From Candidatus Nanoarchaeia archaeon (GTDB lineage Archaea; Nanobdellota; Nanobdellia; SCGC-AAA011-G17; DATDVL01): a stretch of 64,000 nucleotides of DNA. Below, piece by piece: positions 1 to 64,000 of this stretch. The position numbers and the translations under genes are program-made. The stretch covers positions 92,018-156,017 of the forward strand of contig DATDVR010000006.1 of NCBI GenBank assembly GCA_035289925.1, in the 5' to 3' direction. How positions within the stretch are numbered: position 1 is the stretch's first letter; each line of letters begins with the position of its first letter. The notes under the pieces were generated by a model. The model was not told the origin of the DNA and searched no databases. It saw nothing but the letters and a program-made list of their open reading frames with translations.

Positions 1-166
1 ATGAAATCTAAAGACATTTTACAAACTATCCAAAGGACTTTTTACCTTTTTAAGCCTTTTTAATTAGTATGGGGTATGCTGGATTATGGAAAAAAGAATT
101 TTGGTTTATAAACCTTCACAGGCAGTTTGTCGTGAATCTAAAATTTGCGGAAAATTCGGAAGAATT

Positions 167-982
167 TTATAGAAAATCCAATGGACTCTTGACTTTCTTT
201 AGTTGCGCATTTGACACATTAACATATTTTTGGGTCGTACTTAAATCTGCGTGACCGAGTAATTCCTGAATTATTCTTATGTCAGTTCCAGCTTCTAACA
301 AATGCGTTGCAAAAGAACTTCTTAATGCATGGCAGAAAACTCTTTTCTTTATTCCAGCTTTTTTTGCAGCATTATTCACAATCTTTTGCGCCATTCTTAT
401 AGATAAAAAGCCTTTCTTTGACGGAAATAAATATTCAGAATCTTCTTTTCTTTTTTCAAGATATTTTTTCAACTTTTCAATCAGTGAAACTGACAAAATT
501 ATATGCCTGTCTTTTCTTCCCTTTCCAGATCTGACTTTGCCCATCTTTTCAGAGAAGTCTAAATCGATAATCTTCATCTTTACAGCTTCTGAAACCCTCA
601 GGCCTGAAGAATAAAGCAGCTCAACTAATAATCTGTGCTTAGGATTTTCTATTGCATCCAGCAGGGAAGACATCTCTTCTTTCGACAAGACAGTTGGAAT
701 CTTTTTTTCTAATTTAGGGGTCTTTATCTTAGCAAAGATATCCTTTTCAAGAACTTCTTTGTAAAAAAACTTTAGGGTAGACAAAATAAGCGATGTTGAA
801 GCAGGCTTTATTTTTTTCTCTGACATCATATAAGCAAGATAGCTTTTGACATCATCTTCTGTTATTGAAGGAGGCTCTTTTTTTGTATAGTTAAGAAACA
901 ATTGATTGTGGCGCATATAATTTTTAACAGTAACTTCTGAAAAGCCCCTTAACTTAAGCTCAGTTTCCAGCTTTTTCAGCAT
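167..982 (-). CDS. xerA: XerA-type tyrosine recombinase
   Basis: N-terminal SAM-like domain (LRGFSEVTVKNY); catalytic R (GLRVSE), K (GKGRKDR), HALR, LGH and Y (STTQKY); 271 aa. Confidence 0.92.
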   Translation of the reverse strand: MLKKLETELKLRGFSEVTVKNYMRHNQLFLNYTKKEPPSITEDDVKSYLAYMMSEKKIKPASTSLILSTLKFFYKEVLEKDIFAKIKTPKLEKKIPTVLSKEEMSSLLDAIENPKHRLLVELLYSSGLRVSEAVKMKIIDLDFSEKMGKVRSGKGRKDRHIILSVSLIEKLKKYLEKRKEDSEYLFPSKKGFLSIRMAQKIVNNAAKKAGIKKRVFCHALRSSFATHLLEAGTDIRIIQELLGHADLSTTQKYVNVSNAQLKKVKSPLDFL

Positions 983-1721
983 GCTCTACCTCTTCAAAAT
1001 AAACCAAGTCTGAAAGCTTCTTTTTCTCTTCAAGATTTAACTTCCTGTATAAAGTAGGGAAAAACCCGTCAATTGTTAAAATAAATTCATCGCCTTGCGA
1101 CTCTATTACAGTATCAGCAACCAGATGAAATGCTAGATAAGATGCAGCGTCCTCCAATTTATTTCTATTAATTTTTGATGTTATCCTGTAATGCATTGCA
1201 TTCAATTTTGGATGCCTCTGTGGGACTCCTTCCAAAGCAAATTTTTCAAGCTGTTCCTTTAAATTTTTTATTTCAGAGAAAGTGTAGAATCTGCAGGGGA
1301 TTTTATCCGTATTTGAATAGACAACCGCATTATATCTTACTTGTTCATATCTTTCAACTGCAATGATGTTAACTTCCGGAGATTTTCTGCTGAGTATATT
1401 TATAGTCCTTATTTTATTAACAGGAATAATCCTGCCATTTTCCAATCCTATTCCATCTTCTTTTCCAAAATATATTTTTCTATCAAGATCGGTATTTCTT
1501 GTGGAAATAATACCGTCTTCAGTTTCTATATAATAATTACATCCAATGTCGTCCAAAAGATTTAGACATTCCTTTGTTTTTTCCTTTCTTTTTTTATTAT
1601 GTCCATAAAAAATCACTGAAACTTCCATATTTTTATTTACTCTTGGCGGCAAGAAAGAAGCCTTGGCTATTGCTGAAGGCAAATTACTATTTCCATCAAA
1701 AAAATTTATTGGAAGCGCCAT
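960..1721 (-). CDS. Hypothetical protein, overlapping the xerA start (same operon)
   Basis: 253-aa ORF; no recognised motif. Confidence 0.6.
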   Translation of the reverse strand: MALPINFFDGNSNLPSAIAKASFLPPRVNKNMEVSVIFYGHNKKRKEKTKECLNLLDDIGCNYYIETEDGIISTRNTDLDRKIYFGKEDGIGLENGRIIPVNKIRTINILSRKSPEVNIIAVERYEQVRYNAVVYSNTDKIPCRFYTFSEIKNLKEQLEKFALEGVPQRHPKLNAMHYRITSKINRNKLEDAASYLAFHLVADTVIESQGDEFILTIDGFFPTLYRKLNLEEKKKLSDLVYFEEVEHAEKAGN

Positions 1722-1723
1722 TT

Positions 1724-2074
1724 TTACTTTCTTTCGTAGATAATTTTTGCTACTTTCACTTCGTCGGTAAATTCTATTTTATTTTTTGCTGCTCTTTTAT
1801 CAAGATAATTGCTTACTTTTGCTTCCAACGCTGCCAAAGGACCCCTTGCCTGATCAACAAAAGAGTCTTTTTCATAGTTCAATCTTAAAATCCAGTCATC
1901 TATTTTAGGGTCAATCCTCATAAGCTCAACAGAAGTTATTACTTTCTTTGCTTCCTGATTTTCATCAGCAATCCTTTCAATGACGACAGACTGTTCTATG
2001 CTGCTGCAGTTAGATGATCCGTATACAACCCCTGCAACGCCCAACAATCCAACCAATGTTCTTTTGTAGTTCAT
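1724..2074 (-). CDS. Hypothetical secreted or membrane-anchored protein
   Basis: Basic-hydrophobic N-terminus (MNYKRTLVGLLGVAGVVYG). Confidence 0.6.
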   Translation of the reverse strand: MNYKRTLVGLLGVAGVVYGSSNCSSIEQSVVIERIADENQEAKKVITSVELMRIDPKIDDWILRLNYEKDSFVDQARGPLAALEAKVSNYLDKRAAKNKIEFTDEVKVAKIIYERK

Positions 2075-2086
2075 TTTAAGTTCTCC

Positions 2087-2362
2087 TTAAGCAACGACTG
2101 GAATTGAACCAGTTTCGCTTCCTTTCTTTGGTTCTGCCAAAACCATTTCTTCTAATAAGTTCAATGCCGCAGGCTTTCCTTTTTCTGCTGCAGTTCTCAT
2201 TATAACGTCATGGTCAGTCATAGTTAATTGCAATTTTTCAGCTAGAAATTCTGCTCTCTTTTCAGGATCATATTTATTGATTCCTAAACCTTCGTATAAT
2301 TCTACAAGTTTTTTACTTTCAATTGGGGTGTAAGACCCTATTTCTTCTTTTGTCCATATCAT
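2087..2362 (-). CDS. Hypothetical protein, first gene of the xerA operon
   Basis: 91-aa ORF preceded by AGGTGATAGGAG RBS on the minus strand. Confidence 0.6.
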   Translation of the reverse strand: MIWTKEEIGSYTPIESKKLVELYEGLGINKYDPEKRAEFLAEKLQLTMTDHDVIMRTAAEKGKPAALNLLEEMVLAEPKKGSETGSIPVVA

Positions 2363-2381
2363 TTTAAGCTCCTATCACCTT

Positions 2382-2409
2382 GGTTCGTATAAGTTTTTTA
2401 ATATGAACC
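2382..2409. other. dif-like Xer site S1
   Basis: GGTTCGTATAA-GTTTTT-TAATATGAACC, 11-6-11 imperfect palindrome. Confidence 0.8.
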
Positions 2410-2603
2410 TCATTTAAATATCTTTCGAACTATAAATTCATTAGTTTTTATTAAAGTTGTGGAGGAAAAATTGAAAAAACTGTCAATCAAGTTGTAAGAT
2501 TTACGAAAAATTCTAGGAAACCTTCTTAAAGAATTTTAACTTTAGATTGTTAAGGCTTAGCAAAAAGCTTATAAATAAGTTAAACTTAGTCAAACTAAGT
2601 AAT

Positions 2604-2834
2604 ATGGTACAAGCTTTGATAGAATTGGACGAGAACACCAATAGGGTATTGAACATAGTGAAAGCTAAATACAACCTAAAGGACAAGGGAAAAGCAGTAG
2701 AGTTCCTTGTAACCAAGTATATTGAAGATGAAGAAGAGCCAGACTTGAAACCAGAATTCATCGCGAAGATAAAGAAGATTGAGAAACAAAAATCAATAAG
2801 GGTGAAAGACTTTGCTAAGCGCTATGAAGTGTGA
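2604..2834 (+). CDS. DUF2683-like antitoxin
   Basis: MVQALIELDENTNRVLNIVKAKYNLKDK; ATG 2604 follows TATA and operator repeats; overlaps RelE-like gene. Confidence 0.7.
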   Translation: MVQALIELDENTNRVLNIVKAKYNLKDKGKAVEFLVTKYIEDEEEPDLKPEFIAKIKKIEKQKSIRVKDFAKRYEV

Positions 2835-3121
2835 AGCAAATGTACGAACCAGACATAAAGAAAGATCTAGATAAAATATTATTTAAGCTATATAAAAGGG
2901 ATAAAGAACAATATTTTAAAGTCAAAAAGAAGATAATATATCTTCAAGAAAACCCTTTTCACGCTTATAAATTCTTGAAAGAACCGCTGCAAGGATACAA
3001 TAGGGTTCACGTAACTGGCAGCTTTGTCTTAATCTTTAGAATAAATCATACAAACAGGACTATTGAACTGAAACACTATGATCATTGGGATAATGTCTAT
3101 AAATGGAGGCCAAAAGAATGA
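2831..3121 (+). CDS. RelE/StbE (YafQ-like) toxin
   Basis: ENPFHAYKFLKEPLQGYNRVHVTGSFVLIFRI, RelE-like; 96 aa. Confidence 0.75.
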   Translation: MKQMYEPDIKKDLDKILFKLYKRDKEQYFKVKKKIIYLQENPFHAYKFLKEPLQGYNRVHVTGSFVLIFRINHTNRTIELKHYDHWDNVYKWRPKE

Positions 3122-3303
3122 TAAAGATAATACAATCGATAGTTGATTTAGAAGACAGGGAAAACAGAGTAGTCAACCTTGTCAAGGCTAAGCATGGTTT
3201 TATAAATAAATCAGACGCCATAAACAATATTATTAGAAAATATGAAGAATTAGTTCTTGATAATGTACTGAAACCAATTATGGAAGAAAAGAAACAATAT
3301 TAA
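3103..3303 (+). CDS. Second DUF2683-like antitoxin paralog
   Basis: QSIVDLEDRENRVVNLVKAKHGFINKSDAIN, similar to 2604..2834. Confidence 0.65.
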   Translation: MEAKRMIKIIQSIVDLEDRENRVVNLVKAKHGFINKSDAINNIIRKYEELVLDNVLKPIMEEKKQY

Positions 3304-3310
3304 TCTTTTT

Positions 3311-3338
3311 AATACTTCAAATGTTTGTTATACGCACC
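3311..3338. other. dif-like site S2 (one good arm)
   Basis: AATACTTCAAA-TGTTTG-TTATACGCACC; right arm reverse complement GGTGCGTATAA is 10/11 to the E. coli XerC arm. Confidence 0.6.
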
Positions 3339-4150
3339 TATTCTCCAGTTTGTCTTTTATAAAACTTATACCCAAAGAAAACTACAACTAATATAGCACT
3401 TATTATAGCCGTAATATTTGCTCCAACTTCACCAAAAAAACGTACTACTATAAATAATAATATTACACAAATGAATATCACTGCAATAATATCAAAAAAT
3501 TTTTTCCAGGGTTTTTCTCTGAATACCTCAATAATTAAAGCCATTAATGCAACAAACAACATTATCCAAGTAGCAATCCACATATCCTCACTTAAATCCT
3601 CTAAATCTACATTTAATTTTAATAGTTTATCATTCGCTTCTATAGTTTTCTTATTTGCCTCTTCTGTTTGTTTCCACAAGTCATATTGCCAACGGGGCAT
3701 TACATCAAAAGTAAAATTATAACCACCAAAATGTCTAACATAATTATTATGTGTAAATCTTCTATAAAATTCTATATCTCCTTTTTTTGATATTACTTGG
3801 ATTTTATAGTCCCCAACAGTGTCAAATTCTTCTACAAAATACTCTGTTTCATTCTTACCTATTGGTGAAATAGTAAGGTTCCTTGAAGGTTCTAAATATA
3901 CAGGAAATTCCCTTTGTGATCTAATCAGGCTTCCTTTAGGATTAAATAATAAAACTAAGATAGTATCATTTATAGTTACATTTCCAGTATTATTCAATGA
4001 AATTTCATAATAAAAAAAATCGCCAACTACTTTAGCGTCAAAGGCCTCCTTAATTAAAATCTTATGAGTTATCGTTAATTCTGATGCATTTACAATTATA
4101 GAAAAATTTAGTATTAATAAAAACAATAAAAAAAGATGTTTTTTAATCAT
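3338..4150 (-). CDS. Exported/membrane protein (signal peptide, beta-rich domain, coiled coil, C-terminal TM helices)
   Basis: Hydrophobic N-terminus and three C-terminal hydrophobic segments. Confidence 0.7.
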   Translation of the reverse strand: MIKKHLFLLFLLILNFSIIVNASELTITHKILIKEAFDAKVVGDFFYYEISLNNTGNVTINDTILVLLFNPKGSLIRSQREFPVYLEPSRNLTISPIGKNETEYFVEEFDTVGDYKIQVISKKGDIEFYRRFTHNNYVRHFGGYNFTFDVMPRWQYDLWKQTEEANKKTIEANDKLLKLNVDLEDLSEDMWIATWIMLFVALMALIIEVFREKPWKKFFDIIAVIFICVILLFIVVRFFGEVGANITAIISAILVVVFFGYKFYKRQTGE

Positions 4151-4194
4151 AGGTTGGTAAATACTATAAACTTTATAAAGGTTTTCACTAATTC

Positions 4195-5095
4195 GGTCTA
4201 GTTGAAAATCTCTATTTTCAACAAAGAAGAATTATGAATAATTCCTCTCATGTACATGTCTGATCTCTGTGTTTGGATTAATCTAGAGCTAACGCTAGCT
4301 CCATACTTTTGTTTGGTTGCACCAAACAAAGACTCGCTTATCTCCCTTCTATAATAAGTCCTTGTCCTCCAATGCTTTCTCATAATCTTCCTGTAAAATC
4401 CTTTTCTTGTGCTCTTCCTGCATGGAATCATTGAAGTGATTCCATGCTTGTAGCAAAGATGATGTACAGCTTCGCTATCATAGCCCTTGTCAGCTACAAG
4501 AATCCTTGGAGTGGCTGACAATCTTTTAAGCAAGTAAGAAACATCTTTTGTGTCATGCCTTGGCTTTGCACGAAGGCGCAAAGCCAAAATCTTCTTGCGC
4601 CTTGTGTCTACAACAGCACTTAGCTTTAAAGGCCTGCTAATTGGCTTCACTCTGTCAATCCTTTTGATGTAGTGCCAGCTAGGATTTGTCCTACTTATTG
4701 TTGTTGCATCAATGGATGCAACATTTATCTCAGCAAATAAAGCTGTCTGGGCAAACAACTTCTCAATAATCTTAGCTACTTTTTTATTCATCTTGGCTAA
4801 AGCTGAATAAGTAGGTACTTCAAATCCCAGATTATACAAAAGCTTTGCAGCTCTCCTATAGGAGAGCCTGCATGCTTGCCTTATCCAAAGGGCAAGCATA
4901 TGCTGCCAGAATTCATACTTCTTTGGTCCATAGTGATGAAACCATCTTGGCATGTTTGCTCTTCTGAGCAAACGCTTAATTTTATTTACTAGTTTTACTT
5001 CTGTTTTCATGGGTAGCTAAGTCCTACCCCCTAATGTTGCTTTACCCAAAGCACATTAGGTTATTTATATTTTTCTAGACATTTTCAACAACGCC
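4195..5095 (-). mobile_element. IS5-type insertion sequence (DDE_Tnp_1), 901 bp, 9-bp TSD
   Basis: TIRs GGTCTAGTTGAAAAT and GGCGTTGTTGAAAAT (rc); TSD CACTAATTC at 4186-4194 and 5096-5104. Confidence 0.9.
4198..5010 (-). CDS. IS5-type DDE transposase
   Basis: SIDAT, LVADKGYDS, RREISESLFGATK motifs; 270 aa. Confidence 0.9.
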   Translation of the reverse strand: MKTEVKLVNKIKRLLRRANMPRWFHHYGPKKYEFWQHMLALWIRQACRLSYRRAAKLLYNLGFEVPTYSALAKMNKKVAKIIEKLFAQTALFAEINVASIDATTISRTNPSWHYIKRIDRVKPISRPLKLSAVVDTRRKKILALRLRAKPRHDTKDVSYLLKRLSATPRILVADKGYDSEAVHHLCYKHGITSMIPCRKSTRKGFYRKIMRKHWRTRTYYRREISESLFGATKQKYGASVSSRLIQTQRSDMYMRGIIHNSSLLKIEIFN

Positions 5096-5139
5096 CACTA
5101 ATTCAAAAAATATTTAAGGATGTCCGCTTTAATATAAGG

Positions 5140-5577
5140 ATGAAAAATTTAAAGTTTGTTCCTATTGAGCCGGATGATGAAGAGCAGTTTGACATTTTTA
5201 AAACAAAATCAAAATGTTTTAATTGTAAATCTGACATAGAGTTTATTACTTATCATTCTCAAGTAAATGGATATGATAATTACTTGGGTAGTTTTCCTTT
5301 CTTGGATGAAATATTATTAAAAAAGTATCCAAATTATCTGATAAAACGATTTTCTAAAACTGCTGGAGAAGTTGTTATAAGCAATCTGTGTCGGGGATGT
5401 GACGTAATACAAGGAAATTTCTTTCAAAGTGATATTTGGAGGGAGCAACACTTTGGGCATATTAAGCTGGAATTTATTGAAACTATTAATGTTAAAATAG
5501 ATGACCTATTCGATGAAGAAGAACTAATATTATTAAATGAATATGAAAAAGAAATGTTCTTAGAAGATAATAAATAA
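5140..5577 (+). CDS. Hypothetical Zn-binding protein
   Basis: CxxC pairs (CFNC, CRGC); stop abuts site S3. Confidence 0.6.
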   Translation: MKNLKFVPIEPDDEEQFDIFKTKSKCFNCKSDIEFITYHSQVNGYDNYLGSFPFLDEILLKKYPNYLIKRFSKTAGEVVISNLCRGCDVIQGNFFQSDIWREQHFGHIKLEFIETINVKIDDLFDEEELILLNEYEKEMFLEDNK

Positions 5578-5604
5578 GGGCCTATAATTTAGATTATGTG
5601 AACC
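5577..5604. other. dif-like site S3
   Basis: AGGGCCTATAA-TTTAGA-TTATGTGAACC. Confidence 0.7.
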
Positions 5605-5689
5605 TCTAGGAAAAATAAACCCTGAGAAAATTTATTAATTTTATCTCTTTGGTATATAATTTAGCTTGTACAGGTTTAGTTAGAATAGA

Positions 5690-6217
5690 TTAAGCTTTTT
5701 CAACTTTTGAGCTATAGCATTTGTTAGTATCTGTCTGAAGAGATAACTTGCGCCAAGCGGTGGAGAAAAATGAACCTTTAGTTGGGGGCAACCCGCAATC
5801 CATCTCAGACACAATACTGTCATATTTACCTATAAAATCACCATTTATTGGATTATATACTAAAACCCCCTCATCTCTTGTAATTACAAGGACATAAGTA
5901 TGAAATTCGTCGTTTAAATAATAGCTAAAGTAGCCAAAAGGATTATAAGCCCCTGCCAAAGCATTAGAGTTTGTTAGGTAAATCTTCCCCCACATCAACC
6001 TTGTACGTTCTCTTAAATTATAAGCGCAATAATATTCGCCATTATAGTCATTTTTAATCTGCCCCTGATGGGGATTATAACTATTCTGGCAATTATTTTC
6101 TCTAAAGAAATCTTCAACTGTTGCGCTTGTTGGGGCAATATAAGGCAATAAAAAAATCATTAGTCCAATAGCTACAATTAAAACCCATACGAGTATTTCT
6201 TTATAAAACTCCTTCAT
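5690..6217 (-). CDS. Membrane-anchored Cys-containing hypothetical protein
   Basis: N-terminal TM segment; 175 aa. Confidence 0.6.
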   Translation of the reverse strand: MKEFYKEILVWVLIVAIGLMIFLLPYIAPTSATVEDFFRENNCQNSYNPHQGQIKNDYNGEYYCAYNLRERTRLMWGKIYLTNSNALAGAYNPFGYFSYYLNDEFHTYVLVITRDEGVLVYNPINGDFIGKYDSIVSEMDCGLPPTKGSFFSTAWRKLSLQTDTNKCYSSKVEKA

Positions 6218-6267
6218 TCTATAAACAACCTAGATTTTGAGACCTTTGTAGATATATAAATTTATTT

Positions 6268-6295
6268 AGTTCGTATAACCTAGCTTATCTGTACT
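6268..6295. other. dif-like site S4
   Basis: AGTTCGTATAA-CCTAGC-TTATCTGTACT. Confidence 0.7.
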
Positions 6296-6493
6296 AGACG
6301 TAAGATTTACGGCTTTTCTTCAGTAAAATTAATAAAAAGAAGAGTATTCTAAGTATTATGATAACTAGAACAAAGTCAAAAATGAGGATACCAAAAGAAT
6401 CGCTTATATTCTATATTAACAATAAAAATGATACTAAAAACTTTAATGAAAAATGGGTTAAGGAAGCTATAGCTTTTCTAAAAGGGGCCTAAA

Positions 6494-6697
6494 ATGACTG
6501 AAAAAGAGGTTGGTAAGTTTATGTTTTGCATCAATGCTATTCAAGATTCCAATGGAAATGTTGATCTAGAAACTGAAACTGCAAGTCATAACATCTCTAT
6601 TGAGTCAGTTATATTACTTATGAAGTGCTATTTAAAGTTGCAAGAACATGATTATTTTGAGGATTATAAAAACAGTGTTTCTAAGTTTAAGGCTTAG
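6494..6697 (+). CDS. Small hypothetical protein
   Basis: 67-aa ORF; its TAG stop lies inside half-site S5. Confidence 0.5.
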   Translation: MTEKEVGKFMFCINAIQDSNGNVDLETETASHNISIESVILLMKCYLKLQEHDYFEDYKNSVSKFKA

Positions 6698-6704
6698 GCG
6701 CACT
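6694..6704. other. dif-like half-site S5
   Basis: TTAGGCGCACT (rc AGTGCGCCTAA), followed by the same AGACGTAAGATTT flank as S4. Confidence 0.45.
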
Positions 6705-6767
6705 AGACGTAAGATTTCCGGTTTTTGATACGTAAAGCTTATTAAGACTATTTCCTTAATTAAGAAT

Positions 6768-6980
6768 ATGAAAAACAAATACAATGTAATAGTTGAGAAA
6801 GGTGAAGATGGGTACTTAATATCTGATGTAGTTGAACTTTCAGGATGTCATACTCAGGCTAAAAGCTATAATGAATTGCTTAAAAGAACCAAAGAAGCTA
6901 TAAAAGGCTACTTGAAAGCATTTAAAAATGAAGATGATGTTAAGACAGAATTTCTAAGTTTGCAGCAAATTGAGGTCTAG
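6768..6980 (+). CDS. HicB-like (UPF0150) antitoxin
   Basis: YNVIVEKGEDGYLISDVVELSGCHTQAKSYNELLKRTKEAIKGYL. Confidence 0.8.
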   Translation: MKNKYNVIVEKGEDGYLISDVVELSGCHTQAKSYNELLKRTKEAIKGYLKAFKNEDDVKTEFLSLQQIEV

Positions 6981-7046
6981 ATGGCAAAATTGCCCCTAAT
7001 TACCGCTGCCCTATTTGCGATGTTTATGACGTATATGATTTTTTGA
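6981..7046 (+). pseudogene. Possible truncated hicA start
   Basis: ATG directly after hicB stop encodes MAKLPLIT, like HicA N-termini, then stops after 21 codons. Confidence 0.35.
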
Positions 7047-7127
7047 AAACAGTCTGAGATTATTGTATTTGTACTTTTAAATTTCAAATGCGTAAAGCTT
7101 ATAAATATATTATACGTATAAATACGT

Positions 7128-7463
7128 ATGAAAATAACTGAAAAAGACGTAATAGCAATCAATCAAAAATTTGATGATGGGACTATAGTAAACAGAGGAA
7201 GCTTTGATTTTGCTTTGGCATCAATAAGAAAGAGCCAGGATTGGCAAGAACAAATAGCCTATCTGTTAAGGGCTTTATTGGTAGATCATATCTTTAAAGA
7301 TGGTAACAAAAGAACTGCAACTTATCTTTTAATAGATGCTCTAGAAAGGGGAAGCTTCAAATTTAATCAAGAAGAATTGGGGATTTTAACAGTAAAAATA
7401 GCAAAGGGCAATATAAATGATATAAAAGAAATAAAAAAGCTAATAGCAGGAGTGATATACTAA
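7128..7463 (+). CDS. Doc-like Fic family toxin
   Basis: HIFKDGNKRTA, the Doc variant of the Fic motif. Confidence 0.8.
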   Translation: MKITEKDVIAINQKFDDGTIVNRGSFDFALASIRKSQDWQEQIAYLLRALLVDHIFKDGNKRTATYLLIDALERGSFKFNQEELGILTVKIAKGNINDIKEIKKLIAGVIY

Positions 7464-7464
7464 A

Positions 7465-7713
7465 ATGGCTAGTAGGAAATATGACGCAAATAGGAAGATA
7501 AGCACTAACATAGACAAAAGATATCCAATTGTATTCAAAATGTTAGAAGAATATGACAAGACTCATAAGCTAAGAAAAGACAGCTACAAGAAGAAGATAG
7601 ACCTTACTATAGATACTCAAATATGGAACAGGTTCAAGGCTCACTGCAGGGAAAAGAACATCAAAATGAGCAATGTGGTTGAGAACTTGATAAAGAAGGA
7701 GATAAAGACTTAG
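7465..7713 (+). CDS. Ribbon-helix-helix protein, putative antitoxin
   Basis: C-terminal IDLTIDTQIWNRFKAHCREKNIKMSNVVENLIKKEI. Confidence 0.6.
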   Translation: MASRKYDANRKISTNIDKRYPIVFKMLEEYDKTHKLRKDSYKKKIDLTIDTQIWNRFKAHCREKNIKMSNVVENLIKKEIKT

Positions 7714-7768
7714 GGGTCTTAGAAGGAAGGTTAAGGCTATAGCCAGAGATGTAACAGTTCTTGTTTAA
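7709..7768 (+). pseudogene. Orphan 3' remnant of a paralog of 11383..11664
   Basis: LRGLRRKVKAIARDVTVLV* vs LSGLETRVKTIANDVTVLV*. Confidence 0.7.
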
Positions 7769-7781
7769 ACAAAATTCTTCA

Positions 7782-7806
7782 GGTTCGCATAAACCTTATA
7801 CAAACT
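7782..7806. other. dif-like site S6 (collapsed 3-bp spacer)
   Basis: GGTTCGCATAA-ACC-TTATACAAACT. Confidence 0.6.
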
Positions 7807-7865
7807 ATAAACTTTTCAATTTTTTAATAGAAATCTTTATAAACTATAACAAACTATAGTCTGCT

Positions 7866-8084
7866 ATGGCAACTACAATACAAGTAAGTGAAAAACTACA
7901 ACAAGAGTTAAACAAAAGAAAGCTTTACGATAAAGAGACTTATGAAGAGGTAATTTGGGGCGTCATGGAAGACAGCATGGAATTGAATGAGGAAACAAAA
8001 AAAGATATTAAAGAAGCAAGATTAGAGCTTAAAGAAGGAAAAGGAATACCTCTTTCAGAAGTTAAAAAGAAGCTGGGATTGTAA
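7866..8084 (+). CDS. RHH-type antitoxin
   Basis: MATTIQVSEKLQQEL...ETYEEVI...GIPLSEVKKKLGL; overlaps RelE start. Confidence 0.75.
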   Translation: MATTIQVSEKLQQELNKRKLYDKETYEEVIWGVMEDSMELNEETKKDIKEARLELKEGKGIPLSEVKKKLGL

Positions 8085-8332
8085 TGTATAACATAGTGTT
8101 CTCGCCAAAAGCGCGTAAACAGCTTCAAAAATTGGAAACCGATGTTCAGATAAGAATATGTAATGCCCTAGATAAAATCAAAGTAAGGCCAGAAGACTAT
8201 CTAACTCAGATGGTTGATGATCCTTCTTTCAAATTGAGGGTAGGAGATTATAGGGTCCTTATAGACCTAAACCATACAAAGTCTCAAATAGAAGTTATCA
8301 AAGTAGGGCATAGAAAAAACATCTATAAATAG
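8084..8332 (+). CDS. RelE/ParE family toxin
   Basis: YNIVFSPKARKQLQKL...FKLRVGDYRVLI. Confidence 0.85.
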   Translation: MYNIVFSPKARKQLQKLETDVQIRICNALDKIKVRPEDYLTQMVDDPSFKLRVGDYRVLIDLNHTKSQIEVIKVGHRKNIYK

Positions 8333-8343
8333 AATTCTGGTGA

Positions 8344-8354
8344 GGTGCCCGTAA
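8344..8354. other. dif-like half-site S7
   Basis: GGTGCCCGTAA, 9/11 to E. coli XerC arm GGTGCGCATAA. Confidence 0.45.
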
Positions 8355-8393
8355 ATTCACAAACCTTATAAAGCATATTCTTGAGTATATAGG

Positions 8394-8687
8394 TTGATTA
8401 AAATGGTTGAAGAAATAAAAATTGAAGGGCGTTATGAGAGATTAGAACAAGAACTTGAAAGAAGCTTCAATATAAAAGAAGGCGATTCTGAGCTTATAGG
8501 TATATCAAAATTAATTTTTCAGTTTGCGAAGCCTTTCAGTTTAAGTGATAGGGTTATGTTATCTATGGCTGCAGATCCAAGAATGGATGTTTTTGGCAAT
8601 GCCATTGGACCTTTTTGTTTATTTATTAAATATGAATTTTATGCATTAGCTTTAGCAAAATTGGCAGAGAATTATATTAAAGGTTGA
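8394..8687 (+). CDS. Hypothetical protein
   Basis: 97-aa ORF behind a duplicated promoter block. Confidence 0.55.
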   Translation: MIKMVEEIKIEGRYERLEQELERSFNIKEGDSELIGISKLIFQFAKPFSLSDRVMLSMAADPRMDVFGNAIGPFCLFIKYEFYALALAKLAENYIKG

Positions 8688-9016
8688 TAAAAATGAATGA
8701 AGTTAACCTAGAAACAAAGCTTCTTGAACAGGGATGGACTTTTTGGTTTACTGAATTAACAGTTGAACAAGCAGATATGTTAAATAAAAAATTATTTCCA
8801 AAAAATATTGGGGTAGGGTTATCTAAAGCATTCAAATATGAAGTAGCCAAAACTCCTGAAGAAGCTGAAAAGGAGTATAATAAGAGATTCCCTTTAAGAG
8901 ATATTAAGGCAATAATAAGAGAAGATGGCAGGATAGCTATTTATGGTAAAGGAGAGTTTCCTGATAAAAAAATTATGGATCATATGGTTGGTTTTATTGA
9001 TTATAGTTTAAAGTAA
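8684..9016 (+). CDS. Hypothetical protein
   Basis: 110-aa ORF overlapping the previous gene. Confidence 0.55.
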   Translation: MIKMNEVNLETKLLEQGWTFWFTELTVEQADMLNKKLFPKNIGVGLSKAFKYEVAKTPEEAEKEYNKRFPLRDIKAIIREDGRIAIYGKGEFPDKKIMDHMVGFIDYSLK

Positions 9017-9024
9017 TTTTAGCA

Positions 9025-9035
9025 GGTTCGCATAA
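9025..9035. other. dif-like half-site S8
   Basis: GGTTCGCATAA, identical to the S9 left arm, 8 nt after a stop codon. Confidence 0.6.
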
Positions 9036-9073
9036 TAACAAACATTACAATAACTGTAAGATTTTTTGTTTTT

Positions 9074-10072
9074 CTATAGAAAAACATCCCAATAGATCTC
9101 AGTAAATTCCAAGGCACTAAACCGAACAAGGCCGGCATAATCTCTAATCTCTTTGCCATTAGGTTTGGATTTATCTGCTGTTCCTAATGCTTCAAGATAT
9201 TCGGCCCTGTATTTTTTGCGTATTATCATTGGCGGGTATCCTTTCTTCAGAAGTATATAATTGAGGAGCATTCTTCCTGTTCTTCCGTTTCCGTCTGCGA
9301 ATGGATGAATCTTTTCAAATTTATGATGAAAAATTGTAGCTAAGACTAGGGGGTGCAAGGTTTCTGCATTTTTTTGGTACCATCTTATCAGCAGATCCAT
9401 ATCAGTTTTTACAAAAGGTGCAGGAGTTGCATCAAAATTGCTTCTTAAAACCCTCACATCAACATTCCTGTAGCCCTTCCTAGGGTCAATATTCTCCATC
9501 AGTTTAGAATGTACATCTATGATAAGCTCATGAGTTAATTCTTTTTTCGAGTCATGCAGACTAAAGAAGACTTTCTCTGTATTTTGAAGATCATATATTT
9601 CTCTTAAGGTTCTGCCTTTTGGGGTTATTCCTTCATGCAAAAGATTTCTAGTCTCTTGAAGAGTTATAGTATTTCCTTCAATAGAGGTTGTATTGAAGGA
9701 AAACTCCACTACAAAATTCTTTAAAGTCTCTTCTTTAGTCAATTTATCTTGCTTTTTAAACTGTTCATTATAATGTATTCTGCAAGCCTCCACTTCTTCA
9801 GTTTTATCAAGCAAGTAAGAATCTTTCTTTAATCTCAATGTCTTTGCCTTTTCCAAATAATGGTTTGACTCTAGGAATGAATGTATCTTTTTGTAAGCCT
9901 TTCTTATCTTACTTTTATATCTGGGCAAGTGTTCTAGTTTCTTTTTAACCCCTTCAATTGAATCCCCCAAGTATGCAATGTCCTTAACCAGGATTCTCTT
10001 CCCCTTTCTCTCAGAAGCCCTTAGGTAATAATAGTTCTTTCCCCCCATAGACTTCTTGTATATGTAAACCAT
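9074..10072 (-). CDS. Fic family protein (canonical AMPylase motif)
   Basis: HPFADGNGRTGR; NTTSIEGNTIT. Confidence 0.9.
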   Translation of the reverse strand: MVYIYKKSMGGKNYYYLRASERKGKRILVKDIAYLGDSIEGVKKKLEHLPRYKSKIRKAYKKIHSFLESNHYLEKAKTLRLKKDSYLLDKTEEVEACRIHYNEQFKKQDKLTKEETLKNFVVEFSFNTTSIEGNTITLQETRNLLHEGITPKGRTLREIYDLQNTEKVFFSLHDSKKELTHELIIDVHSKLMENIDPRKGYRNVDVRVLRSNFDATPAPFVKTDMDLLIRWYQKNAETLHPLVLATIFHHKFEKIHPFADGNGRTGRMLLNYILLKKGYPPMIIRKKYRAEYLEALGTADKSKPNGKEIRDYAGLVRFSALEFTEIYWDVFL

Positions 10073-10223
10073 ACATTCTACTAAGAATCCCGAGTTTATA
10101 AATCTTACCCTCTACATGGCAAATTTTTGATTGTAAGGGGTAAAACCCAGAAATTAAACAGTATTCTATATTTTTTAAGCATAAATAGAAACCTTTATAT
10201 ATAGATACGTATTATTACGTAAT

Positions 10224-11018
10224 ATGGAACTAATATCAAAAGTAAGTAAAGGAAGTAAAATGGATCAAATTTACATACCTAAAAAAAGAGCTGGTTTGCC
10301 TATCGGAGATTATGTTTTAATAACCCCTGTAAAAAAAGCAGGTGAAATAAACCTTTTTTATCATAACGTTAAAACTTTAGAAAGTATAAAGATTATGCTA
10401 ATAAAAGAAATATTCAATGCTATAAATGAAAAAATTGAATGTAGCAACATTATCCTTACTGGTTCTTTTTTAGAAAATGGATTTAAGTTTAACGACATAG
10501 ATTTATTGATAATTAATAATGAGAAAATATCTGGGAAAAAACTAAAAAGTTTGTCAAAAGAGCTTTCAGAGAAATTTAATATAAAATTCCAGGCGCTTAG
10601 TTTAGACTTAAAAACCTTAAGAGAGGGGCTTTCAACAGACCCACTATATGAAGCTATGCTAAGCAGATATGTTTCAAAGGAAAGGCTTATTTTAAATGCT
10701 AAAAGAAGAATAAACCCAAAAATATTAGATTTGCATTTAATTGAAAGTGAGACTTTAATCCATAATTTTGACTATGCTGATGGAATAGAAAAGTATTCGC
10801 TAATAAGGAACCTTATAGCCATCAGCCTGTTTTTAGACAATAAAAAAGTGACTGGAGGGAGCATAGATGTCCTTATAAAAAAGATATTTGATATATCTTC
10901 TACTGCCCTAATAAAGAACAACATGCTTAACAAACAAGAATTTCTTAAGAGATACAAGGATTTTTATAAAAAAACATTTGACAAGCTAATGGGGAAGTTA
11001 AATGACACAAAATCGTAA
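10224..11018 (+). CDS. AbrB-like DNA-binding domain fused to a minimal nucleotidyltransferase
   Basis: N-terminal QIYIPKK...GDYV; LTGSFL...NDIDLLI (GS..DxD). Confidence 0.7.
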   Translation: MELISKVSKGSKMDQIYIPKKRAGLPIGDYVLITPVKKAGEINLFYHNVKTLESIKIMLIKEIFNAINEKIECSNIILTGSFLENGFKFNDIDLLIINNEKISGKKLKSLSKELSEKFNIKFQALSLDLKTLREGLSTDPLYEAMLSRYVSKERLILNAKRRINPKILDLHLIESETLIHNFDYADGIEKYSLIRNLIAISLFLDNKKVTGGSIDVLIKKIFDISSTALIKNNMLNKQEFLKRYKDFYKKTFDKLMGKLNDTKS

Positions 11019-11343
11019 TACTTTGATTAAATTAATGATTGGAAATCTTTCAAATGCCGTTATCCATAATATACTAGAAAAAGCTATTGAAAAACATGAA
11101 TTAATAGACAAGTATAGAAAAGAAATGCAAGTTAGCATGAATGTTGCCATGAAATATCGCTCAAAAATCACCCCTTTAAATGCCTACTTGCAAACCAAAG
11201 ATATTAATTTTATTAGAGATAAAATAACCAACAAAGTTAACAATGAATTAAAGAAAAGAATAGCCAAGGGATATAGTGGAATTGATTTAGGACTAGTTTC
11301 AGAAATTGTCGAGGAATTTCTTGTAAAAGTTAAGGTAAAGTAA
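11002..11343 (+). CDS. Hypothetical helical protein, putative MNT partner
   Basis: Overlaps the MNT gene; 113 aa. Confidence 0.55.
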   Translation: MTQNRNTLIKLMIGNLSNAVIHNILEKAIEKHELIDKYRKEMQVSMNVAMKYRSKITPLNAYLQTKDINFIRDKITNKVNNELKKRIAKGYSGIDLGLVSEIVEEFLVKVKVK

Positions 11344-11382
11344 ATTCATAATCTTTATAAAGCATATTCTTGAGTATATAAG

Positions 11383-11664
11383 TTGATTAAAATGGAAACA
11401 TACGCTTATATTGTTGAAGATAGAAAAGGGAAGTACCAACTTAGAGAAAGGGAAGGAAATGATGCATACCAAGAAGATGTAAGTTTGGGAAACCAATGGG
11501 GATTTAAGGTTGTTAAGTGTTTTGTACTGCCTGAAGAGAGATCTAAAGAACTTGCAGAGATTCTTTTATCTTTGAGTCGTTTCGTAGAGGAAGGGCAAAA
11601 AGATTTAAGTGGACTAGAAACAAGAGTAAAAACTATAGCTAATGATGTAACAGTTCTAGTTTAA
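11383..11664 (+). CDS. Hypothetical protein
   Basis: 93-aa ORF; stop 11 nt before S9. Confidence 0.6.
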   Translation: MIKMETYAYIVEDRKGKYQLREREGNDAYQEDVSLGNQWGFKVVKCFVLPEERSKELAEILLSLSRFVEEGQKDLSGLETRVKTIANDVTVLV

Positions 11665-11675
11665 AAAAAGTTTAA

Positions 11676-11703
11676 GGTTCGCATAATATATCTTATACGA
11701 ACC
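11676..11703. other. Near-perfect dif site S9
   Basis: GGTTCGCATAA-TATATC-TTATACGAACC; arms extend to 13 bp (11674-11705); left arm 10/11 to E. coli dif XerC arm. Confidence 0.88.
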
Positions 11704-11776
11704 TTTTACTCGTAATTTACAGTTAACAACTATATTAATTAAAGTTACTGTTTTTGCTTAAAAGTTTTAGACTGAT

Positions 11777-12127
11777 TTAATGAGATACTTCTTTTTCCAT
11801 CTGTTGCCTGTAATATTCTTCTTGTTCTCTAAATATACTTTCGTATTGGTCCTGTAATGCGTTTTCCATCAAATATTTCTTTGACTCTTCCATCAATTGT
11901 TCTCTGTAATCTTCTTCCTGTAATTCTTTTTCCATCTCTTCCATCTGTTGTTCTCTTAAATCTTCATATTGGTCTTGTAATTCTTGTTGTTGTTCTCTTA
12001 ACATATCTTCATACTGGTCATTATATGTGGTTTGTCTATAGTAAGAAGATCTTATAGCACTTGTCATTATACTTAGAAACAGAATTATCCAAAACCAAGT
12101 CATCAAACTTCCTTTCTTATTTTTCAT
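11777..12127 (-). CDS. Membrane-anchored E/Q-rich protein with class III (pilin-like) signal peptide
   Basis: MKNKKG|SLMTWFWIIL; repeated DQYExxxREQ motif. Confidence 0.6.
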   Translation of the reverse strand: MKNKKGSLMTWFWIILFLSIMTSAIRSSYYRQTTYNDQYEDMLREQQQELQDQYEDLREQQMEEMEKELQEEDYREQLMEESKKYLMENALQDQYESIFREQEEYYRQQMEKEVSH

Positions 12128-12288
12128 AAAAATGGCAATATCCCCTTCCTTTTATTATTTTCTATTTTCTATCAACTACCAACCGTTAACTTTACAATGT
12201 ACTTTACTACTATTATGATTAATCTTTCAATCAACGCTTAAAAGTTTTAGATGACAAAGTATTTAAGATTACAAGCCATAATCAAGGC

Positions 12289-12879
12289 ATGCATATAACA
12301 AAAGAAGAGAGGCACAAGATTACAATCTTGTATATTGCTGCTATAGCTTATTTCTTGCTGTCTGCTTTCTTCTATCTAAACAAAGGAAACCAAGAGTTTT
12401 TGTACTACATTGGGCTGATGGTTATTTTAATTTCTTATTTTTACTTCAAGCATGAAGAGTTTAAATTCACTTTTGAGATCTATTTGGGACTGTTTATAAT
12501 AGGGTTTTTGCACGCTTTAGGGGGGGTTTTATACATAAATGGGGTAAAGCTCTACAACATTTACTTTTGGATATTAAAATACGACAATTTCGTGCATTTT
12601 GTTGCTTCACTGATAATAACCTTGATTGCATTCAACCTGCTAAAGCCTAATTTGGAGCAGGATTTTCTGAAAAAGCCGTGGAAACTTGGGTTCTTGATAG
12701 TGACTATAGCCATGGGTTTGGGCGCTTTTATAGAGATTGGGGAGCTGATAGCAGTTATATTTTTCCATGCTGAGCAGGCTGTCGGCACTTATTTGAACAA
12801 TGTATTGGACTTGGTTTTCAACCTTTTAGGAAGCTTGGCCGGGGCAATCTACTTGTTTTTATGGCACAAAACTCATTAA
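12289..12879 (+). CDS. DUF2238-like integral membrane protein
   Basis: Multiple TM helices; YDNFVHF and EIGE motifs. Confidence 0.6.
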   Translation: MHITKEERHKITILYIAAIAYFLLSAFFYLNKGNQEFLYYIGLMVILISYFYFKHEEFKFTFEIYLGLFIIGFLHALGGVLYINGVKLYNIYFWILKYDNFVHFVASLIITLIAFNLLKPNLEQDFLKKPWKLGFLIVTIAMGLGAFIEIGELIAVIFFHAEQAVGTYLNNVLDLVFNLLGSLAGAIYLFLWHKTH

Positions 12880-12906
12880 AAAACCTTTAATCTTTGCTTA
12901 AAAGTT

Positions 12907-13437
12907 TTAGCTCTTTCTAAAACAGAAGTATGAGATTGCTATTGCTAACACAGATCCTAAAAAGAAGAAACCGTTCCTAAAACCAGAATCTTGAATTTCA
13001 AACACTGATGAACCTGTAATAGAACTAGGCAAGTATAAGGAAGCCGTGACTAAAAGAAACAAGATGGCTGCTGCCAATGAATCTTCCAAATTATGCTGCA
13101 TTTTTTCTATTCTGCCGCCTCTCTTTTTTTCCTGTTGAACAATTCCCTTGAAGATTATTCCTTTTTTTGTGTACTTCTCAACTATCGCTTCAAATCCTTT
13201 ATATGGTAATTTTCCTTCTTCAAATGATTTATATGCATTACTTAAACCTTTACCAAGAATATAATAAGTTTCCCTATTAATTTTCTTAGCCTTAAGACTT
13301 TGCTTTAATTCTGTTAAAACACCGTAATAAAGATGATGTGCTGCTGTTTCTTCTCTTATTTCTTTATCTCTTTCTGAAATTTTGCCGTATCTTTTTCCTT
13401 TACCAGATAGAGCATGAATATACCTCATTATTCCCAT
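12907..13437 (-). CDS. Hypothetical protein with C-terminal SITG TM hairpin
   Basis: C-terminus similar to 19191..19676. Confidence 0.6.
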   Translation of the reverse strand: MGIMRYIHALSGKGKRYGKISERDKEIREETAAHHLYYGVLTELKQSLKAKKINRETYYILGKGLSNAYKSFEEGKLPYKGFEAIVEKYTKKGIIFKGIVQQEKKRGGRIEKMQHNLEDSLAAAILFLLVTASLYLPSSITGSSVFEIQDSGFRNGFFFLGSVLAIAISYFCFRKS

Positions 13438-13557
13438 ATAGATTAATAAAAAATTAAAGTATATAAGACTTTTTATTGAAAAATGGTTGGAATTTTGCTG
13501 TTCAAATTTTGAACAGTTGGGGAAAAGTATATAAAATAGGGGTTATATAAGAATAGT

Positions 13558-14199
13558 ATGCTTTCATGGTTCTTCAAAAAAGGGGATAATTCTAAACAAT
13601 TGGATACAAAATTCAAGCTTTTAGATGAAAATATAAGGGGTTCTTTTACGCATATCAAGGAAGACATGAAGAAAATAGGCGATTGGATTGATTTCTTTAA
13701 TAGCAAGGAAAAGGACCAAAAAGAGAAGTTTCAAAGGCTTGAATGGAAGATTGAGGCTCTTGAGGACCAACTTTCAAAGAAAAAAGAGTACCATATTGTT
13801 GAAAAAGTAGTTGAAAGTGAGGTCAACCGTTCAAACAGCCGTTCAAATTTTGAACATGTTCAACCGTTCAACCGTTCAGTTCAACCGTTCATGAACGTTC
13901 AACCAGGTGTTCAACCGGAATATTTCCTGAAAAAAAATCAAGAAATTGATATTTTAACACCAGCGCAAAAGAGAGTTTTAGGTTTACTTTTGTATTCTGG
14001 TGGGCCAATGGACTACCAAGAAATTGCTAGAAGATTAGAAATTAATGAGATAACTGCAAGGAGACATATGAATGATCTAAGAAGAGCAGGAATAGAGGTA
14101 AAAAGGAAACTGAGTGATAACGGGAGAAAGAACCTATTCTTCATAGATAAAAACCTAAAAGAGCAGATAGTAAAAGGCAAGTCTAAAGGTGAAAAGTGA
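13558..14199 (+). CDS. Coiled-coil plus C-terminal HTH protein with internal GTTCA repeats
   Basis: LTPAQKRVLGLL...YQEIARRLEINEITARRHMNDLRRAG. Confidence 0.75.
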   Translation: MLSWFFKKGDNSKQLDTKFKLLDENIRGSFTHIKEDMKKIGDWIDFFNSKEKDQKEKFQRLEWKIEALEDQLSKKKEYHIVEKVVESEVNRSNSRSNFEHVQPFNRSVQPFMNVQPGVQPEYFLKKNQEIDILTPAQKRVLGLLLYSGGPMDYQEIARRLEINEITARRHMNDLRRAGIEVKRKLSDNGRKNLFFIDKNLKEQIVKGKSKGEK

Positions 14200-14405
14200 T
14201 GATAGGGTAAAAGGGGGTTAAATTGGCCTTTTTTTAGTCGAAGTGAGAGTTCTAATAGATAGAGAAAAGCAGTATTGAAAGATAAAAAAGGACTAAAGTG
14301 AGAGGTAATCCGTAAGATTTTCCGGAAATCTTCCTGTTCAAATGCTGTTTGAATGGTTGAACGGCTAAAAAGGTCAAATTGGGCTTAGAATTGGCAAAGT
14401 GAGGG

Positions 14406-15062
14406 TTAGTTAAGGGTAGTTTGGGTAGGATCGCGCTTATAGTAATAGTAAGAAATGAGCTTTTCTTTCAAGTTCAAGCCCAAAAATGAGGGATCAAGGG
14501 TTAAAACAACGGTATTGTCCTTCATTTTTTTCTTGATTATAGGCACTCCTTTTTGTATAGAAGTTGAGATATAGCTGCGGACAGCACTAGATGAAATATT
14601 GAGTTTTTGTCCAATTTCCTTGTAAGTGAGAGATCCCTGCTCCTCAACAAGTTGATAAATTAATAAAAAAGTGTTGAATTCTTTTTTAGTCAAGTTTTCA
14701 AAGATTTTTGAAATATCTATATTAAGTTTTTTAAGCTCTTCAAAAGGATTATTTTGCTTGATTTTATCTTTTTGCCGGAAATCTTCCTGTTCAAATTTAT
14801 CATAAGTATGCTTCTGTGTTTGATTGTTTGATTGTTTGATTGTTTGATTGTTTGATTCCATAGGAAATAGGGGGGTGTTTAAGGCTAAATTAGCCTCTGT
14901 TTCCTTTTTAGACGCTTCTGATCTCAATGTAGAAAGTTCATTCCTTAAGGATTCTAGAAGAGCTTTATTTTGACTTAATTCGGCTTCTAAACGCAAAATA
15001 TCATCTTTAACTTTAGAAAAAGCTTGTTTGATACTATCTCTAAACTGATCATCAGCCCCCAT
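14406..15062 (-). CDS. Coiled-coil plus C-terminal HTH protein with internal 8-bp tandem repeat
   Basis: LTKKEFNTFLLI...TYKEIGQKLNISSSAVRSYIS. Confidence 0.75.
   Translation of the reverse strand: MGADDQFRDSIKQAFSKVKDDILRLEAELSQNKALLESLRNELSTLRSEASKKETEANLALNTPLFPMESNNQTIKQSNNQTQKHTYDKFEQEDFRQKDKIKQNNPFEELKKLNIDISKIFENLTKKEFNTFLLIYQLVEEQGSLTYKEIGQKLNISSSAVRSYISTSIQKGVPIIKKKMKDNTVVLTLDPSFLGLNLKEKLISYYYYKRDPTQTTLN
14819..14857 (+). repeat. (TTTGATTG) x ~5 tandem repeat inside CDS
   Basis: Four full units plus 7 nt, read directly. Confidence 0.9.
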
Positions 15063-15140
15063 TTAGCTAGTAGAAGCGTGCTTCCTTAAATAGTTTGCGC
15101 GTTTGATTCTGTGCTTGATTGTTTGATTTTTTTATTAAAA

Positions 15141-15464
15141 CTAAGAAAGGCGCTTGAATGCGGCAAAAGCAGAGTCTGATAATTGCCATCTTCTTCTTAT
15201 GAGAAGCTCTTTTCCCTTGCTTGATTTTGAGATTTCTTTGACTAGGCTTGCTTCTTTTAACTCGAGAAGAAGACGTTTGGTAAACTCTTCGTCCCTTAAA
15301 ATCTCCCTTGCAACCTCAACTGTAAAGAGAGACTTGGGATTGACTTCATAGAGGTAAGATAGAATATTTTCCTTGATTTTATCTGCTTTTTGCTTAGAAA
15401 TTACTGACATAAAATAAGATAGAAAAAGGTTATATTTAAACTTTATTAGTTGTTCGGTATACAA
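15141..15464 (-). CDS. Winged-helix hypothetical protein
   Basis: LFTVEVAREILRDEEFTKRLLLELK...RRRWQLS; real start may be the internal MSVISKQK. Confidence 0.6.
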   Translation of the reverse strand: MYTEQLIKFKYNLFLSYFMSVISKQKADKIKENILSYLYEVNPKSLFTVEVAREILRDEEFTKRLLLELKEASLVKEISKSSKGKELLIRRRWQLSDSAFAAFKRLS

Positions 15465-15466
15465 AA

Positions 15467-15898
15467 TTAACCAATATAGTTCTTAGGACTTGCGTTCGAA
15501 TTTATCCTTATTGGCAATGGAACTGGCTGGGGCAACCCTATTTCTTGGGATAAAGCCAAGGCCTTAATATTGCACTTTGTTAGGACTGTAGTCAAGACCT
15601 GTGTTGCAATCTTTTCATCGCCAAGCTTCTTGCTTTTCTTCCATGAAGCCAATAATTCGTTTATCTTCTTAGAATCTGCCATGTAAATCAAATGCCCTTT
15701 TAAGTCAATATTTCCGACTTTAGGCTCGTAAACAACAGAATATGTAAAGTCAAACTTTATGGCCTTATTCTCTGTTTTGACCATTAACTGCTCTTCTTCT
15801 ATTGTGTCTATTGCCAGGTTGTTTTTAATCTCAACCTTTCCTTTTAGCAAGGACTTTCTCTCAATGTTTATCTTATCAAAGTTAAAAGCTATAATCAT
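15467..15898 (-). CDS. Conserved hypothetical protein
   Basis: 143-aa ORF with its own TATA promoter. Confidence 0.65.
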   Translation of the reverse strand: MIIAFNFDKINIERKSLLKGKVEIKNNLAIDTIEEEQLMVKTENKAIKFDFTYSVVYEPKVGNIDLKGHLIYMADSKKINELLASWKKSKKLGDEKIATQVLTTVLTKCNIKALALSQEIGLPQPVPLPIRINSNASPKNYIG

Positions 15899-16010
15899 TC
15901 ATCTCACCGAAAACAACTGTATAAAAGTAGTTTATAAAGGTTTTGGGTTAGGCTTTAGCAACTGCAGTATAAAACCATACAAAAAAAGAGGGATAACAAC
16001 TATAAAAAGT

Positions 16011-17153
16011 TTACTTTATCTTTTTCAAAATATGTCTTTTTCCACGCCAATCTAAAGCATGCAAAAGAACTTCCCTTATTGTTGAAACTGGAATAACTTT
16101 GATTTTAGCTTTCAATTTTGGGGTAACTAAAACATCTTGCGCATTGGCTTTTGGGATTATAACTTCTTTTAATCCTGCTTGAATTGCTGCTTCTATTTTT
16201 TGTGTTACACCACCAATAGCTAAAACTTCTCCTCTAACTGACAAAGAGCCAGTCATGGCTACAGATTGCTTTACAGGAACTTTAGTCAAAGCTGAAATAA
16301 TTGCAGTTGCTACGGCTATTGAAGCAGAATCTCCTTCTACACCTGACGAAGCAGTCTGCAAAAACTGTACAAAGATATCATATTTTTCTTTTATGTCTTC
16401 GCCAAAATACTTCAAGATAATTGCTGAAACATTTTTTACAGCTTCTTTTGCTATTTCTCCTAATTTCCCTGTTGCAACGAACTCTGTCTTTTTGCCTCCA
16501 ATAGTTACTGCAGATTCTATTGGCAAGACAACGCCTGAATAAGAACCTTCAGATCCCATAACAGCAAGACCATTAACTCTACCAACAGAAGTTCCTGTTA
16601 TCCTGATAATGTCATATTCTTTCTTGTTTTCAATGTACTTGTCTACAATTTGTTGTTCTAAAGTTCTTGACAATCTCTTTGCCCCATAAATGTGCTTTTT
16701 TTCTACAAACTTTGATTTTTCTTCTAAAGCTAAATCGCCAGCTGCTCTTACTAAACCGCCCAGTTCTCTTAGTTTTAATGTTAATTTGCCTGCTCTTCCA
16801 GTTCTTCTTCTAGCTTCGTCAATGATTACATTTACTGCTTCTCTTGTGAAATGTGGAATTTTTTTATCTTTTTCAACTTCCTGAGCGACAAAAATTGCTA
16901 TTTTATCACGATTAGAAACATTGTCATCCATTGTTAGATTCATGTTGACTTCGTAACCATAACCTCTGATTCTAGATCTCAAAGCAGGGTGCATTTTCTT
17001 CATAGTTTCTAAAGTTCCTGCTGCAACCAAAATAAAATCGCAATTGTGAGTAATAATCCCATTAGCCAAGTAGGTTCCATTTAAAGTAGAAATATTATAA
17101 ACATAACCGTCATAATCTATTCTTCTAATATTCTTTATTTTACTTATTTTCAT
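16011..17153 (-). CDS. lon: LonB part 3: IntC of intein 2 (37 aa) plus C-extein with protease domain
   Basis: MKISK...NGIITHN|CDFILVAAG; catalytic GDSAS Ser and GGVTQK Lys; ATG at 17153. Confidence 0.9.
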
Positions 17154-18999
17154 TTTTGCTCCAGAACCGTAATGTTGGAATTGGAATGTTATATAAATTG
17201 GCAACATCTTTTATGGACCAGCCAGAATAGACCCTGCCTAAAACGTCCATCTTAAACTGTTGGTCATATCTTCTATAAGTCGGAGGTATCCTCGCCAGTA
17301 CTGTATTCTTAGATAGTTTTAGTTTTTTTGTTATCTGTTTTATAGTTAAACCCCGTCTTCTTAGTTCATCTATTTTAGAATATGCTTCTACAAGTCTTTT
17401 TTGATTTGCATGATATTTTTTGCCTTCTATTGCGATGTTATGTAAGGAATTATTCTTATCAAATGCATAAGTAATGTTGATGCCGTTTAATAAGTTGGAT
17501 AATTGCTCATAAGAGGTGGCTAATTTAAAAGAATATCGTGCAGCAGACACTTTTTCTCCTTTTAAAGTTTTAATATATTCTTTGCTTTTCTTAGTACTAG
17601 ATGTTTTAACGTTGTTCTTATTAAGAAATGTTTTTATTTCGTCCAGGAAGGCTAGGTGCTCTCTTTCAAATTTATTTATTTTTGCCATTAAAAAATGTGG
17701 GCTATTTGATATGTTTTTTATATTCCCATATAGTTCTGCCGATATTAAGGAACTGAAAAATTCTTTCTCTATAACACTAGAACCATGAATCCAGTTTGGG
17801 ACTTTAAAGGGTTGAGCGACCTTATCATTCTTTGGAACCCCTAATGCAATAAACAACCTAGCAAGATTGGTGTTATTTATTGAGGCTTCAATCCCTTTTT
17901 CAGTCTTTCTTATTTTACAATTTTTCTTTATATCTTCTCCGAATACTTTTTTTGCATCATCTAGGAAAGCGGAGATGTCATTTCCCGCCTTGAGACCCGC
18001 ACTAAAATAAATCCTCCTTATATTAACACCGCCATCGCCGAACAAAACTCCGGATAATCTTGCTAATAATGGCAGACGCAAGTCGTCTCTTGCTAAAGGG
18101 CATATCTTTTTAGAAACGAGATATTCAACTGCCTTTATTGCTCTTGGCTTTGCCCCTTTGATCCAGTTCCTTATAGTACTTTCGTCTACTTCTAATAATT
18201 TTGCTAAATCTTTTTTTAACATATTTTCTGAGAGCTTACAATAAGCTAGATAAGCATACGCAATTCGTTTTTGCTCTTTTGAATAAGTTTCTATGATGTC
18301 TATTTCATTAAAGATTACTTCTTCATCACCATTGTAGCAAACAATATTGTCTGCCGTGTTTAGATTGCCTGCCTTTTCCATACCTTTTATTGTCAGTAGG
18401 GGGTGGTCTGGGGTTACTTTTATTTTAGTTCCATCGTCAAGCTCAATCTCTATAACCTCCCCACAGTATTTAGTCTTATAAAGAACTAAAGGGATATCTT
18501 TCTGAAACTGGGTATTAAACGAAAGGATTTTGTCATTCTGTGAGAGAGGAGAAGAAAGTGTTCTATTTTGGCCTATTCTAACCAATTGCTTTTTTGACAA
18601 ACTGTTTTCTATATAATCCCCTATAGGGGTGTATTTGCCATTAATATGTACTGGCGTGTCTGGAGTCAAACAAGGAACAGCTTCAGTTCTTACCATAGCA
18701 CCAGAACTTCTTTCAGACTGACCCGTAATAGGATATTTTTTCTCCTGCATGGCTGTTAAAAGTTCCTGCTGAGATTGTGGCTGTAAATTTCCAATTTCGT
18801 CTATAAACAAGACTCCTTTGTTTGCACGATGGATCATTCCTGCTATAACACGTTCGTGTGCGGGGGTGCCTAAACCGCCTGAGTTTTTAACTAGAATTTT
18901 ATTAGCAAACAAGTTGCCTGAGGATGTTGTTAAGTTGTATAAATAACCATTATAAGGGATTTTTTCTACTTTCTTGACGCGTTCTGGTTTTAAGTGCAT
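17140..18999 (-). CDS. lon: LonB part 2: IntC of intein 1 (39 aa), 70-aa extein, N-part of intein 2 (510 aa, LAGLIDADG and HTH)
   Basis: ...ILVKN|SGGLGTP...FIDEI...TEAVP|CLTPDT; LSGVLFGDG. Confidence 0.9.
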
Positions 19000-19043
19000 A
19001 ATACTTAGAAGGTAGATGAGTTTTTAAAGATTTTGTTGGGTTT

Positions 19044-19175
19044 GGCTCTGTTGAAAATCTCAGTTTAGTTGTAACATTTAAGCTATAATATTCTTCAATT
19101 TACTAGTGAGCGACTATTTATACGAACCTTCTATTGTAAAGAGATGTAGCTTTTCTAGACATTTTCAACAACACC
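19044..19175. mobile_element. 132-bp MITE copy 1, related to the IS at 4195
   Basis: Ends GGCTCTGTTGAAAAT / ATTTTCAACAACACC; 9-bp TSD GTTGGGTTT. Confidence 0.92.
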
Positions 19176-19190
19176 GTTGGGTTTGTTAAT

Positions 19191-19676
19191 TTACTTTCTA
19201 AAACAGAAAAAGGCAATTGCAACTGCTAAAACAGAGCCAAAAACAAACAAGTAATTTCTTGCCGAAGCATCAGCGACATTATAAATGGAGGCTCCTGTAA
19301 TTGAAGGAATAAATAAGGAGGAAACTAAGACGGAAAAAAGGAGAATAGACGGTAGATAAGAAGGTTTCTTCCTTTTTACTAAAGTGTCTCCAATTCTAGT
19401 AAAGTCCCTATAAGTGACATCCCCTCTTTGAAATGCGGTATATGCCTTATTCAACCGGTCTAGACTTCTTATAAAGGCCCTTTCGTCTCGTGGATTATCA
19501 AATCCTTTAAAGTTTGCACGGTCAAAATTGGGGGCCATGTAAAGGATAAGTTCCCTGCGGTACCTGAGAAATTCTTTATCTGTGGGTTCCTTTCTTTCTT
19601 GAGACTGGAAGAATTCTTCTACTTTATTTAATATTCTTTCTAGCTTTCCTTTTTCCTTAACGTTTATTACCCTCAT
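19191..19676 (-). CDS. Hypothetical protein with C-terminal SITG TM hairpin, between the split-intein halves
   Basis: 161 aa; own TATA; C-terminus similar to 12907..13437. Confidence 0.65.
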   Translation of the reverse strand: MRVINVKEKGKLERILNKVEEFFQSQERKEPTDKEFLRYRRELILYMAPNFDRANFKGFDNPRDERAFIRSLDRLNKAYTAFQRGDVTYRDFTRIGDTLVKRKKPSYLPSILLFSVLVSSLFIPSITGASIYNVADASARNYLFVFGSVLAVAIAFFCFRK

Positions 19677-19711
19677 AGTAGTTTTTAGATGAAAGAGGTA
19701 TTTAAAATTAT

Positions 19712-20722
19712 CTAACTATCTAATGTTAAAACTTTGTGCCAAGGCCTAATTTTGTCTGCATTTATATATTTTATTTGATTAAAGATAGTTTTTACAGCCA
19801 CTTTATGCTCTGGTGTTACAATTAATTCTTTTCCATATTCTGTTGTTATTTTAATTAAATTTCCTTTTCTTTTGTGTTTGTTTACTGATAAAACCTCTAC
19901 AGCTTCAATTTTGTTGTTTTTCTCACCAAGGATAGTTAATTCCTTATTTGAAAGGAATACCGCATTATAACTTCCTTTTTTAATTAAGTCTTTCTTATGT
20001 TTTTTTAATAATTGATCAACAACATCAAATTTTGTATATTGTAGTAAATATTGATTATTTTTTGTTGGTTGTAAAACTATTATGTCATCACTGTAGGATG
20101 ATAAAAAACATTGCAGAGGATCGTGAAGTACGTCCCCGAGTAAAGAACCTGCATGAGCGCCAGTAGCGTCTACAAAAGGAGCTTTGTCCTTGTCTGAAGA
20201 ATCAATAAGTAATTTTGGGATTCCAGATGTATTTGTTTTCATTCTTCTAGCCATGTTGATATAAATTACAAAAACTGCCAAAAAAATCATTGAGCTTACC
20301 AAAGCAGCAGCTGCCAATATATCCCCATACTGCTTTCTAATCCACCAAGGAGAGAAAAGTGACAATAAAACTAGGAAAAAGAAAAGGAAGTTTTGGGATT
20401 TAAATGAAGAGTTTAGTTGTAGTTTAGTTTGGTCTATCAGCTGCTTGCCTTTGCCTTTAGGCATTGTCCTGACCAAAGGAACATTTTCATCACTTGAATT
20501 TGGAAAAATAAGAACGTCAAGCAATTTTTCTTTCGGCAATAACTCTGCCAAGGCTTGACCTGTCAAAGATTTTCCAGTGCCTGGCTCTCCAATCAATAAA
20601 ACATTTCTGCGTTGTTTTGCTGCTTTCTTGATTATCTCTACAGCCTCTTCCTGGCCTATAATCTGGTCTACTGTGCTCTTAGAGATATTAATATCTGCTG
20701 TAGTTTTGTAGTTTAATGGCAT
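19712..20722 (-). CDS. lon: LonB part 1: 204-aa N-extein plus 132-aa IntN
   Basis: GEPGTGKS Walker A, two TM helices, HDPLQ|CFL...VTPEHK...ADKIRPWHKV. Confidence 0.92.
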   Translation of the reverse strand: MPLNYKTTADINISKSTVDQIIGQEEAVEIIKKAAKQRRNVLLIGEPGTGKSLTGQALAELLPKEKLLDVLIFPNSSDENVPLVRTMPKGKGKQLIDQTKLQLNSSFKSQNFLFFFLVLLSLFSPWWIRKQYGDILAAAALVSSMIFLAVFVIYINMARRMKTNTSGIPKLLIDSSDKDKAPFVDATGAHAGSLLGDVLHDPLQCFLSSYSDDIIVLQPTKNNQYLLQYTKFDVVDQLLKKHKKDLIKKGSYNAVFLSNKELTILGEKNNKIEAVEVLSVNKHKRKGNLIKITTEYGKELIVTPEHKVAVKTIFNQIKYINADKIRPWHKVLTLDS

Positions 20723-20757
20723 TTTTTAGTTAAATGAAAGAAAGTATATAAACGTTT

Positions 20758-21021
20758 TTAAATGATGTCTTCTTCAGCAACAACTACGAAATCACCTACT
20801 GCTATAACTGCGGAGAATGGAATTGTTAATTCATTGTTCTGGTTTTTTTCTAAATCTAATCCTTCTGCGTAGCTTGTTGGGTTTCTCAAAATAATTTGTA
20901 TTAATTCTCCTGTTCTTGTTTCAAAAGTAATGTTTGAGACTTCACCAAACCTTTTTCCAGATTTTGTAACAACAGTCTTACCTAAAAGCTGCTTAGAATA
21001 CTTCTTGTCGTCTTCTGCCAT
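20758..21021 (-). CDS. PRC-barrel domain protein (CdpB-like)
   Basis: LLGKTVVTKSGKRFGEV...IPFSAVIAVGDFVVV. Confidence 0.85.
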   Translation of the reverse strand: MAEDDKKYSKQLLGKTVVTKSGKRFGEVSNITFETRTGELIQIILRNPTSYAEGLDLEKNQNNELTIPFSAVIAVGDFVVVAEEDII

Positions 21022-21107
21022 GGTTTTATTTTATGTAAGGTTATTTATAAAGGTTTCGTGTTTTTGTGGTTATTATTAGGAAATATAAGTAAAAAATTTG
21101 ACCTATA

Positions 21108-21531
21108 GTTCTATTGGAGTTTTTTAATTAAAGTTTTAGTTTTTTGTGGTTTAACCCACCTACCCTGTGGTTTCTTATGGAGAATGTGAATTTGAAATTT
21201 GTTGTTTTTTAGATTGGAAAAATGAAAAAAAGGTATATAATTATAGTATTATTTAAAGAAAAAATTGTATTTTGAATTTATTTTGAAAAAACGCTATTTT
21301 GTGTTTATAGAGTCTAGAAAGTTATTATATTATATATAATATAATTATTATTTATATTATATATTTTAAGCTTTTCGGTGATGTAATATAAGATATGATA
21401 AAATAATATAATAAAAAGTTTATTTTATAATAATGATTTTTGAGATTTCTAAAGGAAATTAAGGTGTTTTTTAGTTATATTAAAAAATTTTCACAAAAAA
21501 CAAAACAATTCCAATATTTTCCAAACGAAAT
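21108..21531. other. Predicted replication origin (oriC)
   Basis: Mini-ORB-like TCCA-N3-GAAA motifs inverted on the left (21108, 21170) and forward on the right (21446, 21519) of a very AT-rich core, upstream of cdc6. Confidence 0.7.
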
Positions 21532-21585
21532 ATAGGTCTGAGTGTATAAATGTTTAAATAGTTGTTGACAATTAGATAGAAAACT

Positions 21586-22797
21586 ATGGGGGATGACTTA
21601 ACACTTTTCTTAGAAAATTTTATCAAGAAAGAACCAATTTTCGACGATAAAAAAGCCCTACAGTCAAATTACACACCAATTAATGTTCCTTATAGGAATA
21701 AACAAATTCAACAAATAGCTGGAATTTTCGCTCCGGCATTAAGACTTGAAAAACCTTCTAATCTTTTTATTTATGGAAAAACCGGAACCGGAAAAACAGT
21801 TTCTGTGAAACACACAACAAATACAATCATGGAAATTGCGAATAGAAACAATTTGCCATTGAAAGTCATTTATATCAACTGCAAATTAAAAAGAGTCGCC
21901 GACACAGAATATAGGCTTGTTGCTCAGTTAGCTTATGAGTTCGGCAAAGACGTTCCTGCAACTGGGTTGCCAACAGACGAAGTTTATAAGATTTTCTTGA
22001 AGGTACTTGACAGCGAGAAAAAAGTAGTTATATTAATTTTGGATGAGATTGACCAATTAGTGAATAAAGTTGGGGATGGAATCTTATATAATCTAACAAG
22101 AATAAATTCTGAACTTAAAAACAGCCAGATTTCAATAATAGGCATAAGCAACGATCTTATGTTTGCAGACAATATTGATCCAAGAGTGAAAAGCAGCCTT
22201 AGCGAAGAAGAATTAGTTTTCCCACCATACAACGCTATACAACTGCAAAAAATACTTAGAGAAAGAGCAAAAATAGCTTTCAGGGGCGGAGTTGTTGCTG
22301 AAGGTGTGATTGAAAAATGCGCAGCTTATGCTGCAAGAGAACATGGGGATGCAAGAAGAGCTTTAGAATTACTGAGAGTTGCTGGCGAGATTGCAGAAAG
22401 AAAAAATGAAAACAATCTTTTAGTTGAGCATATAGATGAAGCTGAAGAAAAAATCGAGAGAGACAGAGTTTTGGACATAATAACAACGCAGCCAAAACAA
22501 TTCAAACTAACTTTATACTCTATTTTGACAACGTGCAGCGATAGCAAAGGAGACAAACAGATATTTACTGGCGATGTTTATGAAGTGTACAAAGATGCAT
22601 GCGCAAAAACAGGAGTAAAACCTTTGACACAAAGAAGGGTTTCTGATATAATTGCAGAACTTGACATGCTGGGCATTATAAGCGCGAGAGTAATAAGCAA
22701 AGGAAGATATGGAAGGACAAAAGAAATTTCGCTTGCAATACATCCTTCGATACTGCCAAAGACTAGCGAGGCATTGAAAGAAGGGCTGAATTTATGA
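21586..22797 (+). CDS. cdc6: Orc1/Cdc6 replication initiator
   Basis: GKTGTGKT, ILDEID, HGDARRAL, C-terminal winged helix. Confidence 0.97.
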   Translation: MGDDLTLFLENFIKKEPIFDDKKALQSNYTPINVPYRNKQIQQIAGIFAPALRLEKPSNLFIYGKTGTGKTVSVKHTTNTIMEIANRNNLPLKVIYINCKLKRVADTEYRLVAQLAYEFGKDVPATGLPTDEVYKIFLKVLDSEKKVVILILDEIDQLVNKVGDGILYNLTRINSELKNSQISIIGISNDLMFADNIDPRVKSSLSEEELVFPPYNAIQLQKILRERAKIAFRGGVVAEGVIEKCAAYAAREHGDARRALELLRVAGEIAERKNENNLLVEHIDEAEEKIERDRVLDIITTQPKQFKLTLYSILTTCSDSKGDKQIFTGDVYEVYKDACAKTGVKPLTQRRVSDIIAELDMLGIISARVISKGRYGRTKEISLAIHPSILPKTSEALKEGLNL

Positions 22798-24431
22798 GCG
22801 AAGTAGTTAAATTATTTTTAAACAAAGGATTTTTGATTAGCCCAGACTTTGTCGGCATTGAGAACTTTAAAAATGAAGTTTTCATTGAAAGGCTTGATGA
22901 GTTCAACAAGAAAGAAGGGCCAATCGTTCTGAACAAAGACTTGTTTAAAGTTTTCAGCAATGGAGGAATAAGCTCTGAACTGAACTGGCTCGAGTTTGAA
23001 AGGTCAAAAGCATTGCACGAAAAAGGCAAGAAAAATAAAATTTACGATACTTTTCTAGAAATACTAAATTATAGCTCTGATCCAAAAATGCAAGAGAAAG
23101 TCAGCCTTGTGCTTGAAGAAGTGAAGAAAGAAGAGGAAAAAGTAATCATTGAAAAGCAGCAGGAGAATGGGAACAATGTAATAATATTAAAAAGCTTTAA
23201 GGATGATGCTAAAAAAAGAGGAGTAGCTGATTTCACAAACCATTTCAGAGTAAGATATGAAGGCTTAAGAAATTTGTTGATGAACAGGGCAGAGCTACAG
23301 AACCTTACTTCAATAAGCAGGATAAAAGGAAAAGAAGGAAGAGAGCAGGTTTCATTGATTGGAATGGTTTTTGACAAGAGGGAAACAAAAAATGGAAATA
23401 TCTTACTTGTAATAGAAGACTTGAGCGGAAGCATAAATGTCCTTGTCAACAAAGACAAATCTTTATTCAGGGCTGCAAAGGACATCTGCTTTGACGAAGT
23501 CATTGGAATAAGCGGCACTGTTGGTGATAACATATTATTTGCAAACAGCTTAGTTTTTCCAGATGTTCCGTTAACAAATCCACTGAAAAAATCAAAAGAT
23601 GATGTTTATGCTGCAGTAATTTCTGATACACAGATTGGCTCTAAGAATTTTTTGCATGAAGAATTTTTAAAATTCATAAAATGGATAAATGGAGAAGTTG
23701 GAAGCGACGACCAGAAGGAGATTGCTGGTAAGATAAAATATCTGTTTGTTCCTGGGGACGTTGTTGATGGCGTAGGAGTTTATCCCGGGCAGGAAAAAGA
23801 ACTGTTGATACCTGACATGATGAAGCAATATGAACTTTGCGCCAATCTTTTTGGACAGATAAGAAAGGATATCCAAATTATAATGGCTCCTGGGAACCAC
23901 GACGCTACAAGGACTGCTGAACCTCAGCTGCCAATGATAAATGAATGGACAAAAGGATTGAGAGAACTACCAAACATTCATATGGTAAGCAGCCCAGCAT
24001 GGGTGAACATACATTCTTCTGTTGATTTTCCTGGATTTAATGCCTTGATTTATCATGGAGCCAGCATAAAATATTATTCTGCAAATGTTGAAAGACTAAG
24101 ATTGGCAAAGGCAAAAGAAAATCCTGCAGAGACTGTCAAATATTTATTGCAGAAAAGACATTTGGCACCTACACATGCTTCTACAATTTATGTGCCTGAA
24201 ACTAAAGAAGATCCATTGATGATTGACAAGATACCTGACTTTGTAATCTGCGGGGATTTGCATTTGTTCGACAGCGATGTCTACAATGGGATAACGATAG
24301 TTAATTCTGCATGCTGGCAGTCAACAACCGCACACCAAATCAAAGGCGGATTCAGGAATGATGCTGGCAAAGTCACTTTGATAAACTTGAAAACAAGAGA
24401 CGTTAAAGTAATAAATTTTGTTAAAGAATGA
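22794..24431 (+). CDS. DNA polymerase D small subunit (DP1)
   Basis: OB fold plus calcineurin-like phosphoesterase (GDVVDG, GNHD, NSACWQ); between cdc6 and DP2. Confidence 0.93.
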   Translation: MSEVVKLFLNKGFLISPDFVGIENFKNEVFIERLDEFNKKEGPIVLNKDLFKVFSNGGISSELNWLEFERSKALHEKGKKNKIYDTFLEILNYSSDPKMQEKVSLVLEEVKKEEEKVIIEKQQENGNNVIILKSFKDDAKKRGVADFTNHFRVRYEGLRNLLMNRAELQNLTSISRIKGKEGREQVSLIGMVFDKRETKNGNILLVIEDLSGSINVLVNKDKSLFRAAKDICFDEVIGISGTVGDNILFANSLVFPDVPLTNPLKKSKDDVYAAVISDTQIGSKNFLHEEFLKFIKWINGEVGSDDQKEIAGKIKYLFVPGDVVDGVGVYPGQEKELLIPDMMKQYELCANLFGQIRKDIQIIMAPGNHDATRTAEPQLPMINEWTKGLRELPNIHMVSSPAWVNIHSSVDFPGFNALIYHGASIKYYSANVERLRLAKAKENPAETVKYLLQKRHLAPTHASTIYVPETKEDPLMIDKIPDFVICGDLHLFDSDVYNGITIVNSACWQSTTAHQIKGGFRNDAGKVTLINLKTRDVKVINFVKE

Positions 24432-27400
24432 AAGAATATTTTGAAAAGCTGGGCAATGAAGTGAAGAGAAGCTATGATATAGCTAGCGAAGCAAGAAAGA
24501 AAGGGCTTGATCCGAGCGGGGATGTTGAAGTCATGCTTGCATCAAAGATGGCTGAGAGAGTAAAAGGCATTGTAAGCACGGTTTCTCCTCAAATTGGCGA
24601 GAGCAAGATTGTTGAGAGAATTGATGAACTTGAAAAACAATATGGAGCGCAAGACTGGAGAGTTGCCTTTATATTGTCCTTGGAAGTTGCCCAAGAAAAG
24701 CTCTGCAAATTCAAAGACAAAAGAGAGGCTGCTGAAGTTGGATTAAGAGTCGGGCTTGCTTACCTTACAAACGGGGTTTTAAGCGCTCCTTTGGAAGGGT
24801 TTGTTCAATTAAAATTAAGAAAGAGAAAAAAAGACGGCAAAGAATACTGGGCGTTGTATTTTTCTGGTCCAATAAGAAGCGCAGGCACAACTGCAGTCTG
24901 TGTTTTTGCTGCTGTTGCGGATTATGTAAGAAAAGAACTTGGATATGCTGAATACGACCCTACTGAAGAAGAGGTTAATAGAATTGTATCTGAACTTTAT
25001 GATTTCCATGACAGAATAACTAATTTACAATACTTGCCTACTGAAGAAGAGATAACATTCATGGTTTCCAACTTGCCTATACAGATTGATGGAGATCCAA
25101 GCGAAACTATGGAAGTAAGCAATTTCAAGGATTTAGACAGGATTGATACTAACAGATTGAGAAATGGAGTTTGTTTAGTTGTTGGTGAAGGGCTATGCCA
25201 GAAGGCTGCAAAATTCTATTCTAAATTCAGCAACATGATGAAGGATTTTGGAATGGAAAGATGGAAATTTCTTGGAGATTATATTGCTCTGCAAAAAAAA
25301 TTGAGGGCAAAGGATGTCTCGAAAGACGATGTAAAAATAAAACCAGACTTTAACTTCATGAAAGATGTTGTCGCTGGCAGGCCAATATTCACACATCCAA
25401 TGGCAAAAGGTGGTTTTAGATTAAGATATGGAAGAAGCAGGGTCTCTGGATTTTCAGCACAGGCAATACATCCTGCTACGATGTGTATCCTTGACGGCTT
25501 TTTAGCTTCTGGCAGCCAATTAAAAGTTGAGAGGCCTGGAAAAGCATGCGTGCTTGGAAGCTGCGACACAATTGAAGGCCCAATTGTAAAACTAAAAGAT
25601 GGAAGCGTGGTATTTGCAGAAACTGAAGAGCAAGCAAAAAAAGTAAATGACTATGTTGAGGAAATATTATACTTAGGAGATTTGTTAATCAATTATGGAG
25701 ATTTTTTGAACAGAGGACATGTTCTAGTCCCTGCAGGCTATTGTGAAGAGTGGTGGCAACAGGAAGCAGAGCATCCTGAAAAAAATATTGATGTTGATAC
25801 TGCAATTGAACTTTGTAAAAAAGGAAAACCTTTGCATCCGAGATATACATTTCATTGGAACGACATAACAAGAGAACAATTTTTTAGTGTAATTGATTTG
25901 CTAAAAAAATCTTCAATAAAAGATGACAAAATAGTATTGCCTTTAGACTATAACATCAAAGATGACGTTGAGAATAAAGATCCAAAGAGAGCATTAGAAA
26001 TTCTTGGAGTGCCACATAGAGTTGTGATAAATGAGCATATGATAATTGAAGGAGACTGGGCGAAAGCTCTGCTGTTTACTTTAGGTGACTTTAATTTTGA
26101 ACCTAACGACAATGTTCTTGAAATGCTCAACAAGAAAAATAGCTTTTTGATAAGGGACAAGTCTGGAACTTTTATAGGTGCGAGAATGGGGAGGCCTGAA
26201 AAGGCAAAGATGAGAAAATTGAAAGGAAGCCCGCAGGCGTTGTTTCCTGTTGGAGCGCAAGGCGGAAGAATGAGAGACTTCAGATCTGCTTTAGAAAAAG
26301 GATTTGTCAAATCTGACTTCAATTTAAGAAAATGCGAGAAGTGCAACCAGGAAACAGTATACAAGCTATGCGAGACCTGCGGAAATGAAACAAAGCAGCT
26401 TTATTATTGCGACGAATGCAAAATAGTAAAAGACAAAAAATGCCATGAAAGAAGCTTCACATACAGCAGCCAGAAACTTGACATACACAAATACTTCAAT
26501 AAAGCCTTGGAAATCATAGGAACAAGAGAATATCCAGAATTAATCAAAGGAGTAAAGGGAACTATGAATGAAGACCATACTCCTGAGAATCTTGTAAAAG
26601 GAATTTTAAGAGCAATGAATGGACTTTATGTGAATAAGGATGGTACTATAAGATATGACATGACTGAAACTCCTATAACACATTTCAAACCTAAGGAAAT
26701 TGGAACTTCTGTTGCAAAATTGAAAGAACTTGGATATGAAAAAGACTGCTATGGAGTAGATTTGGTAAGCGAAGAACAGATATGCGAATTGAAAGTTCAA
26801 GACTTGATACTACCTGCATGCCCTGACAGTCTTGAAGAAGGGGCTGATGAAGTTTTATTCAGAATTGGGAAGTTTGTCGATGACCTGATGGAAAAATTCT
26901 ACAAATTGCCAAGATTTTACAACTTTAAAACAAAAAAGGATATTGTTGGAAGCCTGGTTTTAGGATTGAGCCCGCACACTTCTGCAGGCATTGTAGGAAG
27001 AGTAATAGGTTTTTCAAAAACTCAGGGATTCTTGGCACATCCTACCTACCATTCGATAATGAGGCGCGATTGTGACGGAGATGAAGCCTGCATAATATTG
27101 CTTATGGACGCCCTTATCAATTTTTCAAGAGGATTTTTGCCTGCACATAGAGGAGGAAAGCAGGATGAACCTCTAGTATTGACTACAAAAATAATACCTA
27201 AGGAAGTAGATGACATGGTATTTGATATGGACATCTGCTGGAAATATCCTTTGCAACTTTACAATGCAGCATTGGAATATAAAAGCCCAAAGGAAGTCAA
27301 GATTGAAAAATTAGGGATGTTTTTAGGAACACCAAGAGAATATGAAGGCTATGGATTTACACATGACACTTCAGACTTTAATAATGGTGTAAAATGCAGC

Positions 27401-27817
27401 ACTTACAAATCAATACCTACGATGCTTGAAAAAGTCCAGAAACAGATGAGGGTTGCTGAAAAACTTAGAGCAGTTGATGAAGTTGATGTTGCTGGATTGA
27501 TAATTGACAGGCACTTCATGAGAGACATAAAAGGAAACTTGAGAAAGTTCTCACAGCAGGAATTTAGATGTGTTGAGTGCAATGAGAAATATAGAAGACC
27601 CCCATTGCAAGGAAACTGTATCAAATGCGGAGGAAAATTATTGTTTACTGTATCTGAAGGGAATATATTAAAATATTTAGAGCCTTCTCTTATGCTTGCT
27701 GAGAAGTATGACTTGGCACCTTATCTTAAGCAGAACTTGAAGATAACTAAAGCTAGAATTGAAAGCATATTTGGGAAAGATGAAACCAAGCAAGAAGCAT
27801 TGAAGAAGTGGTTTTAG
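24428..27817 (+). CDS. DNA polymerase D large subunit (DP2)
   Basis: GPIRSAGTT, GGFRLRYGRSR, RRDCDGDE, Zn fingers; 1129 aa, no intein. Confidence 0.97.
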   Translation: MKEYFEKLGNEVKRSYDIASEARKKGLDPSGDVEVMLASKMAERVKGIVSTVSPQIGESKIVERIDELEKQYGAQDWRVAFILSLEVAQEKLCKFKDKREAAEVGLRVGLAYLTNGVLSAPLEGFVQLKLRKRKKDGKEYWALYFSGPIRSAGTTAVCVFAAVADYVRKELGYAEYDPTEEEVNRIVSELYDFHDRITNLQYLPTEEEITFMVSNLPIQIDGDPSETMEVSNFKDLDRIDTNRLRNGVCLVVGEGLCQKAAKFYSKFSNMMKDFGMERWKFLGDYIALQKKLRAKDVSKDDVKIKPDFNFMKDVVAGRPIFTHPMAKGGFRLRYGRSRVSGFSAQAIHPATMCILDGFLASGSQLKVERPGKACVLGSCDTIEGPIVKLKDGSVVFAETEEQAKKVNDYVEEILYLGDLLINYGDFLNRGHVLVPAGYCEEWWQQEAEHPEKNIDVDTAIELCKKGKPLHPRYTFHWNDITREQFFSVIDLLKKSSIKDDKIVLPLDYNIKDDVENKDPKRALEILGVPHRVVINEHMIIEGDWAKALLFTLGDFNFEPNDNVLEMLNKKNSFLIRDKSGTFIGARMGRPEKAKMRKLKGSPQALFPVGAQGGRMRDFRSALEKGFVKSDFNLRKCEKCNQETVYKLCETCGNETKQLYYCDECKIVKDKKCHERSFTYSSQKLDIHKYFNKALEIIGTREYPELIKGVKGTMNEDHTPENLVKGILRAMNGLYVNKDGTIRYDMTETPITHFKPKEIGTSVAKLKELGYEKDCYGVDLVSEEQICELKVQDLILPACPDSLEEGADEVLFRIGKFVDDLMEKFYKLPRFYNFKTKKDIVGSLVLGLSPHTSAGIVGRVIGFSKTQGFLAHPTYHSIMRRDCDGDEACIILLMDALINFSRGFLPAHRGGKQDEPLVLTTKIIPKEVDDMVFDMDICWKYPLQLYNAALEYKSPKEVKIEKLGMFLGTPREYEGYGFTHDTSDFNNGVKCSTYKSIPTMLEKVQKQMRVAEKLRAVDEVDVAGLIIDRHFMRDIKGNLRKFSQQEFRCVECNEKYRRPPLQGNCIKCGGKLLFTVSEGNILKYLEPSLMLAEKYDLAPYLKQNLKITKARIESIFGKDETKQEALKKWF

Positions 27818-27866
27818 TTATGACTTTATAGTAACTACAAAATCACAAGCTTTATATACTAGTAAA

Positions 27867-28667
27867 ATGCTTATTTTTACCATGACGGCTGATACTTTAG
27901 TAAATAAAGAAGTAAAGTTATTCTACAATGGAAGCTTAGCTGATGCTCTAGAAAACTGCAATAAAGAAGACTATCAAGTATTATCAATGTCATAAATAGC
28001 AGATGCAAGAATTCAAGCTTCAAAAGAAGATCAATTATGGAGAAACTGGCTAAGCTCAACAAGCATCAGAGCAACAGGAAAGACAAAGCAAGGAAATGCA
28101 GTTGTAGTCTATGCTCATGTTCCAAATCATTTTTCAGAACCTAAAAACATAAGAAATGCAATAGAACAAGGTTTAGTTAATGGTGCTGGAAAATTACCAG
28201 AAAAAGAATTTCAAAGACTTTTAGACTTAAAAGATGATAAAAATGTATTTGTAATAGATTATAATGCTTTAAAAAGTTCAACTTCAGGTGTAATTCCAGT
28301 TTTAAAAGCTTTAGCTCATCCTCAGACAGTTCCATTTTTAGGCGGAGAGGAAAGAGCTCAAAAATATCTAGAAAAACATTCTCAATTTTATGGTAAAAAT
28401 ATTGGAGTCTGGCATTCAGATGATTTAAGGAAAGAACCATTAGGTCGCCTTTTGTTTGTTGGCTACTACGTCAACTACGGTCTTTATGGCGACTACGACC
28501 TTGACATCAATGGTAGATACGCTGGGGTACGTGCAGTCGGCGCGCAAAAATCCCCAAAGGAAATAAAAGCACCAACTTTGGAAGATATTACAAAAGAATT
28601 AAATCCTTTTGTTTTAGAGAAAGATAGGAAAGAAGTTCTAGAAATATTAAGGAAATACGTTAAATAA
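27867..28667 (+). pseudogene. DGR target gene copy 1 with in-frame TAA at codon 43
   Basis: Colinear with 44659..45459 (801 nt); CCA GAA changed to TCA TAA at 27990-27995. Confidence 0.88.
28446..28529 (+). repeat. DGR variable repeat VR1
   Basis: 84-nt match to TR; 10 mismatches, all at TR adenines. Confidence 0.95.
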
Positions 28668-28680
28668 TTTTTTCTTAACT

Positions 28681-29880
28681 TTATAGCATAAAATAAAGTA
28701 TTACTGGTAACAACAAACAGCCCATCAAATGATTTCTACCAAAACCTTTCAAAGCAGGTATTAAGCCGACCGAAGTTGAGATTACCAACACGAAAAAACC
28801 TAAGAAACCTGAGAAAACAAAGCTAAGAATTACAATCAATAAAATTATTGAAAGACAAAGTAACCTGTAATTTATTTTTGATATTAACTTTGAGAATTTT
28901 TTAGCGAAAAATAAAGTCAATATTGAAGCCAAACCAGAAGCAACTAAGGAAACTGCCACAAATATAATTAAATTTTGCAATGTTAGTGTCTGAATTATCT
29001 TTGAGACTATTACTATGGCCCCATTTCTTGCCTTTTCTATTGTAAATAACGCAATTATTGAGATAAACATGTTGACTGTGTTCATGCCGCCATTTAAAAT
29101 CAAGTAACCTTTGTCTCCTAAGTTTTTTGTAAATGAAGAACCTAAGATTGCGGCTTGTGAAGGACCTAAGCCAGGAAGAAAAGAACATAAGCCTGATGAA
29201 AAAACAGAGGTTAAAATTGCTTTTGCTGCTAAGCTTTTTTCTATTCTAGGAAAAATCTGGAACTGGTAAGGAATTTTTACCTTATCATTTATGCTTAGCA
29301 ATAAACCTGAAATGCCGAACAATCCCGAAAGCAATGGAAATAATGGATCTTCCAAATTTAAATTGAAAACTGTTAAACCCAAAATCCCTGAAAGAATAAA
29401 AATGAAAAAAGCAAAGAATTTTTGCCTACTTTCCTTCAAAATTAAGACTAAACAAGCTAAGATTAATAGATAGCCAATATATTTCTGTATTATTGAATAA
29501 AAATATTTAACATAAAATAACATTAATGGAGTCAATGCAGCTATCAAAATCAAAGAAATCAAGGAACCTATTGTCAACAGACTAACTGCTTCATATCCTT
29601 TGCCTTCTAGCAATAATCTATGGCCTGGCAAGACAGAAAGAACCTGCTCTGCGTCTGGAGCACCAAGGAAAACAGAGGGAATTGCATCGAGAAAAGTATG
29701 AGTTATTGCCATTGAAATAATTAAAATAGATAAAATCAATGGAGAAGTGAACTTCAACAAGAAAGGAGAAGAGGATAAAATAAGCAAAGAAACTAGATTG
29801 ATATGAATTCCTGGAGTCAAGCCAGTAAAACAGCCTAGAAAAATGCCAATTATTACTGCAATTAATATTTCAAATAACAT
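28681..29880 (-). CDS. TctA/DUF112 family membrane protein
   Basis: GLTPGIHIN, VLPGHRLLLEGKG, many TM helices. Confidence 0.8.
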   Translation of the reverse strand: MLFEILIAVIIGIFLGCFTGLTPGIHINLVSLLILSSSPFLLKFTSPLILSILIISMAITHTFLDAIPSVFLGAPDAEQVLSVLPGHRLLLEGKGYEAVSLLTIGSLISLILIAALTPLMLFYVKYFYSIIQKYIGYLLILACLVLILKESRQKFFAFFIFILSGILGLTVFNLNLEDPLFPLLSGLFGISGLLLSINDKVKIPYQFQIFPRIEKSLAAKAILTSVFSSGLCSFLPGLGPSQAAILGSSFTKNLGDKGYLILNGGMNTVNMFISIIALFTIEKARNGAIVIVSKIIQTLTLQNLIIFVAVSLVASGLASILTLFFAKKFSKLISKINYRLLCLSIILLIVILSFVFSGFLGFFVLVISTSVGLIPALKGFGRNHLMGCLLLPVILYFML

Positions 29881-29945
29881 GTAGATATTATTTATTTAGA
29901 ATTTAAGAAGATGAACCTTAAAAACCCGAAAAATATACAAAAAAA

Positions 29946-30290
29946 TCATAGTTTTTTTATTTCTGATGCTAAAATTTCTAGTTTGCCTTGGTATTCGCCA
30001 ACTTTTCCTACAACTTCCACGAAATCTCCTGTTGATATTTGGATGTCTTGCGAGAAAATAACTACTTTAATACTAGAAGTTACATCGCTAACCGTCATCA
30101 TAGTAGTTGATTGGGTTGATTTTACTGAAGAAACAAGGCCTTGAATCCTAACTTCCTTGTCTATTTGCAGCGAAGTTATCTCTGAAATCTTTGACAATGG
30201 AAGTTCTGTTCTCTCCACTATAAACAATAAAATTAATATGCCTATTAATGAAGTAAAAATAGCTATCTTTAGAAAAGTTTTTTCATTCAT
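29946..30290 (-). CDS. Membrane-anchored OB-fold protein
   Basis: N-terminal TM; VRIQGLV...GDFVEVVGKVGEYQGKLEI. Confidence 0.75.
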   Translation of the reverse strand: MNEKTFLKIAIFTSLIGILILLFIVERTELPLSKISEITSLQIDKEVRIQGLVSSVKSTQSTTMMTVSDVTSSIKVVIFSQDIQISTGDFVEVVGKVGEYQGKLEILASEIKKL

Positions 30291-30291
30291 C

Positions 30292-30885
30292 TTATCTATT
30301 GCCGTCTAATCTTGCCCACTTGCCTTCGCTGTTTCTACCATGAACTTGATAACTTTCTTTTCTTTCTCCAATAATGTAATTTCTGCATCCAACATAAGGT
30401 GAATAACCATTTGTAATAATGTTTGGCTGATTCCATTCTGGCGAGTTGATCTTAAATTTTCTTATTGCTTCTCTGAATTCTTTTAAACCTTCTCTTAATT
30501 GTTTTTTAACTCCAGTTAAACTTGATTCTTTTATTTCTCTTATGTCTATTGTACCGTTGACGCCTACAATGTCTAGTTCCCTTATTCTTTCTAAGTTTCC
30601 TTTCTTACCGCCTTTTCTTGTGTAGGTTACGTGAGTTGCAACAAAACGGTATTTCCCACTTTTTAGCATACACTCTGCAACTTCCCATACTATATTATCG
30701 TGCGGCAAACCTTGTAACCTTTCTCTAAAATATTTTGAATCTAATCGTTCTTCTAAATCAAATTCAATCCTATGATTTTCAGGTAATATTGGTACTTTTT
30801 TTGCAGCCTCGAGAATTAATTCTATTGGTATTTTTTCATCTCTAAAATAATTATGATATCTTACTGCGCTTAAACATGATGTCAA
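30292..30885 (-). CDS. Hypothetical protein, possible PD-(D/E)XK fold
   Basis: ELDIVG...IREIK pattern; start uncertain. Confidence 0.45.
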   Translation of the reverse strand: MTSCLSAVRYHNYFRDEKIPIELILEAAKKVPILPENHRIEFDLEERLDSKYFRERLQGLPHDNIVWEVAECMLKSGKYRFVATHVTYTRKGGKKGNLERIRELDIVGVNGTIDIREIKESSLTGVKKQLREGLKEFREAIRKFKINSPEWNQPNIITNGYSPYVGCRNYIIGERKESYQVHGRNSEGKWARLDGNR

Positions 30886-31040
30886 ATGATGCCCCCTCTT
30901 TTTTTAGAATTAGAAACCCCCAGAACCTCTTTTCCCAGGTCTTTAGGCATATAAATTACATGTCTAAACGCTTTATATACATTTATACACTGCAATAGTT
31001 ATTATAGTTCATAGAAAATTACAGAAAGTTTTATATTTGA

Positions 31041-32132
31041 ATGTATTTTCATTACTGCATGGATATACAAAATAAAGTTGAACTAATAAAATCTTTTGCT
31101 GAAGAAGTAGTTACAGAAGAGGAACTAGTAAAAGTTTTTGAAAATAATAATCATCCTATTGCATATGATGGTTTTGAGCCTTCTGGAGTAGCTCCAATTC
31201 ATTTTGGTTTACTTAGAGCAACAAATTTAAAAAATATGTTAAAAGCCGGAGTAAAATTTAAGTTATATTTAGCAGATTACTTTGCTTTTATTAATAATAA
31301 ACTCGGTGGTGATTTAGAAAACATTAGAACTGCTGGTAAATATTTTATTGAAGTTTGGAAAGCTTGTGGAATTGACATTAATAAAGTTGAAATAATTTGG
31401 GCAAAGGATTTGATGAATAGCATAGATTATTGGGGTAAGACTTTAAGTATTGCTAGACAAATTTCTCTTGAAAGGAATTTAAGAGCCGTAACAATAATGG
31501 GTAGAAAAGAAGGGGAAAAACTTAGTATGGGCCAGCTTTTTTACCCTTCTATGCAAGTAACCGATATTTTCATGATGGATGTTGATATTTGCCAATTGGG
31601 CATGGATCAAAGAAGAGCGAATATTCTTGCAAGAGAAGTAGCAGAAAGATTGAAATGGAAAAAACCTGTTGCAGCTCACCATCATATTTTGTTAGGTCTA
31701 CAAGGTTTACAAAAAAAGGAAACAATTGAAGAAACCATGGTTGCTTCTAAAATGTCCAAGTCTGATCCAAGATCGGCAATCTATATGCACGATAGTTTTG
31801 ATGAAATAAAAAGAAAAATAAATTCTGCTTATTGCCCTGCAAAAATTGAAGATGGAAATCCTCTTTTAGAATATCTTAAACACATTGTACTTAAGGAATT
31901 AAAAGAAATTAATATAGAAAGAGATTCTAAATTTGGTGGCGATATTAGTTTTGGTAATTATCAAGAATTAAGACATGCATACATTAATGGCGAAATACAT
32001 CCTGTTGACTTAAAAACCTGTGTTGTTAATGAATTGGAAAAATTGATTAAACCAGTAAGAGAGCATTTTGAGAAAAACAAGCAGGCAAGAGAACTTTATA
32101 CTAAAGTAAAAAACTTCCAAGTAACAAGATGA
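31041..32132 (+). CDS. tyrS: Tyrosine--tRNA ligase
   Basis: YDGFEPSG, GMDQRRA, KMSKS. Confidence 0.92.
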   Translation: MYFHYCMDIQNKVELIKSFAEEVVTEEELVKVFENNNHPIAYDGFEPSGVAPIHFGLLRATNLKNMLKAGVKFKLYLADYFAFINNKLGGDLENIRTAGKYFIEVWKACGIDINKVEIIWAKDLMNSIDYWGKTLSIARQISLERNLRAVTIMGRKEGEKLSMGQLFYPSMQVTDIFMMDVDICQLGMDQRRANILAREVAERLKWKKPVAAHHHILLGLQGLQKKETIEETMVASKMSKSDPRSAIYMHDSFDEIKRKINSAYCPAKIEDGNPLLEYLKHIVLKELKEINIERDSKFGGDISFGNYQELRHAYINGEIHPVDLKTCVVNELEKLIKPVREHFEKNKQARELYTKVKNFQVTR

Positions 32133-32635
32133 GATTGTTTATTGCAATAGATGTTAATTCTGAAGAAATAGATGGAGTTAAAGAGAGGTTTGAAATTGAT
32201 GGAGCAAGGGCTGATGGAAGCAAGCATTTGACTCTGAAGTTTCTAGGGGAGGTTGAAAATAATAAGTTAGGCAAGATTGTTGATGCTTTAAGCAAAGTTG
32301 AGTTTAAAGAATTTGAAATTAAAACAACTGATATTGGCGGATTCCCGAATTTGAAGAGGCCAAGAGTTATTTATCTTGGAATAAGGAGCGAGGAATTGAC
32401 TGATTTAATGAAGAAAATAGAAAAAATCCTGCCAGAATTCAAAGACAATAAGGAATTCAAACCACACCTGACTATAGCTAGAGTGAAATTTATCAAGGAT
32501 AATTTAAGAGAGTTAATTAGAAATATAAGAGTGAAAGAGAAGAAGTTTAAAATTAAGGAGTTTAAACTGTATGAAAGCAGATTTAATGGAAAGAGATTTG
32601 AGCATCATGCGATAAAAACATTTAACTGTATCTAG
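32129..32635 (+). CDS. thpR: RNA 2',3'-cyclic phosphodiesterase (2H)
   Basis: MRLFIAI, HLTL and HLTI motifs. Confidence 0.9.
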   Translation: MRLFIAIDVNSEEIDGVKERFEIDGARADGSKHLTLKFLGEVENNKLGKIVDALSKVEFKEFEIKTTDIGGFPNLKRPRVIYLGIRSEELTDLMKKIEKILPEFKDNKEFKPHLTIARVKFIKDNLRELIRNIRVKEKKFKIKEFKLYESRFNGKRFEHHAIKTFNCI

Positions 32636-33281
32636 AATCAATGATTTTCTTTATTTCTGAAGCCTTTTTTGGTCCTATCTTCTCTACTTTTTGCAGTTCT
32701 TCTTCAGATGCGTTGAAAACATTTTTAACAGACTTGAAATGCTTCAGCAAAGACTCTGCCAATGAGGAACCTATGCCTGGCAAGGACTGCAAAATGTAAA
32801 GCTGCTGTTCTTTTAACGTTAAAGGCTTTCTTGATTGCAATAGACTGATTGGAGTCCTGTGTTTTTCAATCCTTTTTGCAAGAATTTCTATGAAGGCGGC
32901 AGTATCTCGATAGTTTTTTGTGTAGATAATAGGAATCTGGAAGTCAACTGCTATTGTTGCCAGCATGCCTCGTATAGAATTTGGATGAAAATTACGTATC
33001 TTGTAGATGTTTTCTTCTCCTTCAATAATAAGCAAAGGTACTTGATAATGTTTTTTTATTTCTATCAACTGAGAAAGCAGTCTTTTGTCAATTATTGAGT
33101 TCAAGAAATCATTTGTAGTCTTTCTTTCTATGCCAACAGTTAAGATATTGCCGTGCAAATCTTTTGTTTGTACAAGATAATCTGCTATAACCAATTGTTT
33201 TACTTCAACATCAAACTCTTTTGCCAATTCCTTAATAATGCCAGAGCTTCTTTCCCTTTGGTCTGCTATTATTTTTATCAT
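32622..33281 (-). CDS. ERCC4/XPF nuclease with HhH
   Basis: DQRE, ERKTTNDF, LPGIG. Confidence 0.9.
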   Translation of the reverse strand: MIKIIADQRERSSGIIKELAKEFDVEVKQLVIADYLVQTKDLHGNILTVGIERKTTNDFLNSIIDKRLLSQLIEIKKHYQVPLLIIEGEENIYKIRNFHPNSIRGMLATIAVDFQIPIIYTKNYRDTAAFIEILAKRIEKHRTPISLLQSRKPLTLKEQQLYILQSLPGIGSSLAESLLKHFKSVKNVFNASEEELQKVEKIGPKKASEIKKIIDSRYS

Positions 33282-34822
33282 TGCAATTTAGCCTGCTTTT
33301 CTTTTTTTGTTTTTATGTTCAACAAAATATTTTTCATAAGCTTCTCTTTTCTCAATGAAGACCAATAGTAAGCTTCATCTCTTGTTTTTTTTGCCATCAA
33401 AAAGATAACTTTGCCTGGCTTTGTCCTTGCTGTCCTGCCTTGCCTTTGAATCTTTCTTAATTCTGACGGGATAGGCTCGTAAAAAACAACAGCTGCAACT
33501 TCTGGCAGGTCTAAACCCTCTTCCCCTACTGAAGACGCAACCAAGATGTTGAATTCATGATTCTTGAAAGCATCAATAATTGACTGCTGCTCGACCTGAT
33601 TTTGCCCTTTGTCCTGCCTGTCTGCCTGACCGACAAATCTTTTTGCTTTTATGCCTGCCAAGTTAAGTTCTCTTGCTATCTCTGCCACAGTATCACGGTA
33701 AGTTGCGAAGACAATTATCTTAGCTTCTTTGTTTTCTGAAATATCTTTCTTAATAATTTCAATCAACTTGATAATCTTAGGATGCTTTACTTTATTCTCT
33801 ATAAGTTTTTGTGTTAACTGCAGAGCTCTTTTTATGTCTGGATTTGCCAAAATAGTTTTTGCAGCCTTTGTTGTTTCAACTTCAAGTTTTTTCCAGTAAT
33901 TTTCTAAAGCACTGATTGTTTGTGTCTCAATCAAAGCTAAAGCATGTTCTACTTTTATTATTTGGGCTACTAAAGAGATGCCATAAAATGCTATTTTACT
34001 TCCAGAAGTTATTTCTGATTGAAATCTTTTTTGAAGCATCAATAAATCTTTTTTGTTTATGTATTTTACAGGCTTTGAGAAACCTAAATTTTGAAGCTTT
34101 TCCAGGTTTTGCTCGTAGACTTTCCTGATTATTGAAGCCAATTGAGTTATTTCCTGCGTCAACTCAATGCTGATCCATGAAATATCTTTCTTTTGAATGT
34201 AAGGAGAGACATCTTCATCATGCTCTGTCCTGATTTCTACAGCTTCAATTGCCAAATTGTTGCAGATTTCTTCTATTCTTTCCTTTGATGAGCCTGGAGA
34301 TGCAGTCAATGCAAGAATTCTTGGGAATTTGGATTGTTCTAAGTATTTTTTTACTATGAAAGTGTTTGCGTAATTTGCCCTTGAACGATGCGCTTCATCC
34401 AAGCAGATCAAAGAGAAGTTTTCCAAGCTAATCCTGTTGTTTTGCAAGTCAGATTCTATTGTTTGCGGAGTTGCAATAATTATTTTTGATTGGTCAAACA
34501 AGTCATGCCTCTTTGATGGGACTAATGAGCCTGTGAACAAAGCTATCTCTATGTTTGTAGTGTGCTGTTTGAACGTGTGAACGTGCTGGTTGCATAAAGG
34601 CTTTGTAGGAGCTGTGATAAGTATCTTTGATTCTGGGAATTTTTTCATTCTTTCAGAAGCAAGAAGCATTGCGATTGCTGTTTTTCCAATTCCTGTAGGC
34701 AGAACTACCAAAGTATTTTTATCTAGACAAGTCTTTAGAATATTCTGCTGGTAAATCCTTGGCGTAAAATTAGCTAGCTCCATAAGCCAGCTATTATGTA
34801 AAACTTTAAATAACTTTCTCAA
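33278..34822 (-). CDS. hef: Hef/FANCM-like SF2 helicase
   Basis: PTGIGKT, DEAH, TASPG, QRQGRTAR. Confidence 0.88.
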   Translation of the reverse strand: MRKLFKVLHNSWLMELANFTPRIYQQNILKTCLDKNTLVVLPTGIGKTAIAMLLASERMKKFPESKILITAPTKPLCNQHVHTFKQHTTNIEIALFTGSLVPSKRHDLFDQSKIIIATPQTIESDLQNNRISLENFSLICLDEAHRSRANYANTFIVKKYLEQSKFPRILALTASPGSSKERIEEICNNLAIEAVEIRTEHDEDVSPYIQKKDISWISIELTQEITQLASIIRKVYEQNLEKLQNLGFSKPVKYINKKDLLMLQKRFQSEITSGSKIAFYGISLVAQIIKVEHALALIETQTISALENYWKKLEVETTKAAKTILANPDIKRALQLTQKLIENKVKHPKIIKLIEIIKKDISENKEAKIIVFATYRDTVAEIARELNLAGIKAKRFVGQADRQDKGQNQVEQQSIIDAFKNHEFNILVASSVGEEGLDLPEVAAVVFYEPIPSELRKIQRQGRTARTKPGKVIFLMAKKTRDEAYYWSSLRKEKLMKNILLNIKTKKEKQAKLQ

Positions 34823-34833
34823 TTGGGGAAAGC

Positions 34834-35100
34834 ATGCTTGTAAAGGTATTAGGGCTGGTTGATTTAGTTGCAGGATTATTAATAGTTGGAAGCTGGTTCA
34901 ATTTCACGCCTTTATTCGGATGGTATGTTGCGCTATTTTTGCTGATTAAATCAATAATATACCTCAAAGAAATAATAAGCATAATGGATCTTTTAGCGGT
35001 CTTGTTTTTGATACTGGCTTTGTTAAATATAAACACAATCTTCAGCTGGATGTTTGCTCTTTGGTTGATACAGAAAGGTTTTTTCAGTTTGGTTGCCTAA
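34834..35100 (+). CDS. Small membrane protein
   Basis: 88 aa, hydrophobic throughout. Confidence 0.65.
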   Translation: MLVKVLGLVDLVAGLLIVGSWFNFTPLFGWYVALFLLIKSIIYLKEIISIMDLLAVLFLILALLNINTIFSWMFALWLIQKGFFSLVA

Positions 35101-35849
35101 GTGAATTCTACATAATAATAGTAAAGCACCAATAAAATTGCTGCAATCATCAATGAAAGAATTAAAGCTGTGAATAAATGCAGATAGATGATTAAGTAAT
35201 AGCAGCCTATTATGAAGGCAGCTCCAAATACGAATAAAGGCTTTGAGCCAAAGAAAGTTTCTGCCCCATCAAGTTTTGGCAATGGAATTATGTTTGATAA
35301 TGCGAAAGCAGTGCTGATTACTATTAAATTTGTTGTTATTGCAGTTGCTGGGAACATTTTTAATATTAAAGCAAACAACATTGCAGTCAAGGGACCTGTC
35401 AAGGCTATTTTTGCAGTCTCAAAGTCAGTTAAATGCGTATATTTTCTCCCTAACCTGTACATTGGATTTATTGAAATCAATGAAAGGCCTACTGCTGCAA
35501 ATTTCAACTGGCCTGAAGAAAGAATTACAATTAATATTGGAAGTATAAAGCCAAGATATAAGCTTTCTATGCCAAATGGAAGCTTGCTGAATTCCCTGCT
35601 TTTTGAAAATCCATACCTCTTGATTTTCCAAACACGATGTTCTGTTGTGCACCCAGACCTAGAAGCTATCAATTTTTGACCTAATTCTTGAACAACCAAT
35701 ACTATAAGTGAGAATAATGCAAACTTCAAGAAATTTAAAATCCAATATGAAAACATAAATGAAGATCTTCCATCATCAAAGCCAAAAACAAAACCCAAAA
35801 CTAACGCAGAAACTACAAGGTGTTTGACTTCTGTTTTATTGAATAACAT
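35097..35849 (-). CDS. M50/site-2 protease homolog with degenerate HExxH
   Basis: QELGQK in place of HELGHK; NIIPLPKLDG retained. Confidence 0.7.
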   Translation of the reverse strand: MLFNKTEVKHLVVSALVLGFVFGFDDGRSSFMFSYWILNFLKFALFSLIVLVVQELGQKLIASRSGCTTEHRVWKIKRYGFSKSREFSKLPFGIESLYLGFILPILIVILSSGQLKFAAVGLSLISINPMYRLGRKYTHLTDFETAKIALTGPLTAMLFALILKMFPATAITTNLIVISTAFALSNIIPLPKLDGAETFFGSKPLFVFGAAFIIGCYYLIIYLHLFTALILSLMIAAILLVLYYYYVEFT

Positions 35850-36502
35850 TTTAATAGCTCTACTATCGAATCTTCATGGCCTGCACCGACTATTGCAAGT
35901 ATCTTACCTTTATTGTGAAGCATCAAATTATATAAAGCTTTTGCCATAAATTCGTTTCTCTCAACAACCAATGTCAAGTAGAATGAAGGATATTTTTTCC
36001 TGAACTCTTCTGTCAATTCCTTTATTATTTTCTTGTGCGGAACTTTTTTTAGGTCAAAATCCGCCTTTGTCTTGAAGAACAAACTTAGAATTGTTTCAAA
36101 AACAAAGTTTATTTTTTCTTTCCATGTCATTCTCTTTGATAATTTTGCCAAAGTAATGTCGATGTCTTGGTCTATCAATGCTATCTTTATATTGTTTTCA
36201 TGCGCCAACTGGAAAGCTTTCTTCATTTCAGAGCCTGGAGAGACCCCAGATAATTTTCCAAGACTTTTTTCTATATAAGAACCAATCAAATTGAAGAAAT
36301 AACCTTTCAAACCTATCTTTCTTATGTCTTTTATAGATGTTTTTTGTTTTTTTTCAGAGAGTAATGCCCTCAAACGCTTGGAATCAAGCTCCAAAGCAAC
36401 TATTTTTGGCTTTATTTTGCTGATTAATGCTTCAACCTGGTTGACACTTTCCAATGCAATGTGCGATGAGCCTAACAGGCAAACGTTCTTGTATTTGAGC
36501 AT
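35813..36502 (-). CDS. TraB/PrgY family protein
   Basis: LGSSHI, VALELD, PGSEM, ERNEFMA, VGAGH. Confidence 0.88.
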   Translation of the reverse strand: MLKYKNVCLLGSSHIALESVNQVEALISKIKPKIVALELDSKRLRALLSEKKQKTSIKDIRKIGLKGYFFNLIGSYIEKSLGKLSGVSPGSEMKKAFQLAHENNIKIALIDQDIDITLAKLSKRMTWKEKINFVFETILSLFFKTKADFDLKKVPHKKIIKELTEEFRKKYPSFYLTLVVERNEFMAKALYNLMLHNKGKILAIVGAGHEDSIVELLKCYSIKQKSNTL

Positions 36503-36575
36503 ATTAAGCTAATATTGAAGGGCAAAATATTTAAATACAGCAGTTATTTAAAAAGCAAAGAAAGGAGGACTCAAA

Positions 36576-36863
36576 ATGTTAAAGCTAAAGAAGATAAGCG
36601 ATGTTTACGAAATGAAGGTTTTTACTGATACTGGTGAATTTTTCGGCGAAGTAGAAGAAAGCATCCTGGCTTCAAACAAAGTTTTTGGATGGAGAGTAAG
36701 AGCAACAAAGACATCTTCGTTAAGCAAAGTTTTAGGAGGAGCTAAAGGTGTTATTGTTCCTCATCAGCTTGTCAAGGCAATAGGGGACATCATGATTATA
36801 AGCAAGAATGCAATCCCTTCATATGAAGAATTGCCTAAGGACGATGCTTCTGTTCAGGACTAA
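36576..36863 (+). CDS. PRC-barrel domain protein
   Basis: VFTDTGEFFGEVEE...IVPHQLVKAIGDIMII. Confidence 0.85.
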   Translation: MLKLKKISDVYEMKVFTDTGEFFGEVEESILASNKVFGWRVRATKTSSLSKVLGGAKGVIVPHQLVKAIGDIMIISKNAIPSYEELPKDDASVQD

Positions 36864-36896
36864 AGCTTTATATACAAAAAAAGAGGATAAAATAGT

Positions 36897-37448
36897 ATGC
36901 CTACACCATTAAACAATGCTGTCGAGTTTTTAAGAGATTTTGGTTTTTTTAATGTTGTACTTCCTTTCTTACTTGTTTTTACAATTGTATTTGGGATACT
37001 AGAAAAAACTAAATTATTTGGAACTGAAGGCAAAGAGCATCATCCAAAGAAGAACCTGAATGCGATGGTTGCATTTTCAATGGCTTTCTTTGTTGTTGCC
37101 GCTTCAAATATTGTAGAAGTAATACAATCTAGCTTGCCTGCAGTTACATTGGTTTTAGTTATTGTTTTATTGTTCATGCTTCTTTTGGGAAGCTTTGCCG
37201 GGCAGCAGAAAGAAGGAGGATTTGATTTATGGGACAAAGGATGGATAAAGTGGGTGCTGATAATCTTTGTGTTGATTGCAGTAATCTCAATATTCTTGAA
37301 TTCGTTTGGATACTTAAGTGTTACACTAGATTATGTTTTAAACCAGTTTAATGATACTTTATTTGCTTCAATTGTTTTTATAGTATTGATAGTTGGTGCA
37401 ATATTTTATATACTTCATGAGAAAAAAGAAGATAAAAAGGGTGATTAA
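36897..37448 (+). CDS. Membrane protein, tandem paralog 1
   Basis: LPFLLVFTIVFGILEKTKLFG. Confidence 0.7.
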   Translation: MPTPLNNAVEFLRDFGFFNVVLPFLLVFTIVFGILEKTKLFGTEGKEHHPKKNLNAMVAFSMAFFVVAASNIVEVIQSSLPAVTLVLVIVLLFMLLLGSFAGQQKEGGFDLWDKGWIKWVLIIFVLIAVISIFLNSFGYLSVTLDYVLNQFNDTLFASIVFIVLIVGAIFYILHEKKEDKKGD

Positions 37449-37450
37449 TA

Positions 37451-38029
37451 ATGGCTTCATTTGATCAGGTTTTAGTTGCATGGGACAATTATGGTGTGTT
37501 TGAATATTTACTACCATTTTTAGTTGTATTCACAATAACTTTTGCTTTATTGCAGAAGGTATCTTTATTTGGTAGCGATGGCAAATCTAAAAAGATAAAT
37601 GTCATACTTGCTTTAGCATTTGGACTATTATTTTTGCAGAACATTTACCTAAGAACTTTGTTCCAGAGATTCATACCTAACATTTCTTTTATAATGATAG
37701 TTTTCTTACTATTCTTATTACTATTAGGAATATTTAGTGGAGGAGCAACTGCATGGAGCGGATTTGCTTTGTTTTTGGCTTTTATATTTTCAATAATCTC
37801 TGTGATAATTGCAGTATCAAATGACTATCTTGGGCAAGGATACAGCAGCTTGTACGAATGGTGGTTTACAATGGACACTGTAGCAAGATCCACTGTAGTA
37901 TTTGTGCTAATAATCTTGATTGTAATAGGATATGCAATTAAAGACGACAGCAACCAGCAAGGCGGATTAATGAAGGGGATAAGAGCATTCATGGGCGAAA
38001 TACAAGGCGGACAAGGAAAGCAACCTTAA
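37451..38029 (+). CDS. Membrane protein, tandem paralog 2
   Basis: LPFLVVFTITFALLQKVSLFG. Confidence 0.7.
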   Translation: MASFDQVLVAWDNYGVFEYLLPFLVVFTITFALLQKVSLFGSDGKSKKINVILALAFGLLFLQNIYLRTLFQRFIPNISFIMIVFLLFLLLLGIFSGGATAWSGFALFLAFIFSIISVIIAVSNDYLGQGYSSLYEWWFTMDTVARSTVVFVLIILIVIGYAIKDDSNQQGGLMKGIRAFMGEIQGGQGKQP

Positions 38030-38030
38030 A

Positions 38031-38549
38031 ATGGCTAATCCACTTCAAATAGGTTTGTTGAATTTTTTAACACCAGCGTTTGTTTTCATGCTAGTTTTTG
38101 GCATTCTTTATGCTTTTTTGACTAAAACAAAACTATTTGGAGAAAGCTTGGGAGTAAATTCTCTTATAGCTTTCACAATTTCAATATTATTTTTATTATT
38201 CCCTGGAGGACAGGCAGTTGTAAAATTAATAACTCCTTGGTTCTTCCTATTATTTTTACTGACAATTTTGTTGGTAGCATTTTTCATATTCTTGGGAGCA
38301 AGCGATAAGGACATTGTAACAAATGTTGTAAAGAATAATACAGTATTAACAATAATAATCTCTGCAATTGTAATTGTATTTTTAGTTGCATTGAGCCAAG
38401 TTTATGGAGATTTTTTGAGCGTTAATACTGGCAGCGGCTATTGGATGAGCGTAAAAAGAAGCATCTTGAATGCCAAAGTTCTTGGAGCTGTCTTAATCCT
38501 TATAATTGGAAGCTATGTTGTAAGATTTGTTGCTGCCGAAAATAAGTAA
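38031..38549 (+). CDS. Membrane protein, tandem paralog 3
   Basis: FVFMLVFGILYAFLTKTKLFG. Confidence 0.7.
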   Translation: MANPLQIGLLNFLTPAFVFMLVFGILYAFLTKTKLFGESLGVNSLIAFTISILFLLFPGGQAVVKLITPWFFLLFLLTILLVAFFIFLGASDKDIVTNVVKNNTVLTIIISAIVIVFLVALSQVYGDFLSVNTGSGYWMSVKRSILNAKVLGAVLILIIGSYVVRFVAAENK

Positions 38550-39173
38550 TCAGCGTTTTTTCATTTCATCTACAATCTTAGAAAGCTCTTTAATGTTTGA
38601 AGATAAAGGTCTTATTATATTTTGTAAAACTTTTTCCAAAGCTTTTATTTCAACGCCAACATCTGAGATGTTCTTGTCGTAATCCTGAACTTTTCCTATA
38701 ACTGCCTGCTGCATGCTGTCAAATCTTGACTGCATTCTTAGCATTTCCTGCTTCATTGAAACTATTTCTGTTCTGACTCTTTCTCTGAATGTGTTGAAAT
38801 CTCCAAAATCTTCCATGGCCCTTTTGAATTTTTCTTCAACTATTGCCTCTGCAATTTCCTCAATGTTTTCTGCTGGCCTTGTGCTGATTGCTTGAAGCTG
38901 AATCTGCTGCTGAGGAGCTTGCGGAATGAAAGCTCTTGACTGCTCTTGAGGAGTAGAATGCAATGATGAAGACTGCATCTCTGAAAAACTTGGCGAAGGA
39001 GCATCTTCAATTGAACCCTTGATTTCTGCCTGATTCAAAGACTCTTCTATCAACTGTGATGAATAACCCTGCCTTTGCAGATTGTCGACAATCTGCTCTT
39101 TACTGAATCCCCTGTTCTTAAGCTCTAGAACGAGATCTACGGGAGGAATTGCGTTTTCTTCCAGTTTGTTCAC
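38550..39173 (-). CDS. Coiled-coil hypothetical protein
   Basis: IEEIAEAIVEEK, DVGVEIKALEKV. Confidence 0.65.
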   Translation of the reverse strand: MNKLEENAIPPVDLVLELKNRGFSKEQIVDNLQRQGYSSQLIEESLNQAEIKGSIEDAPSPSFSEMQSSSLHSTPQEQSRAFIPQAPQQQIQLQAISTRPAENIEEIAEAIVEEKFKRAMEDFGDFNTFRERVRTEIVSMKQEMLRMQSRFDSMQQAVIGKVQDYDKNISDVGVEIKALEKVLQNIIRPLSSNIKELSKIVDEMKKR

Positions 39174-39534
39174 CTTCTTTTTTTCTTGATTGTAGTTTTT
39201 TATTAATGATTTCTTCTACTTCTTCTACTGTTATAAACTTAAGGGGGTCCCACATATTAATATACTTTTCCAATACCTTTATGTCATCTTTCTTGGCAAA
39301 ATTTGATATTTCCCTCGCTATATCCTTTAGCGCTTCTTTAAGGTTGTACAGTTCTGTTTTTATCTCTCTTGATTCTGCTTCTGTTGTCTTCAAGTCCTTT
39401 GCTATTTTCTTGTACTCTTCAATCATGTTCTGGTTGATTAAAAGAAGACGCTCGCCAAATAAGTTGTACTTGTTTTCTAAGGTTCTTACTCTGGCGCTTA
39501 AATCTGACAAAATGTAGGACAAATCTTGTGGCAT
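39118..39534 (-). CDS. Coiled-coil hypothetical protein
   Basis: VLEKYINMWDPLKF; RBS and promoter upstream. Confidence 0.65.
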   Translation of the reverse strand: MPQDLSYILSDLSARVRTLENKYNLFGERLLLINQNMIEEYKKIAKDLKTTEAESREIKTELYNLKEALKDIAREISNFAKKDDIKVLEKYINMWDPLKFITVEEVEEIINKKLQSRKKEGEQTGRKRNSSRRSRSRA

Positions 39535-39591
39535 TCAACACCTCTTAATAAAGCTCAAAGATAGAGAATATATAAAGCTTATGGCTATTTT

Positions 39592-39723
39592 GGCTCTGTT
39601 GAAAATCTCAGTTTAGTTGTAACATTTAAGCTATAATATTCTTCAATTTACTAGTGAGCGACTATTTATACGAACCTTCTATTGTAAAGAGATGTAGCTT
39701 TTCTAGACATTTTCAACAACACC
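39592..39723. mobile_element. 132-bp MITE copy 2, identical to copy 1
   Basis: 9-bp TSD GGCTATTTT at 39583-39591 and 39724-39732. Confidence 0.92.
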
Positions 39724-39725
39724 GG

Positions 39726-40322
39726 CTATTTTAAAACAATACCTTCATCCTTTATTTCAAAAAGAAATTCATCTTTTGACGGCATCAGAACCAACTTTCT
39801 TGGGGATTTTTTTAATTCTATTAGATTATTGAAGTCATTGAACAAAATTTTACCACCTACAGGACGAACCTCATTTTTTTCAAGCGAACTAGAAACTTGG
39901 CTTACTACAATAACTGAGCAATACCTTGAAATAGAATTCAGCATCTTCATTTGGGCAATCAGCATTTTATTTGCTAATTCAGCCTTGCTGTTGACTAATC
40001 TTCTATAATAACCTGTTATCGTGTCAACTATTACTAAAGAGAACTTGTCCTTTATTTTTAATAACTGCTTTATTGAATTGTGCTGCTCCTTGAAGCTCTT
40101 TACCTTTGCGACCATGATTTTATCAAGAAATTTTTCATAATCCTTGCCTGCCAATTGCTTGAAACGCTCAATTGAGAAGCCGTTTTCTGAATCTATTATG
40201 AAAGAAGACTTGCCTTTCTTGGCTAATTCTATAGCCTTCATCATTGCTAAAGTTGTCTTGCCTGTGCCTGCTATTCCATATATGCAGTTGATGTTTTTGT
40301 TGAGAAAATCCAACACTTTCAT
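39726..40322 (-). CDS. radB: RadB DNA repair ATPase
   Basis: GIAGTGKT, IDSENGFSIER, VDTIT, VSQV; ~200 aa without RadA N-domain. Confidence 0.82.
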   Translation of the reverse strand: MKVLDFLNKNINCIYGIAGTGKTTLAMMKAIELAKKGKSSFIIDSENGFSIERFKQLAGKDYEKFLDKIMVAKVKSFKEQHNSIKQLLKIKDKFSLVIVDTITGYYRRLVNSKAELANKMLIAQMKMLNSISRYCSVIVVSQVSSSLEKNEVRPVGGKILFNDFNNLIELKKSPRKLVLMPSKDEFLFEIKDEGIVLK

Positions 40323-40387
40323 AAAGTTGATAATTAGTTGTTTTTTAAAAAGCTGTTGCTAGCTTAACCGAAATATTTATATACCTA

Positions 40388-44612
<4,225 letters not shown>

Positions 44613-44658
44613 TTACTTCATAGTAACTACAAAATCACAAGCTTTATATACTAGTAAA

Positions 44659-45459
44659 ATGCTTATTTTTACTATGACAGCTGATACTTTAGTAAATAAA
44701 GAAGTAAAGTTATTCTACAATGGAAGCTTAGCTGATGCTCTAGAAAACTGCAATAAAGAAGGCTATCAAGCATTATCAATGCCAGAAATAGCAGATGCAA
44801 GAATTCAAGCTTCAAAAGAAGATCAATTATGGAGAAACTGGCTAAGCTCAACAAGCATCAGAGCAACAGGAAAGACAAAGCAAGGAAATGCTGTCGTAGT
44901 TTATGCACATGTTCCAAATCATTTTTCAGAACCTAAAAACATCAGAACAGCAATAGAACAAGGCTTAGTTAATGGCGCTGGAAAATTACCACAGGAAGAA
45001 TTTCAAAGGCTTTTAGATTTAAAAGACGACAAAAAGGTATTTGTAATTGATTATAATAAATTAAAGAGTTCAACTTCAGATGTAATTCAAGTTTCTAAAG
45101 CTTTAAAGCATTCTCAAACAGTTCCATTTCTAGGTGGACAAGAAAGAGCTGAAAAATATCTAGAAAGACATTCTCAAGTTTATGGAAAAAATATTGGAGT
45201 CTGGCATTCAGACGATTTAAGAGATGAACCATTAGCTCGCCTTTTGTTTGTTGGCAACTACGTCAACTACGGTCTTGATGGCATCAGCGACCTTGTCCTC
45301 AATGGTAGTTTCGCTGGGGTACGTGCAGTCGGCGCGCAAAAATCTCCAGTGGAAATTAAAGCACCAACTTTGGAAGATATCTTAAAAGTTTCAAGGGATT
45401 TTGTTCCAAGGACATGCAGAGATGCTTTCAAAGAAGAAATAAGAAAACTTTATCAATAA
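44659..45459 (+). CDS. DGR target gene copy 2 (VR near C-terminus, probable CLec-like fold)
   Basis: Contains VR2; upstream of TR and RT; true start probably MTADTL at 44674. Confidence 0.92.
   Translation: MLIFTMTADTLVNKEVKLFYNGSLADALENCNKEGYQALSMPEIADARIQASKEDQLWRNWLSSTSIRATGKTKQGNAVVVYAHVPNHFSEPKNIRTAIEQGLVNGAGKLPQEEFQRLLDLKDDKKVFVIDYNKLKSSTSDVIQVSKALKHSQTVPFLGGQERAEKYLERHSQVYGKNIGVWHSDDLRDEPLARLLFVGNYVNYGLDGISDLVLNGSFAGVRAVGAQKSPVEIKAPTLEDILKVSRDFVPRTCRDAFKEEIRKLYQ
45238..45321 (+). repeat. DGR variable repeat VR2
   Basis: 13 mismatches to TR over 84 nt, all at TR adenines. Confidence 0.95.
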
Positions 45460-45663
45460 TTTTATATAATCGTTTTTTTCTTTAATATATGCTTTAGCAT
45501 AGCTTAGCTGATGAATAACTTTTAGTTATGAAGTTAAGGTTTGTTAGGCTACACGCTCTTTTACTAAGGCTGTAAAAAGCTATAAAATTCAGCTGCAACA
45601 TCTAGTAGCTAGTCGAAAACGTGAAGCAGCAGTGATATAACAAGTAAGAGAGCTAGCTTGCGT

Positions 45664-45747
45664 CGCCTTTTGTTTGTTGGCAACAACGACAACAACGGTC
45701 TTAATGGCAACAACGACCTTGACAACAATGGTAGATACGCTGGAATA
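45664..45747 (+). repeat. DGR template repeat TR
   Basis: Non-coding, rich in AAC/AAT/GAC triplets, immediately upstream of RT. Confidence 0.95.
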
Positions 45748-45756
45748 ACCTAACAA

Positions 45757-46850
45757 ATGCTAGAGCTTTTAACAATGAAGACTTACAATAATTTATGGAA
45801 GCAACTTTGCAGCTACACAAATCTTTTAATGGCTTTTAACAATGCTAAGAAAAGAAAGTCTAAAAAGGATTATGTCCTTAAATTTGAAAAAGACTTGGAT
45901 AAAAACTTAGAAGAACTAAGATTAGAACTGTTATTTCACACTTACAATCCAAAACCTTTAAGGACATTTATTTTAAGGGACCCTAAAACAAGAAAAATCT
46001 CCAAGTCAGATTTTAGGGACAGGATAGTTCATCATGCCTTGTGCAATATTTTAGAGCCTATATTAAGCAAACCCTTCATTCATGATTCCTACGCAAATAG
46101 AAAGGGCAAAGGGAATCTAAAGGCTTTGAATAGATTTGATTATTTTAAAAGAAAGGTAAGCAAAAATAATAATAAAAATTGCTATGTCTTGAAAGCTGAC
46201 ATTAAACATTATTTTGATGAAGTTCCTCATGAAGTTTTATTGAATATCTTAAAGAAAAACATTAAAGATGCAAAGATTATTTGGCTAATAAGCAAGATAT
46301 TAAGCAATTTCAATTCTAGAGTAAAAGGAATAGGAATGCCCCTAGGAAATTTAACATCACAGTTCTTCGCTAATATTTATCTTAATGAATTAGACCAGTT
46401 TGTAAAGCATAAACTTAAAGTAAAATATTATATTAGATATGTTGATGATTTTGTCATTTTTGATTCATCTCAAGAAAAATTACTCGAGGGGGGGGGGCGA
46501 TTAACGATTTTTTAAAAGAAAGTTTGAAGTTAGAATTGCATCCAAATAAATCTAAGATAATAAACCTTGATAAAGGCATTAATTTTCTAGGTTTTAGGAT
46601 TTTTTATTACCATAAGCTTCTAAGAAAAGTAAACAAGAGAAAATTGCTAAAAAGAATGAAAAAGTACAAGGATCTGTATGATTCTAAAAAAATTGATTAT
46701 GACAAGATTTATTGCTCTTTCTGCGGCTGGAAGGGCTATGCTAAAAATGCAAATACCTTTAATCTAAGAAAAGAAGTAATTAAATTTCTTGATAAATACT
46801 TTCCAGGAGAAATATCTACGGGAGAATTAAATAAATACTTAAAATTATAA
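45757..46850 (+). pseudogene. DGR reverse transcriptase, frameshifted at G10 (46488-46497)
   Basis: RDRIVHH, GMPLGNLTSQFFANIYL, YVDD; downstream frame INDFLKESLKLELHPNKS...INFLGFRI. Confidence 0.9.
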
Positions 46851-46851
46851 T

Positions 46852-47721
46852 TTACTCTGTTATAACGTTTTTTCCAACAATTATAGAATGCTCTGTTTGA
46901 GCTACCATGCCTCTGCTTTTTTCTGGCAGTTGAGTGTATTGCTTTAAAATTCCTTCACTTTCTAGCTGCCTTAAAATAAATTGAGCATTTGGAACCTTGA
47001 TCCAGCGACACGAAAATGGTAAAGTGTTGTATTTTTTCTCTATTAATTGGATAACTTGCCTAGCTGATTGTAATCTTGTTGGCTTTTTATTTATTAAAGC
47101 GTAAATCCCACATGGTTTTCCATCTGACACTAAGCCAGAACCTGTTGTTGAGAATGGCTCTATTGCTATAGCTTGACCTTCTTTCAATTTTGTTGGGTCT
47201 TTGTTGTCATAATTAGGAACTATTGGCCAGTCATGCACAATATATTGGTTTAAACCATGACCGCATAGATTAGTTATTGAATGGAAACCTGCCTTTTCTA
47301 TTGTTGCTTGGATTGCTTTACCAACTTCTGACAAAGAAACTTCAGGCTTGACAACTTTTATTGCTGCAGCCAAAGCATCTTCAGAAGCTTTTATCAAATT
47401 TTTCCACTTATTTGTTTTAACTTCTACTGTGCAAGCAGTATCTGCAACAAAACCATTAATATGAGAGCCCATATCTAGCTTGGCAACATCACCTTCTTTC
47501 AATTCTATTGCATCATTCACAAAAGGAGAGTAATGTGCTGCTATGTCGTTCAATGAAATGCAAGTTGGAAATCCAGGCTCTGCTCCTAAATCGCGCATCT
47601 TGTTCTCTACAGCTTCTGCTATGTCAACTATTTTAGCCTCTGGCTTGAACAATTTCCTGCCGTATTCTCTTGCCTGAGAAGCAATCTTACCAGCCTTTAC
47701 ATAATCTTCAAATTCCGACAT
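46852..47721 (-). CDS. map: Type II methionine aminopeptidase
   Basis: AAHYSP, DMGSHINGFVADTA, HGL, AIEPF, EHS. Confidence 0.95.
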   Translation of the reverse strand: MSEFEDYVKAGKIASQAREYGRKLFKPEAKIVDIAEAVENKMRDLGAEPGFPTCISLNDIAAHYSPFVNDAIELKEGDVAKLDMGSHINGFVADTACTVEVKTNKWKNLIKASEDALAAAIKVVKPEVSLSEVGKAIQATIEKAGFHSITNLCGHGLNQYIVHDWPIVPNYDNKDPTKLKEGQAIAIEPFSTTGSGLVSDGKPCGIYALINKKPTRLQSARQVIQLIEKKYNTLPFSCRWIKVPNAQFILRQLESEGILKQYTQLPEKSRGMVAQTEHSIIVGKNVITE

Positions 47722-47803
47722 AAAATTGAAAGAAAATTAGTGTATTTAAAACATACTGTTATAGCATAGTTAAGTTTATAATTTTAAAAAGTATTGCTAA
47801 TGC

Positions 47804-48373
47804 ATGCTTTACTCGGTTTGCTTCTTTCCACCACAAGACTTTATCAGAAGAGCTGCTGAATTAAGAAAAAAATTAAAAGATTATTCTAACGAAAGGCCGG
47901 ATTATCTTTCGCATTGCCTACTGTTTAAATCATACTTATTAGAAGAAACTGAGGAAAGGACAAAAAGGGACTTAGAAGATGTCGTAAGAAAACATGACAG
48001 CTTTAAAGTAACCACTGGAAAAATCTGCAAGGCTGGCGGAAAAAATCTTATTATGCTAAATTTAAAGCATTCATCAGAACTTTTTAACCTAAGGAATGAA
48101 GTACATGCGAAATTGCAAAATTATATAGACTATAATTCAAACTTCAACAACAGGAAGAAGATATTTGTACCCAATCTTCAGGATTTGCTTCATTATAAGG
48201 AGTTTTATCATCCATTTATCTCATTGTGCAAAACAGATTCCACTTTGAACGGACATGATCTTCATTATTTTGAAAATTTTGGCATGGAGATAGGGAGTAT
48301 AATTTTAATGATAAAAAAAGACAGATGGGAACCTGTCAAAAATTATCCATTGGTCAAAATTCCCCCAACTTAG
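47804..48373 (+). CDS. Degenerate 2H-phosphoesterase-like protein
   Basis: Weak 2H-like pattern; motifs not canonical. Confidence 0.4.
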   Translation: MLYSVCFFPPQDFIRRAAELRKKLKDYSNERPDYLSHCLLFKSYLLEETEERTKRDLEDVVRKHDSFKVTTGKICKAGGKNLIMLNLKHSSELFNLRNEVHAKLQNYIDYNSNFNNRKKIFVPNLQDLLHYKEFYHPFISLCKTDSTLNGHDLHYFENFGMEIGSIILMIKKDRWEPVKNYPLVKIPPT

Positions 48374-50813
48374 ACTGGGCGTGATCTTCTTTCAGGTAAG
48401 TTTCCTTGTAGCCTAGAGCTTCAAAAATGCTTTTCACTGCCGGAATAACCTGGTTGTTGACATAATATTCTGAATCGTATGAAGAACTTTCTTCTGGCAA
48501 TTTAGCACGATCCCTTATCATACCTTTTCCTTCATTGATAATGTAATAAATTGTTGTGCCCGCAGGTATCTCAGCACCCTGTTCTATCATCTTTTTAGCG
48601 ACAGCAACATGAGGCCCAATTTGCTCATAGCTTTTTATTTCCTTTGTCAGATTTCTCCTTATTATCATTTTTTTCATGTCTATCTTCTTTTGCCTGGCCT
48701 GCTTTATTATTTCCTTGACAAAATTTATTGCCTTTTGAGGAGCATTTTCTTTTAAAACCATGTCTAAAACTTTTTCTTGCACTTCTTTTGCTAATATACT
48801 CCAATCTCCTCTTATAGTTTCGAAACCCCTTACCTTAATGCTGCCTTTTTCGTCTATCAATGCATATTTTTTCTTCGCTCCTTTAGTTTCTGACTTTTTG
48901 CTTACAAAAATACCACGGACATAGAAGTTTTCAAGCTCAAGCTCCATAAGAGAAGGAAGACCTCTGTTTATTTCCTTTAGAAAATCCAATGCATCCTTCT
49001 TTGTTTTTTTACCAAGTCTTATGAAAATTGAATCTGTGTCTCCGTAAACAACTTCAAACTCTTTTTTTGCCTTTTCTATGACCTGCTGGACATAATTTCT
49101 AGCATATGCAGTAACGCTTTGCGCACATTCCAAGCTGTACCAGCGCCCTCCTGAAAATCCCAGATAACCATAAAATGAATTTGCCAAAATTTTTAGGCTG
49201 TACTGCCTTGCGTCAAGTATCGGATCTTTTCCATTTTTCTTGATAATCTCTTTTATTCTGTTTCTTCTTGTCAAAATATCACGCAGGATTATTGGAATGA
49301 AACCTTCATGCTTGCTTGTGAAGTAATGCTTTATTTTTCTTTTATTGACCTCTATCTCTGGAGTTTCGTAAGCGTTTTTAGAATCTAAAGTCAAAGTGCT
49401 TGGGCATATATTATGCGAGGTAATTATTGTTGGATATAGGCTCCTGAAGTCGAAGACTGCCAGATTTTCGTACAAGCCAGGAGAGGGCTGGTAAACAAAA
49501 GCACCTTCATAGCTGTCCATAGACCTGTCTGAAATTGAATTATATGATGGCCTGTTTGGAACCAATTCCCTGAACTGCTGTATGTTTCTCAACAAATATC
49601 CTTCAACAAACTGGCCGAAAGTCATCCTGCAGATGTCCTGAACTGGCTGGCCAATAATTTTTGTGAACTCATGAAGATTTGGAAGCATTTTTTCAGTTAA
49701 TCTAAAAGTCAATTCTGCATCTTTCAAGTTATATTTGCAAAATTCTTTTAGTTTCTTTTGATTATTATCATCCCATGCCCCTGCGAGCTCTGGAATCTCA
49801 ACATCGGCTTTGCCTTCATTTAGCATCTCCTTTGCTACGGTATCTAAATCATAGCTTTCAAGCTGAATTTCTCCTCCAGAAGTTATCCTTTTTATAAACC
49901 TGTAGATATCCAAGTGTGCAAAACCTGTCAATTGAACTGATGACAACTCCCCGCGCTTTCTGAATGATATCTTGCTGAAATCAAGATTGATATTTAGCTC
50001 TACATTATTCTTTTTTGCCCTTGATCTTAAATAAGGGAAATCAAAGCCATCAGAAAAATAGCCAACCAAGTAGTCTGGCTTGAATTCTTTTATTGTTTTT
50101 ACTGCTTCTAAAATCAATTCTTTTTCATCTTTTACAAAATGAATATATTTCTCTGCCTTATCAAGCTTTTTCCATGTTATTACTTTCTTGAAATTATCAG
50201 AGTAAAAACCAACCATCAAAATCGGGTCTTTTTCTTCCCTTGGGATTCTTAGCTTATTATAAACCTCAATATCAAATCCCAAAATCTTTGGACTAAGCAT
50301 CTCTTCTCCTGTCTGTTCTATGGATTTTGCTTCTAAAACCAAATCTACGTCTGCATTTGCATCAAATTCCTCCCCATTTACGCTGCAAAGGACCAAAGTT
50401 GATATTTTTTTGTCAATCAAGTAGCGCTTTTCAAAAGTAATGTCTGCTTCTGCTACCATGGCAATGCCAGAAATCTTTTTTACTATGTCTTTCACTGCTG
50501 GAACTGCCTTTGGATGGTTTACAACCACTTTAATTGCTGAGATGTCCTTCCCTAAATATTTTCTTTCACTTACTTCTGTTGAAGAAACATAAAAAAGAGA
50601 CTCGTCATGCTTCACCCTAATTTTTTCCATCTCTTTCCTTATTGAAGCAACTTTTGTCTTGGACTCTGGGACTGCATAAAAATATGGCTCAAAATTTGAA
50701 TCTATTACACAAACTCTTTTTCCATCTGTTGACCTGCCAAAAAGCCTTATGACTGCTTTGCCAGCCTTATTTGTTACATAATCCACATCTATTGGGTAAA
50801 ACTGCATTTCCAT
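48354..50813 (-). CDS. polB: Family B DNA polymerase
   Basis: FDIE, DFRSLYP, KILANSFYG, YGDTDS. Confidence 0.96.
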   Translation of the reverse strand: MEMQFYPIDVDYVTNKAGKAVIRLFGRSTDGKRVCVIDSNFEPYFYAVPESKTKVASIRKEMEKIRVKHDESLFYVSSTEVSERKYLGKDISAIKVVVNHPKAVPAVKDIVKKISGIAMVAEADITFEKRYLIDKKISTLVLCSVNGEEFDANADVDLVLEAKSIEQTGEEMLSPKILGFDIEVYNKLRIPREEKDPILMVGFYSDNFKKVITWKKLDKAEKYIHFVKDEKELILEAVKTIKEFKPDYLVGYFSDGFDFPYLRSRAKKNNVELNINLDFSKISFRKRGELSSVQLTGFAHLDIYRFIKRITSGGEIQLESYDLDTVAKEMLNEGKADVEIPELAGAWDDNNQKKLKEFCKYNLKDAELTFRLTEKMLPNLHEFTKIIGQPVQDICRMTFGQFVEGYLLRNIQQFRELVPNRPSYNSISDRSMDSYEGAFVYQPSPGLYENLAVFDFRSLYPTIITSHNICPSTLTLDSKNAYETPEIEVNKRKIKHYFTSKHEGFIPIILRDILTRRNRIKEIIKKNGKDPILDARQYSLKILANSFYGYLGFSGGRWYSLECAQSVTAYARNYVQQVIEKAKKEFEVVYGDTDSIFIRLGKKTKKDALDFLKEINRGLPSLMELELENFYVRGIFVSKKSETKGAKKKYALIDEKGSIKVRGFETIRGDWSILAKEVQEKVLDMVLKENAPQKAINFVKEIIKQARQKKIDMKKMIIRRNLTKEIKSYEQIGPHVAVAKKMIEQGAEIPAGTTIYYIINEGKGMIRDRAKLPEESSSYDSEYYVNNQVIPAVKSIFEALGYKETYLKEDHAQSKLGEF

Positions 50814-50836
50814 ATTATAATAGTGAGAATTAAGCT

Positions 50837-51484
50837 TTAAATAAGTTTTGCGTTTGTCTCTAATTTTATTGCCCTTGGCTTGAACATGAAAGCATAATTT
50901 GAGTCAAAATAACCACAACGCATCTTGTCTAAAGGAATTCTAGTCCTGTTTGATAACATCAAGGCATAAAAATATACCTGAGTTGAAGCATATTTTTCTT
51001 TTAAGGCATTTGGCTTGTAATCCCAAACCCAAACATTATCGTTTTCAACTCTTAGAACATCTATATGCCCCGTCAAAGGCTGGATTGTGTTGAATATATT
51101 TACAAAATCTGGTATTTCGTCATGCTGAGACCACAATGGTATTTCTATTGCAACAGTTTTGTCATCATTTTCCAACATGAAGTATTGGACTTTCAAATGA
51201 TTGCTAGAATATCTCTTGCTGTTTTCTTCCAAGCCTAGCTTTGCCAACTGTGAAACTTCATGGCCTTGAACTTCTATCATGTCAAATGGAACCTTGAACT
51301 TCAAAGCAGAGCTTCTTGGACCGCCATTGAAAAATTGGTTAGGACAACTAGTGAACATATCTTTCAAGTATCTCTGCAAAGGCGTCAAACCATTGCATAA
51401 TTTATCTGTTTTATTAAAATGGACAGTATAAGGATAGAAACCTCCGCTGTGATTGAGGTTTAAACTTTTTATGATGAGAAACAC
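50837..51484 (-). CDS. PD-(D/E)XK (Cas4-like) nuclease domain protein
   Basis: GHIDVL...WDYKP...QVYFYALML. Confidence 0.7.
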   Translation of the reverse strand: MFLIIKSLNLNHSGGFYPYTVHFNKTDKLCNGLTPLQRYLKDMFTSCPNQFFNGGPRSSALKFKVPFDMIEVQGHEVSQLAKLGLEENSKRYSSNHLKVQYFMLENDDKTVAIEIPLWSQHDEIPDFVNIFNTIQPLTGHIDVLRVENDNVWVWDYKPNALKEKYASTQVYFYALMLSNRTRIPLDKMRCGYFDSNYAFMFKPRAIKLETNAKLI

Positions 51485-51486
51485 CT

Positions 51487-51981
51487 CTATTTTTTTATTA
51501 AATATCTTTTATTATCTAAATCTGTAAACTGGTCTGCTGCTTCCTTCAATTTTGACGAGCAGCTCCTTCCGAAAGCCATGACTTCTAATCTGCAGCCCAT
51601 TGCTCTTTTTACATGCTGCAATAAATCAACATAATCTCCGTCGCCTGAAACTAAAATTACTGTGTCTAGTTTTGGAGCTAATCCAATAATGTCCATGCAG
51701 ATTCCTACATCCCAGTCACCTTTTTTAGCACCGCCATAGAAAATTTGCAAATCTTTTGCTTTGACTTCATAACCTATATGGGATAAAGCATCGAAGAAAT
51801 TCTTTTCTTCACCTACATCTGCCTTGATTACATAAGCAATCGCTCTTATAAAATTCCTATCTGCTATTGCCTGCTTCAATATTTCCTTGAAATTGACTTT
51901 AGAATTATGCAATTGTTTTGCAGAATAATACATGTTCTGAACGTCTACAAACACACCTACTCTTTGAGCCTTTGACTGCAT
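51487..51981 (-). CDS. NYN domain (LabA/DUF88) protein
   Basis: FVDVQN, KGDWDVG, SGDGDY. Confidence 0.9.
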   Translation of the reverse strand: MQSKAQRVGVFVDVQNMYYSAKQLHNSKVNFKEILKQAIADRNFIRAIAYVIKADVGEEKNFFDALSHIGYEVKAKDLQIFYGGAKKGDWDVGICMDIIGLAPKLDTVILVSGDGDYVDLLQHVKRAMGCRLEVMAFGRSCSSKLKEAADQFTDLDNKRYLIKK

Positions 51982-52059
51982 ATGCTTTAATATTTTTAGG
52001 TAGAATATAAAGGTTTTGATATAGAAAGATTTTAATATCTGTTAGTATCTTGGAATTGT

Positions 52060-52440
52060 ATGGAACTTAGAAATGCTGAAATGCCTGAAATTCTAATTGG
52101 TGGTTATTTAATTACTAGATATAGCCTTGGCGGAACCGTTGTTGCTAAAATTACAAAAAAACATATTGATGAATTTGGAACAAAAAATGGTCTTATGGGG
52201 ATACAAGGTGATTTTGGAATTGAAGACGTTATAATCCATTTGCCTGAGGAAGTTCAAGAATTTAAAACTAATCTGGATGTTTTAATTTACGAAGTTGATG
52301 GTGTATATGTTCCTGAAAGCAAAAAAAATCTCTTGCCTTCTTTATCTGAAAATCAGAATTATAAACGTAGCTTAGAAGGCTTGGAAAAACCTCATCAGGT
52401 CATGACTAAAAGTAAACTTGAACAGATAGCATCTGAATAG
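52060..52440 (+). CDS. Hypothetical protein
   Basis: 126-aa ORF with TATA upstream. Confidence 0.5.
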   Translation: MELRNAEMPEILIGGYLITRYSLGGTVVAKITKKHIDEFGTKNGLMGIQGDFGIEDVIIHLPEEVQEFKTNLDVLIYEVDGVYVPESKKNLLPSLSENQNYKRSLEGLEKPHQVMTKSKLEQIASE

Positions 52441-52482
52441 TTTTTAATAACTTTTATAAATAAGGCAATACTTTTTCTTACT

Positions 52483-53493
52483 ATGGGTGTAAAGCTTACT
52501 GGTCTGCTTCCTAAAAAAGAGCTGAGTTTTGACGATTTAAAGAACAAGAGGATAGTAGTTGATTTTTCTAATTCAATCTATCAGTTTATTAGCTCAATAA
52601 GGCAGCCTGATGGAACTCCATTGATGGACAGCCAGGGAAGAGTTACAAGCCATCTGATGGGGATATGGACAAGATTCATGAACTTGATAAGAAAAGATGT
52701 AAAATTAATCATAGTTCTTGACGGAAAAGCTCCGATATTAAAAATCAAAGAGCAGGAAGAAAGGGCTTTTAGAAAAGAAATTGCAAAAGAGAAATTCCAG
52801 CAAGCAAAAGATGAGGAAGACATTGAAGGCATGGCGAAATATGCAAAGCAAAACCTTAGAGTTTCAAAGGAAATGATAAATGAAAGCAGAGAACTTATGG
52901 AAGCAATGGGACTGCCAGTAATACAAGCGCCTTCTGAAGCTGATGCACAGATGTCTTTCATTGTTGAAAGAGGAGATGCATGGGCTGCTGCGACAACAGA
53001 CGTTGATCCATTATTGCATGGGTGCCCTAGATTGGTTACTAACTTGACATTAAGCCAGAAAAGAAGATTACCATCAGGAAAAGTTGTGAATATAACGCCA
53101 GAACTTATTGAATTGAAAGAGGTTTTGTCAAATTTAGGCTTGAATCAAGACCAATTGATTGCATTAAGTATATTAGTTGGCACAGATTACAATGAGGGCA
53201 TAGAGAGAGTTGGACCAAAAACAGCATTAAAATTAGTGAAGCAGCATCATGATTTTGAAACATTGTTCAAGGAAGTGAAAGCTGACTTCAACTGGAAGCA
53301 GATATATGCTGTGTTCAAGTCAATGCCGATAATGAAAAACTATCAATTGAAATGGAATGAATTGGATGTTGATAAAGTAAAAAAGATACTTGTAGACAGA
53401 CATGATTTTTCAGAAGAAAGAGTTGATTCAAACTTGAGAAAAACTGAAAAGAAAATAGACAAGGCTCAAAAAGGACTAGGAGATTTTTTCTAA
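52483..53493 (+). CDS. fen: Flap endonuclease 1
   Basis: MGV start, QPDGTPLMDSQGRVTSHL, APSEADAQ, GTDYN. Confidence 0.96.
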   Translation: MGVKLTGLLPKKELSFDDLKNKRIVVDFSNSIYQFISSIRQPDGTPLMDSQGRVTSHLMGIWTRFMNLIRKDVKLIIVLDGKAPILKIKEQEERAFRKEIAKEKFQQAKDEEDIEGMAKYAKQNLRVSKEMINESRELMEAMGLPVIQAPSEADAQMSFIVERGDAWAAATTDVDPLLHGCPRLVTNLTLSQKRRLPSGKVVNITPELIELKEVLSNLGLNQDQLIALSILVGTDYNEGIERVGPKTALKLVKQHHDFETLFKEVKADFNWKQIYAVFKSMPIMKNYQLKWNELDVDKVKKILVDRHDFSEERVDSNLRKTEKKIDKAQKGLGDFF

Positions 53494-53494
53494 A

Positions 53495-54385
53495 ATGGAA
53501 TGGTTTTTTTACGCTTTGATATCTGCTATAGCATTTGGATGCTATTATCTTCTGCTTAAAAAAAATCTAGCAAGGGAACATGCATTTGTGTATCTTGCTT
53601 TCTATTCTTTTGTAATTGCAATGATATCTTTAGTTTTTTACAAGCAAGTAGTTTTACCAACTTCTTTATTGCAGGCGTTTCTGCTGTTGCTTGATGGATT
53701 TTTCCTTGCATGCTTTTTTTTATTTATGACTTATGCTTACAAAAATCTTGAAGGAAGTGAAGTATCTCCTTTAGGAAACCTGAGCCTGCTACTTACAATA
53801 CTCTTAAGCGTATTAATTCTAGGAGAAACACTAACTTTTTTGGACATTTTAGGGATATTTTTCATGATTGCTGGTGTTTATCTGCTTGAAATTGGGGTCA
53901 AAATAAAGAATTTTGGTATTGTGTTAAAGGATAAACATAGAAAATACCTTATTTATATAATAATTGGATTGATATTTTCTTCATTGACTTCAATAATAGA
54001 AAAAATTGTCTTAAGTCCAGAAGTCTTGGGACTTCCCATCCCATCTACAGATCCTGTAAGCTTTCATGTAATAACAAGATTTGTGATATTCTTCTTTTTT
54101 ATTCCTGTTGCAGCACTTAGGCCTAACTTTGTTCAAGGGATTAAGCATGGCTATAAAAATGTAGGATTTGGCGTTTTGATTGCCGCTGCTATATATACAA
54201 TTGCAAACATATTATATTTTAAAGCAATGGATCTTGGAAAAGTATCTCATGTTATACCTGTTGCCGCACTTTCAAGCTTATTTGTAACTATAGTTGGCGG
54301 GACATTGTTCCATGAGCATAGATTGAAGCAAAAAATTATTGCATGCCTAGTAATAATATTCGGAGTCTGGCTCATAGTGATGTGA
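53495..54385 (+). CDS. EamA/DMT family transporter
   Basis: About ten TM helices in two repeats. Confidence 0.82.
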   Translation: MEWFFYALISAIAFGCYYLLLKKNLAREHAFVYLAFYSFVIAMISLVFYKQVVLPTSLLQAFLLLLDGFFLACFFLFMTYAYKNLEGSEVSPLGNLSLLLTILLSVLILGETLTFLDILGIFFMIAGVYLLEIGVKIKNFGIVLKDKHRKYLIYIIIGLIFSSLTSIIEKIVLSPEVLGLPIPSTDPVSFHVITRFVIFFFFIPVAALRPNFVQGIKHGYKNVGFGVLIAAAIYTIANILYFKAMDLGKVSHVIPVAALSSLFVTIVGGTLFHEHRLKQKIIACLVIIFGVWLIVM

Positions 54386-54386
54386 A

Positions 54387-54983
54387 ATGATAAAAAGAAT
54401 AGTATTTGATAATGGAGGAGTAATGGTAAAAGTGTCTTCAAAGTATTTTCTGCCATATTATGCCAGAATGCTTAAAATACCATTAAAAAAATTAGAGCAT
54501 GTCTATTGGCAACTGTCAACTGAACTGGATGTTGGAAAAGAGAGCGAGAAAGAATTTTATAGAAAACTATTGAAACATGTTAACAGAAAGTATGACTATA
54601 AGAAACTATTGAAAGTTAGATATTCTTTGATAAAATTTCTGCCAGGCACTTTGGACATTGTGAAAAAACTTAAAAAGAAGTACAAGTTGGCTATGCTCAA
54701 CAATGAGTACAAGGAATGTATGAATCATCTCAAGAAAAAATACAATTATTTCAGTTATTTTCAACCAAGAATTACTTCTTCAGAAGTTGGAGTAAGAAAA
54801 CCTGAAGCTAAGATATATAAGATAATGCTAAAAAAACTCAGGATAAAACCTAGCGAATGCCTTTTTCTTGACGACTTGCAGCTGAATGTCAATGCTGCTA
54901 AAAAAATTGGAATAAAAACTATTCACTTTAAGAATGCAAAACAGCTTAGAAAAGAACTTAATAAATTTGGGATAGAAGTATGA
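54387..54983 (+). CDS. HAD family phosphatase
   Basis: FDNGGV, RKPEAKIY, FLDD. Confidence 0.88.
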   Translation: MIKRIVFDNGGVMVKVSSKYFLPYYARMLKIPLKKLEHVYWQLSTELDVGKESEKEFYRKLLKHVNRKYDYKKLLKVRYSLIKFLPGTLDIVKKLKKKYKLAMLNNEYKECMNHLKKKYNYFSYFQPRITSSEVGVRKPEAKIYKIMLKKLRIKPSECLFLDDLQLNVNAAKKIGIKTIHFKNAKQLRKELNKFGIEV

Positions 54984-55213
54984 AAGTTAAAGTGTACACC
55001 ATGAAGGACTGCATGGCATGCAAAGAAACTGTATCTTGGTTGAAGAAAAACAAAATTAAATTTGATGAAATAGATGTTACTTTTGACAATGAAGCACAGG
55101 ATTATTTAAAAAGCAAAGTGGGGCATAGCTTTGTACCTATAATTGAAGTTGATGGAACCATTTTAGATCCAACTAAAGCTTGGTTTGAAAAACTAAAGGA
55201 AATATTTAAATGA
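54980..55213 (+). CDS. Glutaredoxin-like protein
   Basis: CMAC motif, FVP, 77 aa. Confidence 0.82.
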   Translation: MKVKVYTMKDCMACKETVSWLKKNKIKFDEIDVTFDNEAQDYLKSKVGHSFVPIIEVDGTILDPTKAWFEKLKEIFK

Positions 55214-56019
55214 CAAATATCAAAGAAGCATTGGCTGAGAAATTAACTAAGAAAGAAATAAACCTATTGCCTACTTCTTTTGATGCTATTGGAAGCATAG
55301 CTATTTTTAATGATTTTTCTAAGAAATTAAGAAGAAAAGAGAAGATGATTGCTGAAACATTGATGAAGTTGAACAAGAATATCAAGACTGTTGCTAAAAA
55401 AACTAAAAAATATTCTGGGAAGTTCAGATTAGCCAAGATAAAAGTGATTGCTGGAAGGAAAACCAAGGAAACTTTGCATAAAGAAAATGGAGTTATGCTA
55501 AGATTAGATGTTGAGCAATGTTATTTTTCTCCTAGGACTGCAAATGAAAGGTTGAGAATTGCTAAACTAGTCAAAAATGACGAAAGCATACTTGTTTTTT
55601 TCTCTGGAGTTGCGCCTTTTCCTTGCGTCATTGCTAAAAATTCAAAAGCAAAGGATATCTATGGAATTGAATTGAACAAAAAAGCCAACGAATATGGTCT
55701 TGAGAATGTTAAATTGAATAAATTAAAAAATGTTAAACTGTTTAATGGCGATGTTAAAAAATTAGTGCCCAGGATAATTGGAAAATTTGATAGGATTCTA
55801 CTTCCTTTACCTAAAGATGCTGAAAAATATCTAAAATTAGCCATCACTAAAATTAAAAAAAATGGAGTTATACATCTTTACAGATTTGCAAGCGAGAATG
55901 ATTTTAAAAAAATAACTAAAAAATATAAAACTAAATTTAAAAGTGTTAAATTAATCAAATGCGGGCAATTTGCACCAGGGATATATAGAATTTGCTTGGA
56001 TTTAATTAAATTTAAATAA
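55210..56019 (+). CDS. Trm5/Taw2 (Met-10+) tRNA methyltransferase family
   Basis: YFSPRTANER, FSGVAPF, FDRILLPLP. Confidence 0.85.
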   Translation: MTNIKEALAEKLTKKEINLLPTSFDAIGSIAIFNDFSKKLRRKEKMIAETLMKLNKNIKTVAKKTKKYSGKFRLAKIKVIAGRKTKETLHKENGVMLRLDVEQCYFSPRTANERLRIAKLVKNDESILVFFSGVAPFPCVIAKNSKAKDIYGIELNKKANEYGLENVKLNKLKNVKLFNGDVKKLVPRIIGKFDRILLPLPKDAEKYLKLAITKIKKNGVIHLYRFASENDFKKITKKYKTKFKSVKLIKCGQFAPGIYRICLDLIKFK

Positions 56020-56068
56020 TACTTACTCTATAGTAACTACAAAATCACAAGCTTTATATACTAGTAAA

Positions 56069-56851
56069 ATGCTTATTTTTACCATGACAGCTGATACTTT
56101 AGTAAATAAAGAATTAAAGTTATTCTACAGTAACAGATTAGCTGATGCTCTAGAAAACTGCCAAGAAGCAGGCTATAAACCATTATCAATGCCAGAAATA
56201 GCAGATGCAAGAATTCAAGCTAAAAAAGAAGATCAATTATGGAGAAACTGGCTAAGCTCAACAAGCATCAGAGCAACAGGAAAGACAAAGCAAGGAAATG
56301 CAGTTGTAGTTTATGCACATGTTCCAAATCATTTTTCAGAACCTAAAAACATCAGAACAGCAATAGAACAAGGATTGATAAATGGCGCTGGAAGATTACC
56401 ACAGGAAGAATTTCAAAGACTTTTAGAATTAAAAGATGATAAAAAGGTATTTGTAATAGATTATAATAAATTAAAGAGTTCAACTTCAGATGTAATTCAA
56501 GTTTCTAAAGCTTTAAAACATCCTCAAACAGTTCCATTTTTAGGTGGACAAGAAAGAGCAGAAAAATATCTAGAAAAACATTCTCGAGTTTATGGTAAAA
56601 ATATTGGAGTCTGGCATTCAGATGATTTAAGAGATGAACCATTAGCTCGCCTTTTGTTTGTTGGCAACTACGTCGACAGCGGTCTTAATGGCTTCAACTT
56701 CCTTGACCTCTATGGTAGATTCGCTGGGGTACGTGCAGTCGGCGCGCAAAAATCTCCAAAGGAAATAAAGACACCAACTTTAGAAGACATTTTAAATTTA
56801 ACAGCAAAACTTTCTCCTGAAGATAGAGAAGAGCTTAAAAAAAGATTATAA
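56069..56851 (+). CDS. DGR target gene copy 3 (remote)
   Basis: Paralog of 44659..45459; contains VR3. Confidence 0.92.
   Translation: MLIFTMTADTLVNKELKLFYSNRLADALENCQEAGYKPLSMPEIADARIQAKKEDQLWRNWLSSTSIRATGKTKQGNAVVVYAHVPNHFSEPKNIRTAIEQGLINGAGRLPQEEFQRLLELKDDKKVFVIDYNKLKSSTSDVIQVSKALKHPQTVPFLGGQERAEKYLEKHSRVYGKNIGVWHSDDLRDEPLARLLFVGNYVDSGLNGFNFLDLYGRFAGVRAVGAQKSPKEIKTPTLEDILNLTAKLSPEDREELKKRL
56648..56731 (+). repeat. DGR variable repeat VR3
   Basis: 14 mismatches to TR, 13 at adenines and one G-to-T. Confidence 0.93.
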
Positions 56852-56854
56852 TTT

Positions 56855-59506
56855 TTAGATAATCAACTGCCTTCTTTCTTTTATAGCTGATGGCGAATCT
56901 CCACCATGCCAACTTCTTTTTGGCTTTATCTGAATAGGATAAATTCTTTCAGAATTGTCATCCAATAAGATTGCCGAGCCTTTAACTTTTGGTAAATCAT
57001 TCATGAAACCTTGAATGTCTGATAATAAATAAGTCTGCATCATCTGATTCAATGCTTCCAAGTCTATTTTTGAAGTCAAGCGATGACTAATTATTACATC
57101 GGATTGAGTTATAACATCTTTATGAATCTCTCCAGGCTGCTGGGTTGCTGCTATTAATGAAATCCCAGGTTGACGCCCTTCCCTTAAAATTTGGATTAAA
57201 GCATCTGTTGCTGGAGTTGAACCTGTTCTTGGTAAAAATTCATGACAATTGTGTACAATAAAACCATTCGCTACAAAATTGTGTAAATCTTCTACCTCTA
57301 AATCGTAAACTTCTTCTTTTTCTAGAATTTCTATATTTTTAATTTTTTCAAATATAATTTCAGTTTGATACCTCTTTTTTATCCATTTATCAAAATGATC
57401 AAAAGAATTTGATGCTCTTATTTTTCTATCGTGCCTTGTCCATTCTTTTACATAGTAAAGAGGGATACTAAGTTGTTTTGATATCTGATTAAGTTTAAAT
57501 CCTTTCTTATGGAGTCTAGTTATATTTTCTTTTATTTTTAATCGTTCACGTACTTTTTCTTCTTTTGCTTTAAGATAGGCCAACCATTTATAACCTGCCA
57601 TCTCCTTTTCTTTGCAATAACGGTAACCTATTTTTTCTAGGAACAATAAAGTGTTTTTTATACTCTTCGCTAGAGTTAAGACTATCTTTATTGTCTTATC
57701 TCCATTCTTTCTTATATTGCCTGGTCTTTTAGCAATACTACTCACTTTTATACCTAAACTTTCGAATAAATACTTTAACTGATTAGCAAATTTGAATGCC
57801 TTTTTTTCTAGTTTTTCTAGTTTATTAAAGCTTAATCTTATTGGATTGAAATCTGATTTTGCTGTTGAAGACTGTGAAATATTTTTACCATCACTTCCCA
57901 TATACGCCCCTAAAAATTCTATCTTTTCTTTGTTTGTTGCTTTTAATAACCACTTTGGTATTAGATATTTTTGTGTTGCTTTGTCACCTATAGGGGTTCC
58001 TAACTTTTTGAAATATCTAAATGCTTTTGTAGAAGCGCCTATTGATTTGCTGACTCCATTTACAAAGTGTTCTATTCCTTTGTCATCTGTTATTTTTGAC
58101 TTTGTCCTTCTTGTCGTTATTTTACTAGATTTGAATCCCATTATTTTTAAATCCTCTTTTATTTTTTGCAAATCTAAATCTGACTTTTTGCCACTGAATC
58201 CTAAAGATTTGGTTTTTTCACTTGTCCAACCATCTCCAAATAAATGCCCCACAATTCTTGCTTGCGTTAATTTATAATTTTTTGAGTAATGTTGTATTGC
58301 TATTGAGCCTATTTCTGGCACGCTTACTGCTGAGGCAAACCCATATCTTGTTAATACTCTATGCTCTGGAGTGCATATTAATTCTCTTCCTGTTTCTGTC
58401 CTTATTTTTATTAAATCTCTTTTTTCTTTTTTAAAGACTCGTTTTACCTTTTTATGTAAAAATTCTTTTTTATTAGTGTCAAATGATAAAACTTCAAAAT
58501 TTTCTCCCTTTTTTGATCTATTAACTATGTCTCCTATTCTTGTATGAGCTTTATCAGTTATTATTTCACATTTGTAAGGTAGGCATTCATCTACCATTAG
58601 CCAGACTAGTGGCTGCTCTAATTTATCTTCACCTTCAAAATACTTGTCATAAGTTCCTATTGATTCAACTTCCTCACTTTTTCTTGAACTTATCCTTTGA
58701 TTAAGAAGTTTTTTAGAAATCAAACCTATAATCAAGCTTTTTATGCTCCAGTTTCCTGAAACGTTTGTATAAGGACTTAGATCTAGAACTGTTACTTCGC
58801 CAGCTTTAACTAAATCCTCAATCTTAGTGCCGTATTTTTTAAATAAGCCCCAGTTTGAAGCCACAGAAAAAAAACTTTCAACCAAGTCTTTTGTCTTATG
58901 CTCTGCCTTGCTGTTAGATTTTACCAAAGTTACTATGTCGTCAATTCCATAATCTGATGATTCTTCTGCCAATTCTGTTATCACTTGGTCAATCAATATT
59001 CCTGGCGAGTCTGTCAATGAAATGTCAAATACTGAGCACCAATCTGAAGTTGTCAATTCTGCTGTTTTTATTGAAAGCTCGTTGTCTACTGGTATTCCCC
59101 TATTTTTGTAATCATTGAAAGAACCGTAAGGAACAAACAAGTTAATATTCAATCCTTCAGGCTTTATATTCCATTGTTGTAATAATTTTTCCTGCTTCAA
59201 GTTAGGATATTTCATTGTCCAGAATATCCCCATCGTGTCAAACATCAGAACTGCAAGATTTTTTGAAACTTCTTCAGGAAGCTTAACCATCTCTTCTGCT
59301 ATTGCGGATAATGAAAAACTTTTGCCACTTCCGCGCTTACCTGAGACTAAAACTATATGAGAACTTGCTACATCTAAAAGAATGTTGTTGCTTAACGAAG
59401 TCGTAGGGCCCATCTTTACATAGTTCTTGCCTATGAAGATAGTGCCTCGTTCACCAAGCCTTTTTTTATCACTCTCGTTTCTTCCCACTATTACATTGTA
59501 AGGCAT
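56855..59506 (-). CDS. HerA/DUF87-like P-loop ATPase with intein
   Basis: GKRGSGKS; DE|intein|CHEFLP; LREGRQPGISLIAATQQP; start taken as MPYNV. Confidence 0.85.
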   Translation of the reverse strand: MPYNVIVGRNESDKKRLGERGTIFIGKNYVKMGPTTSLSNNILLDVASSHIVLVSGKRGSGKSFSLSAIAEEMVKLPEEVSKNLAVLMFDTMGIFWTMKYPNLKQEKLLQQWNIKPEGLNINLFVPYGSFNDYKNRGIPVDNELSIKTAELTTSDWCSVFDISLTDSPGILIDQVITELAEESSDYGIDDIVTLVKSNSKAEHKTKDLVESFFSVASNWGLFKKYGTKIEDLVKAGEVTVLDLSPYTNVSGNWSIKSLIIGLISKKLLNQRISSRKSEEVESIGTYDKYFEGEDKLEQPLVWLMVDECLPYKCEIITDKAHTRIGDIVNRSKKGENFEVLSFDTNKKEFLHKKVKRVFKKEKRDLIKIRTETGRELICTPEHRVLTRYGFASAVSVPEIGSIAIQHYSKNYKLTQARIVGHLFGDGWTSEKTKSLGFSGKKSDLDLQKIKEDLKIMGFKSSKITTRRTKSKITDDKGIEHFVNGVSKSIGASTKAFRYFKKLGTPIGDKATQKYLIPKWLLKATNKEKIEFLGAYMGSDGKNISQSSTAKSDFNPIRLSFNKLEKLEKKAFKFANQLKYLFESLGIKVSSIAKRPGNIRKNGDKTIKIVLTLAKSIKNTLLFLEKIGYRYCKEKEMAGYKWLAYLKAKEEKVRERLKIKENITRLHKKGFKLNQISKQLSIPLYYVKEWTRHDRKIRASNSFDHFDKWIKKRYQTEIIFEKIKNIEILEKEEVYDLEVEDLHNFVANGFIVHNCHEFLPRTGSTPATDALIQILREGRQPGISLIAATQQPGEIHKDVITQSDVIISHRLTSKIDLEALNQMMQTYLLSDIQGFMNDLPKVKGSAILLDDNSERIYPIQIKPKRSWHGGDSPSAIKERRQLII
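57248..58585 (-). mobile_element. 446-aa intein with LAGLIDADG endonuclease in the Walker B motif
   Basis: CLPYKC start, CTPEH, HLFGDG, YMGSDG, NGFIVHN|C. Confidence 0.9.
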
Positions 59507-59548
59507 TAATTTCACAACCTTTTTAAAGTATAAATAGTTTGCCCTATT

Positions 59549-60400
59549 ATGATAAATCAAATTAAGACTGTCTTGCTTTTAGGGATATTAACTGCAATAA
59601 TGCTATTTATTGGCAGCTTATTTGGAACTACAGGACTGACTATAGCCTTAATACTTGTTTTAGGCATGAATTTGATAAGCTATTTTTTCTCACATAAAAT
59701 AGTGCTTGCTATTTATAGGGCCAAGGAAGCTAGTAAAAAGGATTATCCTAAATTACACGCAATTGTTGAAAATGTAGCTAGAAAAGCAGGAATTCCTAAG
59801 CCTAAGGTTTACATAATACCTAGTGACAATCTGAATGCCTTTGCTTCTGGAAGGAATCCTAAAAATGCAGTTGTTGCTTGCACAGAAGGAATATTGAGGG
59901 TTTTAAATGAAAAAGAGCTTGAAGGAGTTTTAGCTCATGAAGTTTCTCATGTAAAGAATAGAGATATTTTAATAGGGACAATTGCAGCTACAATTGCTGG
60001 AGTTATAACCTATGTAGCGCATATGGCAAGATTTGCTGCTATATTTGGCGGAGGGAGAGATAGAGAAGGAAATTCAAACATAATAGGTCTGTTACTTATT
60101 TCAATAATTGCGCCTATAGCTGCAATGATAATACAATTAGCAATCTCAAGAGCAAGAGAATATCATGCTGATGAAAGCGGAGCTAAATTATTGAAAGATG
60201 GAGAAGGATTAGCTTCTGCTTTGTTAAAGCTAGAAAAACATAATAAAATGCACCCAATGAGATTCGGCTCTCCATCGTTTTCTCATTTATTTATTAGTAA
60301 TCCATTATCTGGCGGAGGGCTAGTTAATTTGTTTCTAACCCACCCCCCAATTCACCTTCGTGTAAAGAAACTAAGAGAATTGAGCAAGAGCTTTGGATAA
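59549..60400 (+). CDS. htpX: HtpX zinc metalloprotease
   Basis: NAFASG, AHEVSH, SRAREYHAD, THPP. Confidence 0.93.
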   Translation: MINQIKTVLLLGILTAIMLFIGSLFGTTGLTIALILVLGMNLISYFFSHKIVLAIYRAKEASKKDYPKLHAIVENVARKAGIPKPKVYIIPSDNLNAFASGRNPKNAVVACTEGILRVLNEKELEGVLAHEVSHVKNRDILIGTIAATIAGVITYVAHMARFAAIFGGGRDREGNSNIIGLLLISIIAPIAAMIIQLAISRAREYHADESGAKLLKDGEGLASALLKLEKHNKMHPMRFGSPSFSHLFISNPLSGGGLVNLFLTHPPIHLRVKKLRELSKSFG

Positions 60401-61987
60401 TATTTCATCAAATTCTTCATTATACGTTATAATTTTTATTTCTTTTCTTAAAAACTCAAGGTTTCTTACATCTTCTGATAGAGTAACGATTGCTTTATTT
60501 TTGATATCTAAAGCTTTTGCCTTGTGAGATAATTCTCTCGCATAATTGATAGCTTTTCTTGTTTTTAGATTTCTTTTAGCTTCAATAATCAATTCTTTAT
60601 TACCTTTTATTGCATAAACGTCTATTTCATGCTTTTCCGAGATATCTTTATTTGCTAATATCACATTATTAAAAGTAAGCCATCCTAACTTGTTGAGTTT
60701 CTTGAATATTTTTTCCTCTAATTTTGTCCCAATTGATTTGTTCGATTTAAAACCTATTATTTTGTCATATCTGTTTGCTTCTTTCCACATTTTTTGTTTT
60801 TTATCTTTGCTTCTGCTATATATCGAGTTTGCTATCAAATAATTTGCATAAAAATGAGTTTTTCTTAAATTTGTTTTTGTTTTCTTCATTAATTCGTTGA
60901 CTTTCTTTTTGATGTTTTCTGTTAAATTTCTTTGTCCTTTAGCTACCCTAAGGATCTGAACCGGTGAATAGTCGATTAGCATAGCTATTTGCTTACATGA
61001 CAAATTTGAATATTGCATAAATTTATTCAAGTCGTCTTTGTTGTTTATCTCCTTTGGGAGGTCACTTTCCTTCTTTTTCAATAAATTATGAACAAAATTT
61101 CTACGCTTTGCCATTTTCTTTAAGTCTTCTATATCTAGGATAACAATACCACGTTTTTCTTGAATTGCCTTACCAATTTTACTTGTTTTAAATTGAGTGA
61201 CAATGACTACCTTAGAACAAATACTCTTTAATTCTGACAATTTATCGCAGTAACTCTTTAATTTGTTTTTCAATTGCTTTTCTTTTGAAGCTTTGCATTC
61301 TATAATTATTTTTAAATTCTTTTTTATAGCGTAAATGTCTGTGCAGTGCCTTATTTTTAGTTTTTTGTCAGCAAGAATGGGATTTAAAAAAATCTTAAAA
61401 CCAGCTTTTTTGAAGATTTTTGCTACTTTCTTTTCAAATTTTGACCCTTCATTGTTTTCATTTTTTAATTTAATTATTTCCGGATATCTCTTCACAGACT
61501 TTAACTTGAGACTTTCTTTATTTGTTAGTTCTGCCTTATACAAATCAAATAAGATACCTCCCTTATCTTTCGAATCTATGAATTTCTTATATCTCTTTAA
61601 AATTCTAGTAATTATATAAGGTCTTAATTTTATCTTTTCATCTTTTATCCATTTAATAGTTGCATCACAAATATCTAATATTTGTGCGCATTGTCTGTAA
61701 CTTAAGTTATATTCTTTTCTTATTTCCTCTATAAGCTTTTTAATATTAATGTTGCCATAGTAAATTAATTCTTCATTTGAGTAGGGTATTCTTTTTAATA
61801 GTTTTTGGAGGTTATCCTTTCTTCTCTTTGGTCTGGCTATATTATTTTCCCACCTATGAACAGTTCCTGATCCAACACATAACAACTTGGCTAAATCTGG
61901 TTGGGTATAACCATAAATATATCTAATTCCTTTTAGAATACTTGATAATTCTTCTTGTTTAAATTTACCATTTGCCATAGGGGACAA
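60371..61987 (-). CDS. Multi-HTH protein with two restriction endonuclease-like domains
   Basis: XRE-like HTHs; FEKKV..TDIYA..IIECK and LEEKI..EIDVYA..IIEAK. Confidence 0.72.
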   Translation of the reverse strand: MSPMANGKFKQEELSSILKGIRYIYGYTQPDLAKLLCVGSGTVHRWENNIARPKRRKDNLQKLLKRIPYSNEELIYYGNINIKKLIEEIRKEYNLSYRQCAQILDICDATIKWIKDEKIKLRPYIITRILKRYKKFIDSKDKGGILFDLYKAELTNKESLKLKSVKRYPEIIKLKNENNEGSKFEKKVAKIFKKAGFKIFLNPILADKKLKIRHCTDIYAIKKNLKIIIECKASKEKQLKNKLKSYCDKLSELKSICSKVVIVTQFKTSKIGKAIQEKRGIVILDIEDLKKMAKRRNFVHNLLKKKESDLPKEINNKDDLNKFMQYSNLSCKQIAMLIDYSPVQILRVAKGQRNLTENIKKKVNELMKKTKTNLRKTHFYANYLIANSIYSRSKDKKQKMWKEANRYDKIIGFKSNKSIGTKLEEKIFKKLNKLGWLTFNNVILANKDISEKHEIDVYAIKGNKELIIEAKRNLKTRKAINYARELSHKAKALDIKNKAIVTLSEDVRNLEFLRKEIKIITYNEEFDEILSKALAQFS

Positions 61988-62113
61988 AAATAGAGTTTTA
62001 TTTATAAACTATCTTAGGGAGTTTGTCTTGTGTCTCTATTAATTTACAGATTTATCGGAAGATTTACGAAAATTTCGTAAGATTTATGGAAAGACAACCT
62101 TTTAGATAAGTAG

Positions 62114-63079
62114 TTAACTAAGAAATGGCAAGGTGTTAATTTCTTCCTTCTCGCTTTTTACTGGTAAGATTTCTATTTCTATATACTGGTTTTTGAAAAG
62201 ATTTCTCATATTTTCAATTAGATTTCTTAGATCATTTTCACTTTTATAAAGCAAAGAAATAAAACAATTAGGCTTGCCTAGCATAAAAGCAGTAGTTATT
62301 ATATGTGGCGAATCCCTTGCAAAATCTCTTATTTTAGCCTGATTTTCAGATGAAAATTCTTTAATATTAATCAAAAGAGTTGCATAAAAATAACCTAGTT
62401 TCTCTGTATCAAATTGGATTCTAGATCCAAGAAGAACGCCCTTTTCATTTAATTTTTTTAATTTATAAAGTATTAATTCTGATGAAAGTCCAGTTTTTTT
62501 AGCGATATCAATAAATTTTGTTCTTGCATTTTTTTCCAAAACCTTAAGTATAGCTTTATCTTTTTCGTCTAAAATCTCATTCTTTTTTTGATATTCTGCT
62601 AAAATGTAGTCTTCCCTCTTTTTATTTCCTAAGAATTTTATTGGATAAAGCTCTGCAAAGTATGGCTGTAGAATTAAGTAATCAAGAATATATTTATTAT
62701 GTTTTTGCAAAAGATTAGTAAGATAGTCATTTTTCTCCTTATCGTTTCTGAAAATCAAAGTCATAAATAAGTCATATTTCGCTAATATCTCTCCTCTAGA
62801 AATCCAAAAGCTATCTTTTAAATGCTCTTTCATAAAAATATTTATATTTTCTTGTTTGTTAAATTTGAGAAGGATTACGATAAGTTTGGTATATCCTAAT
62901 TTACTGTAATTAATAATTGGAATAAATTTTTTTATAATCCCGATTTGAATCAATTTATTTATCTTATAATCAACTTGCTCTCTACTCAAACCACTACCTT
63001 TTGCAATTTTTGTTAAAGTTTCCCTGTTATTGTGGTATAGATATGCTAAAAGCTTTTTATCTGTTGGTTTTAGTTTCAT
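62114..63079 (-). CDS. Tandem Lrp/AsnC family regulator
   Basis: Two HTH-AsnC repeats (DKKLLAYL, DKAILKVL). Confidence 0.82.
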   Translation of the reverse strand: MKLKPTDKKLLAYLYHNNRETLTKIAKGSGLSREQVDYKINKLIQIGIIKKFIPIINYSKLGYTKLIVILLKFNKQENINIFMKEHLKDSFWISRGEILAKYDLFMTLIFRNDKEKNDYLTNLLQKHNKYILDYLILQPYFAELYPIKFLGNKKREDYILAEYQKKNEILDEKDKAILKVLEKNARTKFIDIAKKTGLSSELILYKLKKLNEKGVLLGSRIQFDTEKLGYFYATLLINIKEFSSENQAKIRDFARDSPHIITTAFMLGKPNCFISLLYKSENDLRNLIENMRNLFKNQYIEIEILPVKSEKEEINTLPFLS

Positions 63080-63223
63080 TTCTTTAATTATTAGAATTGA
63101 ATATTTATAAAAGTTTCGATTTATTAAATAATTGACTAATAAGTTTTAATATATTAGTAAAAATCATGCAAAAGTTATATATTGGAGATAGCCTCATTAG
63201 AAGTATAATTATTTGGAGGCGTT

Positions 63224-63490
63224 ATGTTAAAGTATAAGCTTAAGAAATTGGGAACGTCAGATTGTGTGATCGGGGGTTGCCCTACATTATATGAGCTAGC
63301 TGAGGAGTGTGTTTATGGAGCTTGCCCTAGGGTTTTTGAAGATAGAGAAAATAAAGAGGTCTTTATTGTTGTAGGAAAAGCGATGAACCCTGGTGATTTT
63401 GATGGTCTTGAGGGCAAAGTTGGAGAGGGAGAGACTATTGTTGCTATTCCAAAAAATTTAATTGAAAAATTAAGAAATATGAAATTTTAA
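63224..63490 (+). CDS. Small hypothetical protein with duplicated CxxGxCP motif
   Basis: CVIGGCP and CVYGACP. Confidence 0.55.
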   Translation: MLKYKLKKLGTSDCVIGGCPTLYELAEECVYGACPRVFEDRENKEVFIVVGKAMNPGDFDGLEGKVGEGETIVAIPKNLIEKLRNMKF

Positions 63491-63774
63491 TTTATAACCT
63501 CTAATTTTCCAAATCTACCTGCTGTCAACTGCATTTCGCCTTGGAATTCATTTACATAACCATTTGTAATCTTGAGTTTTGAACCGACTTTTACTTTGTC
63601 AATTTCATCATTCCACAAAGTTAGCTTCATTTCTGACTCTCCATCAGATATTGTGGCGTTGCAAACGCGTCCATCCTTTCCAAATTTGTTGAAAGTTCTT
63701 GGCTCTTCTAAGGATTTTATTTCTACTTCAATATCTACTTTGCTCATCCTTGGCTTTAATTCTGATAGTTTCAT
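63487..63774 (-). CDS. Single-OB-fold ssDNA-binding protein (SSB/RPA-like)
   Basis: ISDGESEMKLTLWN, NGYVNEFQGEMQLTAGRFG. Confidence 0.85.
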   Translation of the reverse strand: MKLSELKPRMSKVDIEVEIKSLEEPRTFNKFGKDGRVCNATISDGESEMKLTLWNDEIDKVKVGSKLKITNGYVNEFQGEMQLTAGRFGKLEVIN

Positions 63775-63799
63775 TTTACAATTAATTTTATGACTCTTT

Positions 63800-64000
63800 T
63801 TAAACCTTGTGTTTTAAAAATTCAACTTCCTCTTCATCTAAATCTAAGTTTAAAGTGTGCTTTTTGTAGATAATTGCAAGATAAGGAATAACATCCTTGA
63901 TAATTCTTTTAGTTGAGCAGTGCAATCTATCTGACAATTTTTCAGCTATTGCCTTTCTCTTGAAGTACTTTTGATTCGACATCCATATTTTTAACAATCT
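63800..64000 (-). CDS. rfcL: Replication factor C large subunit, C-terminal part (cut by window edge)
   Basis: IAEKLSDRLHCSTKRIIKDVIPYL...LDEEEVEFL. Confidence 0.55.
   Translation of the reverse strand, partial: RLLKIWMSNQKYFKRKAIAEKLSDRLHCSTKRIIKDVIPYLAIIYKKHTLNLDLDEEEVEFLKHKV

Follow-up and report, generated by a model that had tools for sequence, protein, structure and literature searches.

A Poly-G Tract Divides the RT Gene of an Archaeal DGR

Why is the reverse transcriptase (RT) gene of an archaeal DGR interrupted by a run of ten guanines when both of its parts are otherwise intact, and could this run be a switch for hypermutation? We addressed this question in the window (the whole 64-kb stretch of DNA analyzed here; 33% GC), which belongs to a 916-kb assembly of 16 contigs with 33% GC and a completeness of 88.5%. 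The ten consecutive guanines lie at 46,488-46,497 on the forward strand (context CTCGA-G10-CGATTAAC), on the sense strand of the RT gene and 15 codons past the YVDD motif, and are followed directly by CGA (46,498-46,500). The RT frame opened at 45,757 (alternative start at 45,775) extends on the forward strand to a stop at 46,515, and encodes 252 amino acids that contain the RT motifs up to YVDD and end in ...EGGGRLTIF (the frame reads ...RYVDDFVIFDSSQEKLLEGGGRLTIF, then the stop). The frame entered at 46,497, which is shifted by -1 relative to the N-terminal frame, reads AINDFLKESLKLELHPNKSKI...KYLKL up to a stop at 46,850 (46,497-46,850, forward strand). G10 thus throws the last 117 codons of the RT, its C-terminal third, out of frame.

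We simulated the products of other tract lengths, and a full-length protein was obtained from G8, G11, and G14 only: G11 gives an RT of 364 amino acids (...LLEGGGAINDFL...), which is exactly the length of its homologs, and G8 one of 363 amino acids (...LLEGGAINDFL...), as against truncated RTs of 252 amino acids for G10 and 248 for G9. As in contingency loci, a homopolymer of at least eight residues therefore lies within the frame, and its length (in these simulations) toggles between full-length and truncated RT. The original prediction, made from the sequence, had claimed that ten guanines after YVDD break the RT frame and that G11 or G8 would restore it, and the window sequence, the two frame stops and the simulated products agree with it. 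Its further statement that both sides of the tract are otherwise intact is borne out by frames that stay open to 46,515 and 46,850 and by purifying selection downstream of the tract (see below). G10 is also, as had been observed, the longest G run in this AT-rich window, and indeed the longest run of either G or C; the second longest is a G7. The N-terminal frame matches RVT_1 in Pfam (PF00078, E-value 2e-20), and the best solved relative of the RT is the Bordetella phage bRT (8UB7, E-value 7e-44, with the in-frame form of a paralog as the query).

The DGR Cassette and Its AvpA Targets

The element around the tract has the components of a DGR, namely adenine-confined differences between template repeat (TR) and variable repeats (VRs), an RT of the DGR clade beside the TR, and an AvpA-type target. 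The TR, found by comparison of the TR/VR repeats, is located at 45,663-45,743 (forward strand), and the first VR at 45,237-45,317 (forward strand), at the 3′-end of the neighboring AvpA gene; the two differ at 11 positions, each of them an adenine of the TR. This target gene (44,659-45,459, forward strand) encodes 266 amino acids and matches AvpA (PDB 5IOO) over its full length with an E-value of 6e-89, a relation to the C-type lectin fold that is drawn from sequence comparison alone. Two remote AvpA paralogs, each sharing 83% amino acid identity with the TR-adjacent target, contain VRs related to the same TR: the gene at 27,867-28,655 (forward strand; VR2 at 28,445-28,525), with 8 of 8 differences at adenines, and the gene at 56,069-56,842 (forward strand; VR3 at 56,647-56,727), with 11 of 12. 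Judged by sequence, this is one DGR, in which one TR and one RT serve three AvpA targets over 29 kb. Among the window ORFs there is no ORF of avd size between the target and the RT; the gap between them (45,460-45,756) contains the TR. In the other two cassettes of the genome, TR/VR differences are at adenines in 14 of 14 cases and at 12 A-sites, respectively. Because the differences from the TR are A-only at three VRs, and because the target is of the AvpA type, we consider the element a bona fide DGR of the described archaeal type, and one that was active in the past.

Several further observations concern the neighborhood of this cassette. A CDC48/AAA ATPase of 1,268 amino acids, encoded just upstream of the DGR (40,806-44,612), contains an intein with a LAGLIDADG endonuclease domain (Pfam). 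One metagenome contig (L064, JGI 3300002502) matches the window at about 25,965-28,564 and then from 45,757 onward, so that the AvpA copy at ∼27.8 kb and its upstream neighbor, PolD-DP2, are fused directly to the TR/RT and ∼17 kb are skipped; the junction stems either from recombination or a deletion between AvpA paralogs, or from a mis-join by the assembler across the repeat. Another contig (L065, SAMN03842437) shows 12 clustered differences at 44,892-45,048, inside the AvpA gene and outside its VR, and none elsewhere in 6.7 kb; this patch may have been acquired by recombination from another AvpA paralog.

Three RT Paralogs with a Tract at the Same Site

The 916-kb genome contains only three G or C runs of at least ten residues, and all three are found at the same codon position of three DGR RT paralogs, on the sense strand of the RT: the window copy (contig C6, 138,505-138,514; G10, in need of +1 or -2 G), the C5 paralog (contig C5, 143,011-143,020; G10, in need of -1 or +2 G), and the C7 paralog (contig C7, 28,528-28,538; G11, in need of +1 or -2 G). 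The three tracts (G10, G10, and G11) are thus all out of frame, and all three are directly followed by CGATT(A/G)A. Besides the tract, none of the three RT copies contains a stop or another frameshift. The RTs of C6 and C5 share 88% protein identity at a dS of about 1, and their dN/dS is 0.098 downstream of the tract and 0.068 upstream. It follows from the low value downstream of the tract that, for most of the time after C6 and C5 diverged, this region was read in the correct frame. Between paralogs, we found no local peak of identity around the tract, which would have been a sign of short-patch gene conversion. We detected no MutS or NucS mismatch-repair gene in the genome, an absence that is uncertain at 88.5% completeness. 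The absence of mismatch repair contributes to the phase variability of poly-G tracts in Campylobacter and Helicobacter.

Reproducibility and Length Variation of the Tract

The exact 252-amino acid product, which requires G10, is encoded by 10 contigs that come from five or more independent assemblies (ENA and JGI records, Rifle samples included), and the contig DNA behind it reads G10 with essentially identical flanks; the assemblies that carry G10 were made with different assemblers. In the window's own assembly, open frames continue across 70 A-runs of at least eight residues, and no more than one such run has the signature of a shift, so the assembly is not generally prone to homopolymer errors. 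A poly-G artefact of two-colour sequencing or of assembly, which had been named as the strong alternative when the tract was noticed, does not withstand these observations: the run recurs in at least five assemblies inside conserved coding sequence, and the poly-G produced by dark cycles is unlike a run placed between two well-conserved halves of one gene. A genuine sequencing artefact of this kind does occur in a public MAG of the order (L050, G063:C22, at a contig end), in which G9 is followed by AGATCGGAAGAG, an Illumina adapter; it is a useful negative example of an artefactual G-run.

We looked up the predicted products of different tract lengths by exact sequence in a collection of 15 billion proteins. 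For the window copy only G10 was found: the predicted G7, G8, G9, G11, G12, and G13 products are absent from the collection (by exact look-up), and the left flank of the window tract joined to G8 had no match in metagenome contigs, a set from which records of the window's own genome may be missing. The C5 paralog has G10 on 10 contigs, and an in-frame G9 form of it (P0004; full length at 370 amino acids, with one substitution) was found in a protein-level assembly. The C7 paralog has G11 in five samples and G10 in three others, with no sample shared; the G10 was verified in the DNA, and its 6.7 kb of flank differ at 0-5 positions. For C7, too, an in-frame G9 form (P0013, partial) comes from protein-level assembly. 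The in-frame forms of the paralogs are known solely from such protein-level read assembly (SRC), where read errors are possible. The sample-specific G10 and G11 calls of C7 fit a drifting hypermutable tract better than assembler noise. Two other candidates were set aside: P0007 (328 amino acids), which reads through the site, is from a chimeric contig with an unrelated bacterial-type RT, and P0009 is from a messy protein-level assembly.

G-Runs in RT Genes across the Archaeal Order

We extended the search to 240 genomes of the same archaeal order, 108 of which contain DGR-type RTs, mostly as open frames of 350-420 amino acids. At the site of the window tract, none of the best ∼28 homologs has a G-run (they read, for example, ...KEILEKNKEKINLFL...); RTs of the same family read (W/Y)K(E/D)KI at this position. 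The glycine run that the original prediction had suggested looking for in homologous RTs is therefore absent at the exact site in other species, and runs are found elsewhere in the gene instead. For a census we retrieved 71 runs (G9 or longer) from ∼126 genomes. RT genes, which are about 0.1% of the DNA, contain 23 of these runs, and 22 of the 23 are poly-G on the sense strand; G-runs are thus more than 100-fold enriched in the DGR RT genes of the order. Over-representation and retention of a tract in a gene that is otherwise intact, as seen here, are typical of contingency loci.

Over the 240 genomes, about 35 of ∼200 RT genes (about one in six) bear a sense-strand tract of G7-G15, at one of five sites: the loop before GMPLGN (site A, ∼23 genes), the position after YVDD (site B, three genes, all in the window's genome), the thumb region (site C, three genes), the loop between motifs 2 and 3 (site D, four genes, one of them in the window's own family), and the stretch between LHPDKSK and LLGFR (site E, two genes). 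One further RT has a poly-C run in its N-terminal part. The frame is kept by about eight of the tracts and broken by about 25, and two more are at contig ends; the 17 out-of-frame tracts that we tabulated need a shift of +1 nt in nine cases and of -1 nt in eight. We compared 13 pairs of RTs with a tract, and their pN/pS is 0.16-0.51 downstream of it and 0.11-0.46 upstream, at a pS of 0.4-0.8. Going by these substitution patterns, the tract-broken RT genes are maintained and not decaying.

In the (query-anchored) tree of the RTs, those with a site-A tract are placed in at least eight clades that are interleaved with tract-less RTs, and the C7 paralog is placed apart from the C6/C5 pair. A single origin of the site-A tracts appears unlikely from this tree; the tract has apparently been gained, transferred or lost many times, with gains and losses indistinguishable in the tree. 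One RT of the order (L122, G170:C10) has a frameshift near residue 203 without any G/C run of at least 7, so the association with a tract is not universal among the split RTs of the order.

A Shared CGA Flank

The triplet CGA follows the run in 19 of the 22 tabulated tracts, and the remainder have CGC, CGT, or ACGA. It is found 3′ of the run at all five sites, and across the RTs it is read in all three codon phases. The string G8CGA occurs 42 times in the 240 genomes, and its backwards control 13 times; RT genes contain, on their sense strand, at least 24 of the 42 occurrences. The sole antisense G8CGA inside an RT (L127, G112:C17:1375-1385) is at the 3′-end of an intact gene, where it is poly-C in the sense of the RT. 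We offer as a tentative idea, with the odds somewhat against it, that G(n)CGA is a portable nucleotide-level cassette that was repeatedly installed in at least five surface loops of the DGR RT genes of this order, here in two non-sister RT lineages, and that it makes hypermutation stochastically switchable. If so, the phase-independent CGA would mark the mechanism of installation or a DNA or RNA signal (a polymerase pause or a slippage element).

A Contingency Tract as the Preferred Explanation

We favor the reading that G10 is a selectively maintained, hypermutable contingency tract that gates the RT, and hence the diversification of the three AvpA targets, and put its probability at roughly 0.65. 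Slipped-strand mispairing during replication would add or remove a G. Most cells would then carry a truncated, inactive RT (OFF) and keep their three AvpA receptors fixed; in a minority of cells with G11 or G8, the full-length RT (ON) would diversify the three VRs by adenine-specific mutagenic retrohoming. If the three RT copies switch independently, targeted hypermutation would come under a control that is graded, heritable, and reversible. Slippage of RNA polymerase or of the ribosome on the long run might also supply RT at a low level from OFF alleles. The phase-variable switch that had been proposed for this locus fits the reproducible tract, its presence in three paralogs, the more than 100-fold enrichment, the mixed frames, the purifying selection, and the length differences of C7; the window copy itself is seen as G10 only. 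The VRs are identical across the assemblies compared, which is consistent with a population that is currently OFF. All three RT copies are OFF in every contig assembly, and dead genes would look alike. The run at site B replaces the conserved (W/Y)K(E/D)K stretch, its aromatic residue included, in the palm helix after the YxDD hairpin (alignment to bRT 8UB7), so that the activity of the in-frame GGG form is only putative. The fraction of about one quarter of tracts in frame would also arise from random miscalls of tract length by assemblers.

Other explanations have to be weighed against this one. Instead of switching by DNA length, the tract could be a site at which RNA polymerase, the ribosome, or both slip, so that a steady small fraction of full-length RT is made at any DNA length; the run would then serve to keep down the expression of a dangerous enzyme, and the frame state of the DNA would be nearly neutral. 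Such recoding would account for frame states that look neutral (about one quarter in frame), since on runs of G9-G15 the tRNA-Gly, or the RNA:DNA hybrid, can pair anew in whichever register; it would also account for three copies that are all out of frame and yet under purifying selection, and for a CGA flank that is kept as nucleotides in all codon phases, which hints at a signal in nucleic acid and not in protein. One form of it, a programmed ribosomal frameshift in a single direction, is ruled out by the mixture of +1 and -1 shifts (nine and eight tracts), by the ∼8 tracts that are in frame, and by the lack of a stimulatory RNA structure downstream (103 nt that fold at -13 kcal/mol, z = -0.17 relative to shuffled sequences). 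An RT that works as two separate polypeptides is likewise ruled out, by the five tract sites, by the in-frame quarter, and by the lack of a conserved restart codon. We regard recoding as the main explanation as unlikely, at odds of about one in six; recoding and phase variation are not exclusive and can coexist.

The remaining alternatives would place the frameshift either in the data or in dead genes. The tract could be real and only its length miscalled, through a systematic Illumina or assembler error, with a true G11 that is in frame and encodes a Gly-rich loop. Long poly-G is error-prone in Illumina data in general; C7 is called G10 or G11 in different assemblies, the C5 tract is interrupted by a T in one assembly (P0003), the G-runs outside RT genes in related MAGs include plain artefacts (such as the adapter-linked G9 of L050), and the G11 product has exactly the length of the homologs. 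Such an error would, however, have to return an identical G10 in 10 contigs from at least five assemblies, as well as the C5 G10 in 10 contigs, and to go in opposite directions in the paralogs (+1, +1 or -2, and -1). The G10 and G11 calls of C7 are moreover sample-specific and unmixed, 70 A-runs of at least eight residues are spanned by intact frames, and wrong lengths would account neither for the G(n)CGA motif nor for G-runs being more than 100-fold enriched in RT genes; we find a miscalled length improbable. The least probable of the explanations, in our judgment, is that the RTs are decaying pseudogenes, killed at a mutational hot spot, and the DGRs dead. It would agree with three copies that are out of frame in all contig assemblies, with VRs that are invariant between samples, and with the loss of a conserved aromatic residue at site B. 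Against it are the lack of other stops and frameshifts in the three copies, the downstream dN/dS of 0.098 at a dS of ∼1, the 13 further RT pairs that are equally constrained before and after the tract, and the retention of tracts over deep divergence at five sites; a neutral hot spot would not be concentrated more than 100-fold in a single gene family, or keep to the sense strand with a CGA flank.

Comparison with Known Systems

Intragenic poly-G or poly-C contingency loci, which undergo phase variation by slipped-strand mispairing, are known from Campylobacter jejuni, Neisseria, Haemophilus, and Helicobacter (PMC4965091, PMC6321876, PMC11868660). As in these bacterial loci, a G-run of at least eight residues in a coding region sets the frame by its length, such tracts are commoner than expected for a genome rich in A and T, related organisms show a mixture of ON and OFF states, and a MutS-type mismatch repair was not found in the (archaeal) genome. 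The present case differs from them in that the host is a DPANN archaeon; in that the putatively gated gene is a hypermutation RT and not a surface or modification gene, so that a mutator would gate a mutator; and in that the tract is found at no fewer than five alternative sites within a single gene family, with a phase-independent CGA as its 3′ flank.

DGRs with AvpA targets are also known from Nanoarchaeota and other DPANN archaea (Paul et al., 2015, PMC4372165; PDB 5IOO; survey PMC5758913), and share with the element described here the bRT-related RT, the adenine-only TR/VR differences, the AvpA target, and the presence of several targets per TR. Unlike the published ones, all three cassettes of this genome have an RT that is broken by a conserved poly-G; a term search of PMC4372165 and PMC5758913 shows that neither mentions an RT with a frameshift or a homopolymer. 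Transcriptional slippage and programmed frameshifting at homopolymers (reviewed in PMC5009743; for example Citrobacter tssM, PMC4256274) resemble our case, since a long homopolymer divides the two frames of one protein and the out-of-frame gene is kept by selection. The known cases have a fixed direction and a tract that is usually A or T; the tracts in the DGR RTs, in contrast, need +1 or -1 equally often, are in frame in one quarter of the relatives, and, in the case of C7, vary in length between samples. The type of DGR and the intragenic poly-G phase variation of bacteria are thus both already known; our literature search found no published description of a poly-G or simple-repeat switch in the RT of a DGR.

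To our knowledge, no prokaryotic system other than DGRs hypermutates proteins in a targeted way, and little has been learned about how DGR activity is controlled. If the contingency reading holds, a switch built into the RT would explain by what means very small archaea that depend on a host avoid paying for mutagenesis of their receptors all the time: a proven AvpA variant would be retained by most cells, and only a sub-population would diversify. Such a switch would also provide a clear and testable case of simple-repeat phase variation in Archaea, with a mutator in control of a mutator. Such DGRs would be systematically missed, or called dead, wherever an annotation pipeline or a DGR survey throws out RTs with a frameshift.

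Poly-G Runs outside RT Genes

The genomes of the order also contain G-runs outside RT genes. Five of these, of G9-G16 (L040, L056, L081, L051, and L106, in G020, G079, G100, G066, and G062, respectively), are at the 5′-ends of, or inside, genes for predicted secreted or surface proteins, and some have a CG(A/T) 3′ flank; they hint at a wider poly-G "phasome" in these DPANN archaea.
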